Shown: positions 1 to 64,000, counted from the stretch's first letter. The stretch: DNA of 64,000 bases from Oopsacas minuta (GCA_024704765.1 JAKMXF010000166.1:1-64000), one strand, 5' to 3'. Program-made: numbers and translations. The notes: generated by a model from the sequence alone, not told the origin.

Positions 1-1008
1 ATTAGAGCCTAATTACTTATAGCCCTGCTATTTATTGAGATTTATTCTTTCTTAGTTTCACAGAGAGATTATCGATAATATTTGTTAGTTTGAATTATAT
101 TCTTAAACAACAAGCAGGTTATTTATTTTCTATTCTTTGATATTTATTTCACAAATACATATTTTAATATATTCTAGTTACTTATATATTACATCAATTG
201 TTATTTCCCTCAAATTTGTATTTCTATTAATCGACGTGACAAGAGTTTAGTAATGAAATTGCTTGTGCACGCTGTCCTGTCCAAGGAATTCTAGTAGTGA
301 ATCCAAGAATTCTTGAATGAGGGATAATCATCCAGCTGGTAGTTTGGTTCCCTGCAATCCTGCAGTTGCAACCTCGTATGCAACATTAATAGATTAAACC
401 CTTGTTTCTTGCAATGTACCGTTACAATGTAACAGTTGTAACAAATACGTTGTCAGGTCGGAACATATAAGGATATAAAATAATCTTATTATAGCCAATC
501 ATTTAAACACTAGACCACTCTAGTCACGTATAGACTACAGAGATGGAACCGGTCAAGGTTGACCGGGCGAGCGAGATGGTTAATGGTTATAGAATGAACA
601 TTTTACCTTAAGTACTTTAATTATTATTGCATTCTTGCTATTTTAATTATTTTTGAATTGTAACTATTCTTTAGCACTATTTTACTGGTCCGGCTACACT
701 TATAGTGGGACAGTATTGAAATGACTGCCTTTATATTTTTAGTGCAGTTCGTAAAAGGAGTTGCCTTAATGGCATGGATGATGTGCGGCGTCCATCCGTC
801 CGTGCGCAGCCGTGCGAAATCTAATAGTTCAATTATGAAACATGCAAATTGGCATACATATACATTTGAGTTGGAGAATTGCACATCGGGTATGAATTAT
901 TTTCTAAAGTGAATATTTCACACCTTTTGGTGAGTAATCAGATTTTCACACCTTTATATGTAGAATACAAAAGCAAGCTAGAGATTAGGTTTCAGAATGT
1001 TGACAGGG
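1..1008. repeat. ~1 kb direct repeat, copy A (runs off the window start)
   Basis: Near-identical to 11666-12674 (offset 11665-11666) with scattered substitutions. ORFs 624..884/12290..12550 and 721..912/12387..12578 are near-duplicates. Confidence 0.95.
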
Positions 1009-2062
1009 GTAATTGGGTACGTAGAGTCTGATTTTGGCATTTCAGATTCTGAAAGTTACAAAATTCACAAATTTATCATATGATTAATCATATTTCACTC
1101 CTTTGTGCATATTTTTGAAAATCATGCTAGAGATTTCGTATCAAAAGTTAGACAGGGTTAATTGAAGGATAATCATTCAGAATTTTATTCATAGGATTTG
1201 ATGATAGAACATGAAGTACATTAGGGGACAAATAATATTGAATATCCTGAAATATTTATCAGATCCAGGAGCCCAAAATCAGTCGGGTTTGGTGCATCTT
1301 GGCATTTACACGGGGAGTCAGGGGGGCATGCCCCCCTAAAAGAACAAAAATAGATAACCCTAAGCTGCACTACCAGTCTGTCGGCCACTTCAAGATTTTT
1401 TGCCATAGGAATTGTATCAGGTTTTGGAAAATAGAATATTAGGAGCAAAATCATAGTAGGAGGTGATGTTCTATGTAGTGGTATTAATGTTGTAGTGTAT
1501 TAGAGAATTTTGTGTGTTCTCGTACACACTGAATTTTCTCTTGTGTACACGAACGAGTGTGTTGACACCAACGAATTCCAGCAGTGAAATATGAGCAATA
1601 CTAAACACTTAAATATTCGATAAATTGTGGATCAATCCACCTGAATTTGGCCAGTACATTTGTCGAGTGTGATGCATTTCCTCTATTCAATGATAAATCC
1701 TTACTACACCTACTCTTGCCACAATGACATCGCAAAATTGTAGTACATACTAAAACCCGATTATTCAGCGCTGTTAGCCCTGAAACCGTGACACGTTCAC
1801 AAAAAGCACCAAATTGTGTACAAAGTTACAGTGTAGTGTGCTTGAACTTTAAGAAGGATCTAGTTCTCGAAGATCAGAGGTGTGGGCACAATCCGTTTTA
1901 TGTGCCATTTTGTACACACTTTGAAGGTATTTACATGAATATACACCTCATCCAGTTGAATCAGAAGGAATTTAAGTGTTGATTTTCGTAATCAGCAAAA
2001 GAATTTACGTTGTTTGAGTGGTCACTCGAATATGTTTGGAATATTGTTAATCTCTAGGTATA

Positions 2063-2247
2063 CAGGGAGTCACCCAAAAGGGACATTCCGAGAAGCGGAC
2101 AACCCCCTTCAACGGTCAAACCTTCTGGCACGGATTGAATTTGCCAAGTATGTAACTAATACTTAAGCAGTCTCCAAGGAGCGGACAATTCTCTACAACG
2201 GACAGATACCATGTTCCCAACGTGTCCGTTATTCGGAGACTCCACTG
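2063..2247 (+). mobile_element. ~185 bp pogo/Tigger-type MITE (family M1)
   Basis: TIR CAG(T)GGAGTC...GACTCCACTG with TA on both flanks. Same internal sequence at 8886-9071 and 20325-20510. Confidence 0.85.
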
Positions 2248-3099
2248 TATATTGAGATTCTATTATTTGTTTACTATATATCCATAAAAACTACAAATAC
2301 ATTTACATATGAGAAACTTGAAATTGCGAAATTCGGATTCAGTTTCAGTTTACTTGATTACCCCTATATTTCTGTTGAGCCCATGATAACATATTGAAAC
2401 CCAATCTCTAGCATACTTTTGAATTTTGAAAAGAAATATATGGAAAATTTGAAATATTTTTAATTACCGAAGAGGTGTGAAATATACACTTCATAGAATT
2501 TTCAAATGTTAAATGCACAACTAGATGTTACTACGAGTATACATGCCAAGTTTCGGGTCTTAATCTCCGAAGGTGTGAACAGGAGAGCGAACACATATAG
2601 ACAGATGGATAAATAGATAGATACCTAGGCTAAGAAAGTCAACGGTTTTAGAACTATGCCACTATAGTATAACCGGCACAGTCAAAAAGTAACTCATGTA
2701 AATTATAAATCTTAGAAAACATCATTGTCCTGTTGGCTAAGAATTCGAAGAAAATCAATTTCAAATTCACTCAAAATTTTAGAACAAAAGTTCCAATTAG
2801 CCAGTTTTGGGGAAAATCAGGTGAAGGCCGATTTCATTCAAATTTTTATGGAAAAACGTAGTAGAAGCGAAGTCTATTTGACATCATATTCCATTGTTAA
2901 TGCAATATGATGTCAAATAGTATAGCTTGTAATTTGATTAAACTAAAGTCAAGGGCGATCAATGATTTGTGGCCCGTAGGTTTAAAAGTTTGAGCACACT
3001 TGTACTAGAATCATTGTTTCGATTCCTGCTGGAACTCGCATAGCTGTCTAAGTGCATATTAAGACCCATTAGGATTATATATATCCCTACATTATTCAG

Positions 3100-3192
3100 G
3101 TATGATAAATATTTGAAAGTTACTGTTAACACCAAGCATTTATGTTTGCTGAATTGCTGTTTCCATCTCTGTAAATAATAATATATTTTCAG
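3100..3192 (+). other. Putative 5'UTR intron of the first GIMAP-like gene
   Basis: CAG|GTATGA donor at 3100 and TTTTCAG acceptor at 3192, 6 nt before the ATG at 3199. The 93 nt length is similar to other short introns in the window. Confidence 0.5.
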
Positions 3193-3198
3193 ATTTTG

Positions 3199-4815
3199 AT
3201 GGCAGAAAGGAAGCCTGCTTGGCGAAATTGGGATAATCGTAAAACCTGGCTAAAACGGGCACGTGATGTTACACTAATTCCTCCTAAAAGAGATTTTGAT
3301 CGCACTTTCATACTAATCGGTAAAGTAAATAGCGGTAAAAGCACTTTAGCTAATCTCTTATACGGAATTAAAGATAAAATAACGTTTCGTGTTCACCCAC
3401 ACAAGCAAGCATATTGCACGACAACTGAAATGAGTTGTAAAGAATTTGAGGTAGAGTCATCTATAGTATATGGACGCGTATTCCAAGGAAACGAAAAGCT
3501 AAAGGTTCAAATTATGGACCAACCTGGCTCAAATGATAGTAACTATACTGATCAAGATCGTTGCGATAATATAGTGGAATGTTTAAAGGTGTCTCGAGCT
3601 GAATTGTCTAATACGTTTCTAATTGTTTTCGACATGAGCGGGAAATTTTTTACAATCGAGGATACTATTTCAATCTTGAATTTATCAGAAATACTTTCTA
3701 ATTCAGGATACAAGTTTTTCGAGAATGCTATTTTGGTAGTTACTCATGCCGATCAGTTTGATAATTATCAGGAAAAATTCAGACAAATGCTGGAAATGAA
3801 AGAGTATGCATCAATCAGCCATTTACTGAAACAGATCAATAAGCAACACATATTTATTAATGGTTTAGATATTACCGAAGAAAATCGTAACAACTTACTC
3901 AAAACTCTTTTCCAAATGTCAAAACCTAAATTGAACGTATCAATCACTGGTAACCATGGCTTTCTTGGATCTGAGTTGCGTGAATTGTTACAACTCCCAG
4001 AAGACGACCTTGTAGAAAATGATTCCACAAAATTCGATGTTGAATATTTCTTCAATCCAGATATGAATATTTTTGACCAATTTGATAAATTAACATTGGA
4101 ACAACGTGTCCAAGATGAATTAAAGAAACTCTTCATTGTCAGTAGGGGAATTACTGCCATGGTTGTATTGATTAGCTTAGAAGAAGCTTTTAGTGAAGAG
4201 TTCTATAATTTAATTAATTCAATCCCTGAAACATATTCTATTGGATCTTCCTCTAAGGTTGAAGATAGCGATATTTGGAAATATACCTTCATTGTGTTTC
4301 TCTCACCTGTTTCAGAAAGTAAATCAGTTCTGGAAAATATACAACGAAACACACGTATTAAGAAACTTGTTGCAAGAGTAAACAACAGATACACGTGGGT
4401 AACGAGAGGTATGTCACCAGCTGATTGTCATAATAAGTTAATAGAAATGGTTTTACAAGTGGGTCATGATGCACAAGGAAGAACTCTAATCAATAATCAA
4501 GTTGTGAAACAAATGAACAAGTTTATCTCAGGTCCCAAGTCTCCACAAAATCTTGAGAGAGTAAAGCCACGCACAGTCACTGACCTGAATAAGATGCAAC
4601 AAAGTATTCCTTGTTTCGAAATCCCTAATAGCGACGATTTTCTAATCAGAGCAAACACATTTGATTGGAATAAGCCTACTATCTCATGTATCCTAGGATA
4701 TTTTATTTTGAAGAGACTGAAACCTGAAGCAGCGGAGAGATTCCAAGAAGATTTTCCTGAATCAGAAATATCTAGAGAGCAATTCAGGGAATTCTGCCTT
4801 GCGAACCTGAATTGA
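3199..4815 (+). CDS. AIG1/GIMAP-family GTPase, 538 aa: intact G domain followed by a degenerate AIG1-like domain
   Basis: Domain 1 has G1 GKVNSGKS, G2 TTT, G3 DQPG, conserved box FLIVFD..GKFFT and G4 THAD. Domain 2 keeps GIMAP-like segments (ITAMVVLISLEEAFSEE, WKYTFIVF, KKLVARVNNRY) but lacks GKS and DxxG. CDS is intronless. Confidence 0.9.
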   Translation: MAERKPAWRNWDNRKTWLKRARDVTLIPPKRDFDRTFILIGKVNSGKSTLANLLYGIKDKITFRVHPHKQAYCTTTEMSCKEFEVESSIVYGRVFQGNEKLKVQIMDQPGSNDSNYTDQDRCDNIVECLKVSRAELSNTFLIVFDMSGKFFTIEDTISILNLSEILSNSGYKFFENAILVVTHADQFDNYQEKFRQMLEMKEYASISHLLKQINKQHIFINGLDITEENRNNLLKTLFQMSKPKLNVSITGNHGFLGSELRELLQLPEDDLVENDSTKFDVEYFFNPDMNIFDQFDKLTLEQRVQDELKKLFIVSRGITAMVVLISLEEAFSEEFYNLINSIPETYSIGSSSKVEDSDIWKYTFIVFLSPVSESKSVLENIQRNTRIKKLVARVNNRYTWVTRGMSPADCHNKLIEMVLQVGHDAQGRTLINNQVVKQMNKFISGPKSPQNLERVKPRTVTDLNKMQQSIPCFEIPNSDDFLIRANTFDWNKPTISCILGYFILKRLKPEAAERFQEDFPESEISREQFREFCLANLN

Positions 4816-5201
4816 TAAAGATTATACATACTTCTTAGTACTTTTCCAAAATTAGGTTACTAACAATAAGACCCCTTAGTCTATTGACTTCTCAAAATAT
4901 ATTTTTGTTTATGGATTCTGAATTTCTTTCTTAGTGATATTATATGTATATTTGCACTCTATGATTTCCGTTCTTTGAGTAGAAATTTGATCAATGACCC
5001 CGAGACCAAGACGGCATCTTGGGACCACGAAATTCGAATTGAATTACAAGTACATATCCTTCATGTATTCTATAATCTTTCACTTGACAACTGACAAACA
5101 AACAACTTTTGAGATATGATAGGATCGGTTAATGAAATCGTGATTTAGCTAATTAGTGATATGATAATCTTTCTAACTTTATTTCTTTTTCAAATAATAG
5201 C

Positions 5202-7511
5202 ATGAATAACATCAAATTTGTATTGGTTGGAGATCACAATTGTGGTATGAACTCTTTACGAATGATGTTGGAACAGACTGGTAGCAGTTCTATTAATGAG
5301 GAATGTTTGAAGGGTGAAATATTGGATGCCAAAACCAAGTTTATAAAGTTACTGCAAGACAGATCAAACCACACAGTGTTCCTTATAGTAATTCCAATAA
5401 CATTGAGAGTGCTAAAGGTGCAATGGTTAGATTCGCTGAAGGCTGAATGCAACCATTTCAGGAATGCAATAATTGTATTCACTCATACTAACACGGTTAA
5501 CCAAACTCATGAAAATGACTTATTAGAACAACATGTGAAAGAGATATGTAAGAGTAAAGAGTGGGATTATCTGCTTAGATGTGTTAATGGTCGTTTTGTC
5601 TGTCTAAACTCAATCTCACAAGAATTAGAATACAAACGTAAAGTTGTCAAAGAAATTATCCGAATTTCCAAACCATCTTACACAATCTTGATCCATGGGA
5701 ACAATCATGCAAGTTCTTCAATAATATCAAAAAAATTACAATTATCCGACTGTAATAATGTGATTGAATTGAAAGATATACGAATGAATTTCTATTTCTA
5801 TCCAGATCTTGATCTATTCCAGGGATTACAACAGCCTGATTGTGGAGATTGTATCAGCAATTTGATTGGTAACCGTGTGCACCATGGTCAGGGCATTACT
5901 CTCATTTTACTCTTAGTCAGTCATGAAGAGATATTATCCAGAGACATGAAAGAGATGATAACTGATCTTCCACACAATGAACATTATCGGATGGATCATA
6001 AAACTGATAAGTATTGGTGGAACCACACAAGTGTATTGTTTACATTTGGAGAGAATTCTAATAATTGTCGTGATGAAGTGATGAACTCCATCAAAAGAAA
6101 TGTAAGAATTAACGAGGTGGTGAACAGAGCTGGTGGTAGATATATTTGGATGTCAGATACTACTTCTAAAGAGGATATTGTTAATCAAATCCGAACTCAA
6201 TGTGATAATATGAAAAAGTATCGTAACGGTAGAGAGTTTATTGGCGGACCTACAAAGGACTATCCCATGAAAATGAAAGAAGAAAAGTCAAATATTCCTG
6301 AAGTACAACATGACGGCTTCGGTGGTCATTCTGATATTCTTTTCAATTTTATTTCTTTTTCAAACAACAGCAAGAGTAACACCAAATTTGTATTGGTTGG
6401 AGATCACAATTGTGGCGTGAACTCTTTACGAATGATGTTGGAACAGACTGGTAGCAGTTCTATTAATGAGGAATGTTTGAAGGGTGAAATATTGGATGCT
6501 AAAACTAAGTTTATAAAGTTACTACAAGACAGATCAAATCACACAGTGTTTCTTATAGTAATTCCAATAACATTGATAGTGCTAAAAGTGCAATGGTTAG
6601 ATTCGCTGAAGGCTGAATGCAACAATTTGGCTCTTTCATCTGTTAACCTTTTCAGGAATGCAATAATTGTATTCACTCATACTAACACGGTTAACCAAAC
6701 TCATGAAAATAACTTATTAGAACAACATGTGAAAGAGATGTGTAAGAGTAAAGAGTGGGATTATCTGCTTAGATGTGTTAATGGTCGTTTTGTCTGTCTA
6801 AACTCAATCTTACAAGAATTAGAATACAGACGTAAAGTTGTCAAAGAAATTATTCAATTTTCCAAACCATCTTACACAATCTTGATTCATGGGAACAATC
6901 ATGCAAATTCTTCAATATTATTCACAAAATTACAATTATCCGACCGTAATAATGTGATTGAATTAGAAGATATACGAATGAATTTCTATTCCTATCCAGA
7001 TTTTGATCTATTCCAGGGATTACAACAGCCTGATTGTGGAGATGTTATCAGGAATTTGATTGGTAACCGTGTGTACCATGGTCAGGGCCTCACTCTCATT
7101 TTACTCTTAATCAGTCAGCAAGAGATATTCTCCAGAGGCATGAGAGAGATGATAACTGATCTTCCACACAATGAACATTATCGGATGGACCATAAAACTG
7201 ATAAGTATTGGTGGAACCACACAAGTGTATTGTTTACATTTGGAGAGAATTCTAATAATTTTCGTGATGAAGTGTTAAACTCCATCAAAAGAAATGTAAG
7301 AATTAAAGAGGTGGTGAACAGAGCTGGTGGTAGATATATTTGGATGTCAGATACTACTTCTAAAGAGGATATTGTTAATCAAATCCAAACTCAATGTGAT
7401 AATATGAAAAAGTATCGTAACGGTAGAGAGTTTATTGGCGGACCTACAAAGGACTATCCCATGAAAATGAATAATGCCGGTGGTGGTCATTCTCTCTATA
7501 AATTTGTTTGA
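5202..7511 (+). CDS. GIMAP-like pseudo-GTPase, 769 aa, internally duplicated (A'B'-A'B')
   Basis: Uninterrupted ORF of two ~1170 nt units. Each unit has FVLVGDHNCG[M/V]NS (degenerate P-loop), NAIIVFTHTN, NGRFVCLN, then WWNHTSVLFT and VVNRAGGRYIW, matching both domains of the upstream gene. Confidence 0.85.
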   Translation: MNNIKFVLVGDHNCGMNSLRMMLEQTGSSSINEECLKGEILDAKTKFIKLLQDRSNHTVFLIVIPITLRVLKVQWLDSLKAECNHFRNAIIVFTHTNTVNQTHENDLLEQHVKEICKSKEWDYLLRCVNGRFVCLNSISQELEYKRKVVKEIIRISKPSYTILIHGNNHASSSIISKKLQLSDCNNVIELKDIRMNFYFYPDLDLFQGLQQPDCGDCISNLIGNRVHHGQGITLILLLVSHEEILSRDMKEMITDLPHNEHYRMDHKTDKYWWNHTSVLFTFGENSNNCRDEVMNSIKRNVRINEVVNRAGGRYIWMSDTTSKEDIVNQIRTQCDNMKKYRNGREFIGGPTKDYPMKMKEEKSNIPEVQHDGFGGHSDILFNFISFSNNSKSNTKFVLVGDHNCGVNSLRMMLEQTGSSSINEECLKGEILDAKTKFIKLLQDRSNHTVFLIVIPITLIVLKVQWLDSLKAECNNLALSSVNLFRNAIIVFTHTNTVNQTHENNLLEQHVKEMCKSKEWDYLLRCVNGRFVCLNSILQELEYRRKVVKEIIQFSKPSYTILIHGNNHANSSILFTKLQLSDRNNVIELEDIRMNFYSYPDFDLFQGLQQPDCGDVIRNLIGNRVYHGQGLTLILLLISQQEIFSRGMREMITDLPHNEHYRMDHKTDKYWWNHTSVLFTFGENSNNFRDEVLNSIKRNVRIKEVVNRAGGRYIWMSDTTSKEDIVNQIQTQCDNMKKYRNGREFIGGPTKDYPMKMNNAGGGHSLYKFV

Positions 7512-7619
7512 GTATTCTATTACATTCTTATCTTGTTGTCACATATATCATGAACCATGTAATGTTATGCATGAATATATTTGTTTATTTCATTATATAC
7601 ATCATTTTATAGTTCGAGG

Positions 7620-8110
7620 ATGTTAATATCCTGTACATGAAGGGGGGAGAAATCTGGGGACTACACAGAGCAGGTTACGCGTATGGCGAAGGAAGACCTG
7701 TGGGATACGTTAGTGGCCACACATCACGAGCTCAGTCATGGCGGACGTGTCAGGGTACGAGGTACGAGTATTTCATGAGCCACAACTATCACGTGCTTCG
7801 TGCAATAATTGTCCTCATACGCTTCTGCGGCATTTGCCAAGCCAACAAATGCAGGATATGTGTTTGCTGACGATCTTGATGACGATTCCTACAACTTCAG
7901 TCTACCCCTGCTGATCCGAACACAAGTTACACCTTATTATAACTTTACCTCAGGCCAGTCCGAGCTGATACCCTCTGATTCATACCTCTCACCCCTACCA
8001 CCGGCATCTCCTATTCCCTACGCATCTATCACCTACTTCACTGACCATCCTCTGTGTTCAGTCTGCGCAATAGATGATGGCAACTGCACTGTGAGTTGCA
8101 GTATACAACA
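7620..8110 (+). pseudogene. Decayed integrase H2C2 zinc-binding relic (Ginger/KRBA2-like), catalytic core missing
   Basis: Frameshifted LWDTLVATHHELSHGGR ... RAIIVLIRFCGICQANK resembles the H-x-GHGGR...C-x2-C motif. A Cys-rich tail (CSVC...CTVSC) follows. Boundaries approximate. Confidence 0.5.
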
Positions 8111-8144
8111 TGTCAACTTTGGGATGATGATGGTGTCACAACCA

Positions 8145-8510
8145 GACATTGATGGAGAGGAAACTGAAGCAGAATGGAAATTGTTTCGGCGGATAATTTG
8201 GAGGCAATTCAATCATAGCTCTTGTAGGATGTACTATCGAAATTGATCAATAGGGGAGACATTTCGATTGCATTTCAAACTTACCAAATTTATCTACAAT
8301 AGTAGAGGTTTTACTAGTAACAACAGTCACTATTGAACGTACATTTAGCAATATGAAACTAATAACAACAAGACTCCGCAGCTGGATGGGCGAGGACACA
8401 ATTGAACATACAATGCGGATATGTATTGAAGGCACTGATCACCTAACGAATGATATGTTGGAGGAATTTGTTGATCATTATTAAGGGCAAAAGAACCGCA
8501 GAATAGTACT
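8145..8510 (+). pseudogene. hAT transposase C-terminal dimerization-domain relic (ZNF862-like)
   Basis: DIDGEETEAEWKLFRRII, then after a frameshift LPNLSTIVEVLLVTTVTIERTFSNMKLITTRLRSWMGEDTIEHTMRICIEG (PF05699-like ERxFS motif). Premature stop present. Confidence 0.8.
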
Positions 8511-8885
8511 GAGGCTCAAGCTTAGGGCCTGTGGCATCTTGAGTTGCATTTAACCTGGGTTCAGGGCCGTATTAAGGGGAAGGGGGGCTATGGGTGCTGT
8601 AGCACCCGGGCCCGGGGCCGCGTAGGCATAGTCGTAGCGGGCCTGCAGAAATTTCTCTCTTGTAGATTCGCAAAGAGCCAAACAAAAAGTGCCGCTACAG
8701 TAAGGTATGAGGTTGCACATACTTGATTATACAATACCAGCTAGGGGGTCCCAACAGGGGTGATTACCCCAAATGGAGTAATATGAGGATTTTTGGAAGG
8801 TAATGGGTGCTTCATTAGTTTAAAATTTGTTATCAATAGTTCCACAGTAATTTGAATAGTTGTTATTTGTTTTTAATGGTATATA

Positions 8886-9071
8886 CAGTGGAGTCTCCCA
8901 AAACGGACACTCCGAGACGCGGACAACCCCCTACAACGGACAAACTTTCTGGCACGGATTGAATTTGCCAAGCATGTAATTAATACTTAAGCAGTCTCCG
9001 AGGAGCGGACAATTCTCTACAACTACCAGATCCCATGTCCCCAACGTGTCTGTTATTCGGAGACTCCACTG
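8886..9071 (+). mobile_element. MITE family M1 copy
   Basis: TA-CAGTGGAGTCTCC...GGAGACTCCACTG-TA. Confidence 0.9.
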
Positions 9072-10065
9072 TATTCATAAAAACAACAATAAATATACAT
9101 ATGATAAACTTGAAAATAATGCGAAATTCGGATTCAGCGTACTTAATTACCCCTGGGTAGCCGTTTAGAGCAAGCCTGTACGTATATTTTGAGATTTGGA
9201 TAATTTGTTTACTTTATATATTAATAAAAACAACAATAAATTTCCTTATGATTCATCCCAAAGTGTGAAAATCGGATTCAGCATATTTGATATATTTAGT
9301 GAAGTTTTATTGAATTCTATTTACTTCCTTGATAAACGCGATAAATACATAGTTATGCGACAATTTCATAATTGCATATCGTAAATCCTTTCCTTGACAA
9401 CAGACAAACAAACAGACAATAATTGAGATGTAATAATATAGATTAAACCATAGATGCCCTAAGGATTTCAGTCAAAGATCCTGTTGCATGTCAGAATTGC
9501 TACCACTGTTATATTTCGATTGCACCTCATGATTGCTCATTATGATACAGATAAATAAAAATATGTTTAATCATTACTTTCGAAGATAAAGAGTAAAATT
9601 TATGATCCTCATTACGCTAATTGCTGCTGTTCTATTTTCGAGCTTCTCGTTAACTCACTAATCCCCTGGAATAGGCTATCATATCATAATGCCACTCTTA
9701 ATATATTTTGTGTACCCTTCACATATTCTTGTATACATTTTAAGGTTCTGTGGATCCCAGGTTGGCGGACCTCTTTGGTCCATTTTATGAGGTCCGCGGA
9801 CCCCTGCCAATAAACATAACGAAAACATTTTGGGCCGCGAACCCCAGGTTGAGAACCACTGTATTAGATGGTATTCATCCAAATCGTGAAATTCTTTGTT
9901 GTTGAAGTTCATTGATTATGTAACAATAAAATGTTATACGTAGATAAAAGATTATCGAATATACACAGTCTAAGAAGTAAATGTACATTGATTTAATACA
10001 AGAATACCATAAAATAGGTCACACATTAAATATGAGTTGGGTTTAGAAGACAAAATATATAGGAA

Positions 10066-10480
10066 CTATTTGGGTTTCAACTTCTTCAATTTTCGAGTGT
10101 TTTCTACATTAGACTTCAATGGTAGCGAGGCATTCCTATTTTTAATTTTATTGGATAAGATACAGATTGAAGTAGAGGTCAATAATTTGGCTAATATATC
10201 CCATATTAGTGTACTGCAACTGTTGAGCATAACTCTCCATATATCAGCTTGTTCATTCTCTAAAACTGTAATTGTTAAGTGGGTGAGAATCTTTTTAGAT
10301 GGACCAGTAACAAAACTACCGAGTAAGCCTGGTTGATTCTCAATAGCAGAGTACATTTTACACAATGTAATAACTGCGCTGATCACACAACTACTTGGCC
10401 ATTTTAGTGAGCCGCGGTCGATTATCTGAATTAGCCTATATTTAGAATCTGAAGGCTCTTCAATTTCCATTTATTTATAT
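10066..10480 (-). pseudogene. P-element/THAP9-like transposase C-terminal exon relic
   Basis: LIQIIDRGSLKWPS resembles the DRGGLxYPS motif, and the ORF ends in a basic tail (RKLKKLK). Preceded by a CTTTCACAG acceptor, with an in-frame stop just after it. Confidence 0.5.
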
Positions 10481-10540
10481 TCTGTGAAAGGTGAGAGACA
10501 AGATTAACATTTGTCAGAATGTTTGTAATAAACATAAACT

Positions 10541-11249
10541 GAGTAACCGGTAATCAAGGAGGGTGACTGGACTCACTGGAGTAATTGAGTACTTAATTCA
10601 ACTCCGGAAAAATCTTGAATATCAGAATGATAAGTTTCAAGGTTGAAAGAAACAGGAGAGTCTTGGTCACAAGTTGATGAGCATGATTCTAAGAAGTTCT
10701 TTAGTTGAGATAGTCTCTTCTGCAGGCTTTTCTGAAAATAATTCAAGATTCCGAGCTATAAGCCATGCGACTTCCAAGCTTGCTCTTAAGGAGTCCCGCC
10801 TCTGTTTTTTCACTTGACTTCCCTTATGGGCGAAAACTTCCTTTGGCATGTCCGCTAGTTCAAGGTGTTTGTTGCGCAGATGCTTCTGAAGCTGAGATGA
10901 TTTGAGGGACTCCGGACACAGCACAGCCAGACAGATGACGCACTGCGGCTTTATGACTCCTTTATCGGTTGTTTGTGATGAAGCCATACTCCAAGAATTC
11001 GTCTTTGAATACACGCTTTCTAGAATTTCTCATGCTGCAAAAGGAGATTAGAAGTGAAAATTGAGCAAGATAAATCAATACACACGAATTGATAAAAATT
11101 ATTGTTACTATTATTATAATATTTATTACAGCAATTTTGAATTGGCTGGACTCATTTTCTAGGCACAAAGTCCCGTTCATACTATTTTATTCCGAATAAG
11201 TCTCATTACCCCCAGTAAACCTGAAATTACCCCTGATTACCGACCACTG
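10541..11249 (-). mobile_element. Internally deleted Buster/Charlie-type hAT element carrying a BED zinc finger
   Basis: ATG at 11033 gives MRNSRKRVFKDEFLEYGF(stop)...KPQCVICLAVLCPESLKSSQLQKHLRNKH...SLRASLEVAWLIAR (ZBED5/SCAND3-like). Degenerate TIR pair CAGTGGTCGGTAATCAGGG / GAGTAACCGGTAATCAAGG. Confidence 0.75.
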
Positions 11250-11257
11250 CCGTAAAT

Positions 11258-11339
11258 CATTGGTTCTAAACCTTTTTTCCCCCGCGGACCTCTTTAGTTC
11301 ATTTTATGGTGTCCGTGGACCCCAGATTGAGAACCACTG
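11258..11339. mobile_element. 82 bp hAT MITE with a perfect 8 bp TSD
   Basis: TIR CA(T/G)TGGTTCT..A, and CCGTAAAT on both flanks (11250-11257, 11340-11347). A related partial copy ends at 9861. Confidence 0.9.
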
Positions 11340-11665
11340 CCGTAAATGTCCTTTTGAAGCAATTTCATAAAAGTTCCATATGATGTTCCTAATGTAAATA
11401 CAATCTTTCAAAAGATGGTATTAAATCATTGAATGAAAAAATTTACGCACAAAGTTCAAATTGATCAACTTCGAACCCGAAACAGATTCCAATTCTGATT
11501 TATACTATACTTCTAGCGAGTATATTCACATCGTGATATTTCATTTAGAATAATTTATCGGTAATTGGAAACTAAGCTCAATCTAATTCTCAAAATACCT
11601 AAATGTGTTCCTATCTTAGCTTAGCTATTCCATATCATTATTATGTGTAACGTGATACAAAATAC

Positions 11666-12674
11666 ATTAAAGCCTAATTACTTATAGCCCTGCTATTTAT
11701 TGAGATTTATTCTTTCTTAGTTTCACAGAGAGATTATCGATAATATTTGTTAGTTTGAATTATATTCTTAAACAACAAGCAGGTTACTTATTTTCTATTC
11801 TTTGATATTTATTTCACAAATACTTATTTTAGTATATTCTAGTTACTTATATATTACATCAATTGTTATTTCCCTCAAATTTGTATTTCTATTAATCGAC
11901 GTGACAAGAGTTTAGTAATGAAATTGCTTGTGCACGCTGTCCTGTCCAAGGAATTCTAGTAGTGGATCCAAGAATTCTTGAATGAGGGATAATCATCCAG
12001 CTGGTAGTTTGGTTCCCTGCAATCCTGCAGTTGCAACCTCGTATGCAACATTAATAGATTAAACCCTTGTTTCTTGCAATGTACCTTTACAATGTAACGA
12101 TTGTAACAAATACGTTGTCAGGGTTGGAGCATATAAGGATATAAAATAATCATATTATAGCCAATCATTTAAACACTAGACCACTCTAGTCACGTATAGA
12201 CTACAGAGATGGAACCGGTCAAGGTTGACCGGGCGAGCGAGATGGTTAATGGTTATAGAATGAACATTTTACCTTAGGTACTTCAATTATTATTGCATTC
12301 TTGGTATTTTAATTATTTTTGAATCGTAACTATTCTTTAGCACTATTTTACTGGTCCGGCTACACTTATAGTGGGACAGTATTGAAATGACTGCCTTTAT
12401 ATTTTTAGTGCAGTTCGTAAAAGGAGTTGCCTTAATGGCATGGATGATGTGCGGCGTCCATCCGTCCGTGCGCAGCCGTGCGAAATCTAATAGTTCAATT
12501 ATGAAACATGCAAATTGGCATACATATACATTTGAGTTGGAGAATTGCACATCGGGTATGAATTATTTTCTAAAGTGAATATTTCACACCTTTTGGTGAG
12601 TAATCAGATTTTCACACCTTTATATGTAGAATACAAAAGCAAGCTAGAGATTAGGTTTCAGAATGTTGACAGGG
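11666..12674. repeat. ~1 kb direct repeat, copy B, ending exactly at an N
   Basis: Matches 1-1008 up to GTTGACAGGG. The next base (12675) is N and the similarity stops there. Confidence 0.95.
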
Positions 12675-12675
12675 N
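12675..12675. other. N base, probable scaffold join
   Basis: Single n, with an abrupt change of sequence context on either side. Confidence 0.7.
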
Positions 12676-12765
12676 GCTTATACTGACACGAATTAGTATA
12701 GATAGTAAAGGAAACATAATTCCTTAAATTCAAATCACTTACGTTTGTTATAACATTAAATAGAG

Positions 12766-13144
12766 GGACTAGTATCTGGTAATCTCGGGCCCTGGAAGTT
12801 GGGTCCATTTGTAATTCGAATTTGGTAAAGTTAGACACAAAAAATGTATTATTGTCAAATGGAAAGTCATAGTTAGATAGTCAATTGGTCATAGGTTTCA
12901 CGATAATACATTACATACATCTAGCTAGGAATAATGAAGAGATGTGAACTATTACAATAGTGGGAAAAGGTGTGAAAACCGGATAATTCGCATTCCACAA
13001 ATATTCTGGAAAATATTATGACCAATTGACTCCCTAACTATGACTTCCTATTCGACAATAATACATTTTATGTGTCTAACTTTACCAAATTCGAATTACT
13101 AATGGACCGAAGTTCCAGGTCTCGAGATTCCCAGATACTAGTCC
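12766..13144. repeat. Foldback element with ~128 bp inverted arms
   Basis: 12766-12893 (GGACTAGTATCTGG...GGTCATA) is the reverse complement, with mismatches, of 13017-13144 (TATGACC...CCAGATACTAGTCC). Spacer ~120 bp. Confidence 0.85.
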
Positions 13145-14503
13145 TTCTCCTTTAGTACTTAAGGAGTTTAAGGGATAATGTATGATTTCACTGTATGGTT
13201 TTTAAGTTACATGAATATCTCATATTGAGAATACTTACAGATTGTTCATACACAAGTTATATTATAATATTTTCATTACCATCTCTACCACAGACATATA
13301 CAAATTATTCGGGGCACGCTCTTAGCGCTCCTCCTCAAATTATATTACGTTTAATCAGTAAATTTGATTATAGTTTAGGGAAAGATACTCAATTTCCACG
13401 CTCCTAAATATGATTTCATCAAAATCATACGTCTAGAGATGCGTCCTACGCTCCTAGACAATTCCTTGATCTCTACATAATTTCAATTGTTCAAGAATTC
13501 TCAAAGATAACTACCTTCCTAACTTTTCACAAATGAGAATTGATCGATTATCTTCTAATCTTAGGAGGGCAGGCATTCAGTGTCAATCACTTTTGAATCG
13601 ATTACCCGCACTAAATTTTATTCAATTGGTTCTGTTTTAAGGAAGAAATCAGCATTAAAGTAGGCCCCTTCAGGAACCAATGAGTACGTACTACCCGAGT
13701 ATACGTCTTATCTGAGCTCTACTGACTACTGTATATGCTATTGATTGTATCCTAAGTTTAATTTGTACAATTCTTTAGATTAAATCAGTATTTTCATGAT
13801 TGGATTTTTGTTTAGGGAAATGGAGTGTACGTTTTGTTTCTTTCAACGGACTATTACTTAAGATTTCTCTTTGTTTTTCAAGTCTCTCTACTCCTGTCTC
13901 TAATTATTTTCAAGATATTTCAATGGAAAGTTTCAATAAGTCTATCTATCCAAGCACACAAGAGACAAGATATTGTATGAAGTTGAAGAAATAATTGTTT
14001 ATTTGAAATATTTATTGTTACACTCTATTGAACTATCAAATTTTCACTCGAGAAGTTACACAAATGTTCTTATATCTTCCACATTCTATTAGTATCCAGG
14101 ACTCTACTCTACCAGATTGAACCACAATTATAAATGATATATCAGCCACTACTTCAAATTCTTTGAGGTTGGTTCTTAACTTCTCTTACGGCTATTAATG
14201 TACAGTAGTCAGTAGGCATCGGATATTTAGAACGGTTATAACATTGCAAGGAAAATCCAGCTGTACTACATAATTAATGGAAGTTAATCAATTATTTTAT
14301 CAATTCAAATTTGGTCATAGGATCCCGTCGGCCGTCCGTCGTAGAATTGTCATTCTTAAAATACGATCATTTATTTACTTATAATTGCACATTATGTATT
14401 TATCCCCAACTTAATTCCTGCAATTATCCATTATCAATGCGAAAGTAATTACGTATTCTAATTAAGAGGACTTGACTTTGGTAAGGGTGTTCGCCTATTA
14501 GCT

Positions 14504-14970
14504 AATCTATATTATTAAATCTCAATTGTTGTATGTCTGTTTGTTTGTTTGTCCGTTGTCAAGGAAAGGATTTAAGGTATGCAATTTTGAAATTGTCGCA
14601 TAACTATGTATTTATCGTGTTTATCAAGAAAGTAAATAGAATTCAATAAAACTTCACTAAATATATCGAATATACTGAATCCGATTTTCACACTTTTGGA
14701 TTAATCATATGTAAATTTATTGTTGTTTTTATGTATATAAAGTAAACAAATTATCCAAATCTCAAAATATACGTACAGGCTTGCTTTCAACGGCTACAAA
14801 AGTATCTTACAAAATAATTCAATAACATATATGCCATATACGTATATTTGTGAATACATTGTTCTAAATATATCTATATTATAATACTCAAAGGGTCCGT
14901 CAATTTGGAGAATAATGGATACCTCAAGGCGCATTGCGCTGAGTTCATCGCTTCGCGATGAACTCGCTCG
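14504..14970 (-). mobile_element. Helentron/DINE-1-like non-autonomous repeat (family H), reverse copy
   Basis: Shares the terminal hairpin block, the GACAAACAAAC microsatellite and the GAGATTTAATAATATAGATT end with 38981-39611 and 62524-63257. The superfamily call is inferred. Confidence 0.6.
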
Positions 14971-15831
14971 TTAAATTATATATCTCACCGCTGATGTCAC
15001 TCCACTTATCATAGAAACGAGAAGAGGATTCCAACAATTTCTACAAATTACCAACAACACAAACCTATTCTTGGTACAACTGCTGCAGTCTATACCCTCA
15101 CATTACGATATATTTTACCATAACGGCTTAACAGATAGGAGAGTAACAAACGAGGGAATGCTAGTATCATAACTATCATATGACCTTATTATTACTGTTG
15201 ATACACGCTGTCATTCTGGTCCCGGACCCATCAAAGTGTTACAATACCGTCACCCCTCACCCCAACCCTATATCATACACATTTACTATTTACGAGCCTT
15301 TGGCTCGTCGCTTCGGATGAACTCGGCGCATTGCGCCTCGAGGTATTCACCGGACAAACAACAATTAAGATTTAATAATATTGATGTTGTTTACAATATT
15401 CAGACTCAGCATACTCTATTACCCCAGGATAGTCGTTGAAAGTATGATTCTACCTCAATTATGAAATTTGTTTACTTTATATTCATAAAAACAATAACAA
15501 ATTTACATATTAGAAACTTGAAAATGCGAAATTCGGAATCAGCATACTCGATTACCCAAATTTAATTGTTTGCTCTTCCTATATCATTAACAGAATGATA
15601 TGTTATCCCCTTTATTATATACGCAGATTATCTTCCCCTATCATTATAATACAAAGTGAACAAATAAACAAATACCCCCCCCCTCCACAATAATTGAGTT
15701 TTAATAATATAGATATTCCAATGAGTGAGTTTAATTCAAACCAGTGTGTTGTACGATATATACAAGCATATGTGTGAATCCATGCAATAAATAAATAAAA
15801 ATCTAAATGAACTTAAAAGTTATAGAAGCAG

Positions 15832-16671
15832 TTAGTTATGTTCCTTACTATATAGAGCTTCATCCGCACTATGAAAAGATTCTGTATCAGAATCTGGATT
15901 ATCTACTAATATTTCTTTCTCTTGTAGACAATTTGGAGGTGGAGGAAATCCCCATTTTGACAAGAGAGCTGGATCTGCGTAATTCTGTATTGTCCGATGT
16001 TCTTCAAATCTCCACGGTTTATACTCTGGGTTATGTGTGCTCTTCCATTCTTCATACCCCTCAACAGCTCCGTACATGTTACGGAACGCCCCGGGAGCTA
16101 AATATGTTCCTACCTTGTTACACAACCACTGAGGTAGAGCTACTCTCATATCAGAATGTGATAAGAATGTAGCTATACAGCCTTCTTCTACATTAGCTAC
16201 ATGATAACCAGTAATCAGAGATATACCTCTAACTACACCGGATACTGGAGGATGAGAAGGAATCTCTACAGAATGGTTCATTACTATGCAACCATCTGAT
16301 ATATTCTTCCAAGTACGCTGAAATACAAAATCTCTGTTCTGGAAAGGAAATGGACACTTTAAACAGTAATATCCTATAGCGGAGTTTTTGTCCAAATAAC
16401 ATATGTCATATAATTCTACTGCTACCTCATCCCAAATACGACGATACTCGTCATCACAGAGACAATCAAATATGACGTCAGCAGACTTTCCTCTCACAAG
16501 TCCTCGTGCTCGTAGACACTTAGTAGTAGAGCCAGGGAAGTTACGACTGTGTACAGTTACATCTTCATTGAAATGTAATTCCCATCCTTCCTCATTATGA
16601 CATAGAGAACGGAAGTACTCAAAGTCTTCAGGCTTGGCAGGGACTATTGACTGACCGAGATTTATTTCCAT
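15832..16671 (-). CDS. STARD10: START-domain lipid-transfer protein, STARD10/PCTP-like, 279 aa
   Basis: DDEYRRIWD, GYYCLKCPFPFQNRDFV, MNHSVEIPSHPP..VVRGISLITGY, LPQWLCNK..YLAP, YEEWKSTHNPEYKPW are collinear with STARD10. Intronless. Confidence 0.9.
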   Translation of the reverse strand: MEINLGQSIVPAKPEDFEYFRSLCHNEEGWELHFNEDVTVHSRNFPGSTTKCLRARGLVRGKSADVIFDCLCDDEYRRIWDEVAVELYDICYLDKNSAIGYYCLKCPFPFQNRDFVFQRTWKNISDGCIVMNHSVEIPSHPPVSGVVRGISLITGYHVANVEEGCIATFLSHSDMRVALPQWLCNKVGTYLAPGAFRNMYGAVEGYEEWKSTHNPEYKPWRFEEHRTIQNYADPALLSKWGFPPPPNCLQEKEILVDNPDSDTESFHSADEALYSKEHN

Positions 16672-17289
16672 TCAATATTTTTATTCACAAACATATATAT
16701 TTATTCCCTAGAGAATATAAATAATAAATCAGAAAATAACTTAATAAATATGGAAATACATTACATGGCTTGTAAATGATTAGCTTATTTCAGCCAAAAT
16801 GCGCACTGGTCAGGCATTCATTATTACGAGCGCGCTTCGCTTGCTCGTGCTACGCGGTTGCAAACACTTCCTGTCCGCACTCGGGCCTACGGCCTTCGAG
16901 TACATAAACTCATAATCTTAACCGTAGAAAACATGATACTGCTATAATCTATAAATCAGCTTACTTTATGTCCCCAAAAGTGAACAAATATTTAGGAAAT
17001 GTTGTTTACAATATCATATTTGGACTCAGCATACTCGATTACCTCAGTATAGTGTTCTTTTGTTGTTATGTTGTGTTATGTTTTGTTCTGGACTTTATGA
17101 ACTGAACCTATATGTTCTCTATATATGGGAGCGTAACAGACACACACAAAGACACAAATTGAGTTTTAATAATAAATATAATCTCATTATTAGTACTCAT
17201 AAGAAACGTATATTTGGTCCATTACAATCATTGAATTTGCCTGAATTGATTGTAGAATGTTTTAAAAGCAGACTGGTGATAAACACAGC

Positions 17290-17316
17290 CTAGCTAGCTA
17301 GCTAGCTAGCTAGCTA
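17290..17316. repeat. (TAGC)n self-complementary microsatellite
   Basis: CTAGCTAGCTAGCTAGCTAGCTAGCTA, about 370 nt downstream of the Islet stop codon. Confidence 0.95.
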
Positions 17317-17689
17317 ACCAATTAATTCTCGAATTTAGTTTGTGTGATGACAAATTCTCCATAGTCCCGGACTGCTGGTATTGCTTTTTAAAAATCCTAA
17401 ACAGACTGATAGTATCAAATGAAATATTGTACCATGGATAACAACTACATTTCCAAGTTATGGTTCGCATATGGAATTCGAAATCAAAGGGGTAGAGGTA
17501 CAATATATAATACACAAATACGATAGGAGCTTTTGACAACAGGAATTATTTAATACAATTATTGCAACAATAATATACAAGACGTATCAGCCAGTATTAA
17601 TTAGAATAATTCAATTAATAAAGCAGCCAAGCATGCTCCGCGATTAGCTGCATACATAATTACACATAATACTACATATTAGATAATAA

Positions 17690-18631
17690 CTAAGGTTTCT
17701 CGGCAGATGAAGTGAGATTAGCGGGCTGAGTGAAAATATCTACAGGGTCACTCCAGGGACTGAAAGGCTGATCGTCTTGTCCACACGGGAACCCCAAGTA
17801 TGCGTCAGCTGAGAATGGTTGTGTTTCTGGAGAGCTGGTCTTATCATTCACCCCTTTACCTCTCTCCTCATGTTGCAGTGATGACTTAGGGAGAGATGAT
17901 ATACTCTGGCTACTCTTCCTTTGATCCATCAGCACTTTCTTCTTGTCTTTACAACGTTTGTTCTGGAACCATACTCTAATAACTCTAGAACGGAGTCCTG
18001 TTAGCTCTACCAGCTGATCCTTCATCACAGCATCAGGACGTGCATTAGTTGCATAGTATTGTCTTAATACACTCAGCTGCTGCTCGTTAAGAACAGTCCT
18101 AACACGAGTCTGTTTCTCCTGCTGTGTACGAATACCTGTAGAACTCTTATGAGGTTTATTGCTGGTAGTCTGGCTGAGAGATGAGGAACTGCTTGATGTA
18201 GAGGTGTGTGGGGAGAATGCCTCCTCCTTTATATCATGGATACTACACATGTTGAAATGATCCTCGTTACAGAATAAAGCTGCGTGAGATATGACGAATG
18301 GAGACTTAGGATTGATAGCAGCTTGACAGCTGTCACACCTGAAACATCTGTCATGATAATACATACTCTTAACACGAAACGCTTCCTCTTCGTAATCAAA
18401 CAGCTGTCCACACCTGACACATCTCTTACAGAATAATTGTGTATAATCAGTCTTACAGTATACTTTATTCTCCTCTATGTAGCAGGTGGTATCTTCCTCC
18501 AGCTCGATACCGCACTGGTGACACTTCAGACATGCAGGGTGACACTCTATGTCAGGTGATATCCGCTTTATTGTGTGATCTGATGACGTAGTTTGGTTGC
18601 AAACATAGCAGGCAGGATTTAATGAGGCCAT
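17690..18631 (-). CDS. Isl: Islet-class LIM-homeodomain transcription factor, 313 aa
   Basis: Two LIM domains plus homeodomain TRVRTVLNEQQLSVLRQYYATNARPDAVMKDQLVELTGLRSRVIRVWFQNKRCKDKKK, carrying the Islet-diagnostic RVRTVLNE and WFQNKRCKDKK. First ATG at 18631. A possible splice acceptor lies 19 nt upstream. Confidence 0.97.
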   Translation of the reverse strand: MASLNPACYVCNQTTSSDHTIKRISPDIECHPACLKCHQCGIELEEDTTCYIEENKVYCKTDYTQLFCKRCVRCGQLFDYEEEAFRVKSMYYHDRCFRCDSCQAAINPKSPFVISHAALFCNEDHFNMCSIHDIKEEAFSPHTSTSSSSSSLSQTTSNKPHKSSTGIRTQQEKQTRVRTVLNEQQLSVLRQYYATNARPDAVMKDQLVELTGLRSRVIRVWFQNKRCKDKKKVLMDQRKSSQSISSLPKSSLQHEERGKGVNDKTSSPETQPFSADAYLGFPCGQDDQPFSPWSDPVDIFTQPANLTSSAEKP

Positions 18632-19637
18632 TATCACGTTAATAACATTCCTAACAGTAAAAACAATTCATATTATATATACGTGTATTGTAGAATAGTG
18701 ATATCTGACCGGTTTGTTGATTGTTTGTGTGTATGTACATTGTTGGGATTTAGTTTGTCAATACTCGACAACAATGAAATATGTTTATGGCTTATTAATT
18801 TACTCTCGCATGATTTACCTTTGCAAAATCTTAACTCAGGAATTCTATAATCACACGAACGGAACTGCTATAATCAGTTAGATAAATATTACTTGTATGT
18901 TTTGTGAATTATTAATTATTAATTATCGCAATTCTATGGGAAAATACCTCAACATAATATGAATAATTTATTTAGCTGACAAGATATGTAAATATTCAAA
19001 ATAATCCAAGCTGATTTATGACTTACCAAAAATGGCATATTTATAGTTACAGGGTTATTCCATTACGAATAATAAATTGCTCTAGTGTTTAATTGAATAA
19101 CTAATTGAGCAGACAATCTTGGATACAATAACCTGAGTACTTACAGTTAGACTTAACAACTTGTCTCTTAACTAACAATAAGATATACTGGGAAAATACA
19201 AAAACGAAGGATAATGTTAATTAATTGAAAGAGCTTTTGTTTAATTAATTAATATCTCAATTAGTCCATTAATAATCTCACTACAGTGATGGGTCATAAT
19301 AGTCACGCTTGGCTAAGAGCATTAGTTTAATTGTATAAGGGGAATATGTAACTATAATGGGGGGAATCTGAACTATAATATTAAACAAGTTTGTCATGAT
19401 TCCATCAAATTGAGAGTGAAAGGAAAATGGAATTAAATTAATATTTGGCTATTGTCTTAACAGATATCAATATGGAGCTAGTGATGTATAATTTCCATTT
19501 GAATACTCGTATTAATGAATAAATTCTCAATCTATTGCCATATATTGATGTATAGGGCTTGAAAGCTCAAACTTACAGTCGTGACTCGTTAGGTTATAGT
19601 TAATCATGACTGTAGGCTTCAGCTTTCAAAGTAATTA

Positions 19638-19720
19638 CAGTGGAACCTCGTTAATACGAATTTCCGGATAAAACGAAAAATTGACTGTTCGTTGGTGTTT
19701 GTATTAACGAGGTTACAATG
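19638..19720. mobile_element. ~83 bp pogo-type MITE (family M2)
   Basis: TA-CAGTGGAACCTCGTTAATAC...GTATTAACGAGGTTACAATG-TA. Second copy at 20036-20119, and a partial end near 43690. Confidence 0.85.
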
Positions 19721-19773
19721 TATAGGGAAAAATATTATTTATCATATTCATTACCCTGACCACACCATGGCAT

Positions 19774-19914
19774 CAGTGTTGCAGCGGTCTAGGAATTTCA
19801 TGGACCGGACCGAACCGTCATTGTTGTTTTCTGGACGGTCCGAACCGTTAGTTCGCTAATTTGACAGGTCCAGACCCCATTTGAGAAAAAGCGGACCGGA
19901 CCGCTGCATCTCTG
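19774..19914. mobile_element. 141 bp hAT MITE
   Basis: TIR CAGTGTTGCAGCGGTC / GACCGCTGCATCTCTG, 8 bp TSD CATGGCAT/CATGACAT, internal GGACCG subterminal repeats. Confidence 0.85.
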
Positions 19915-20035
19915 CATGACATACATAAACTGCAGTAAATGTGAGAATTCCAAAAGAACAGAAGGCATTTTCAAATTTCAGTTAAACCTGATGCTCATAT
20001 TATTTTATAATTGGACTTTCTAGGGTTTCCGTATA

Positions 20036-20119
20036 TAGTGGAACCTCGTTAATAGGGCTCCGGATAAGGTGAACAAGATTTTATCGTCCGTTGGTGTTCG
20101 TATTAACGAGGTTCTACTG
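20036..20119. mobile_element. MITE family M2 copy
   Basis: TAGTGGAACCTCGTTAATA...TATTAACGAGGTTCTACTG, flanked by TA. Confidence 0.85.
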
Positions 20120-20324
20120 TATGAGGAATTGATTTAGACTTTAAGAGTACTTAGCAAATAAAACACAGTAGAACCTCACAAAGTAGGGTATTGGTCAGAA
20201 GTTGGTTTTGGGGTTCATCGATGGAAATTTCGTCCAAATTCAATTAGAAATTCCCAATTTGGTGTGCTTAGTCTTTCAAATGCTTCCAGGACACCTCATC
20301 TTGTATTTTTGGAGGTTCTGTATA

Positions 20325-20510
20325 CAGTGGAGTCTCCCAAAACGGACACTCTGAGAAGCGGACAACCCCTTTCAACAGTCAAACCTTCTGGCACGGATTG
20401 AATTTGCCAAGCATGTAATTAATACTTAAGCAGTCTCCAAGGAGCGGACAATTCTCTACAACGGACAGATATCATGTCCCCAACGTGTCTGTTATTCGGA
20501 GACTCCACTG
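20325..20510 (+). mobile_element. MITE family M1 copy (partial 3' copy also at ~20690-20771)
   Basis: CAGTGGAGTCTCC...GGAGACTCCACTG with the same internal sequence as 8886-9071. Confidence 0.9.
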
Positions 20511-21625
20511 TTTATAGAGCATAAAGCAATGCCAATATGCTTACATTACTCATCAGTCATCACTCAATATTATATTAATCCTCATCACAGTATAATAAAA
20601 CTTGTGACTTCTCCCGTAACTATTCAACTTTAGTACATGTAAAACTGCATTCAAAATGATACATATTAGGTGTTTTGATAAAAAGATGGACCAGTCTTCG
20701 AGAAGCGGACAATTCTATACAATGGACAGAAGCCATGTCACCAACGTGTCTGTTATTCGGAGACTCCACTGTATACCAATATCAACCTGTAAATCCTAAC
20801 TATATACAGACAGTGCGACCTGGTAACAACAGCCACCCAAAGAACAAGTCATATATCATAACTCTTGCTATTAGTGTTTGGGTAGACTTTTGTTTGGAAT
20901 ATATTCCCTGAGTCATATAAATCAGATTTGTACTAGACTTGTCAATGACCCACAAACATAGTGTTTTGTTAGTTCTCCCGAAGCATGAAAATACGAACAC
21001 GCTATCTGTCACCTGGAGGAACTTCCTATAATTCAGATTGTATCAGGGTGTCATCTGCTCGTGGTTAGAAGCTGAGAGTCATGGGATAGAGCTTAAACTT
21101 TTACGATCTACTAAGTAGGATTGGCCCAAAATCTCAAATTGAATATTCTATCCTAACCAGTTTCAGGCGGTTATATTGAATCAGAACCAAATCTTCAGTC
21201 TCTTTTTCTGTTATAACTACTTCAGATGTAACCTGACTTGATAAGTTAGTATAATAAATATTCCTAATTCACAAAGTAAATAAGATTAATAGAGTGGAAG
21301 CGCCTCACCATGAATAGTAGCTGAGCGAATATAAACTTGTATCAGTATTGAAATGGATAAGAACTAGATAATCACATGCCAACTGTCAGAGTTTATCTAG
21401 GAGAGCAATCCCCTCTAACGTACACGTGCTTCTGTGGCGTTGAAAGTGAAGTATTGGACCTAGAAGCCCGAAAACCCCCCACGCCACTGGGGATGATTAC
21501 CAGAGGGGCTACTATTCAAGCAAATCCGGTACTTTTGCTAATAATAAGGCAGATTGTTTAATAATAGGTACAGGAATTATTTAGTAATGACAACATTTTA
21601 CAAATTAAACACAAGTACAAGAAAT

Positions 21626-21822
21626 TTATGATTCAAAGCTGAGTATAGGCTGTATATTGACTGGCTGTATTTGTCGTTTATATCCTGAATCTCTGAGTAA
21701 CATCTCATCCTCCTCATCACTATACTCCTGGTCCATGTGATAGAGAGGGAGGAGTTGCTGTTTGAGACGTCTCTGGCGTCCCACACGGATGAGACAGGCG
21801 AATAGGAAGAAACATATACAAA
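21626..21822 (-). CDS. Probable last exon of a membrane protein (end of TM segment plus cytoplasmic tail), partial
   Basis: CICFFLFACLI-RVGRQRR-...YSDEEDEMLL...stop: hydrophobic stretch, basic stop-transfer cluster, acidic dileucine motif. More GC-rich than the flanks. Interrupted by N at 21823. Confidence 0.55.
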
Positions 21823-21937
21823 NTAAACCAATTTTATTTATGCTAGAATTAACCAAACGAATTCAGACAAGAAATTAGTTCAATTATTTAGCCATTTAAA
21901 ACCTGTTAAATAATTAACAAAAATTGACCAATCAAAA

Positions 21938-22011
21938 GTGGAGCGAAATGTCGTGGAACGAAATGTCTGGAACGAAATGTCGTGGAACGAAATGTTGTGG
22001 AACGAAATGTC
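21938..22011 (+). repeat. 15 bp minisatellite, about 5 copies
   Basis: Head-to-tail GTGGAACGAAATGTC units with no spacers. Confidence 0.95.
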
Positions 22012-22462
22012 GGACTTCCCACTCAACTACACCTGACAACATGTTGAAACCTAATCTCTAGCTTGCTATTGTATTTTACATAGAAAGATGTGAAAATATG
22101 ATTAATCACTAAATAGATGTGAACATTTCACATTAGAAAATATTCATACCCGAGGTGCAAATCTACCACCCAAAATGTATATGTATGCCAATTTTCATGT
22201 TATTTGGACTGCTAGATTTCGCACGATCACGCGGACGGAGGAACTTCGCACATCGTCCATGCCATTACTTTACTAAATATATTAAACATGCTGAATCAGA
22301 TTTTCTCACTTTCGGATTAATAATATGTAAATTTATTGTTGTTTTTATGAAAATAAAGTAAACAAATTAGCAAAATCTCAAAATTTACGTAGATATTTGC
22401 TCTCACCGCTTCAAAGGGGGTTGATCTTAGAATAATTCAATAATATTTATGCCGTATACGTA

Positions 22463-23788
22463 CAGTAGTGGCCAAATTAATTGCACCAAGAGGTGCAATT
22501 AATTTGGTCACATATTTTAAAAGCCGTATTGCCTTGTTTGTTCTATTAATGTTTAATATGAGCACCTTTACTCTTGATAACATCTAAAATGCGTTTAGGC
22601 ATAGACTTTACTAATTTTCACAAATTTTCTGAATGTCTGGGTCACTTTTCCACACCTCGAGAACAGATTTTATAACCTTCTCTTTGGTGGTGGAATCAAG
22701 ATTTTGCAAACGACTCTTTATAATGGCCCAGAGGTTTTCAATCGGAGCAATATCGGGGGAGTTGACTGGCCACTCCATAACTTTGATGTTGCTTGCTTCG
22801 TAATGCCTCTGTACCACCTTGGTCGTGTGTGGGGCTAGATCCTGTTGGAGAACACAATCTCCATTTGGAAAGTGTTCTTGGAGCTGGGGTTTGATTCTGC
22901 TGTCGATAACATCCATGTACTTGGCGGAGTTAATCATACCTTCGCATATGTGCAATTGTCCCGTCCCCTGGGCACTGAAGCAACCCCAAAACATTACTTT
23001 TTCTGGGTGTTTGACTTGCTGGTTGATATAAGCTGGACAAGTGGAGGATTTGGTGGCCTTTGCTGACCCCACACATAAAAATGTGATTCATCTGTGAAGA
23101 GGACCTGCAAACAACCTGTAGTAAGTTTCTACTATGGAAATATTAAGGTTATAAACATGAAATAACTTACTTTTCGCCAATCATCGAGCGTCCAAGTTCG
23201 GTGGTTCTTTGCCCATTTGAGCCGAGGTTGGCACATGACCTTGGTTAGCAGCTGTTTTTTCTTTGGAGTGCAAGCCTTGCGTTCTCCATCGTAAAGTATG
23301 CGGCGGATAATCCGAGCGCTCACATCTAGCCCAAATTATGCTTAATCTGATTCGAGAGGGCCTTGGGGTTTTTCCTACTAGCTGTAAGGACCATTCGCCT
23401 TTCTCGCTCAGTGGTTTTTGCCTTCCGTCCACAGCGTCCAGGCCGTTGAGTTTTAAGATTACCTGTTTCTTTGACTTTTTTACATATTCTGACAACCGTG
23501 GAGTTACTGACACGGCATTCCAGAGCGATTTCTCGAACCGTTTTACTCGTGTACTGACGCAAAGTTAATATTCTCTGCCTCACCTAGAGTGGAGTGTCCA
23601 TAGCTAATCTTAGCCTAATTGTAAAAAAATTATATTCATGACTGAGACAATATTGTAGATCTCCCTTTACATGTTTTTGTCATTATGTAACCAATAACTG
23701 GAGTCCTTGTGCAATTGCATATAGATACCTAGTTATAATGGTAAATATAGTTAAACCTATTTTGGTACAATTAATTTGGCCACTACTG
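22463..23788 (-). mobile_element. Tc1 DNA transposon (1326 bp) with an inactivated, intron-containing transposase
   Basis: TIR CAGTAGTGGCCAAATTAATTG(C/T)ACCAA with TA flanks. ATG at 23601 and HTH. GT-AG intron 23170-23105 joins WRK|VLFTDES. Motifs MFWGCF, QQDLAPH, WPVNSPDIAPIENLW. One stop and two frameshifts. Confidence 0.92.
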
Positions 23789-23792
23789 TATA

Positions 23793-23893
23793 CAGTCAAC
23801 AACCGTTATTTCGAACCCTGAGAGGAAATCAAATTCTGTTCGAGATAACGAATGATCCAGTTAACGGGCATTTGAGATAGCGGATATTGACTG
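23793..23893. mobile_element. ~100 bp MITE (family M3); inverted copy at 25393-25496
   Basis: TA-CAGTCAAC...TTGACTG-TA. The internal sequence is shared in reverse orientation with 25393-25496. Confidence 0.8.
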
Positions 23894-26800
23894 TAGTACA
23901 ACAAATTTCTTTGTTCTAGTAAAAAATATGCTTCTATTTTGTAAGAGAAAATTCAAGAAAGATTCCAGTTTTAGTTGAACGCTAAGTCGAAATTAAGAAG
24001 ATTCCAGATCTACTCAAGTTTCCAAGACAGTTCAAATTCATTTTTACAATTGATTCAATTAATTAAAAGGGTTTGTCTAACGGGCAATGATCGTTCCGAT
24101 CGATGAACACCAATAAGTATTGAAATACTCTATACAACATCTAAAGGTCGCTTTTCAAAAACTCAGAAATCTCACCTCTCCTATTAAACTAATGTAAAAA
24201 TGATGTTCATCGTTTAGAAAGATCATCGCCCGTTAGACAAACTCTTTTAATTAATTGAATCAATCGGAATAAAATTACAACCTGTGCCGACAGCTTAGTC
24301 TAGTAAATAATTTTGTTTAAAAAGTGCACTATTAATTGGAGGCACTATAAAAGGTCAGGTTTAATCTCATTACACATAGTGCCTCCAATAATAGTGCCAC
24401 ATTTTAAACAAAATTATTTAATAGACTAAGCTGTCGGTACAGGTTGTAATTATATATTTTGCTGAGCGGAGCGAGGATTTAAAATCCACCAAACAATTTA
24501 TTTACATATGAATATGATCATCAAGTCCACTGTCCATATAATGTTCAATTTGTTTGCAGTAATTATCAGTTGAGTAAATAATATTAATTGAAGGGAATGC
24601 TGGAGGAGATTTGATTGATACAAATTCGGAGGGTATTGAATTACCCCCTTCGGCTGTTTAAAACAATCTACGATTATTCAAAGGTTATATAATCGGGAAA
24701 ATACATGTCTTTAAATTATCCATGGTTAATTTGAAAATATTATATTCATAAATAAAATGTAAATAATCAAAGCTACCGTTAAATTTAGATATTCAATGAA
24801 TCCTTATTATATACAACACTAGAAGTACCTATTGTTTAACTAATAAATATTTAACATCTAAGAACAATAGAATTATTACAGATGACGTAATGCTGTAATG
24901 AATATTTCATTTACTTTTAGCAAAATAACTATAACCAATATAAAAATTCTAGAAGAGCAGGAAGGTGTAGAATGTTTTTCTCTTTCGAAATGTGTGAAAA
25001 ATTTGGCACCTTTCCTTTTAAAATTTTTGCTAGAGGCCAGACAAAAGTTGACCAGTCTGAAATAGTGGCACTTTGTGTCCGATTGATTAGCAAAGGGGGG
25101 AAGCACACACGACGAATATCTTCAATACTTCTCACAACATATATCACCTTAATTCTAGTTTGGCTGCAGGGCTTTCACGGAGAAAAATATAGCAACCATT
25201 TCAATACTGTGCCACTAAACTAAAGTATAGTCGGCACAGTAAAAATGAATTTGAACTTTCCTGGAAACTTGAGTAGATGTGGAATCTTCTGAATTTAGAC
25301 TTCGGGTTCAATTAAAACTTGAGTCTTTCTTGAATTTTCGCTTAAAAAATAGAAACATATAGTTTAATAAAACAAAGAAATTAGTTGTACTACAGTCAAC
25401 ATCCGCTATCTCCAATGCCCGTTAACTCGAACATTCGTAATCTCATGCATAAATCAATTTGATTTCCTGAGGGTACGAGATACCGGATATTGACTGTATA
25501 TGTGTACAGGAAGAGAAACTCAATTTATCATCACAGATGAAAGAATCTACTGATGTGCAGTTCGCCGAGTTCAAGGGAGCTGTAACCTTAGACTGATTCT
25601 AAGTATTGGCTCTGAAATCTGTACACATTTGTCTTTGTACACAAATGTCGCACCCAAATTGTGCGCTAAGCTGTACACAAATGTCTTTGTAAACAAGTGT
25701 CTCTCTCGGTTAGAATATCGTGGTAAATACACTACCCACCAAACAAGAGGTAGCAAAGCATCCGTGCAACATCCAAGGCCAAGTCTGACACTAATCCAAA
25801 GTAAATTTCTTCACTGCATTACAGGAAATGGGCTAAATGCACAAATCCTTTAATATAAGATTTAGCATAAAGTAATTCAATAAATTTCCGAATTCACAAT
25901 TTCGATCTCATGTTCCAGGAGTGATTATTTTGGGTTTTTATTCAATAGTGGAAAGTTGCATTCGGGCCATTCAGTCAATCCAAAGAGGTTGTTAGTAAAA
26001 CGTAAGAATTAGAATTGGAGTTGTCGACAGATCGGATGCTAAGATGAAGGGAAACTAGTAGGAAAATGCCAACATAAAGGGTAACTAGTCGGACATTTGT
26101 AGCGTCCCCGTCTGCACCATATACTAGATATGAGCTATCCTGATTAGACCATAATTGCTACGGTTATCGAGTAATTTCTCCAACAAGTCCGGGTATGGTG
26201 CAGTGCGGTATTTACATGGGGGTTAGGGGGCAGAGGCGGCGACAAGGGGGGTACAAATAAAATTTTCAATTTTAGGTTTTATTGCATATAGTGTAACACA
26301 TTCAAAGAAACATGTAAATGGTTAATATTGGATGGTTTGTGTCGTGCTGACTCAAAAGCATCTGACAAAGTTGCTTTTATTCACTTTGAAAGATCTTTAC
26401 ATCTTAATAATTTGTTTCTTAACCCAGTTAGAATTTTGGTGTACCCCCCCCTCCCCTGAAAGAACAACAAATTACCTTGAGATGCACTAGCAGTCTGTCG
26501 GCTGGACATTTTGTTGGTCATATGCTAAATTTCAAAATAAAGCTCTGTAATATAATAATAAGAATCTAGATCATAGAGCATCCTTGATTAGCAATGCGAA
26601 AGGTGTGAAGATATGATTAATCATATGATAAACCTGCATTTGTAAATTTCAAGTTCTGAAAAGTCTGAATCCGACTTTTCGTACCCAAATACCCTACCAA
26701 CTTGTTAAAATCTAATATATAGCATGCTAATACGTATATTGAAAGATGTTAAAATTTCACTTTGCCCAACTGTAAATCTGGACACTAAAAAAAGTATTTC

Positions 26801-27067
26801 GTGTTGATAGGGCCCATTAATTTCGTACAACCGCGAGGACGGACGGACATCACAGGTCACACAACGTCCATGCCATTAAGGCATTTCCCTATAGGAGCTA
26901 CAAAAATTGAATAACAAAACTGATGAATAATTAAATGTGTAGATCATTAGATAAGTACAAGGTGAAATTGTCTTAATAGCAACTGATTGGTTAGAATTAG
27001 TAACGGAATTAAGAATAAGGAAAGTTAAGAGCTATATAAGAATCCAGAGTAACCATAGTAATAGTGC

Positions 27068-27432
27068 TCAGTTGAGAGAAATGGACCCGTGCAGCCGTAC
27101 TCTATAGATACAGGTTAAATTCGAGTGGCCATGATTAGACTTAAACTCCAATTGAAATATTGAAAATCTTTCTTTCCGTGAAGAATTGGGTATAGTAAAT
27201 GTTTGAAAGGGGAAATAAGAGTCTTGCTTGAAGGTGAAATCACCGAGATCTATTGCCTTGCTGTCTCGAGATTTCAGTCCACGAACTAAGAAATCTTTGG
27301 GAGCACTCGAGCGAATCCCATCATCAGTCAATTCACTTGGCACATGGTCGATAGTGACGTTCTGAAGCAGGATCTCATGAGTTACCTTTATTCCAATCAC
27401 TCCACCACTTCCAGAAAATGGCCAACAGCTTC
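27068..27432 (-). CDS. SUN-domain protein, exon 4 (C-terminal part of the SUN domain)
   Basis: TTAG| acceptor, phase 1. Encodes GSCWPFSGSGG...VTIDH...SSAPKDF...SNHGHSNLTCIYRVRLHG (Sad1/UNC-84). Confidence 0.92.
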
Positions 27433-27748
27433 CTAATAATATAAAGTGCAATACAGATTTAGTATTATCGACAGTGGTGTTTTGCCAAAAAAAGAAGTGG
27501 GGGGGGCGCTCCCTTTTCAAATTTAGCATTTTTTTAGAAAACATAGGTGAAAACGGCCCCCAATAATGAAGTGGGTGTGCCATACCTCCCACCCGCGCGC
27601 TCCCTCCCAAATACCACCGATTATTATTATATATTGTGGTGTGTTTATATTTGTATCAGATAAAAAACAACTGCGTGAAACATGTATAATATGTAAGGTT
27701 TCAATAATTCACGATACCTTGTAAATGCCTAAATGCTATGTATATTAT

Positions 27749-28080
27749 TCAAATATACTTCCAAACTGGGTTTTCTTCAACTATCTGACTATTGCTACCC
27801 CTTATTTGAATATCTGATGCACTCCGATGATTTCTTAGCCAACATCTAGCATAATCGCTAGGATCCCATATAGAAAGTGGAGGGCCATTAAGTTTAATGA
27901 ATAGAAGAGCAGATATGTGTGGTACAAGCAGCCGAGAACGCGGATCCTCCAATATGATATTCATATGACAGAACCCACGTTCACATTCTGCAGTACTACA
28001 TGGGACCAGTTGGATACAATTAAACAATGGTTTTATTGTGGGTGGCAAGAATGTACCGGAATTTTCATAATAGTCATTTA
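27749..28080 (-). pseudogene. hAT transposase C-terminal relic (KIAA1586/ZNF862-like) inside SUN intron 3
   Basis: PCSTAECERGFCHMNII...RSRL...ISALLFIKLNGPPL. Confidence 0.8.
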
Positions 28081-29039
28081 TGCGAGTGAAACGTAGTGCT
28101 AAAGTGCTAATAAAGGCAATAATATCATAGTAAGTCAGTAAATATAGATAAATTAAGTCCATTAACTGATAAACTCGGGAGTCGGGTGCTAGAATGAGGC
28201 CAAAGTTCTTCCAGATTATGTGACAAGAGCGCCCCCCCTAGCGAAATAAGTGGGGGGACGGTCATGAATGAATACTTAATTGGTGTTGTGAATTCAGATT
28301 TCAGACTAAGTAAAGTATGATAAAATAGGGGCTCTATTTATTAGCCAAACAAATTGATGCAATGTATAAAACAATTAATCAAATGTCTAACAGACTAGTC
28401 TCTAGCAAAATTATTTAATTAATTAAATAGGTTGAATACAAATTTATAGGCTCAAGTTATTAAACTTAAAGGCACTCGCAAATCGGGGCACACCTCAGAT
28501 TATTATTTTTCAGTACACCACTTGTGATGTAGCAGTAATGTAATACAAATGTATTGTCTACCCTGAGAACCTGGATGAAACCCTGGCACATAGGGTATCT
28601 ATATCCAGTTAGTATTTATTCCAATAGGCATTCATTAAAATTATTTTCTGTATTTCACGTTATTTATTGTGATGGGTACATATCTATACTATAAATATCC
28701 CTTCTACGTGGGCTTTCCTAATTCACTGAAAGTAACTGACAAGTTTTCTTTGCGAATTCCGACTTGTTATTTGTTGCACATTTAACCTTGTAAATCACAT
28801 AATAATGTATCATGACGGTTGTCAGGCATTTTAAAAAATGAAATTTCACGTCCTTGGTTATCAATATGTCAAACTTGTATTCATTTATAGAATTTTAATA
28901 AATTCCCGCCTAGAACAATTCCCTCTTTAATTCCAATCTCCTTTAACGAATGTAATGCTATATTCTGGCGCACAACCATATATCATTGCGACGCAGTCTT
29001 TGTGTAGTTTAAGCGTCAATTACCAGAAAAAACTTAGCC

Positions 29040-29760
29040 ATGTGCACAGTGTATGTGCGTACCTATCAAAACCAGGGGACTTGTTAACTTAGATGTAAAA
29101 GTTGGGGGAGCCTGCCGTTTGAAGCACAGGTTAATAGTTTTGGACAGTTCTGGACAAACAATCATTTTGGGAAGAGATTTTTTGAGGAGCTTTGGGACGA
29201 TTGTTGGGTGTCTACAGAGGCTTCGTTATTGGGAGGTCAGGTGTTATCCAAAGCCGGAGCTGTAAAGACTTCTGCAGGAGTCTGGAGGTCGTATACAAAG
29301 AGGAGATGGAATATCAACCCTAAACACAGCATAGTATAGAAGTTCTCATTAAACACGGTATAAGAAAGGGGATCCTCCCCTTGAAAGCAAGATACAACAG
29401 AGTGTCACCATGGGCTGAACAGGAGATAAATAGACAGATCAAACATATGCTAGAACGGCGTAATTCGTCCATCTAAATCGCCGTGGGAGAGTAGAGTAAT
29501 CCTCGTCACGAAAAAGGATGGTTCTATAAGTTTCGCGGTGGAATATCGCGCCTTGAATCTAACTAAGAAAGGCTCGTATCCCACACCAGAGATGAATGAT
29601 ATTCTAGACATGCTGCATGGAAGTGAATATTTCTCTACACTATATGGTGTTAGCGCCTTTTGGAGTGTGTCAATTATGGAAAGAGATAAAGAGAAAACCG
29701 CTTTTGTCTCGCCTAGAGGACAGTTACTAGCTAACTATACTATTAATATTCCTTCTTAGA
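29040..29760 (+). mobile_element. Ty3/Gypsy pol relic (end of protease and N-terminal RT)
   Basis: IILGRDFL, SPWESRVILVTKKDGS, EYRALN, YPTPEMNDILDMLHGSEYFSTL, DKEKTAF. Stops and frameshifts. Confidence 0.85.
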
Positions 29761-30229
29761 CAACCTCACTCTCGCAAACGGGGAGCTCAACTATTTTCCA
29801 AGCTGTCCCGGATTGCGAGTATATCTACTGTACAGTAACTCTGTAAGTACTGACCAGATGGGTTATTTCTAGGTTGTTAATTGACCAGGCTTGTAGCGGA
29901 GCTGAAATATCCCATCCATATCCATATCCAGTCCATTTTTATGTGGATATCCATGGATTAAGTTAAATCTGAGGCCTGTTAGTGTTGGGTATCCATAGAT
30001 GCCCTATTGCCTAGACTCCTTGCTACTGGTTTCCTAGTTGACGCTCATACCACCCATTTCTATAAATATTCTGTAGGCCTAATCCTACCTAGGGTGACCA
30101 TTGATTTTCCAGGATAAATCCTAGACCGTACAGGATTTTCGCAAAATTCCTGTGTTTTAATATCAACGGGTCCTCGATATTACTCTGAATAAAAGGATAT
30201 TAAATTCAGAACATCAAAACTCCATTAAG

Positions 30230-33200
30230 GGTTAGTAAATGTTTGGGCGCCGTTGTGGGCACCCTTTATATCCTCTTAAATTGCCGACAACGGATAAACA
30301 AAGATTCCCACTCATAATCTTGGATATCTAGGGGCCCTCCTGATTCTTCCAGATCTTCTAGGTATTAATAAACTATTCTTCATCTAGCATAATCAACTTC
30401 CCCTTGAGATTAATCTTCATCAACTAATTCTTCATGTTGATGGTTTCTATATTTCGTGTTTCATTTAATGGCTCTCTATCGAATCGAGATCTTAATCTAT
30501 TGATATGAACAACTCGAATTCTTCCATCATTATGCACAATTCTGATATTCACAGGACTAATACTTCCTTAATTAACATACCAACCAGCTTCCCACCTTGG
30601 TTCAAGTTTGCTCTTGTAGGTAAACAGGGTGTTAAGAAATTGATGTCTCTTTTGGAAATGAAATAGAACCACAATTTCACTTGATGAATCACGTTTTAAC
30701 TCTATAATCATACTCAAAATTACTTTAACTATTAGATTTCAGTTAATTTCTAAAATTCTTTCTACTCAAAATACACTATTTTCAAATATTCCTATCTACA
30801 ATATACTAGAAATTGATATAGTTAAAGAAGCGACTCCAAACACCCGTACACGTGCAGTTTCCTTGATAGAAGCGGGTATGTTGATTCATCAGGTTGCTAA
30901 AGTTGTAGGTGTATCTATCCGCACCATTCGACGCTGGTTACTGAGGTTCAAGGCCGGTGAGTCTCTAAAGAACAGGAAGGGCCGTGGAAAGAAAACGCCC
31001 GTCACTATGGTACCTAAAGTGGTAATTGCTAAGACAATCGGTAAAAAGATGAAGTCTACACGATATATCTCCAAGAATCTCCAATCTAAGGGGTTTTCTA
31101 TCTCTCATGTGACAGTTGACTCGTACATACGTAAAAATCTCAAGGTTCGACCGTACAAACCACAGGTTCAACCAAAATTGACAGAAAAACAGAGGACAGC
31201 TCGGCTAAAATTCTGCAATGAAAGGAAGGACTGGTCAATTAACACCTGGAAAAGAGTCTTATTCTCAGATGAGTCCTCTTTTGAGCTATTCCACACTCCG
31301 AATAAGCAAAACGACCGTGTATGGGCGAAATCCAGGGCTGATATCCCTCCCACTGAAAAAGTCAAATATCCTGGAAAATCATGGTATGGGGTGTGATGTC
31401 ATCCCAAGGACTCTCAGACCTCCATATAATCCCCCAAAGACAAACTGTGACATCAGACTATTATGTGGAAGTCATATTGAAACAGTCTCTAACATCCAGC
31501 TTACTTCGAACGAGAGATTCAAGGACGATCCTATAGAGAAAATTGTTGCCAGATAGGTCCCAAGCAATTTTTCAACAAGATGGAGCCCCGGCACATACTT
31601 CCTAAAGAAGCCAGGAGTGGTTGAAAAACAGTATGGGAGGTTTTTGGACAAATGAAAATGGCCTCGGAACTCACCAGACTTAAATCCTATCGAAAACCCC
31701 TGGGCTATTTTGCAAACCAAGCTAAAAGTTTTAGAAAAACAGTTAAATTTGGCCTGGAAGGAAATCTCACCGGAGACACTAGAAAGACTCATAGCTGGGA
31801 TGCGTGGTCGAATTAGAAAATGTCTAAACTGCATGGAGATTACATAGGAAAGTAATACCATATCTCTTTAGATTAAACTAGAGAATAGCGGAAGTTATAA
31901 AAAGGGACATCAATTTCTTAACACCCTGTATTCAACTAAAACTCATCGCCTCGGCTAATCTTTATGTCTCTGGTTGCCTTTTAATCGTACAAATATTTCT
32001 GATATATTGCTCTTTCTGAAAGATGTTCTTGTACCAATTTTGTATATTTTCGCAGTTTGTCGATCACTCTCCCTTCATATGCTAAAGTGTCAAATCCCAT
32101 TCTAACCCTTGTCATACGATAACCCAGGTTCTCTTCCATAAATTAATGTGATGAAGCCAGTCCTGTAGATGAGTGAAAAGACTTATTCTATGTATGCATA
32201 AATAATTAATTGTAAGTGTCCCCATTGGTCTTCTCTACATTGCAACATAAAATTTCTAGTTTCACGCGATTTGATCTTTAAACTCTATCTCCCTCTGGAT
32301 GGTAAGGAGAGGTCTGAGTTTTCTTATTTTGAACGATTTGCATTATCTGCTTCAATTTTACTTTCAAAGTTCCTACTTTGATCGCTGTGTATTTCGTGTG
32401 GAATACCCATGCGAGAAAACAGACTGGTTAAAATATCCATGATTCTGTCCGCTTTCTGATCAAGCATTGCAAAGACCCATTACTAAAATAATCTTGCACT
32501 ACCAAGATATACTGATTTCTTTCCATTAGCATATACTGGAACCTCCAATACATCCATAGCAACTTTTTCTCAACAGTATCAATTGGAGTAATAATCATTA
32601 GCGCATTTGTTAGCATTGTCTGTTTAGCTTGCATATACTTTCTGCACGACTTAGAATACTATTTCTGAGGACATACCAACCCAATATTCCATCCTTTTTA
32701 GTCTTTCAAGTGTCTTTTGCCATCTTCGATGGCTTGTACTGAGTAAATCATGACATTTGTTAAGGACTAACTCTTTCAACTCTTGGGGACTAACACTACT
32801 TTAACACTTTCACCAATACTTCTATTTTATATATTCTACACAACAAACCATCAAGAACTATTAATTTCTTCGAAATATGTGAGTGATGCCTTGGAATATG
32901 GAATGTCTTTGAATGTTCAACTGGGTTAATTGGGGGGGGGGCATGAATAATCCTACTCAGTAATGGATCTTGTTTCTGACTTTTGCTAACAAGTCTCTAA
33001 ATCCGAGCTGTCATTAATTTAAGAATAGGAACAGCTATTTCCTCTATCGGCTTCCTTGAGAGCACTTATACATTTATATTCTCAGCCCTACGATACTATG
33101 TGTTTTGGATCTCTAGGAAAACAGCTAAAGCGTCTTTTTCAAACAAGGTAGTATCGAGTGATACTACGTTACTGAGTCCAAACAACTATAAGTCTGTCAA

Positions 33201-34480
33201 ATACATTTTGGCAGTCGCTTGAACATGCAGGACCAGGAGTAAAAGCTGGTTTTTATGGAGTCATCTGGGTTGATGAGCACTTGCCAATATCAGGTGTGTG
33301 GTAAAGGCAGAAAAAATCTTGGAATCAGCCAGATAAGATTGAACATCATCGATTTGAGGTTAGGATAGGTATCTTTAACTGTTCTCTTGTTAAATTCTCT
33401 GTAGTCTACGCAAAGTCTAAACTTCATTTCTTATGACACCCAAGGACTGTTACTTCTTTGATCATTCCCCTTTCCAGCATGCTGTTTAATTGTGCTTCTA
33501 CTTCTTGTTGATAGTGAGCAGGTGTTCTTCTCGGTCGTACCAAGACTGGATCACTATTACCTATTGATATTCTATGATTTATAAGATCAGTTCTTACTGG
33601 ATTGGATGAAAATCGATCTTTAAACTCAAGAACCAGATCTTTCAACGGTTCCGAACAATCTTGAAGGTCAAATCGATAGCTTGATCGAGGGAAGGTATGA
33701 AGCAATCGTTACACTAATCAGTTTCTGAATGATTATCTGCTGTGATTGCGGTAACACCAGAGAAAAATACTGAATTGTATTATGCAATTGACATTGATAA
33801 TTCATTTAGTTTTTCTTGATTCAATGATTCATGTTTACTTTGGACTTGTTTTGATTTCCAATATAAAGCGGGATAACCAAACGAATGTCTTCCCAAACTT
33901 GAAGACTCGAGTTTGTTTTTGAAATTTATTGTAACTCCATCCTAAGCGAGGAAATCAATACCACATATTGCGGGATTAATTAGTTTTGAAACAACCATAA
34001 ACTCGTGATGTAAAAGAGGATTACCTATCCTAGTGGAAGGATTACCTTCCAATAACGCTTAGTTGATTTCCAGTAGCTGATACTAGCCTTTTAAAATGAG
34101 TCTTATAGATTTCCTCCCCAATCAACTCTTCACAATCAAGAACGATCAGAGATACCGAAGGATCTGAATCTAATAGGATATTACTTTATTACCTGAGAGT
34201 ATGATTTCAAGCGTTGCCTACTCGGCTTCCCTACAACTTTCTGAAATAAGAATCGTGTTCCATCTCTGGTTCAGCATTACGCAATAACTGTTTGATAGCC
34301 AGGATATTTTGTGGAGACTCTCCTGAAAGTAATTTCCTAGATTCGAATAAATGAAACGCAATAAAGCGAGCCTCTTGTGAGTGAAAGATGTTTATTAAGT
34401 AGTTCTCATCAGATCGTAGTTCTTGCTGTCGTCCTTACTGCGATATCCATTTGCAGAAACACAAATATCATATCTTTTGT
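30230..34480 (-). mobile_element. Decayed Ty3/Gypsy retrotransposon (gag-RT-integrase relics), split by a Tc1-like insertion
   Basis: gag-like ESRKLLSGESPQ (~34330), RT start HRISIGNSDPV...PAHYQQEVEAQLNSMLERGMI (33424-33705), integrase HDLLSTSH...YWVGM and YILVVQDYFS, C-terminal KLEPRWEAGW and VVHINRLR (~30500). Boundaries approximate and LTRs not identified. Confidence 0.8.
30625..31928 (+). mobile_element. Tc1-like DD37E transposon, inactivated
   Basis: TIR CAGGGTGTTAAGAAATTGATG at both ends. HTH, LFSDES, QQDGAPAH and WPRNSPDLNPIE present. Start codon mutated to ATA (30818), with frameshifts and a stop. Confidence 0.9.
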
Positions 34481-34894
34481 AGCCAACCCTCTATTTACCA
34501 TTTAAAAATATTCTAGGTAGGCTAAATTACCGTACGGCAATATTCTCTGCTACTAATTATAACGTAACTGATTTAATGAATAAATCTCAACAATATGCAA
34601 TCTAAAATCCCAAAACTAAAACTCTAAATTATAATCAAATATATCTCATCTGTACTGCCTAACTTGGGGGGAACAGCTAAGGTCGCACGATGGTTCGGCA
34701 CAGGTGGGGAATGTGCCGTAGGTGCTGCACCCTGGGTACGTCTCGGTCTAACTAACTCACTCTAACTGAATTACTGCTGCAATCAAATGAAATATAACGA
34801 ATTATATTCAAGATTTGGAACAAATAATTCACGAAAATCAGGGAAAATCACACTCCTAACACCAAAAAGAGATTATAAATATACTATCGGTTAC

Positions 34895-35321
34895 CTGGTA
34901 GTACAGTAGGTTCGAGTACAACGTCTGGAGAATTGGAAAGAGAAAATAGTGTAAATCCAAAAGCTCGAATTGCCTCCGAACCTGAGTAAGTTTCACTGGT
35001 CAGCTCATCAACTATCCTACCACCGGCAGATCCTAAAGCAAAATCATACATTCCGATCTGGTCTCGGTAATGCTGAGCAAATGCCATATCAATAAGATTG
35101 GTATTTATTACATCCGGTCGGGAGAGAGAAACTAATGAAGAGTTAAACTTTTCCATCATTAGATTTAAGTTGAGTATTCTGTCGTTCAATTCCATAAGTG
35201 AAGTGTTATATTGTAGCAAAAAGTTTCCAAATTCAACAAATTGGTTATCGTGACTTCCATCAGTAATTTCCAAATTAAGTATACGATATTGTACTGAAGC
35301 AAGAGAGCTTTCCATAGATAT
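34895..35321 (-). CDS. SUN-domain protein, exon 3 (coiled coil and start of the SUN domain)
   Basis: TTTTAG| phase 0 acceptor. Encodes DFALGSAGGRIV...SETY...SNSPDVVLEPTVLP. CCAG|GTAACC phase 1 donor restores PGSCWPF when joined to exon 4. Confidence 0.92.
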
Positions 35322-35389
35322 CTAAAAATGGAAATATTTTATTGCATCAGCAGATTACTAAAGATTTGGGTAGAAAATATTTCACTTAC

Positions 35390-35503
35390 ATTTAGTTTAT
35401 CAAATCGAGAGTTTACTAAAGTTTGAACGTCAGTCAAATTTTGGGATAAATATTGTTCTTTACTCATTAGAATTAGTACATCTTTCCTGAGATCGGAAAT
35501 TTC
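35390..35503 (-). CDS. SUN-domain protein, exon 2
   Basis: TTCTCAG|GAA acceptor and AAT|GTAAGT donor, 114 nt, phase 0/0. Followed by a 68 nt intron. Confidence 0.8.
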
Positions 35504-36976
35504 CTGAGAATAAGGATAATTGTTAGGATAGAAAGAAACATAAAGTAAATAAATAGACATAACTAGATATAAAGAAGGAATATACGAGGCATCGGAAGTG
35601 GGTTGCTTAAGAGGCCTTGTCTTTAGCCCCGATGTATTAAAGAAAAGAGTAAATTATCGAAAAAATTGATAGAATTTTAACGAAAGATAATTATTGCATG
35701 AGATGGTTTATCACAGGCGCAAATAGTGGCATCCCAAATTCTCGGAACGGAACAGAGCATTTTGATACCCTAATCAGGGCTAGGCTTGTTAACCGAATTA
35801 GCTAAATGATTTCCAAAATGTTACATTACAATGATCGCAAAATGGAAGACCAACACTGAAGAGCTGCATCCAATCATTTCGAGTTGGCAAAACACCTCAT
35901 TCATTTCCAATTTCGTACATCTCAAAACCATAGGGATTATGAATAAATTGATTGAAGCGACAACATTGGGTTAACCGATCATATTTTCACATCGCACTTA
36001 ACCGAATCCAAACCTACCCAAATTTACGCAAAGGAACCGTCAATTTTCCTTTAAGAATTTAAAATTTGTTGTTTGTTGTACATTTGGCCTTGTATATCAT
36101 AGATTACGAGCGCGCATAGCTTGCTCTAGCTGCGTAGCCGTTAAGAGCAAGTCTCTGCGAATATTTCATGATTTCAATTTATTTGATTACTGTATAGTAA
36201 TAAAAACAACAATAAACTAATAAGCATAAAGGTGGACCAATTTTGTCAAAATAACACTCAAAATATCATATAAAATCCTTTACTAGACAACGAACAAACA
36301 AACAAAAGTTGTAATTGATTGATATAGAATTATAGATTGTATCATTGACGGTTGTCAACATTCGTTTTGACTTTTCAAGTTGGTGGTAAACTGGTAATCA
36401 ATTTTCTTAATTTTGTAGCGAAATCTACAAAATATCTAGGAATACCTGCTAAATAACTTTTCATCATTCTAATCGCCAATATTAGCCCAGTAGAAGTTGG
36501 GAAAAGTGTGCAACGGTGTACACTGTCCATACAATGTGGGTGGACTGTTCAGTATCATTAGATAATTAATTTGTGACAGCTAAGCGGGAAAATTGGTCCA
36601 TTCATGAAATATATGAAATGACTGAAGTCAAATCTGATATTAGAATATGCAGAAAGCTAGAACATAGCATCATATATATATATATATATATTATATATGA
36701 TTGTCCATTGAAATTTTGGACAAAGGACAGCGATAATAGTAATGACCAGGTAGACAAATTTGAAAATGGTGACATTAAATAGTTTTTGAACACTTCAATA
36801 TATGCTCACTGGCCAATGATTGGAATTTGGAAAAGATACTTGCTTAAGGGGTAAAGCATTGGGAGTAACAAAACTTTGAGGCTGAGAGTAGATTGGATTT
36901 GCAAGAGTAAAGGAAAGTTAGTGAGTGTGTTTAAGCCGAATACACTAAATATACTTCTTTAAGCCAATTTCATAAC

Positions 36977-37450
36977 CAGTGTTCGGAAAACCGCCCTTTT
37001 CTAGAAAAGACCGAGGCAGGTGGAAGAAACCGGGTTTTTCAAGAAAAAACCGGTCTTTTCGGGTCTTTTCTGCCTTTTCTGCTGATTAGGTATGATAATT
37101 GATCATAATGATAACTATGATCACTGATCATAATATCTAAATGAATATTGATTAGTTATTAGTGATATTCTCTTACATAATATCTATCTAAACAAACATG
37201 TCAGTTCATTAGGTTGATATTAGGAACCAAATATAAAAGGGTTATAGTCCGAAATATAAAAACAACAAGAGGTAATAAAAGAGTAAAATCTCTTTAGAAA
37301 ATCAGTCCCTTACATGTTACAAAATGGACCAGGAGTAAAGTCACATATGGTGATCATGGTCATAAGTGGCCTTTTCCGGGTGGATAAAAACGGGGTTTTC
37401 TGTTTTTTTCTGGTGGTTTCTACCGGGGTGGTCTTGTCTGACAAATACTG
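36977..37450. mobile_element. hAT MITE in SUN intron 1
   Basis: Ends CAGTGTT.../...AATACTG, 8 bp TSD TTCATAAC/TTCACAAC, AAAACC-type subterminal repeats. Confidence 0.75.
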
Positions 37451-37649
37451 TTCACAACATATCTCTTTATCTAGGTAAGGCACTACAAAATATTCATATG
37501 AGCTGAAAGGACTATTAAAAAATGCATTTCCTGATTTAGCGGAGGAAGCGAAGAACCAGGCTTAAGTCCAAATACGTATTTGTATTTGTATTTGAAATTG
37601 CTGTAATTGAGTTGTATTTACAAATACATACGGCTCTAGGATTTAAGTA

Positions 37650-37920
37650 ATTAAAGTAATAACACTGGTTCCTGAAACAATTGATAATCCGGGCATTTCA
37701 GATTCAAATCCTACTAAGCGATGCAAACTTTTCAGTTTTATGGGTGAAAGCTCATTCTGAAGTTATCCTGATATATTGTCGGCAGATTGTCAAGCTAATA
37801 ACTAAACCATTGTCAAAGCAATTGGAGCCCGAATCATGCAATCCTTTACAGTAATCGAGGAATGATTCATTAGAATTTCCTCAATTGGTTGAATTATAAT
37901 TGAATACTTGACAAGTGGGT
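37650..37920 (+). pseudogene. Heavily decayed hAT C-terminal relic
   Basis: PTKRCKLFSFM...CNPLQ*SRNDSLEFPQLVEL resembles the DPLxWW...FPxL motif. Confidence 0.4.
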
Positions 37921-38980
37921 TCCGTTAGATAATAAAGTGAAAATGTGTGTAAGTATTTGTAAATAGAAACACGTATTAGACCAAAGGCCGCAAAACTGAC
38001 TTGTCAATATTTATCTACTCCATTCATGTTTTATCAAACGATAATAAATCAATTTTAACAATTAATTAATATTGCATATTTGCACAAATATCATAACTAT
38101 AAACATTTCACTGGAAATAACCATGGATTATTCCAAGTCTATAAACAACAAATATATTTACATATGACAAACTCAAATTGTGAAATTCGGATCAGCACAT
38201 ACGATGTATTTGATCATGTTTTAATAAATTTGTTTACTTTCCCCGATAAACCCCATATACAAAGAGATAACAACATTTTAGAGTTTAAAATATAGATTAC
38301 AAATACGGTTTCTATGTATGCAATTAGACACTAACTACAACTTAAAACCATAATTTAACGAAGAGTAGTTACATAATCACTGAATTTCAGAAATAAGTCC
38401 TCCCTTCCGCGAGCTCGCGACCGACTAAAATAGCTTTCGCGGCCACTGGTTGAAAACCCCTGGACTTGATGGATAATAAATAGGGTTAAGTGATTATGTA
38501 CGTACAAAAAAACTCAAGGTCGAGTTTCGTGTGATGAAGGATTACAGCAAGAGTTGATTTGAGTATACAAAAAGAAGGAAATTCATTATTAACAAATAAA
38601 TAAATTGTAAGTTTTGCGCGTAAATCATGTATTTATCTGATAAGGAAATTCTGTAATTAGAAAGACTATTTGTGTCCATTTTATAACCAGAGATTAAACT
38701 ATACTATACTTACTAGACAATTTAATTACCAAAAATGCCTCATTTGAAAGCTCTGTAAATTATCGATTATGAATATACGATAAATAAATTTTTACCACAA
38801 GTACAATTCTAATATTCATAACCTAAAAACGAATAACAAATACGATCAGGCAAAATTCGTCCATCATGCTTTGTTTATAATGACCAAATATGGGCATATA
38901 CCACGATTGCGTTACGCCAGTTTGGGATATTGTATCAAAATATATTACAAGGGTATGGGAATTTTGGTATTTAGTACATA

Positions 38981-39611
38981 GGAGCCTTTGGCCCGTCGCT
39001 TCGTGATGAACTCGGCGCATTGCGACTCAAGGTATCCATAATTCTCCAAATTGAGGCCCCTTTGAATATTATAATATAGATATATTTAGAACAATGTAAT
39101 TCACAAATCTATATATATAGCATATATATTATGAATTATTTTGTAAGATCAACCCTCTTTGTAGCCGTTGAGAGCAAGTATCTACGTAAATTTTGAGATT
39201 TTGAAAATTTGTTAACTTTATATTCATAAGAACAATAAATTTTCATATCAACGGACAAACAGACAAATAACAATTGAGATTTAACAATATAGGTGTTGAT
39301 TATTATACCATATTCGGACTCAGCATACTAGATTATCCCAGGATAGTCGTTGAAAGCATGTTTCTACCTGAATTTTGGAATTTGTTCACTAAATATTCAT
39401 GAAAACAACAAGAAATTTACATATGATTATCCAAATGTGTGAAAATCGGATTCAGCATTTTCGATATATTAAGTTTTATTGAATTCTATTTACTTCCTTG
39501 ATAAACAGGATATATACATAGTTATGCGACAATTTCAAATTGCATACCATAAATCCTTTCCTTGACAAGGACAAACAAACAAACAACAATTGAGATTTAA
39601 TAATATAGATT
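38981..39611 (+). mobile_element. Family H (Helentron/DINE-1-like) copy
   Basis: 5' hairpin block GAGCCTTTGG...GATGAACTCGGCGCATTGCG, internally repeated module, GGACAAACAAAC, 3' end GAGATTTAATAATATAGATT. Confidence 0.6.
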
Positions 39612-40144
39612 GGTTGGACGTATTTGAGAATATCTCTAGTGACTATCGAGTTATGAGGGTATTTTACCAAACAAGTGCCATCCATGGTATATAATGTAAC
39701 TCAGTTACGTGACAATGCATAATTACAAAAATTGTTATATGTATGTATAAACATCCTCAGATCACTTGATATTAATTCTGGAATCAAGACGCAGTAGTGA
39801 TCGTTTATCAGAGCTTCAAAATTGGGGTATTTTTAACAACATATTGCCCTTCTAACCGAACAGATGACGTCATTTCAAACTGGTAATAGTTGGTAAATGG
39901 CTCCTGTAAATTACTAATTTTCAATCATACATTTATTCGAGACCGATTTTGTTTTATCGATTAAAATAACATTGCATGTCAAATTTAATAGACTTGAAGT
40001 AATCCATGGTAAAATACCGTAAATAGGCTTTAGTTTCGTAGGCTGTGGCGGTATTTTATATATAAATAAAATATATTATATAGTGTAGTCAATCTGAGGA
40101 AGGGAAAATGGATTGGAAAATAATTAAACTGCGAAATAGGTTAC

Positions 40145-40762
40145 CTTCTGTAAAGTTGGTAGATAGTCATCACTATATGTTGGGGAGTCAACAGGAATAA
40201 CTTTAGATGTTTGAATCTCTTCTGATAGAGAGGAAAGTAACATCCTGAATTGGGTCATGTTGACAAAGAAATAATATGACAATAACACCATAATAAGACA
40301 AGATGAAATGAAGGATAGAATATGGAATATAACCGATAATTTCCACTTTTGTTGCTCGGAGCTAGGAACAGGATGCTCAACCAAAGTAGACGTCCCATGG
40401 TCAAGAACAGGAGGTATTATTAGAGTTGATTTTGTCTTAGAAGGATGCTGGTCAGGACTCCAAGGAACAGTACGATCAGAACTACAAATTCCAGAATCTG
40501 TACCAGAGGGTGTATCAAGTCCCCATAACCCAGAAGTGTCTTTCTGAGAAACCCGTGATCTGGGAATTTTGTAAGAGGAGATCGGGACCCTGCTAGAATT
40601 TATTTTTGAATGTACTCCATTCTGATCCTCTGATTCTGAGTCAAAATCAGCGGGAACCTTTGGAGAATTTCTTGTATTCTTGATAACTCTTTTCTTGGTA
40701 GATGGATTCATTGATAAAGCTAAATAGTTAGAAGTTAAATTACATGCTGTGCCCATAGCCAT
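40145..40762 (-). CDS. SUN-domain protein, exon 1 (Ser-rich nucleoplasmic region and TM helix); spliced product ~507 aa
   Basis: Low-complexity N-terminus with basic motif TKKR, TM segment VIFHILSFISSCLIMVLLSYYFFV, AAG|GTAACC phase 0 donor. Start codon uncertain (first ATG used) and extra exons are not excluded. Confidence 0.75.
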
Positions 40763-42039
40763 AGTGTACAAACAGATTCAGTGGCGTGCACAAAGGAGGT
40801 CGTATGCACACCCAATCTTATCGATATGGTATGGTTTATAAATTGTTAAAGTTAAATTATCAACGAGAGTAAGTTAGCAGCGTGTTCCAGGAGCGAAATA
40901 TTAGCACAACTCAACATCAAATAAATCACTCAATTCCCAATCAATCCACCTGAAAGTTGATTTGTTTGTAGACAATTATTAGAACTACGCACTTATATAG
41001 TACAGCCGCCAAAGTCTGTCCTAAAGTTCATACTTGCTGAACTCATTATTTCGCCTAACAGTACTGAGTGCGATGTTAAGCCTATGGAAGTAACTTACCA
41101 TATAATTATTGGCAATCCGTTATTCGACGTAAAACCATCGCGGGACATTTGTTCATTTCCCTGGATGTCTGGGGAAAATAATTTAATAGGAGAAACTCAG
41201 CCAGCTTATGACTTACATAGATAATCTGTAATTGAAATGATTATGTTTGATAAAAAAATAGCAGTAAGGCCATATAAAATAATATACTTGTTTATCATCC
41301 CCCCGCCCCATTTAATCTCCCTCCTCGGCAATTTTTTTAATTTTAATACATATCTTTATTTAATACATATATTCGCAGATGAGCATCTTCGAAACAAGCT
41401 GATTATTTAACACTAGCGCCCTTCGCTTGCTAGGTTGCTGAACAGTGTGGCTAATCATGTGATTTTTCGAAAATCCAAAAAGTGGCAATGACATCATAGT
41501 TTCGTCAGGTGTGAATTTTCGTCCAAGACTCAAACCTGTCTGAGTCAGGCCCAAATACCCCTCCCTGTATACCAAAAATCAGCCCTGGGGTGTCCCACTA
41601 AATTTTTATTATTACTATTTTTTATCATTATTATTTAAATTGTACAATAATTCAGATTATAGAGAGGAAGTGAATATTAGTTTTCCCATATGCAGTGTAA
41701 GTTTAATATGAACACCAACGGACCGTACGGTTAAAATTTATTCACCTTTCCGGAGTTCATAAACCGGACTAATATCCATTGAAGTACGGTTGTAGAGACC
41801 TGATTATGTGCGAATATTGTTCGTCTTATCAGAAATTCGTACTAACGTATAGTTTAAATAAATTAGTAAAATTACGCTAAGCAAAAAATAAAAATAAAAT
41901 TCCGCCCCCCGCCCCTATTTCGCAGAAAAAAATGGATGAGAAACAAGTAATTTATTTTACATGGCCTAATCATAATTCAAGAGTAAATTACAACACGACC
42001 ACCGCTCATTCTAACTGTCACGGGAAAAATACCACCTGA

Positions 42040-42620
42040 GTTCTGTTGGCATACAGAAGAGATCCTAGAAATGATGGCAAATCAGGTTGTTAGTTCATTC
42101 GCAGACCAAACCAGAAGTGCTTTATGGTTTGTCATGTGATGGGACATCTGATTTCTCCCAAGTGAAACAACTCAGTAAGGTCTGTAAATGATAATATGAT
42201 CCCAAATGAAGAAGTGTTTGGGTTTTATGCTTTAGATCAGTACAATGCTCAATCAATATTTCTTACTATTAAAGATGCTCTCCCAGGGTTTCATCCAGCT
42301 TTTCTGAACCATACACCTAAATGTTCCCCCTCATATTTACGCGCGCTAGAGTATACTTTTAAGTATTTAGGTATGGGGTTTTACCCGAATTTTGACGCGC
42401 CTATATCTATATTTGCTGAAATTCGTGCGCCTATAACGGGTCGCATTTGAAATGACATTAGATTGCGCATGACTGCATCATAATTTAGCGGTCATAGAAA
42501 TGGCGTTGGCTTTCGCATTTCGGAGTGTGGTACAAGTACATCACGGACTCATTGCCATAAGAACTGCGTAAATCTTGCAGTTCAAGATGTAGTTAAAAAA
42601 AGCTGTCTTAATAATATACG
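42040..42620 (+). pseudogene. ZMYM1-like hAT transposase relic interrupted by a MITE (~42283-42470)
   Basis: EILEMMANQVV...LSCDGTSDFSQVKQLS...EEVFGFYAL...SIFLTIKDAL [insertion] SGHRNGV...THCHKNCVNLAVQDVVK. Confidence 0.75.
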
Positions 42621-43749
42621 ACATTCAGGTAATGACCTAATCTATAGCCTACTAAAGATAAGGCCTGATCACTGAGTCAATTTTCAGGGGTGATTATACC
42701 ACGAATTTCCCTTTTTTCCCGTTTACCCGCCCCCCTCAAATTGATTGATTGCATTTTTCGATAGTTCTCTATCTTACGAAGTCGTGGTAAAAATTTTAGA
42801 GCTCTATCATAAATATTCTCTGAAGTATTTTAGATTTTGACTAGCATCTCCTAATTTTGGCCTCAAACCACTCGCCCATAAGGGTAGAGTATACCCAAAT
42901 AAACACACCTTTAGTAAAAATGATAAAATATGAAGTATTGCATAAATAGTACGTATATATTATGTTTATAGCATAATGTATAAATTTCATAGCCTTATAT
43001 TACATAGTTTTATGAAATTGCTCTCAAAAGTCAACTTTCCCCGTCCCTATGTATACCAGATTTTGGCATCCAGGTCGATGAATTGTCATGAATTGCCACT
43101 GTATGGATGAGTATCAACCATACGAAATTGTACTATATATGGACTATTTATGCATATATGTAATGCAATTTGTAAACTATTAGCAAGAAATGGCTATTAT
43201 TACATGCGAAAAGTATTGTTTCTTCTTACTCGATTTCCCTGGAAATTTTCAGCCGCCATTTTCCCATCTCTCAAAATGCATAACTCAACGGTTTTGGGGA
43301 GATCTCGTACCCATGAGAAAATTAAATTGAAAGGATATACATTATAGTTGAAGTTTTAGAATTATTAACCTCTAGGTCGGGTCAGACAGAATATTCTGAT
43401 ATCTTTGGTCCGACTGGATCACAAACAACACTCACCCAATATTCGGAACTTACATTTTAAGATATAACAAATATGTGTAACTAGGGAAGAAATTGTAAAT
43501 CCTAAAATCTTAACAAGTGAGGGGGGAGGAATGGCGACAAGTAAATAACTGGAGGTCGCCCGCCCTCTTAAAACGCCAATGTTTATATGTCAATCAACAT
43601 ATTAGTTTTTAGGAAAAATAAACACTTCTTAAATATTTTTTTCGTAATATTCGTATTAACCGTGTTCGTGCTAACGAGGTTCTACTGTATTCGTGTTTGT
43701 AGATGATCTTATTACAATTTGACTATAAAATGTCATTTCTTTTCCTTCT

Positions 43750-43990
43750 TAAGAACTCATTCAACCCATTCAACTCATTCAACTATTCAATTTGGCTACC
43801 GCAAACTCTTTCAACTCATTTAGAATTTTTCACATGAGTAGGTTCTACCAACTAATTTTAAGAAATGAGTTAGTTGAATAGACACATTTTGAGAAATCAC
43901 TTGGTTCTATCAACTCATTTTCTGTTTCTCCAACTTATTCAACTCGTTCACAAAATGAGTTGATTTTTGCCAACTCGAATTGAGTTGCCA
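43750..43990. repeat. Cluster of degenerate CAACTCATT motifs in both orientations (probable MITE subterminal repeats)
   Basis: About ten or more CAACTC(A/G)TT or AATGAGTTG variants within 240 bp. Confidence 0.6.
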
Positions 43991-46581
43991 TTTGACAAGC
44001 CATACAAACTATCGGTTTGTCCATGATATTACATTTTGATGTCAGGGCTCAACCTGGAAACCTTCAAAATCGTGAAATTAGTAAAAAATCTCACGATTCT
44101 GTCGTTTGATGTGCAATTTAGTATTATTTTCTTTGAAAAGACCAGGGATTCTGCAGTATTTGTAGACCCGAAATCATGAGGCCCACGACGAGATCTTGAA
44201 AGTTGAGAGCCTTATGGTGTCACATTTCAGACAATTATGACGTAGACTATCATACTATATATTAGGATGCATCAGTTGCACCCTTTTGTTTCAAAACTCA
44301 CATCACTTACAATTATGTACATGTTACCTATACAGTGTTGATTTGCTATTTAAATTTGAATGGAATTCATATAGATTTAGTGGTTTGCATTTGAATTTTA
44401 TTATCCAAATCTTGTGAAAAATGAATCATGACTAGAGAGCTGAAATTTAGATTCAAGTATTATGGGGCTGATTTCTGTCGGCTAATCACAAATCTTGTAT
44501 TGTTCAAAAATAGAAGTGAAAATCGATAGGCAGGTGGTACTTATCAGATCTGCGGCGATCACAACCACTTAAACTAATATCTTAAAAAAGACCCAGGTGG
44601 GTAGTATAAAGTATTATTTGCTGAATTGAAACCACCCCCAAAGTACTCAAATCCAAGTTTTCAATTCTCTAGTCACGATTATACTACATTCTCCATCAAA
44701 TTTGGGTGAAAACCGGACTAAAAGCATTAAAACCACCATAATTCCAAAATTCAATCTCGTTACCCATAATTCCATATGAATTCCATAAAGAATTTACATG
44801 GTAAATCTATACAGTATATATAACATAATTAATAGTAAGCGATATGTGTTTTCAGCCTATAGGGGCAACTGAGGCGCCCTTCTATACATGGTCATTTTCA
44901 AAATTGGGTTATACTTGTCTGAGATATGAGATCAAATGTATCATCAAGGCAGAGATGTCGGAAGTGGGGGACGGGGGTACTCATCCCCCATGATCTAGAC
45001 AAAGGGGGATAATCCCCCCTATAATTGTGAGTGAGTATTAAAATATTTTCGAATATATTAGAACATTCTGCCAATTTAGGAGGGATATAATGTACAATAG
45101 TTTACACCTCGGATCGGCATTCTCGATACTTGTTTGAAAATAATTATAAACCAACTACGATGGGGTTTTCCCCTTGAGGGTATTATCTCCCCCTTCATAG
45201 TTTGAGTTGTGAAGTTTTCAATAGAAACCTCACACATCCTTTAATTGGTTGAAACCTGCTGGAATTATATCTTCATATTATCTAGTTGTATAATTGACAC
45301 CTCACATGCATAGTAATAATTTACTACTAACAACAAAGCTTGTTAAAAAGTAATTTTCCATTTGTTTCATGGCTGCTGATTACCAACCACACTAGTAGTA
45401 CATAAGCAATGAATATACTACAGTTTATATTTGCAAAAATTACAAATGTCCATAAATACTGAACACTGTGAAAGGAAGTTTGGAAGATTGTCAAAGCTCT
45501 AATTTAGAATATCTAGATTGCTAAATTGAGTGTTATTATTCATGCATTCATATCATTAAATCCTCCTATGAAATATCAGCTTCCCGCGTCCCTGTATCAG
45601 GGTATAGGAAATTGGACGTATAGAGCCTGCTTGCAAGAAGTTTTGAGGATATGAAGGTTATCAAGTTATGGATGAACATTTACCAAAATATATGCTATCC
45701 ATGGTCACTACAATGACTTTAGAATTTGTCAATTTATCATTACTATTTTTACATTTTGTGTGGAATTATCCTAGAACAAAATGTCTAAATTTTGTAGCTG
45801 TTAAAAGATTCTTTCTAGTCCGGACCTTGAATACCTAATTAATCCAATCATAGCATTCTATACCTAAGCATGGTGCGCTGAACTATCTTCGGGGTAGGGA
45901 TAAAATAGTTAATTAATATATTATTTACATAGAGCAGTGGTTCTCAACAGGTGTGCCTCAGAACGTTGTTATGTGTGCCACCAAATTTTCCCACCCACAG
46001 GGACATCGCCAGGATTTACCTAGGGGGGAGGGGGCAAAGAAATTACAAGGGGGAGGCACGAAGTTTCCAAAGGGCAGGACGATGGGCAAGGTGGTTTACG
46101 GTTTTAACAGGAGCATGCTCAGTGGCGGATCAATAAATTTTTAGTTGGGAAGAACCATCCAGCGGGGCAGTTGCGTCGTGTGGCTTTGATATATGGGGGC
46201 ACAAATTGAATCTGGCTATCAACAAGTTCTAGGTATTTCCTACCAGATTGAATTTGTGCACCCCAGATTTCCAAGCCAGGGCGTGTAACAATCGTAAGAT
46301 CCAAGAGCCAAACAATTGAAAGAAATAACGTTTGGTCTGCAATTGCCCCATAAAGTTGTTTTTTCTGGTCGAGTAATGTGTACCTCGGAGAATATTTGGG
46401 GCCCCCAGTCACATGTGCACGACGCTACTGCAGCTGGGGGTCTGGTGTGCTGTAGGTCTTCCAGTCGTGACGGGGCGTAGCCCTTGGACAATAAGCTATA
46501 ATAGCTACTACATTAATTACCTTTGTCGGTACGTGGCAGTTCACGTAGGTTTGAATCTTGAAACAATTTCTCAACTGCATA

Positions 46582-46972
46582 CAGGGCTGGGGGTAGTTAA
46601 TCGAATTTCGGTAGCGGTTAAAACCTTTTCGATAATAGCGGTTAACCGGTTAACCGCTGTAAGTATTGTTTAATACAATCAGTGAAGTTACGTGATTGAA
46701 ATTGATAATACCAATACACAGCTACTATATATGCAATCGTGATGCAATTTATCTAAAAAACAGTACTGAAATTTAGTAATACGGACCAAAAATGTAACAT
46801 CTCAAAAATACTTAACTAGCAGATTTCCTGTGTATATATTTTCTTCCCTCTTAAAACCTGAGGAATTATAAATATATGGTTGGAAATTATGCTATTCGAT
46901 TGAGTGAATATATTTTCCTAGAGAGTTAATTGGATAGTGCGGCGGTTAACCGGCTAACCGAATCCAGCCTTG
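46582..46972. mobile_element. hAT-like MITE
   Basis: CAGGGCTGG...CCAGCCTTG ends with GGTTAACCG subterminal repeats. TSD not clean. Confidence 0.65.
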
Positions 46973-47674
46973 CTGCGTAATACACATTTGGTTTGATTAT
47001 TTTCCGATTAACTTTGCGTATATGAGTAAGATGGATATATTTCAGGGTTTTCCCCAGGAATGCGAGTGAAGCGAGCCGAAAATTTCCAGTTTGCAATTTA
47101 AGCTAGGTTGTCCGGGCATTGCACCCTATGTCCCCCCCGTGGCGACGTCCCTGCCCCCACATGGTAAATTCTTGCCTCGGGAATGCCCTTGGCTCAAATT
47201 GCAAACTGTAAAATTTCTACTCGTTTCGCTCGCCACCTACCCTCTATATTATCTAATCTTACCCAAATATCAGGGGTATATCTTGTATTAATAAGCGGAC
47301 CCAAGTATTATTTTGAATATTACCCTGTGCAATTGATCCATCATATTTACATCGGTAAATAATCCAAAGCAATCTGTTTCGCGCAGTTATGAGAAAATAT
47401 TCAAACCTACTCCACACAGTAGAAAGTTAATTAATGCGGCAGCGATTATAGCTTGTTGTCCAGCGGCTTGGGCCGACTCCCCCACCTTACAGTCTGTATA
47501 CTTAGGTTTGCAAATACGCAGAATTCAAATGACATTTAATATACCCTAAATCTTACAGTTTTACTGTATTCGCCCCTCAAGAATGGACCAGATTAAGTTA
47601 GAAACTTGTATATATATATGTCTGGTTTTCTTCTATGGTATTATTATACAATTCTGTCTAACCTGAAACCTGAG

Positions 47675-49663
47675 ATGGACAAACATTCTTCTTACTTTTT
47701 TTCTTCTAAGGATAATTTATTGAATTTACTACCCGAATTATCTGAAGACACTTTAGTTGAATCAAAACCAAACAAAAATTCAGATGAAACAATTTATTAC
47801 TCTCAAGTGCAACCTGTCCAAAATACATCTGATATATTAAATAAATTCACTGTGAATAGTCAAACCGGTGCAGATAGTAAACGCAAAAGGAATAAATCAC
47901 GGAAAATACCTCTAATAGAATCAACTGCTTATCAATCGTCACCTGTCCTTCCCGCCCGATATCGTCCCAACAGTCTTCAACACAGCATTAGCAATGATGA
48001 CATACTCAAGTCTATCGATTCAGTACAGAATGTTACAGCGAACTTGCATTACTCAAGTAAAAATCAAATCCTAACTCTTCCAAGAAGTTTTAGCAGTCAA
48101 CCTGAAACTAGTCAATTGAAAAATAGTTGTTTTAGTGATTCAGATTATTCGATTGATGAAAATTTAGGTCCCCCTGTTCCTCCAAAGGGTTCTAACTCAA
48201 AATTATCATCAACCCTCCCATATCGTGGCAAAGGATATTCTTCAGGTTTAACGAGTATTGAACGTCATAATATCAATTCCAATCCTGTTGATTATTTTGA
48301 ATCGACTAGTCTTTCAAAATTACTCATAGAAGTTAAATTGCCTATTGTAGTAAAATTGGTAAAAGGATATTGTGTAGATGATGATGACAATGATGATGAT
48401 CATGACGAAACAAAAGGAAAATCTACTTTAACGGAGGGTGATCAACTAATGATATTAAATCTTTGTTCAAATGATTGTGCTAAAATCTACTTATCTGAAG
48501 AATCTAAAACTATTTCTATTCCATCAAATAGCGAATGTAAGTTTCATTTGATGTCTGCAATAGCATATTTTGATGACAATAACAGAATAACTGTCGAAGA
48601 TCTTATCAACCGGCAATGTTTTTCAGGAAGACTGCGTGTTACTCATGGTTTTACTCATCCCCAAATAGGATTAATCGAGTGTAATACTCTCATTTCCTTA
48701 GTAAATTATGATCCTATCACCAAATCAATAGTTGCAAAGAATCACCAAGGTTGTAAATTTAATCTTTCGACAGAATGTTTTGGAGAGTTTAGTACACACC
48801 TTATCGAGGAACCTTCGAAAGTTCAAAATCATCTAAACATATGCGTCTTTCCTCAACGAGTTATTATCGTAGGGGATTTTATTACTGGTTTTATGAAGCA
48901 ATACATTGATGCAAAGGTTGGATTTATTGAACATTATGGGAAAGAAGATTTTCTATTTTGTAAGGAATTGGTTACTATTGAGGGTTCTTTAATACCTGGA
49001 AAATCTTGGATATTGCCAATTGACGATGAAATTTGGGTAGAGAGAATTGAGGAGATTAAAGTTTTTGAGCATGGATATGATGTATTAAATCCTGACTGGG
49101 ATTATACTAAATTTGATAGTAGAATGAAAATTAAGGACCCGAAGCAAAGATTTTATGAGAAAGAAATAAGTGATCTTAAAATCCTGAGGAAAAGATTGGA
49201 ATTTAAAATATCAAACATCCAAAAAGAACTTAAAAACACTAAATTACATGCTGATGAGACTATTGCTACCCTAAGAGCCGAAAATTTTAGATTATCAAAG
49301 GAATTGGGTGGATCAAAAGAAAAGGTTCAAGGCGAAATCCCATCTCTTTCAAATGAAAATACTATCACCACATATTCATGTATGTCTCCCCAAGTACTAG
49401 GTTTGCATCAACAATCTACAACATTTGCTGATGTTCTAATTATGAAACCGAAACAAATAGGTAAATTGTTACAACAACTTAACTTGACTCCTTATGTTGA
49501 AATATTTGATAAAGAAAAAATTAACGGTGATTTCTTTTTATTACTGGAAGAATCCGACCTTATTGACCTCAATATATCAAAAAGGTTAGATCGGAAGAAG
49601 TTACTAAGGGTTAAAGATTTGTTGACTGCAGGAGAGGACATTTCTAATTATCTCAACAATTAA
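47675..49663 (+). CDS. CABIT-domain adaptor with coiled coil and C-terminal SAM domain (GAREM/THEMIS-like), 662 aa
   Basis: Long intronless ORF. PPVPPK motif; SLSKLLIEVKLPIVVKLVKGYC...LTEGDQLMIL...ISIPSNSECKF resembles the GAREM CABIT start; heptads at ~KEISDLK...SKEL; SAM-like IGKLLQQLNLTPYVEIFDKEKINGDFFLLLEESDLIDLNI. Alternative ATG at 47618. Confidence 0.75.
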   Translation: MDKHSSYFFSSKDNLLNLLPELSEDTLVESKPNKNSDETIYYSQVQPVQNTSDILNKFTVNSQTGADSKRKRNKSRKIPLIESTAYQSSPVLPARYRPNSLQHSISNDDILKSIDSVQNVTANLHYSSKNQILTLPRSFSSQPETSQLKNSCFSDSDYSIDENLGPPVPPKGSNSKLSSTLPYRGKGYSSGLTSIERHNINSNPVDYFESTSLSKLLIEVKLPIVVKLVKGYCVDDDDNDDDHDETKGKSTLTEGDQLMILNLCSNDCAKIYLSEESKTISIPSNSECKFHLMSAIAYFDDNNRITVEDLINRQCFSGRLRVTHGFTHPQIGLIECNTLISLVNYDPITKSIVAKNHQGCKFNLSTECFGEFSTHLIEEPSKVQNHLNICVFPQRVIIVGDFITGFMKQYIDAKVGFIEHYGKEDFLFCKELVTIEGSLIPGKSWILPIDDEIWVERIEEIKVFEHGYDVLNPDWDYTKFDSRMKIKDPKQRFYEKEISDLKILRKRLEFKISNIQKELKNTKLHADETIATLRAENFRLSKELGGSKEKVQGEIPSLSNENTITTYSCMSPQVLGLHQQSTTFADVLIMKPKQIGKLLQQLNLTPYVEIFDKEKINGDFFLLLEESDLIDLNISKRLDRKKLLRVKDLLTAGEDISNYLNN

Positions 49664-50055
49664 ATTAATTACATTAAATTTTTCTAGTATATATAGTATC
49701 CTCATGTATTGAAATATTCAATCTCGGATTTTGCGATGATTTTGGTGTTTGGCCTGTAATAGAATTATCAATTTGGAATGTTTGAGTCCTACGTTTGAGT
49801 ATGCGAAGGTATTCGATACAAACTTATACTCTTTGTTTTTCACCAGGGACTTGCCAACTAAATGCGGCCGGTAGCTACAGTCCATATTGTATTTCGTAGT
49901 TAATCATATTTATTGTAGTACTCATTAATGCGACTTTATGTGACAGGTTTGGCATTTTGTTAATACGGTATTGGGCAGTTTTTAGTGAGTATCACATCGG
50001 TTCTAATTTATCCTTCTGATTAGGATTTTTTAATCTCAATAACCGGGGTAGTGCT

Positions 50056-50352
50056 TCAACTAATATTTGGCAGGGCTCTAATATGTGAGCGATTTTTTCC
50101 ATGTCTTCCAAGTCCAATTAACATTAATATTAAAAAACATAAATTTTTATTCACAAATTTTGGGATTATTGGATTTGCGGAAATTTTAGGTTTTATTATC
50201 CATGGTCCATCCAAATTCCATTTAATGGCCTTCTGTGGTAATATTGGAGCTGCTACGTCGCTTTGGATAGTAATCTGGGCATTTCGCGCCTTGAGTATTA
50301 TATAATTTTCCAATTTTTCGAAATTTGGATAATTTTGATTTTCTACAATCAT
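50056..50352 (-). other. Unassigned 98-codon ORF abutting a hAT-like terminus
   Basis: Open frame in AT-rich DNA with no recognised motif. The ATG lies about 6 nt from a TAGGG-type element end. Confidence 0.2.
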
Positions 50353-51289
50353 GATTAGGGCTTTCTATCTCGGACATACTTTATAATCACGGATCCCGGG
50401 TTTTCGGGATTAGGGAATCAACACTCAAGGATCTCCAATAAACGGGGGTCTCCGTTTATTTATTTTTAATACAGTAAAACCTCCAAAAGTGAACATCTCC
50501 AAAATATGAGCAGCTTTCTCTTCCCAAATGTTTTCAATTGCTAAACACAAGTCATAAAAAGTGAATATCTCATATGTGGACAATTAGGCTGTTCCAGGGT
50601 GTTCACTTCCTAAAGGTTTTACTATAATACTAAATAATGAATTAATGATACAATAGATCACGGGTATAAGAACCTTAACTTGATTACTGAATCTTATGTC
50701 TTCACTCCATGGTTTTAAGCGCATGCTGGATATACGAACTTTTTACTGGAAAACGCTTAATACACCCCAATATATTTTATACCGGTTATAAGAACACTCT
50801 TAGAGTAAACATCTAGTTAGTTCTTATTATCGATATGTTTATAGAATTGGCATAAATTATAAAGTCTAGTAGATATGAGAACTGACTTCTATAATATTAA
50901 TCCTACATCCGAATCTGTTTAGATGAAGTGTTTTTATAACGGGCCCCCACAATTTACTACATTCTGGTTATAAGAACATTATGTCCAGTTCCCGACGACG
51001 TTCTCATAACAGGCATCCACTGTATTATATGTATCAGTCGTAAACCTTTATCATATTCTTTATACTAATTAACAATTATCTGAAACAAAATACTCATGTG
51101 ATTATTTTATATTATTTCTAATTAGACAGAGAGTATTTAAACTTTTGTCACTAAGTGAACTTCTAAATTTGCTGCAAAGATATGCACTTGATAGGAAAAT
51201 CCTTTCCGATTCTACAGAAGTAGGCTATACAATAAGCATCATACGATAAACCTTCTCTAGTAAGATACCTCTTTCTCCTGTTTGTTCAG

Positions 51290-52460
51290 CAATGTTTAGT
51301 TCATTTTCAAGGAAGATGATAGAGATTCATCAGATGTTTGTTGTTTTTGGGATACTTGAAACGAAGCATCGATTGCTAATTGTAATTTCATTACCACGGG
51401 AAGAGTATCTGTTTCCTGACTTTCTGAACGAATTAGGTATCATCATATCATCTACATTATTTACTTTTGTAACCTTATTTGTATCTACTCTGGATAATAG
51501 CCTATAACAGAATGTTCGCAGAATTCCTTTTTTTTTCAAGCTTCGGCATCGGATAGTGTAAGTATGCCATGATCTCTGAAACCTCAATGTAGCGTTCTTG
51601 AACACTCCTTTGGTAATTACACAAATAATTCTAATATTGTATTCTGTAGCAGGATACGTTTGGATCTCATCAAATAACAACTTTATCGTTGCCTCACCAG
51701 TATTGAGAGTTGCCTGTCTTCTGCACAATGCCACCATTGCTAACTTAATTGGGTCCAATGCTTGTACGATTTTGTCAATTTGTTGAAACTCCTCGTCGTT
51801 TAACTAATGTCAATATTAAGCTCAAGTAAAGCCTTGTGAACTAGAATCCTTAACTTAACAATTCTCTCTAACATGTTCAATAGAGTGCATCAACAAGTCG
51901 TGCAATCAAGTATCAGCTGCAATCCATTAAGATGTTTCCCTTTTACATCAGTCTGTAAATTTCATTCTTTCGAGCGGACCGTTTGAAGAGTTTTACAACT
52001 ATACGAACTTTATTACTATTTCGCCAATGCTAACATTCACCATTAGGCATTGTCTTGCTCTACTATAGCTAATCCATTTGTATCTTCCAATTCAGACAAT
52101 ATTTCATCTTCATCACACTCTTGAATTTCACTTGAATAGTTAGAACTAATCTCAGATTGTGTGGTTTGTTCTGATAAAAGATATCATAGATTACCAACTG
52201 AAGGCCGTGAGCGTAGCACAATTGATGAAGTGTTAGTAATAATCGTCCAAGAGATTCTAAAGTCCTGTGAAGTAATAAATACTGGAAGAGAGTGTAGCAT
52301 ACCGTCACCCTTTTTAATACTGCCGAGAGAGTTGTATCGTTGGTATATTTGTCGATAGTATAAATTTTAGTACGTTTTGTTTGAGAGTCGTTTTCTAGAG
52401 TTTCGGTATTTTTACGCTCTGGGAGTATATCGATTTGATGCGTTGATTTTAGATACACGT
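51290..52460 (-). pseudogene. hobo/Hermes-like hAT transposase relic
   Basis: CYAHGLQLVIYDIFY (CxxH), KLFKRS..KN, QLILDC(TRW), LLNMLERI, LDPIKLAMVALCRRQATL, spread across several frames. Confidence 0.8.
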
Positions 52461-54439
52461 GTGATCCTTTTGTAGAAACACCATCACACTTAAATTCCCA
52501 ACCTTTTTACCCCAGTGACCCTGATGCTTAGAATTGAGGAGATTCTACCCCTTGTTTCTATTGACTCTTTAGTTCCTTTTGGGACACAGTTTCCTGGGCC
52601 ACTATGTCACTATATTTGTGGATCAATACTACAATGATTGGAAATCTGTACTGTAACTAATATTCCATATCATAAACATGTGGATTTACTTAATTATGAT
52701 CACTTCATTAATAATTGCCCCAGGATTTTGCATACCCGGGGGCCAAGATTTCAGACCCGTGGCAAAATCATATTATATAATGGGCAGTGATGGTCTGAGG
52801 ATCTGTTAAACCCGTGCCGGGCCGGGCCAGGGTTATCAAATATTTACTATAATTTTTGCGTCCAGGGATTCCCAGAACAAGTACTTTCCTAGTATATATT
52901 GTTGAATGACATAGATGAACATCTTTTTGTTGATTTATAGCGAACAAAATAGTTTAGAATTCAGCTCATATAATTGTAAATGTGTCAGGGAATATATTCG
53001 TATATGATGACAGAATTGAATTTCTAGTCGAACGAGCGAGAAACATTTTCAGAAGTCCAGGGATTTACACAAAGTATAGGAGAAATTTGGGCTCCATCCA
53101 GGGATTGATGTGACAAAGGTGGAGGGTATGCCGGCAGTTGCGCCGCCCAAATAGTTTACATAGGGGCTAGGCCGTGCGTATACACTCTTGCTATGCTCAA
53201 TTCGCCTCCTACAATTTTCCTAGAATTTATATACTGTGCTTGCATAAGTGTATCAAATGACCCCTAAGGAATGCCATAGCGACCCTAAAGTTTGGAACCA
53301 CTGATATGGGGAATAACATATCCTTCTGCTGACGATATAGGAAAAGTAAACAATCAAATTGTGTAATCGAGTATGCTGATTCTGAATTTCGCATTTTCAA
53401 GTTTCTCATATGTAAACTTATTGTTATTTTTATGAAAATAAAGTGGAAGAATAGTTCAAATCTTAAAATATACGTAGAGACTTGCTCTTAACGGCTATAG
53501 ATGGGTATCAAAGGATACAGAATCCGATGTTCATATATTAAAGTTTCTCGTGTAAATTCTTTGTTTTTTTAATGAATATATAGGAAACATATAGTTGAAA
53601 TATGAATTTAATTATTCAATTTTGCAATTTTATACTTTGCTAAATTCGTGGCACGAAGCCAAGTACCATGCAAACACAGAATTCGCAAGCCGCGCAGCGC
53701 GAACAAGCGAAGCCACTCGTATATATTTCTGCATACATACACATAGATTAATTGAGTTTGAATAATATAGATGTTTGCAGCCTTTCCCACAGTATTTTTG
53801 GAAAGCGCTTATTTTTGGGATTGAGGGGGCCTCTGTCGCTTATACATGTACTAAACCTATGCACAGAATCTTTATTTTAACGCAGCTAGATATTCTAAGC
53901 ACGTTATTCAGCGGAGAAAGCGTGTTAATTGACGCGCTTTGGGCGAAACACTGGATGTGTGTTTATATGTGTGAACTACTGCTCAGCCAATATACATGAT
54001 AGAAGTTTGAATCACAGGTACCCCTCAATGTGACAAATGTCCTGACGTCAGGATTCTGACCAAAAGCTAACTCATCATGGAATTATTCCGTCATCATGAC
54101 TGTGCAAAAACATCAATAGCATCTCCAGCGTCACCACATAAGGCCATTGAATGTAATTTGGATAGACCCTTGATAATAATATATTAAAATTTTAACTATT
54201 TCATGAATTCGAGGCACATAGTGGCGTGTATATTCTGTCGCGTAGCGACCAATAACACTATAAAATTTTGCTATTTAATTCTTAAGCTCACCTGGAGCAC
54301 TCAGCTGCGGCGCAGCAACCTAGCAAGCGAAGCGCGCTAGTTTGTATTATTCCTACACATTTAGATTTCTAGTATTACAATGATTTGCTGAAATTTTACT
54401 TGATGGTAAATAGAGATCCCTAAGACGTCATCAGCATGA

Positions 54440-55790
54440 GTAAGAGCAGAGAATCTGAACAGGAGTTGATATCAACATCATATCCTATGAAGATTCTCAT
54501 GTCAGTGTCTGTTCCGAGGTCTCTACTATCTCCATCTATATCTCAATCGCTGGAATCCTTCGCATTCAATACACCCCCAGTGCTCCTGCAAGAAGACAAC
54601 AAATCAGGCAGTGGGGCAAAAAGAAAAAGTTCTGAGGCAGTCAATTCATAAAGAGAGTGGGGGTAAAGTTCGTGAATTTGGAAGAGGTACAGAAGGTAGA
54701 TTCTGTGGGGGAACTTTTTTAATCTTCGTGAGAGTAGGAACAGATTTAAGTAGGTAGAGAAGATACCCAGTATTCACAGAGATATGGTGAAATTGGCTTA
54801 TTTTTTCTGTAGATATTGTTTTGCTTCTGCGATATCTGTTGACACGCCGCAAGTACTAGCTTATGATGTGGTCTGTAATAGTTGTCCAGAATCCAGTAGG
54901 TTTGAGAATAAATTGAGGGACGGGTTGGTACAGAGCAGGGACCTCAAGATTGGAAGCAAAATTACAATGCCAAATGCCCAGCTAAATACGCAGAACTAAC
55001 TTCAGTCCAACTGGAATCTGCTCTAGCGCCTGGTATTGTTCGTCAAGATTTCGCAAGAGGAAATGTCTCTTCTGGTCCCTTAAGTATTGGAGATAAGATG
55101 ACACACCTAACACTGAAGAATGCTGAAGTCTATTAGGAATTAGTATTTGATCTGGAAATTGATAGGTTGGAATATCTCATACTAGGAAGAGGATAACAAC
55201 GAATATAAGTAACAGTTAGCTAGGTGTCCTGGAGAATTATAAGTGACAGAAATAAGATATCTAATCAAGGATAAGAATATGAGCGAGAAGGTTGTTGAAC
55301 CGAAGTTGAGACTTTGAAAGAAAAATCAGCATCCATAGACTGGAATCCCAAAATGAAATCAAAGGAGATCAAACATCTTAATGTAGTTTTATCATCTCGC
55401 AACACCAAAATAAGTTTGCTAAAAAGCGGAGAAGACATGAAAAAGTAAAAATGCAGTTGGAGAAATATGCCGATCAGCCTCTTGTAGACAGCGAAATGAA
55501 TATGTTGAACCTTTTCCTACACAAGCCTAAATTCCTCCAGATGAAGCTAACGAAACAAATGATCCTTTAACAGCTGTGGTAGAGGAACGCTGTAATATCT
55601 GTGGTCATACTGAAGAGGATGGAATCGTCAGTGCTGATGTAGGAATGATTAAACCACGAGTAGGTATTAGTTGGCTTCAGTGTGGCTATTGTTTGGATGG
55701 TATCAGTTGTTATGTCTTGGTATCGGGAAGAAGGAGCTTCCTAGGGGTAAGTGGAAATGTAATTCATATTAGTTCTGAAATTTTACGGCA
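54440..55790 (+). pseudogene. Mutator-like transposase relic followed by a PHD-finger relic
   Basis: YDVVCNSC...KCPAKYAELTSVQLESALAP...LSIGDKMTH (xDGD-like)...IDRLE; then CNIC...WLQCGYC / WYQLLCLGI...PRGKWKC with one frameshift. Confidence 0.6.
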
Positions 55791-55922
55791 CAACTATTCG
55801 TATTTTAATGTTGACTCAAATTAGATAAAAGAAAACACATAAAAATCCAAAAATCTAAACCCACATAAGAATTACATAAAATACACATATAAAAATTCTG
55901 AAACATAATACCCATTTAATTA

Positions 55923-57586
55923 CTGTGCACTTTCAAAAACCCGGGCACCTCTGGACCTGAGCTGGGTGCCCCGGTTTTCGAGTTGTTAAATTTACTTAAT
56001 AGAAAAAGTTGTTCTTTCGCTAAACTCGAGAAAGGATATGCTTGTCCCCACGTGCCATGGCATAAAACTCAACAGCCTTGATGGCATCCACGATAGCGTT
56101 GGTGGGAGGGATGGGTGGTAGGGGTAGAGGTTCGTCGTCATCAGACTGATCAATGGGATCCCCGATCTTCTGAGTTACATCTCGTGAGCTTGCTGCATCA
56201 GTTGCACTAGGGTCACTTCTGGAGGGAATGTCAAAACTTCTCCCATCTCCTCTGCCTGCAGAACCACTTCTTCCGGTTCCATCGTAACCAGAGGTTCATT
56301 AAACTCGGCAGGTCCCTGCTCTCCATTTTTGAATCAACACTTAGAAAAACACCTAGAAATGGTCCGAGATTTGATTGTAGACCACGCTCTTAAGATCCAC
56401 ACAATCGCTTGAGCGATGGTAATATCCTTTATCGGGTTAGTCATGTCATTCTTGAGGCTATGTATGATATGGGTGTGGAATTGGGTGCGGTAGTTAAGTT
56501 TGAACGCTTGGATGATGCCCTGGTCCAGGGGTTGGGTAGCAGAGGTAGTGTTGGGGGAAATTACACAACATTAACGGCTTTAAGCTTGTTTTTTATCGAA
56601 CACATTGTGAACCGATGCATTCTCCATGAGCAAGAGCACTTTGCGTCCTTGGGGCCTCTATTTGGGAGTTGAAGGTCTTGAGCCACTCATTGAATAGGGT
56701 GGTGGTCATTCAAGCCTTCTTCTGGCTAAGATATGTAAGGTAGTTTCTGCTTGTCAACCCCTATGAGCGCACGGGGACTGCCCAATTAGGAGAGGTTTGA
56801 TCTTCTAGCCCATCCAGGAAGAGCAGAAGAGAAGTGTTAACCTCTCCTTATCGACCTTACTGCCGTGGGCAGAATCTCCAGTAAGCACAAGAGATCTTGA
56901 GAACATCTGCAACTAGTACAGGCCGGTTTCATCACAATTGAATTTGTGAGCTTCTGCGTAGTCAAGGATGATTTCCGCCAATCTTTCCTGTCAGTTTTCA
57001 ACGACCAATGGGTACACAACAGCGGTTTCACTGCTCAGCACCTTTCTCTTGATACCGTGGCGCTCCTTCACCCTGGTGAGCCAACCATCCGAGTCATTAT
57101 AATTTTCTATGCCTAATTCCCTTGCCTCCTCCAGGACTATCAGTCTGAGCATTGGGCCGGTGACTGTGAAGCCAATATTGGTCTCGGCCTTTCGGGCGAA
57201 CAGGAGAAACTCCACGATGGTTTTTTTCGATGTGCTCCTGCTGGGCTGTGGACACAGCGTGTTTTCGTTTCATAAATGTATCCTCGTCCTTAGTATCTGA
57301 AGCGCTGAGGATAGAGTTTCTGTTGGTCTTGATACGGTTGATTGTCCCTTTGCCAACGCCAGACTCTTCATCAACCGCCCTTTCAGAAGAACCTGCTTCC
57401 AGCTTCTGCAGGACAGACAATAAGTCAGACGATGTTAAAGTTTTCCTTGGGGAGCATGACTATTTAATGCAAATACACTAAATCCTAACAGGAAAAACAA
57501 GACTCAGAAAGTGCCCCGGTTTCCGAGAGTAATTTGTGTGAGGTGCGTCCGAGTTTTCGGGCTGCCCCGTTTTCGGAAGTGCACTG
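55923..57586 (-). mobile_element. Tigger/pogo DNA transposon (1664 bp), inactivated
   Basis: TIR CAGTGCACTTCCGAAAAC / CTGTGCACTTTCAAAAAC with TA flanks. psq-HTH, CENP-B HTH (GWLTRVKERHGI), NCDETGL, KERLTLLFCS, PLDQGIIQAFK. Multiple frameshifts. Confidence 0.9.
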
Positions 57587-57766
57587 TATATGGGTGTTAT
57601 GTTTTATAATTTTATTGGTGTAATTCTTATGTGGGTTGGATTCAAAATTCTCGGATAATTATCTTCATATTATATATATATATTAAAATATTTACAAACG
57701 CCTTTGTGTATCAATTTCAATAATTTCGTGTATGTACATATCCTGTTTTTCAAGGTATAGTTCTAA

Positions 57767-57814
57767 CCTGAACTACTTAGGAGACCAATGGATGGTCGAA
57801 ACCTAGTTATTCAG
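57767..57814 (+). ncRNA. Degenerate minimal type I hammerhead-ribozyme-like motif, copy 1
   Basis: CCTGAACTA-CTTAGGA-GACC(AATGGAT)GGTC-GAAAC-CTA-GTT-ATTCAG. Stem I, core, stem II, GAAA and NUH are in canonical order. G5 is mutated. Confidence 0.45.
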
Positions 57815-60683
57815 ATCCTCCCACGACTTGAGGTCATCACACAATACCCGTTTCCAGTTGTACTATGTAGTACTGTGTAAGGATCTCAAGTTGTGAGCCG
57901 CTTCACTTGTTACATTACAAATTTATTTTGATAACCTTTCAAAGGTGAAGTTTAGCTATCTCGGATAGCTACAGATATTTACATGCTTAACTATGTATAC
58001 ACCTCGAGTGACCAACATTTGAGTCCAAAAGTTGAGTTACCATACTTTCGTATTTCTAATATTTCATGCTTATTGTATAAAATATCGACTTTCCAATGAA
58101 ATAGCCATATTTTTCTAGTAAACTATTACCATTGGATGGTTAATTATTTTAGTAAACAATTTATAAAATTGATCCACTAATATTTTGGGGTGTAAAGGTT
58201 GGGACCTGTGCCTTTGGTGTCTATTTAAAGGTTTTGTATATAACGATAACATTACGGGAAATTTACAAATACATTTTAATACAAAAGGGTGTATTGATAA
58301 AAAGATCATTGATGTTATCACAGATTACCAAGTGGATATCTTAAAATCCCAATTCAACATACATATCTAGTAATCTATATGAATGATTTCTATAATACAC
58401 TGACGATATCTGTATTTATCTCAAATCTAGGGACTTATAAACAAGTTTGTTTCGGCTGGGTTATCCTGTCAATTTGTAACCTACGAAGACTAACTATCTG
58501 TGTTAAGCCCACCATACAAGATGCAAAAAGTTGCATCGTGTAGTTAAATTTCCATGCAATAAAATTTAATTTAAATTTGTTTTCGGATTTGTAGTTGCAT
58601 GGAAATAGGAACATGTTCTATTTTCATGCAACATTGTTGCATCGTTTATGCCTTACTTAAGTATCAATTATTCATTCTAGTTCTTACAGTATAGATGGGA
58701 AGAAAATTATCCATGGATTTCACTGTATTATTTGTCAAATAGTTTTAAGCTCACTCTTCAGAAGTACTGGTACATGTTGAGATATATAACATTTGCGATA
58801 TACTTATGGATGTATATGCATAAATATATCACAGATATTACGGCTGCATAATGTTCGATGTTAGTTGGTACTATACAAATAGAGCTAAAAATAATCAAAT
58901 ACAATGTAACCGCTATAAGTGGGGTCTCTATAAATAAGAACGCTATATGCGGGGAGTAGGCAATGAGGCATGTGTATCACACAATTCAAATTTATCTAAG
59001 TGGGGAAATCTACGTTAAATTTTTTGAATAATCAATTTTGCGCTAAATTTGGAAAAATACGCAGGTATTTATCGCTATGAATTATTGAAATTTTTGGGTT
59101 TCTCAAAAGAAAATTTGTTACAAATCTTTGTACAGTCCTAAAAAGTATACAACTTTTAGAAAATGTTCTAGAATACGCAAAAATAACTAATTCTACTCTG
59201 TACAAATAAATATTCCTATATTAAGCATGTTGTCAGCGTCTTCATCGTTTGTCAACTTTCGGAAGTCCCCAATTATAGAGAATCTACTGTAGTAGATATC
59301 TTGATATCCTGAATGAGTAAATCATAGCATTCTATAAATAAGGCAATGGTGCATAAAATAATTTTCAAACTAGGGATAGGATAGTTCATTCATCATTTAC
59401 ATTTGGAATTTCATTTGTTTCGATAATATCAAAATCATAGTGGCAACCTCATGGAAGAAAAAAAGCTGGACGGAACGTACTAATTTAGCGGAACATCGCG
59501 GGATGTACTAAAAATGGAGAACAATAAAGATTTTGGTAAATTTTGGAGGGACACTAGCCACATTAGCCCTCAACACTTGTTCCAAAAAGCGGAACGTTCA
59601 GCCAAAACTGGGCAGTTGGCAAGTGTGCAAAAATGGTGCATTTTTCCCTGATAAATGTATTATCACCACTTACAAAACATAATGTCTATAACTACAAACT
59701 ATTTCCGGATGAAATGACGTCATATGAATGACTAAGAAGCAATTGGGAACGTTTTAATGTTATTGTATTAAATTATAGATGGCATATTATGGCAATCTTT
59801 ACCTATAACTTACAAGCTTTATAGATATGCCCAAATCTTCTTGCAGACAGTTCTATATACTCGACTTCCCCATACATTCATAATACAGTTTGATGTCATA
59901 TCTGAATCAATTATGACGCAATCATTAATTATGCTATTGGAGATGTTGGCGATTTACAAAATATGGCTTCAATTGCATTCTTACTGTTTTAAGAGGAACA
60001 ATATCGTTTCTGAAAACCAGGCCACGAGACTGTTTATCATTTTCCCTAAACCTTCATTGGATCAAATTTTTACCATTACAATGTTAAGTGTAAGAGAATA
60101 CAATTTGAAGAATATTCAAATATATATAATCGATTTTGGGGGCTGCATTGTCAGAATCTTTGTAGTATGATTTTGCCATTATTGATTGTGTATTTTGCTC
60201 GCTATTCTTACGTAGTGAAGAGCCCTTCAGTCAAATTATTGACAGCATTAGTCCTGGATGTTTTCCGGATATCTGGCTACATAATGATTGGTGGCCAAGA
60301 TCTTGACAAATGCATGTCACAAAATTCGGCAAATAAATCTACATAATTCGGACAAATGCATATTGCAAAGATTGTGACCAATGCAAGTAATTTTTGCGTG
60401 ACAAATGCAGCGACCCTAACTATTCAAAACAATTAGATTACAATGTCGTGTCTTGTTTATAAAGTTTTGAAATTTTTATGGGTAGATACAGAATGTCGTT
60501 TTCTATATTTGTTGTATGCAAATTTACTATAGTTATTATGAATATTCAGTCGGCAATTACTAAATATTGAAATATTCGTATCAACTTTCCCACAACTGAT
60601 TATCAATTATTTTCTTGCTTAGGAAACTAAACGATAATAGGTTAAACAAATACTGAAGAATTTCCCATTATTGTATTTATCTA

Positions 60684-62033
60684 GAGGGTGTTAAGAAATT
60701 GATGCCCTGTAATGCTAACTCAGTGATCAGTCTATAATTGATCTCTAAACACATACATTTATTTCTCAATATATCCACCCTTTAGTTGTATACATTTATT
60801 TATGCGCTCAGGCATACTGGCTATCAATTTGGCAAGAACTTCAGGTGAAAAATGTCTCCAAGCTGAAATTAGTTGTTTTTCGAGCGTTTTTTGGTTTGTT
60901 GGTGGCTCAAAAGAATTGATGGCGGCTTGGATTATTGACCGTAGACTCTTTGTGGGACTCAGTTCAAGGGAGTTTGCAGGCCAAGTACCTTTGGGCCAGA
61001 AGTTGTGAAAATTCTCTCCTAGTCATTCTTGTGATTTTTGGAGGTATGTACCGGGGCACCATCCTGTTGAAAAATGGCAGCCGACATGTTCCGACAATAA
61101 TTTCCTCTCAGTCACTGCACCTGTATCATTATCGCGAAGCATTACAGACGTCATTGGTTTCCTTAGAATCTCTTCTAGATAGTAAATTGTATTTACTGTC
61201 TGTCCATTAGGGATTATGTGAAGGTTTGAAAGGCCATTATAGGACATCATGCCCCAAACCTGCAATTTTCCAGGAAACATCACATTTTCCGTAGGTACAA
61301 CTTTACCTCTGTCTGCTAACCAAACTCTGTCGTTCTTCCGATTTGGTGAATGGTACAACTAAAATAGAGATCCATCAGAGAAAATTACATTACGCCAATC
61401 ACTAACTGACCAATGTTTTCGTGCCCTACAGAAGGTTAATCGAGTGAATTTCTGTTTTTCGGTCAATTTTGGTTGTAACTGTGGCTTATAAGGCTTTACA
61501 CCTAATGTTTTACGCAAATATATATGGACAGTTACATGCGAAACTTGAAAATCCTTAGACTTTAAGATCTGGGATATTCTGCGAGTTGAATTCATCTTTT
61601 CCCTAGTGTTTTAGCAAATAACAATTTTCGGTATTTTTCCAATCGCCGGTTTTCTTCTTCGGCCGTGCCTATTCTCAAGGCAATTTCCGCAATGTGTCCT
61701 CGACTACCACCGACGAATGGTAGGCACATTTGTGCCAAAATGTATTGCGACACTTTTCTGCGTTTGGCCGGCTTTTAACATGCCTATCGCTTGATTGTGG
61801 ATTGCTAGACTAGCTTCTTTGACCATCGTATTAGCTAATTGTCAGGACAACAGAAGATTAGGTCAAAGTATTCACAAAACGTTGATGAACTAGGAAAACC
61901 TACCGATTAAATATAACTCCTGGTACATTACATTACAATTCAAGTAAATATGGTAGATATTTAACACTGTACAAATACCATGGTAGTATTGGATCTCGGA
62001 AGATTGGAACGGCATCAATTTTTTAACACCCTG
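60684..62033 (-). mobile_element. Tc1-like DD37E transposon, second diverged copy, inactivated
   Basis: Same TIR as 30625-31928 with TA flanks. ATG at 61826 (MVKEA). IFSDGS, QQDGAPVH, FWPKGTWPANS present; catalytic E position reads K; frameshifts. Confidence 0.9.
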
Positions 62034-62523
62034 TATGATAGTTAGCACAATTTTTAAATACCCCTGATTTGGTATTATATATGTGTAATGAAAATAAAGA
62101 ATCTAGACAAAAAATTCATAACAAATAACAAGATAAGGCAAAACCCCCGCTTTTGAATGTATACTGAACCCCAATTTCTCACTTTTAATTATGTAAATTT
62201 ATTGTTATTTGGAAATACATGTAGCATGAAGTGAACATATTTCTAATCCACCAAATTTAGACTATCCATGATATTTCAATCTCAAAATTTATGAATGAAT
62301 GATCGGTGACAGGTGCAAATATTCATACTTGCAGCGCAAGATAGGAATATAATTCCTACTTAGAATTGGAGTGGAGCAAGAATAACGTTTATGGAGCAAC
62401 TAAATCGGCATGCTGGTTCAGAATTTTGCATTTTCAAGTTTCTCATGCCCAATTATGAGATATAGTGGATGAGTTCAGTTTTGTGTGGTAATTATTGTGC
62501 ATAATAATAGCAATATATATATA

Positions 62524-63257
62524 CGAGCCTTTGGCTCGTTGCTTCGCGATGAACTCAGCGCATGGCGCCTCGAGTTATCCAATATTCTCCAAATTGATGG
62601 CACCTTTGAGTAATATCATATAGATATATATATAGAACAATGTAATTCACAAATATTCGTATTTGGCATACATAATTTTGAATTATTTTGTAAGATCAAC
62701 CGCCTTTGTAGCCGTTGAGTACAAGTAGCTACGTAAAATTTGAGATTTGCTAATTTGTTTACTTTATAGCCATTAAAACTACAATAAATGTACATATGAA
62801 CTGACAAAAAACAAACAATGCATTATTCGGACTAAGCATACTCGATTACGTCACTATTGTCTTTGAAAGTTTGATTCTACCTCAATTTTGAATGTGTTTA
62901 CTTTATGAATCTAAAAGTAAACAAATATTCACAATATGTTGTTTACAATACCATATTCATACTCAGCATACTCGATTACCCCAGTATAGTTGTTGTTGAA
63001 AGTATGATTCTACCTCAATTTTGAGATTTGTTTACTTTATATTCATAAAAACAACAATAAATTTACATATGATTAATCCAAAAGTGTGAAAATCAGATTC
63101 AGCAAGTTTGATATATTTAGTGAAGTTTTATTAAATTCTATTTAATTCCTTGATAAACACGATAAATACATAGTTGTGCGACAATTTCAATATGTTATAC
63201 CGTGAATCCTTTCCTTGACAACGGGCAAACAACAATTGAGATTTAATAATATAGATT
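62524..63257 (+). mobile_element. Family H (Helentron/DINE-1-like) copy
   Basis: Same 5' hairpin block and 3' AATATAGATT end as 38981-39611, with more internal module repeats. Confidence 0.6.
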
Positions 63258-63866
63258 CCTATTGCCAAGGAAAATTCTTCCAAAATATACGATAAGCAAA
63301 TAGGCGATTTCCCTGTATTCATAATATTATTTATAAATTTGCATAATTTTAAGGCACAAACTTCCGAGCCCTATACGAGCATGTAAAGAAGTGTTCGCAA
63401 GCCATGTAGAAGCGAAGCCCGCTAGCATTTTCTTCTCTTTGTTTGCAAATATTTACATTATCCATACATATTTAGATCATTACAAAAATTTGTTAAAACT
63501 TAACTTGATGGCAACCAGAAAACCCAAAGGTTTTGGCATGAGTGAGAGCAGTGATTCGGAGCAAGAGTTAATGACTATTCGAATTTTATACTTTTCTCAA
63601 AATTCGTTAGAAACAAGAGAAAAAAGAACAACAAATCAAAACTCGTATAATAATAATAACCAAATTCTTGACGCACATAAAAATTAAATAATGTACAAAA
63701 CACAGGTCTGAATTACGAAACCTATATAAATTATCAAAGCAAAAACTCGATAATTTGCTGATATAGATCATTATAAGCAAATCGAATAATATATCTATTT
63801 TATTACATCTTAGCTTGAATATATTCGAAATCTACGCATTCAGGCCTATCCGGTCTTAGATAATAC

Positions 63867-63917
63867 CCTGCACCTTGGATGAGACCACTGGATGGTCGAA
63901 ACCTTGCTATGTTCAGG
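63867..63917 (+). ncRNA. Degenerate minimal type I hammerhead-ribozyme-like motif, copy 2
   Basis: CCTGCACCT-TGGATGA-GACC(ACTGGAT)GGTC-GAAAC-CTT-GCT-ATGTTCAGG. C3/U4 and U16.1 are mutated. Confidence 0.45.
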
Positions 63918-63919
63918 CC

Positions 63920-64000
63920 TGGGGCTGATTATGATTACAATCGTAATCAATTGTAATCAATTACAACTTTTCCTGTAATCATAATCATAATCACTCATCA
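63920..64000 (+). repeat. Start of a probable hAT-type MITE with GTAATC/GATTAC subterminal repeats (runs off the window)
   Basis: GGGGCTGATTATGATTACAATCGTAATCAATTGTAATC... Confidence 0.5.

Follow-up and report, generated by a model that had tools for sequence, protein, structure and literature searches.

What relationship holds between two neighbouring genes in the glass sponge Oopsacas minuta, one encoding a GTPase-like protein with an apparently intact nucleotide site and the other a four-lobed relative that lacks one? The window, the whole 64,000-nucleotide stretch analysed (GCA_024704765.1, JAKMXF010000166.1:1-64000), starts at base 1 of its contig (C166). On the plus strand, gene 1 (3199..4815) and gene 2 (5202..7511) are co-oriented and separated by a spacer of 386 nt. 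Both open reading frames, previously reported from the sequence alone as adjacent and intronless, were re-found by ORF inspection without stops, and no intron-like joints were seen in the contigs aligned over the two genes. The origin in a glass sponge also agrees with that reading's attribution to an early-branching animal. The pair is bracketed by an unstranded direct repeat (1..1008, 98.4% identity to 11666-12674 by blastn) that is clipped by the contig start. Several members of the gene family described below lie at the ends of contigs (C116, C183, C45 and C119), suggesting that the arrays break the assembly.

Gene 1 consists of a single exon encoding 538 amino acids from the ATG, arranged as domain A, domain B and a C-terminal tail (type 1). 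The protein matched Pfam AIG1 (PF04548) at 9e-15 over residues 36-239 with 55 bits (cut-off 27), and 14 full-length homologues of 45-54% identity were found in other assemblies. Domain A (3286..3927, plus strand; residues about 30-243) exceeded the gathering threshold of 27 when searched alone (47.1 bits, 2.3e-12). It carries the P-loop GKVNSGKS (3319-3342), the switch I residue Thr75, DQPG at 107-110 and THAD at 182-185, motifs that were invariant or more than 90% conserved in an alignment of 18 family members. Searching the PDB with an A profile returned GIMAP4, GIMAP7 and GIMAP5 at 5e-8 to 9e-7 as the nearest solved relatives by sequence. In the HMMER alignment, TFLIVFDMSGKFFTIED fell opposite the conserved box, a GIMAP hallmark, that GIMAP4 and GIMAP7 carry between their G3 and G4 motifs; the PGPH part is missing, and whether Lys or Arg falls at the catalytic-arginine position depends on an alignment shift of one residue. 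By Pfam score and motifs, domain A is thus assigned to the AIG1/GIMAP family and predicted to be nucleotide-competent. No hydrophobic tail was found in the gene 1 protein, which is predicted to be soluble. Its C-terminal tail (4495..4812, plus strand; residues 433-538) is conserved among type 1 proteins and modelled as a disordered linker (pLDDT 30-40) followed by three helices (about 70), with no Pfam match and no usable Atlas match.

Domain B (3928..4494, plus strand; residues 244-432) reads ITGNHGFLGS where a P-loop would stand, without a lysine; across 31 B-type sequences this site reads (T/H)GN(N/H), again lacking Lys. Its AF2 model had a pLDDT of 78-96 across most of the domain and a Ras-like order of strands and helices. 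The top 19 Foldseek matches were all to GIMAP7, 2, 1 and 5 (2e-8), and VIA gave Z scores of 14.1-17.5 for nine GIMAP entries (rmsd 2.6-4.7 Å, 157-200 residues), all of them above the next-best family at 12.3. At the sequence level, domain B taken singly had no Pfam match, and hhalign found no significant similarity between the A and B profiles (E 0.063). The B profile found teleost GIMAP8-like multi-AIG1 proteins at 1e-45 to 1e-6. Many B-type genes are labelled 'hypothetical' because their domains escape Pfam. The structural model points to domain B being a copy of the fold of A in which neither the P-loop lysine nor the other G motifs survive.

Gene 2 encodes 769 residues in the order A'B'A'B' and matched Pfam AIG1 at 2.3e-9 in three stretches. 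The first A' unit (5202..5672, plus strand; residues 1-157) carries GDHNCGMNS and THTN as G4; the second (6372..6866, plus strand; residues 391-555) has GDHNCGVNS and retains eight codons (NLALSSVN) missing from the first. Unit 1 of A' is related to domain A (BLAST 6e-5), and its model over residues 1-157 matched the G domain of aIF2-gamma with a Z of 9.6. Relative to A, A' is missing about 50 residues in the segment from helix 1 to the core strand and has no DxxG. The first B' unit (5673..6251, plus strand; residues 158-350; HGNNHASSS) resembles domain B (BLAST 1e-13), and VIA over residues 158-350 ranked GIMAP2, 7, 1, 5 and 4 at Z 12.0-14.9, the next best being 11.2. The second (6867..7445, plus strand; residues 556-748) is 89% identical to it by BLAST. 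Gene 1 has a single P-loop and gene 2 lacks one altogether.

These results largely sustain the sequence-only reading, which had described GIMAP/AIG1-like genes with a 769-codon frame bearing GDHNCG[M/V]NS, an A' deprived of most of the switch I/II region, and one domain with all G motifs beside five without. It had also counted six AIG1 domains, and here PF04548 applied to each domain upheld A only. Singly, A' and B' scored 12.6-15.7 bits (E 0.01-0.08), covering just the C-terminal half of the model, and like B they fell below the threshold. B, A' and B' are fold derivatives, not AIG1 members by the Pfam criterion; the count of six emerges solely from structure prediction and the family profile, and is invisible to Pfam. 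As anticipated, all of them modelled as G-type folds, B and B' as the GIMAP type and A' as a truncated G-like form. Motifs and folds together support the proposed architecture of enzyme plus pseudoenzyme: B and A', with a G-like fold minus the P-loop Lys/Ser and DxxG, classify as pseudoGTPases by motif and are predicted to be nucleotide-dead.

Between the two halves of gene 2, identity is 84% at the protein level and 93% at the DNA level, and its repeat families are spaced by 1170/1194. The duplicated segment measures 1170 nt, beginning 40 nt before the ATG and ending just short of the stop. Comparing 5162-5210 with 6332-6380 traced the junction (6332..6374, plus strand), where 40 nt that once formed the 5' leader are translated in frame and AAG (6372-6374) stands at the original start codon. 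Behind the stop, alignment of the DNA with an anchored paralogue on contig C45 and translation past the stop revealed a remnant of membrane-anchor coding sequence (7512..7560, plus strand). The gene 2 protein has no C-terminal hydrophobic anchor, against KD19 maxima of 2.9-3.7 in the tails of orthologues and paralogues. All three of its length changes (indels of 24 and 33 nt and the 1170-nt duplication) are multiples of three. Gene 2 is best read as a type 2 (A'B') gene that lost its anchor and recently duplicated internally in frame, with about 7% of DNA divergence between the copies since. We rejected an old four-domain design for A'B'A'B' in favour of this young duplicate of a single A'B' unit.

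The family has at least 23 matches in the O. minuta genome, and three other assemblies contain tandem arrays, each immediately upstream of a COX5A gene with 85% identity to that of O. minuta. The family comprises soluble A-B-tail proteins (type 1), tail-anchored A'B' proteins (type 2) and stand-alone B proteins, of which the last two carry hydrophobic tails of KD 2.9-3.7. Every type 2 member in all species has a lysine-less P-loop, GD(H/N/E/V)N(C/S)G(M/I/S/V), and no DxxG. In a tree of B domains, a type 1 clade and a type 2/3 clade were each supported at 97/94, and both held O. minuta and other species, so the split between A-B and A'B' predates these species. Elsewhere in the family, type 1 is fused to B' (724-730 aa), and an AB-AB fusion (963 aa) also occurs. 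With an omega of about 0.3, both against the C23 paralogue and between orthologues, purifying selection has kept the lysine-less A'B' proteins conserved from species to species. By these sequence comparisons the family is a fast-evolving, glass-sponge-wide group of GIMAP/AIG1 type, and gene 2 is an atypical, derived type 2 member that has lost the anchor and the G4 Asp and gained an internal duplication.

We conclude with considerable confidence, as a joint structural and evolutionary account, that the locus represents a single cassette within a birth-and-death family, derived from AIG1/GIMAP and present in several glass-sponge assemblies. With function included, the explanation as a whole is probably correct; its functional component, in which A would bind GTP and the dead lobes serve as partners or scaffolds, is drawn by analogy and tentative.

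A possible, if unlikely, alternative holds that gene 2 is dying: a chimeric, anchorless duplicate drifting neutrally, whose open frame is a short-lived accident and which has no function with gene 1. Its halves have a dN/dS of 0.63-1.49, comparison with the copies on C116, C183 and C45 gave 0.65-1.24, and the maximum-likelihood omega for gene 2 lies above 1. These values are as neutral drift would have them, but omega among young paralogues of the family is 0.4-0.86, a range that also applies to type 1 genes which are intact and keep every G motif, so that the halves sit at the top of, or just over, the family range. Further signs of relaxed constraint are the missing anchor with its remnant past the stop, the AAG at the former start and the exchange of the G4 Asp, conserved among paralogues and orthologues, for Asn in both halves. 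Moreover, 40 of about 160 sites invariant in other type 2 proteins are altered, and over shared columns a hand count gave 28 changes in gene 2 compared with 20 in its closest paralogues. Decay does occur in type 2 copies: two in a related array (L026 5431-6711 and 14570-15876) are each split into two ORFs, and the copy on C362 contains a TGA. The frame of gene 2 itself argues the other way, as its length changes all preserve it and the 47 post-duplication substitutions left no stop in 769 codons where 2.1-2.4 were expected (P = 0.09-0.13), although such arguments carry ascertainment, the locus having been chosen for its long ORF. Also against decay, one sequencing run of unrecorded kind (X1) yielded single contigs over both ORFs at a depth of about 800-2100 with flanks at 41-61, while three other runs of the same sample were flat across the locus. 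The X1 profile thus appears RNA-like over both genes and both halves of gene 2, a hint of transcription from contig depth, which is a poor measure of expression. The sequence-only reading had accepted that an unexpressed gene 2 with dN/dS near 1 would tell against it. Such a ratio is indeed what recent copies display, accompanied by a kept frame and the RNA-like profile.

That reading went on to propose that gene 1, as enzyme, and gene 2, as decoy, scaffold or regulator, form a dedicated, mutually binding innate-immunity module, which we consider rather doubtful. In its favour, the three related arrays show type 1 genes in alternation with genes of type 2 or stand-alone B, C183 carries a [type 1 fragment][type 2] copy, type 1 and B' are fused in single ORFs (P0010, P0012-14; L027 4318-6489), both genes are apparently transcribed in X1, and vertebrates offer a precedent in GIMAP7 acting on GIMAP2 (PMC8201404). 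However, the genes are paralogues, and tandem duplication alone yields both their adjacency and the duplication of cassettes without any coupling. In addition, type 2 genes of O. minuta also adjoin type 3 instead of type 1 (C23, C116 and C362), gene 2 is the derived, anchorless form and not the conserved one, and the immune role of either gene is by analogy only.

Finally, that A'B'A'B' is an assembly artefact, two alleles or tandem genes misjoined near a contig end, is very improbable: the window does begin at a contig end, as other family members do, but the halves differ by 7% in DNA and by the 24-nt and 33-nt indels, which speaks against duplicated read-through, the junction makes biological sense as a leader with a mutated ATG, it is covered in all four runs, and an X1 contig (6245-6359) spans it with zero mismatches, albeit reaching only 28 nt beyond.

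Within the preferred account of a birth-and-death cassette, analogy with the vertebrate proteins suggests how the lobes might work. Domain A would bind GTP and dimerise, and B could be a non-catalytic lobe built into the same chain as its partner or docking site. The anchored type 2 proteins and the stand-alone B proteins, both nucleotide-dead by motif, may scaffold or regulate type 1 at membranes. Lacking an anchor, the four-lobed product of gene 2 would either act as a soluble decoy or scaffold, or reflect a young gene whose constraint is relaxed. In its boldest and rather improbable version, glass sponges would have evolved their own GIMAP7/GIMAP2-like division of labour and carried it to the extreme: type 1, as the sole GTP site, would dock via G-domain-type interfaces onto a varied set of completely dead lobes that are tail-anchored in organelle membranes (type 2, type 3 and stand-alone B); these lobes would be a fast-diversifying recognition or scaffold layer of cell-autonomous defence, and multi-lobed proteins without an anchor, gene 2 among them, would act as soluble regulators or decoys. 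The family separates naturally one lobe with a GTP site from many with a GIMAP fold and no site. As the siteless lobes occur soluble, fused and tail-anchored, the roles of the G-domain dimer, hydrolysis or surface only, become directly testable.

EhRabX3, p190RhoGAP and CENP-M likewise combine a G fold with degenerate motifs, and such pseudoGTPases can be built-in partners beside an active domain. Tandem-G EhRabX3 aligned over both lobes of A'B' (5c1t_A, Z 10.8 over 4-342). In EhRabX3 only the N-terminal lobe is known to bind GTP, and pseudoGTPase domains are also found in p190RhoGAP (pG1/pG2) and CENP-M. These belong to other branches (Rab, Rho-regulator and kinetochore, respectively), and the sponge lobes add an AIG1-derived branch to them; in the literature searched, pseudoGTPase and GIMAP occurred together in a septin-evolution preprint only. 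Within the same GTPase clade, Toc33/34/159 form a related branch whose tail-anchored G domain acts through dimers. As structural matches of B they ranked next after the GIMAPs, at a clearly lower Z of about 12, and, unlike B, these plant plastid import proteins have intact G motifs.

The closest counterparts are the vertebrate GIMAPs (GIMAP1, 2, 4, 5 and 7), to which domain A is tied by Pfam score and motifs and B and B' by best structural match, even though sequence identity is only 13-17%. Vertebrate GIMAPs are divided into soluble (GIMAP4/6/7) and anchored (GIMAP1/2/3/5) proteins, and soluble GIMAP7 dimerises with membrane-bound GIMAP2 and boosts its GTP hydrolysis, the working mode of GIMAP/AIG1 proteins being still unclear, mammals included (PMC8201404). 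The sponge family is likewise split into soluble and C-terminally anchored proteins, so this dichotomy is present, or has re-arisen, in one of the earliest-branching animal lineages; the long, double-length tail of type 2 recalls the double hydrophobic segment of GIMAP2, as a resemblance only. In contrast to vertebrate GIMAPs, whose G domains are all described as GTPase domains and whose anchored proteins are slow hydrolases, five of the six lobes at the sponge locus lack the P-loop lysine, the anchored proteins are nucleotide-dead by motif, and type 1 fuses the active domain covalently to a dead one. Several AIG1 domains per chain, arising by tandem duplication, are shared with GIMAP8, which has three potential GTP-binding domains (PMC4201521), and with teleost and mollusc multi-AIG1 proteins. 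In the four fish proteins checked, GxxxxGK[ST] occurs in the repeats, 5-7 in each, whereas in the sponge it is restricted to the first domain of type 1. A GIMAP8-like multi-GTPase was rejected for genes 1 and 2, whose chains do not contain several nucleotide-competent AIG1 domains.

Earlier surveys had found no GIMAPs in sponges (PMC8857920), and an AIG1 expansion in glass sponges has been published with the Aphrocallistes vastus genome (PMC10282587). The genes reported there are of the same kind, single-exon AIG1-domain genes in tandem clusters, and a block on A. vastus scaffold 022 is the counterpart of O. minuta scaffold 133, the site of the COX5A-linked type 1 genes. That paper treats AIG1 domains only, without the A-B architecture, lysine-less domains, anchored forms or the C166 locus. 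What is new here is the A-B/A'B' architecture, the lysine-less and anchored forms and the duplication history of gene 2.

Both co-oriented reading frames of the sequence-only reading were recovered with the coordinates, lengths and spacing first described: gene 1 occupies 3199-4815 (538 aa from its ATG) and gene 2, after a gap of 386 nt, 5202-7511 (769 aa). The Pfam AIG1 model PF04548 matched gene 1 at residues 36-239 (E = 9e-15) and the entire gene 2 in three stretches (E = 2.3e-9). When the separate pieces were compared with Pfam, domain A of gene 1 alone scored above threshold. The A' and B' pieces of gene 2 matched the C-terminal half of PF04548 at E values of 0.01-0.08, the domain B piece of gene 1 had no Pfam match, and an NCBIfam scan returned generic GTPase matches, all sub-threshold. 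The two halves of gene 2 are 84% identical in protein, and gene 1 residues 105-414 aligned with gene 2 residues 22-330 and 412-728 at 23-24% identity (E ~1e-24). In the O. minuta genome (61.46 Mb in 365 contigs; PMC10282587) gene 1 has at least 23 matches and the gene 2 unit at least 21, and six-frame translation gave at least 39 matches to PF04548. Many other AIG1 loci, closer to the canonical form, lie outside the A-B family on contigs C321, C343, C365, C110, C277, C114, C66 and C144; their best PF04548 E value was 2e-27, and some are found within ORFs of 800-1200 aa.

Homologues in ENA assemblies comprised 14 full-length relatives of gene 1 (45-54% identity) and three of the gene 2 unit (45-46%). 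In three assemblies these form long tandem arrays directly upstream of COX5A. As the COX5A proteins of O. minuta and one array-bearing assembly share 85% identity, we took these assemblies to be related glass sponges. The possibility that the window locus is a syntenic copy of the COX5A-linked arrays was rejected, since the window is without COX5A and the O. minuta gene lies on contig C133.

The proteins fall into several architectures. Type 1 (A-B-tail, 500-540 aa) is soluble and includes gene 1. Type 2 (426-455 aa) consists of A'-B' followed by a hydrophobic C-terminal tail of 40-50 residues with Kyte-Doolittle maxima of 2.9-3.7. Type 3 has a short A'' with GKS, GKQ or VKS, then B'' and a weakly hydrophobic tail (maxima 1.7-2.1). 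Stand-alone B proteins are 190-300 aa long, with hydrophobic tails in several. Single-ORF fusions occur as type 1 plus B' (723-730 aa; P0010, P0012-P0014; 4318-6489 of locus L027) and as AB-AB, two complete type 1 units (963 aa; 16043-18934 of locus L026). Because the related arrays hold both kinds of ORF, the in-frame fusion of neighbours is a recurrent event in the sponge family. One O. minuta type 1 protein, LOD99_16054 (780 aa; C133:183985-186300), has a C-terminal end made of a long array of short YDTPLIS / EDTPLIP repeats.

Among 18 type 1 proteins the P-loop GKxxxGKST, Thr75, DxPG at 107-110 and (T/S)HxD at 182-185 were invariant or nearly so, and the best solved relatives of the A-domain profile were GIMAP4, GIMAP7 and GIMAP5 (5e-8 to 9e-7). 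All available sequence criteria predict domain A to be a competent AIG1 G domain. The type 1 C-terminal tail (window 4495-4812; gene 1 residues 433-538) carries a conserved WNK...ISxILAYF...PEA...ISKEDFKxFC pattern; the tail of gene 1 had no Pfam match and no usable Atlas match. An EF-hand reading of its last helices was dropped because the loop misfits the canonical spacing.

The P-loop position of B-type domains reads (T/H/Y)GN(N/H)xxxS in 31 sequences and is without the lysine; one Gly, a second Gly, a Leu, a Pro, a Trp and a Phe are invariant. Profile-profile comparison of A with B by hhalign was collinear though not significant (E = 0.063), and neither the B profile nor the type 2/3 profile had meaningful matches among PDB sequences. 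An AlphaFold2 model of B plus tail, built from a 31-row alignment, reached a pLDDT of 78-96 across most of B, and its order of strands and helices is that of a Ras-like G domain. When this model was submitted to Foldseek the first 19 ranks were all GIMAP chains, from 2.1e-8. VIA-align placed it on all nine GIMAP entries with Z scores of 14.1-17.5 (rmsd 2.6-4.7 Å over 157-200 residues), as against 12.3 for Toc33 and 11-12 for generic GTPases. In a lower-confidence model of A'B' (pLDDT 63.7), B' (residues 158-350) was likewise closest to GIMAP2, 7, 1, 5 and 4 (Z 12.0-14.9; next 11.2). The best matches of both B and B' are therefore GIMAP structures, in keeping with the earlier proposal that these domains are degenerate members of the fold. 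Searching exhaustively with a profile of the B alignment retrieved 200 proteins at E values up to 1e-3. The best 39 (up to 1e-30), many of them stand-alone B proteins, belong to the sponge family with the exception of one fish multi-AIG1 protein; the weaker matches, at 1e-45 to 1e-6, were teleost GIMAP8-like multi-AIG1 proteins and covered the C-terminal half of the profile. As B is GIMAP-like in predicted fold and sequence profile alike, it is by both measures an AIG1 derivative.

In type 2 proteins of all species the P-loop of A' is without lysine (variants GDHNCGM/V, GNENSGI, GDVNSGI, GDENSGS and GDNNSGM), and the domain is shorter by ~20-50 residues, corresponding to strand 3 and the DxxG region present in A and in type 3. 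The THxD motif is kept in type 2 orthologues and the closest paralogues and reads THTN in both halves of gene 2. In the A'B' model, the match of A' (residues 1-157) was to the G domain of a translation factor (Z 9.6); both lobes were covered by EhRabX3, a tandem-G protein (Z 10.8). The enzyme-plus-pseudoenzyme architecture suggested initially is real, and it is conserved in the type 1 and type 2 forms.

Gene 2 is built from two copies of a 1170-nt (390-codon) unit, at 5162-6331 and 6332 to about 7497. The unit opens with a 40-nt leader preceding the ATG at 5202; its second copy has this leader translated in frame and AAG (6372-6374) where the start codon was. A later loss of 24 nt (NLALSSVN, kept in all relatives) affected unit 1, and unit 2 lost a net 33 nt close to its end. 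The sequence of the nearest paralogue, the 3' part of which lies at the start of contig C45, runs on from YPMKMKEEK into a hydrophobic anchor. Both gene 2 units diverge from it after this motif, and a recognisable anchor-coding remnant lies downstream of the gene 2 stop at 7511. The order of events would then be anchor loss, internal duplication and divergence. The end of contig C116 (a type 2 copy, L016) and the start of C45 (the anchored 3' part, L019) share an identical overlap of 33 codons and are probably connected there.

In a maximum-likelihood tree the B-type domains separated into a type 1 clade and a type 2/3 clade (97/94 each), both containing sequences from O. minuta and other species. 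Gene 1 of the window was sister to type 1 genes from other assemblies (100/99), and the gene 2 units fell within the type 2 clade (99/98) beside the O. minuta copy on C23. Because both clades mix O. minuta with other species, type 2 proteins without the lysine are an old, conserved design, and the four-lobed, anchorless form in the window is the only young element.

Between the gene 2 halves dN/dS was 0.63 (NG86), 0.87 (YN00) or 1.49 (ML); it was 0.65-1.24 for gene 2 against the copies on C116, C183 and C45, and ~0.3 against the C23 paralogue. Young tandem paralogues elsewhere in the sponge family, some of them type 1 genes whose G motifs are perfect, gave 0.34-0.86 and orthologue pairs 0.11-0.37. 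Gene 2 therefore stands at, or a little beyond, the upper end of the values for young copies in this family. In a leave-one-out test gene 2 was changed at somewhat more of the otherwise invariant positions than its nearest paralogues, a result that is qualitative only because three closely related orthologues unbalance the test. Against neutrality, 47 substitutions were expected to yield 2.1-2.4 stops and none was seen (P = 0.09-0.13), and all three length changes (24, 33 and 1170 nt) are in frame; both arguments are weakened by ascertainment, as the locus was picked for its long ORF. We consider gene 2 a young, derived and possibly decaying variant.

Transcription was assessed from the depth of contigs from four runs of one sample over window 2500-8400. 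The profile was flat in three runs and peaked in the fourth, X1, whose kind is unrecorded. Summed X1 depth was 8,600-68,000 over gene 1, 2,400-12,000 over gene 2 and 39-820 over flanks and intergenic sequence; single contigs had depths of 800-2100 within the ORFs versus 41-61 outside. The limits of the deep regions fall at the ORF ends, and 2500-8400 showed no intron-like joints. This profile is as expected of a cDNA library and at most hints at two separate transcripts, contig depth being a poor measure.

The window covers the first 64 kb of contig C166. A direct repeat of 1009 nt (1-1008 and 11666-12674; 98.4% identical) brackets the gene pair; since the contig start truncates its first copy, the repeat may in reality be longer, and the locus may belong to a more extensive segmental duplication or to an array that breaks the assembly. 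An interspersed repeat of ~190 nt (88-93% identical) recurs at 2058-2256, 8882-9074, 20320-20519 and elsewhere, and dispersed repeats at 9157-9445 have copies at 14503, 39374 and 63026. These short repeats near the locus are probably small transposable elements.

The related arrays have type 1 genes in alternation with type 2 or stand-alone B genes. On contig C183 (locus L029) a 140-nt fragment at 936-1075 with 91% identity to the gene 1 P-loop region is found 5.7 kb upstream of a type 2 copy (6823-7680), itself 88-92% identical to gene 2. Together they form a decayed duplicate of the two-gene cassette, extending past the contig end. Type 2 genes of O. minuta also adjoin type 3. Since all genes concerned are paralogues, cassette-wise tandem duplication alone explains the neighbourhood. 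Gene 1 and gene 2 might be functionally paired, as we hypothesize, and an immune role could be envisaged by analogy with GIMAPs and plant AIG1.

Our literature search found no paper linking Oopsacas minuta with GIMAP, and 'pseudoGTPase' together with 'GIMAP' in a septin-evolution preprint only. According to surveys, GIMAPs were not detected in sponges (PMC8857920). The Aphrocallistes vastus genome is reported to contain an AIG1 expansion of 75 mostly single-exon genes, 50 of them arrayed in tandem on a scaffold with synteny to O. minuta scaffold 133 (PMC10282587). That report is without domain analysis. In vertebrates, GIMAP8 has three potential G domains (PMC4201521), and the GIMAPs show a dichotomy of soluble and anchored forms in which GIMAP7 promotes hydrolysis by GIMAP2 (PMC8201404).
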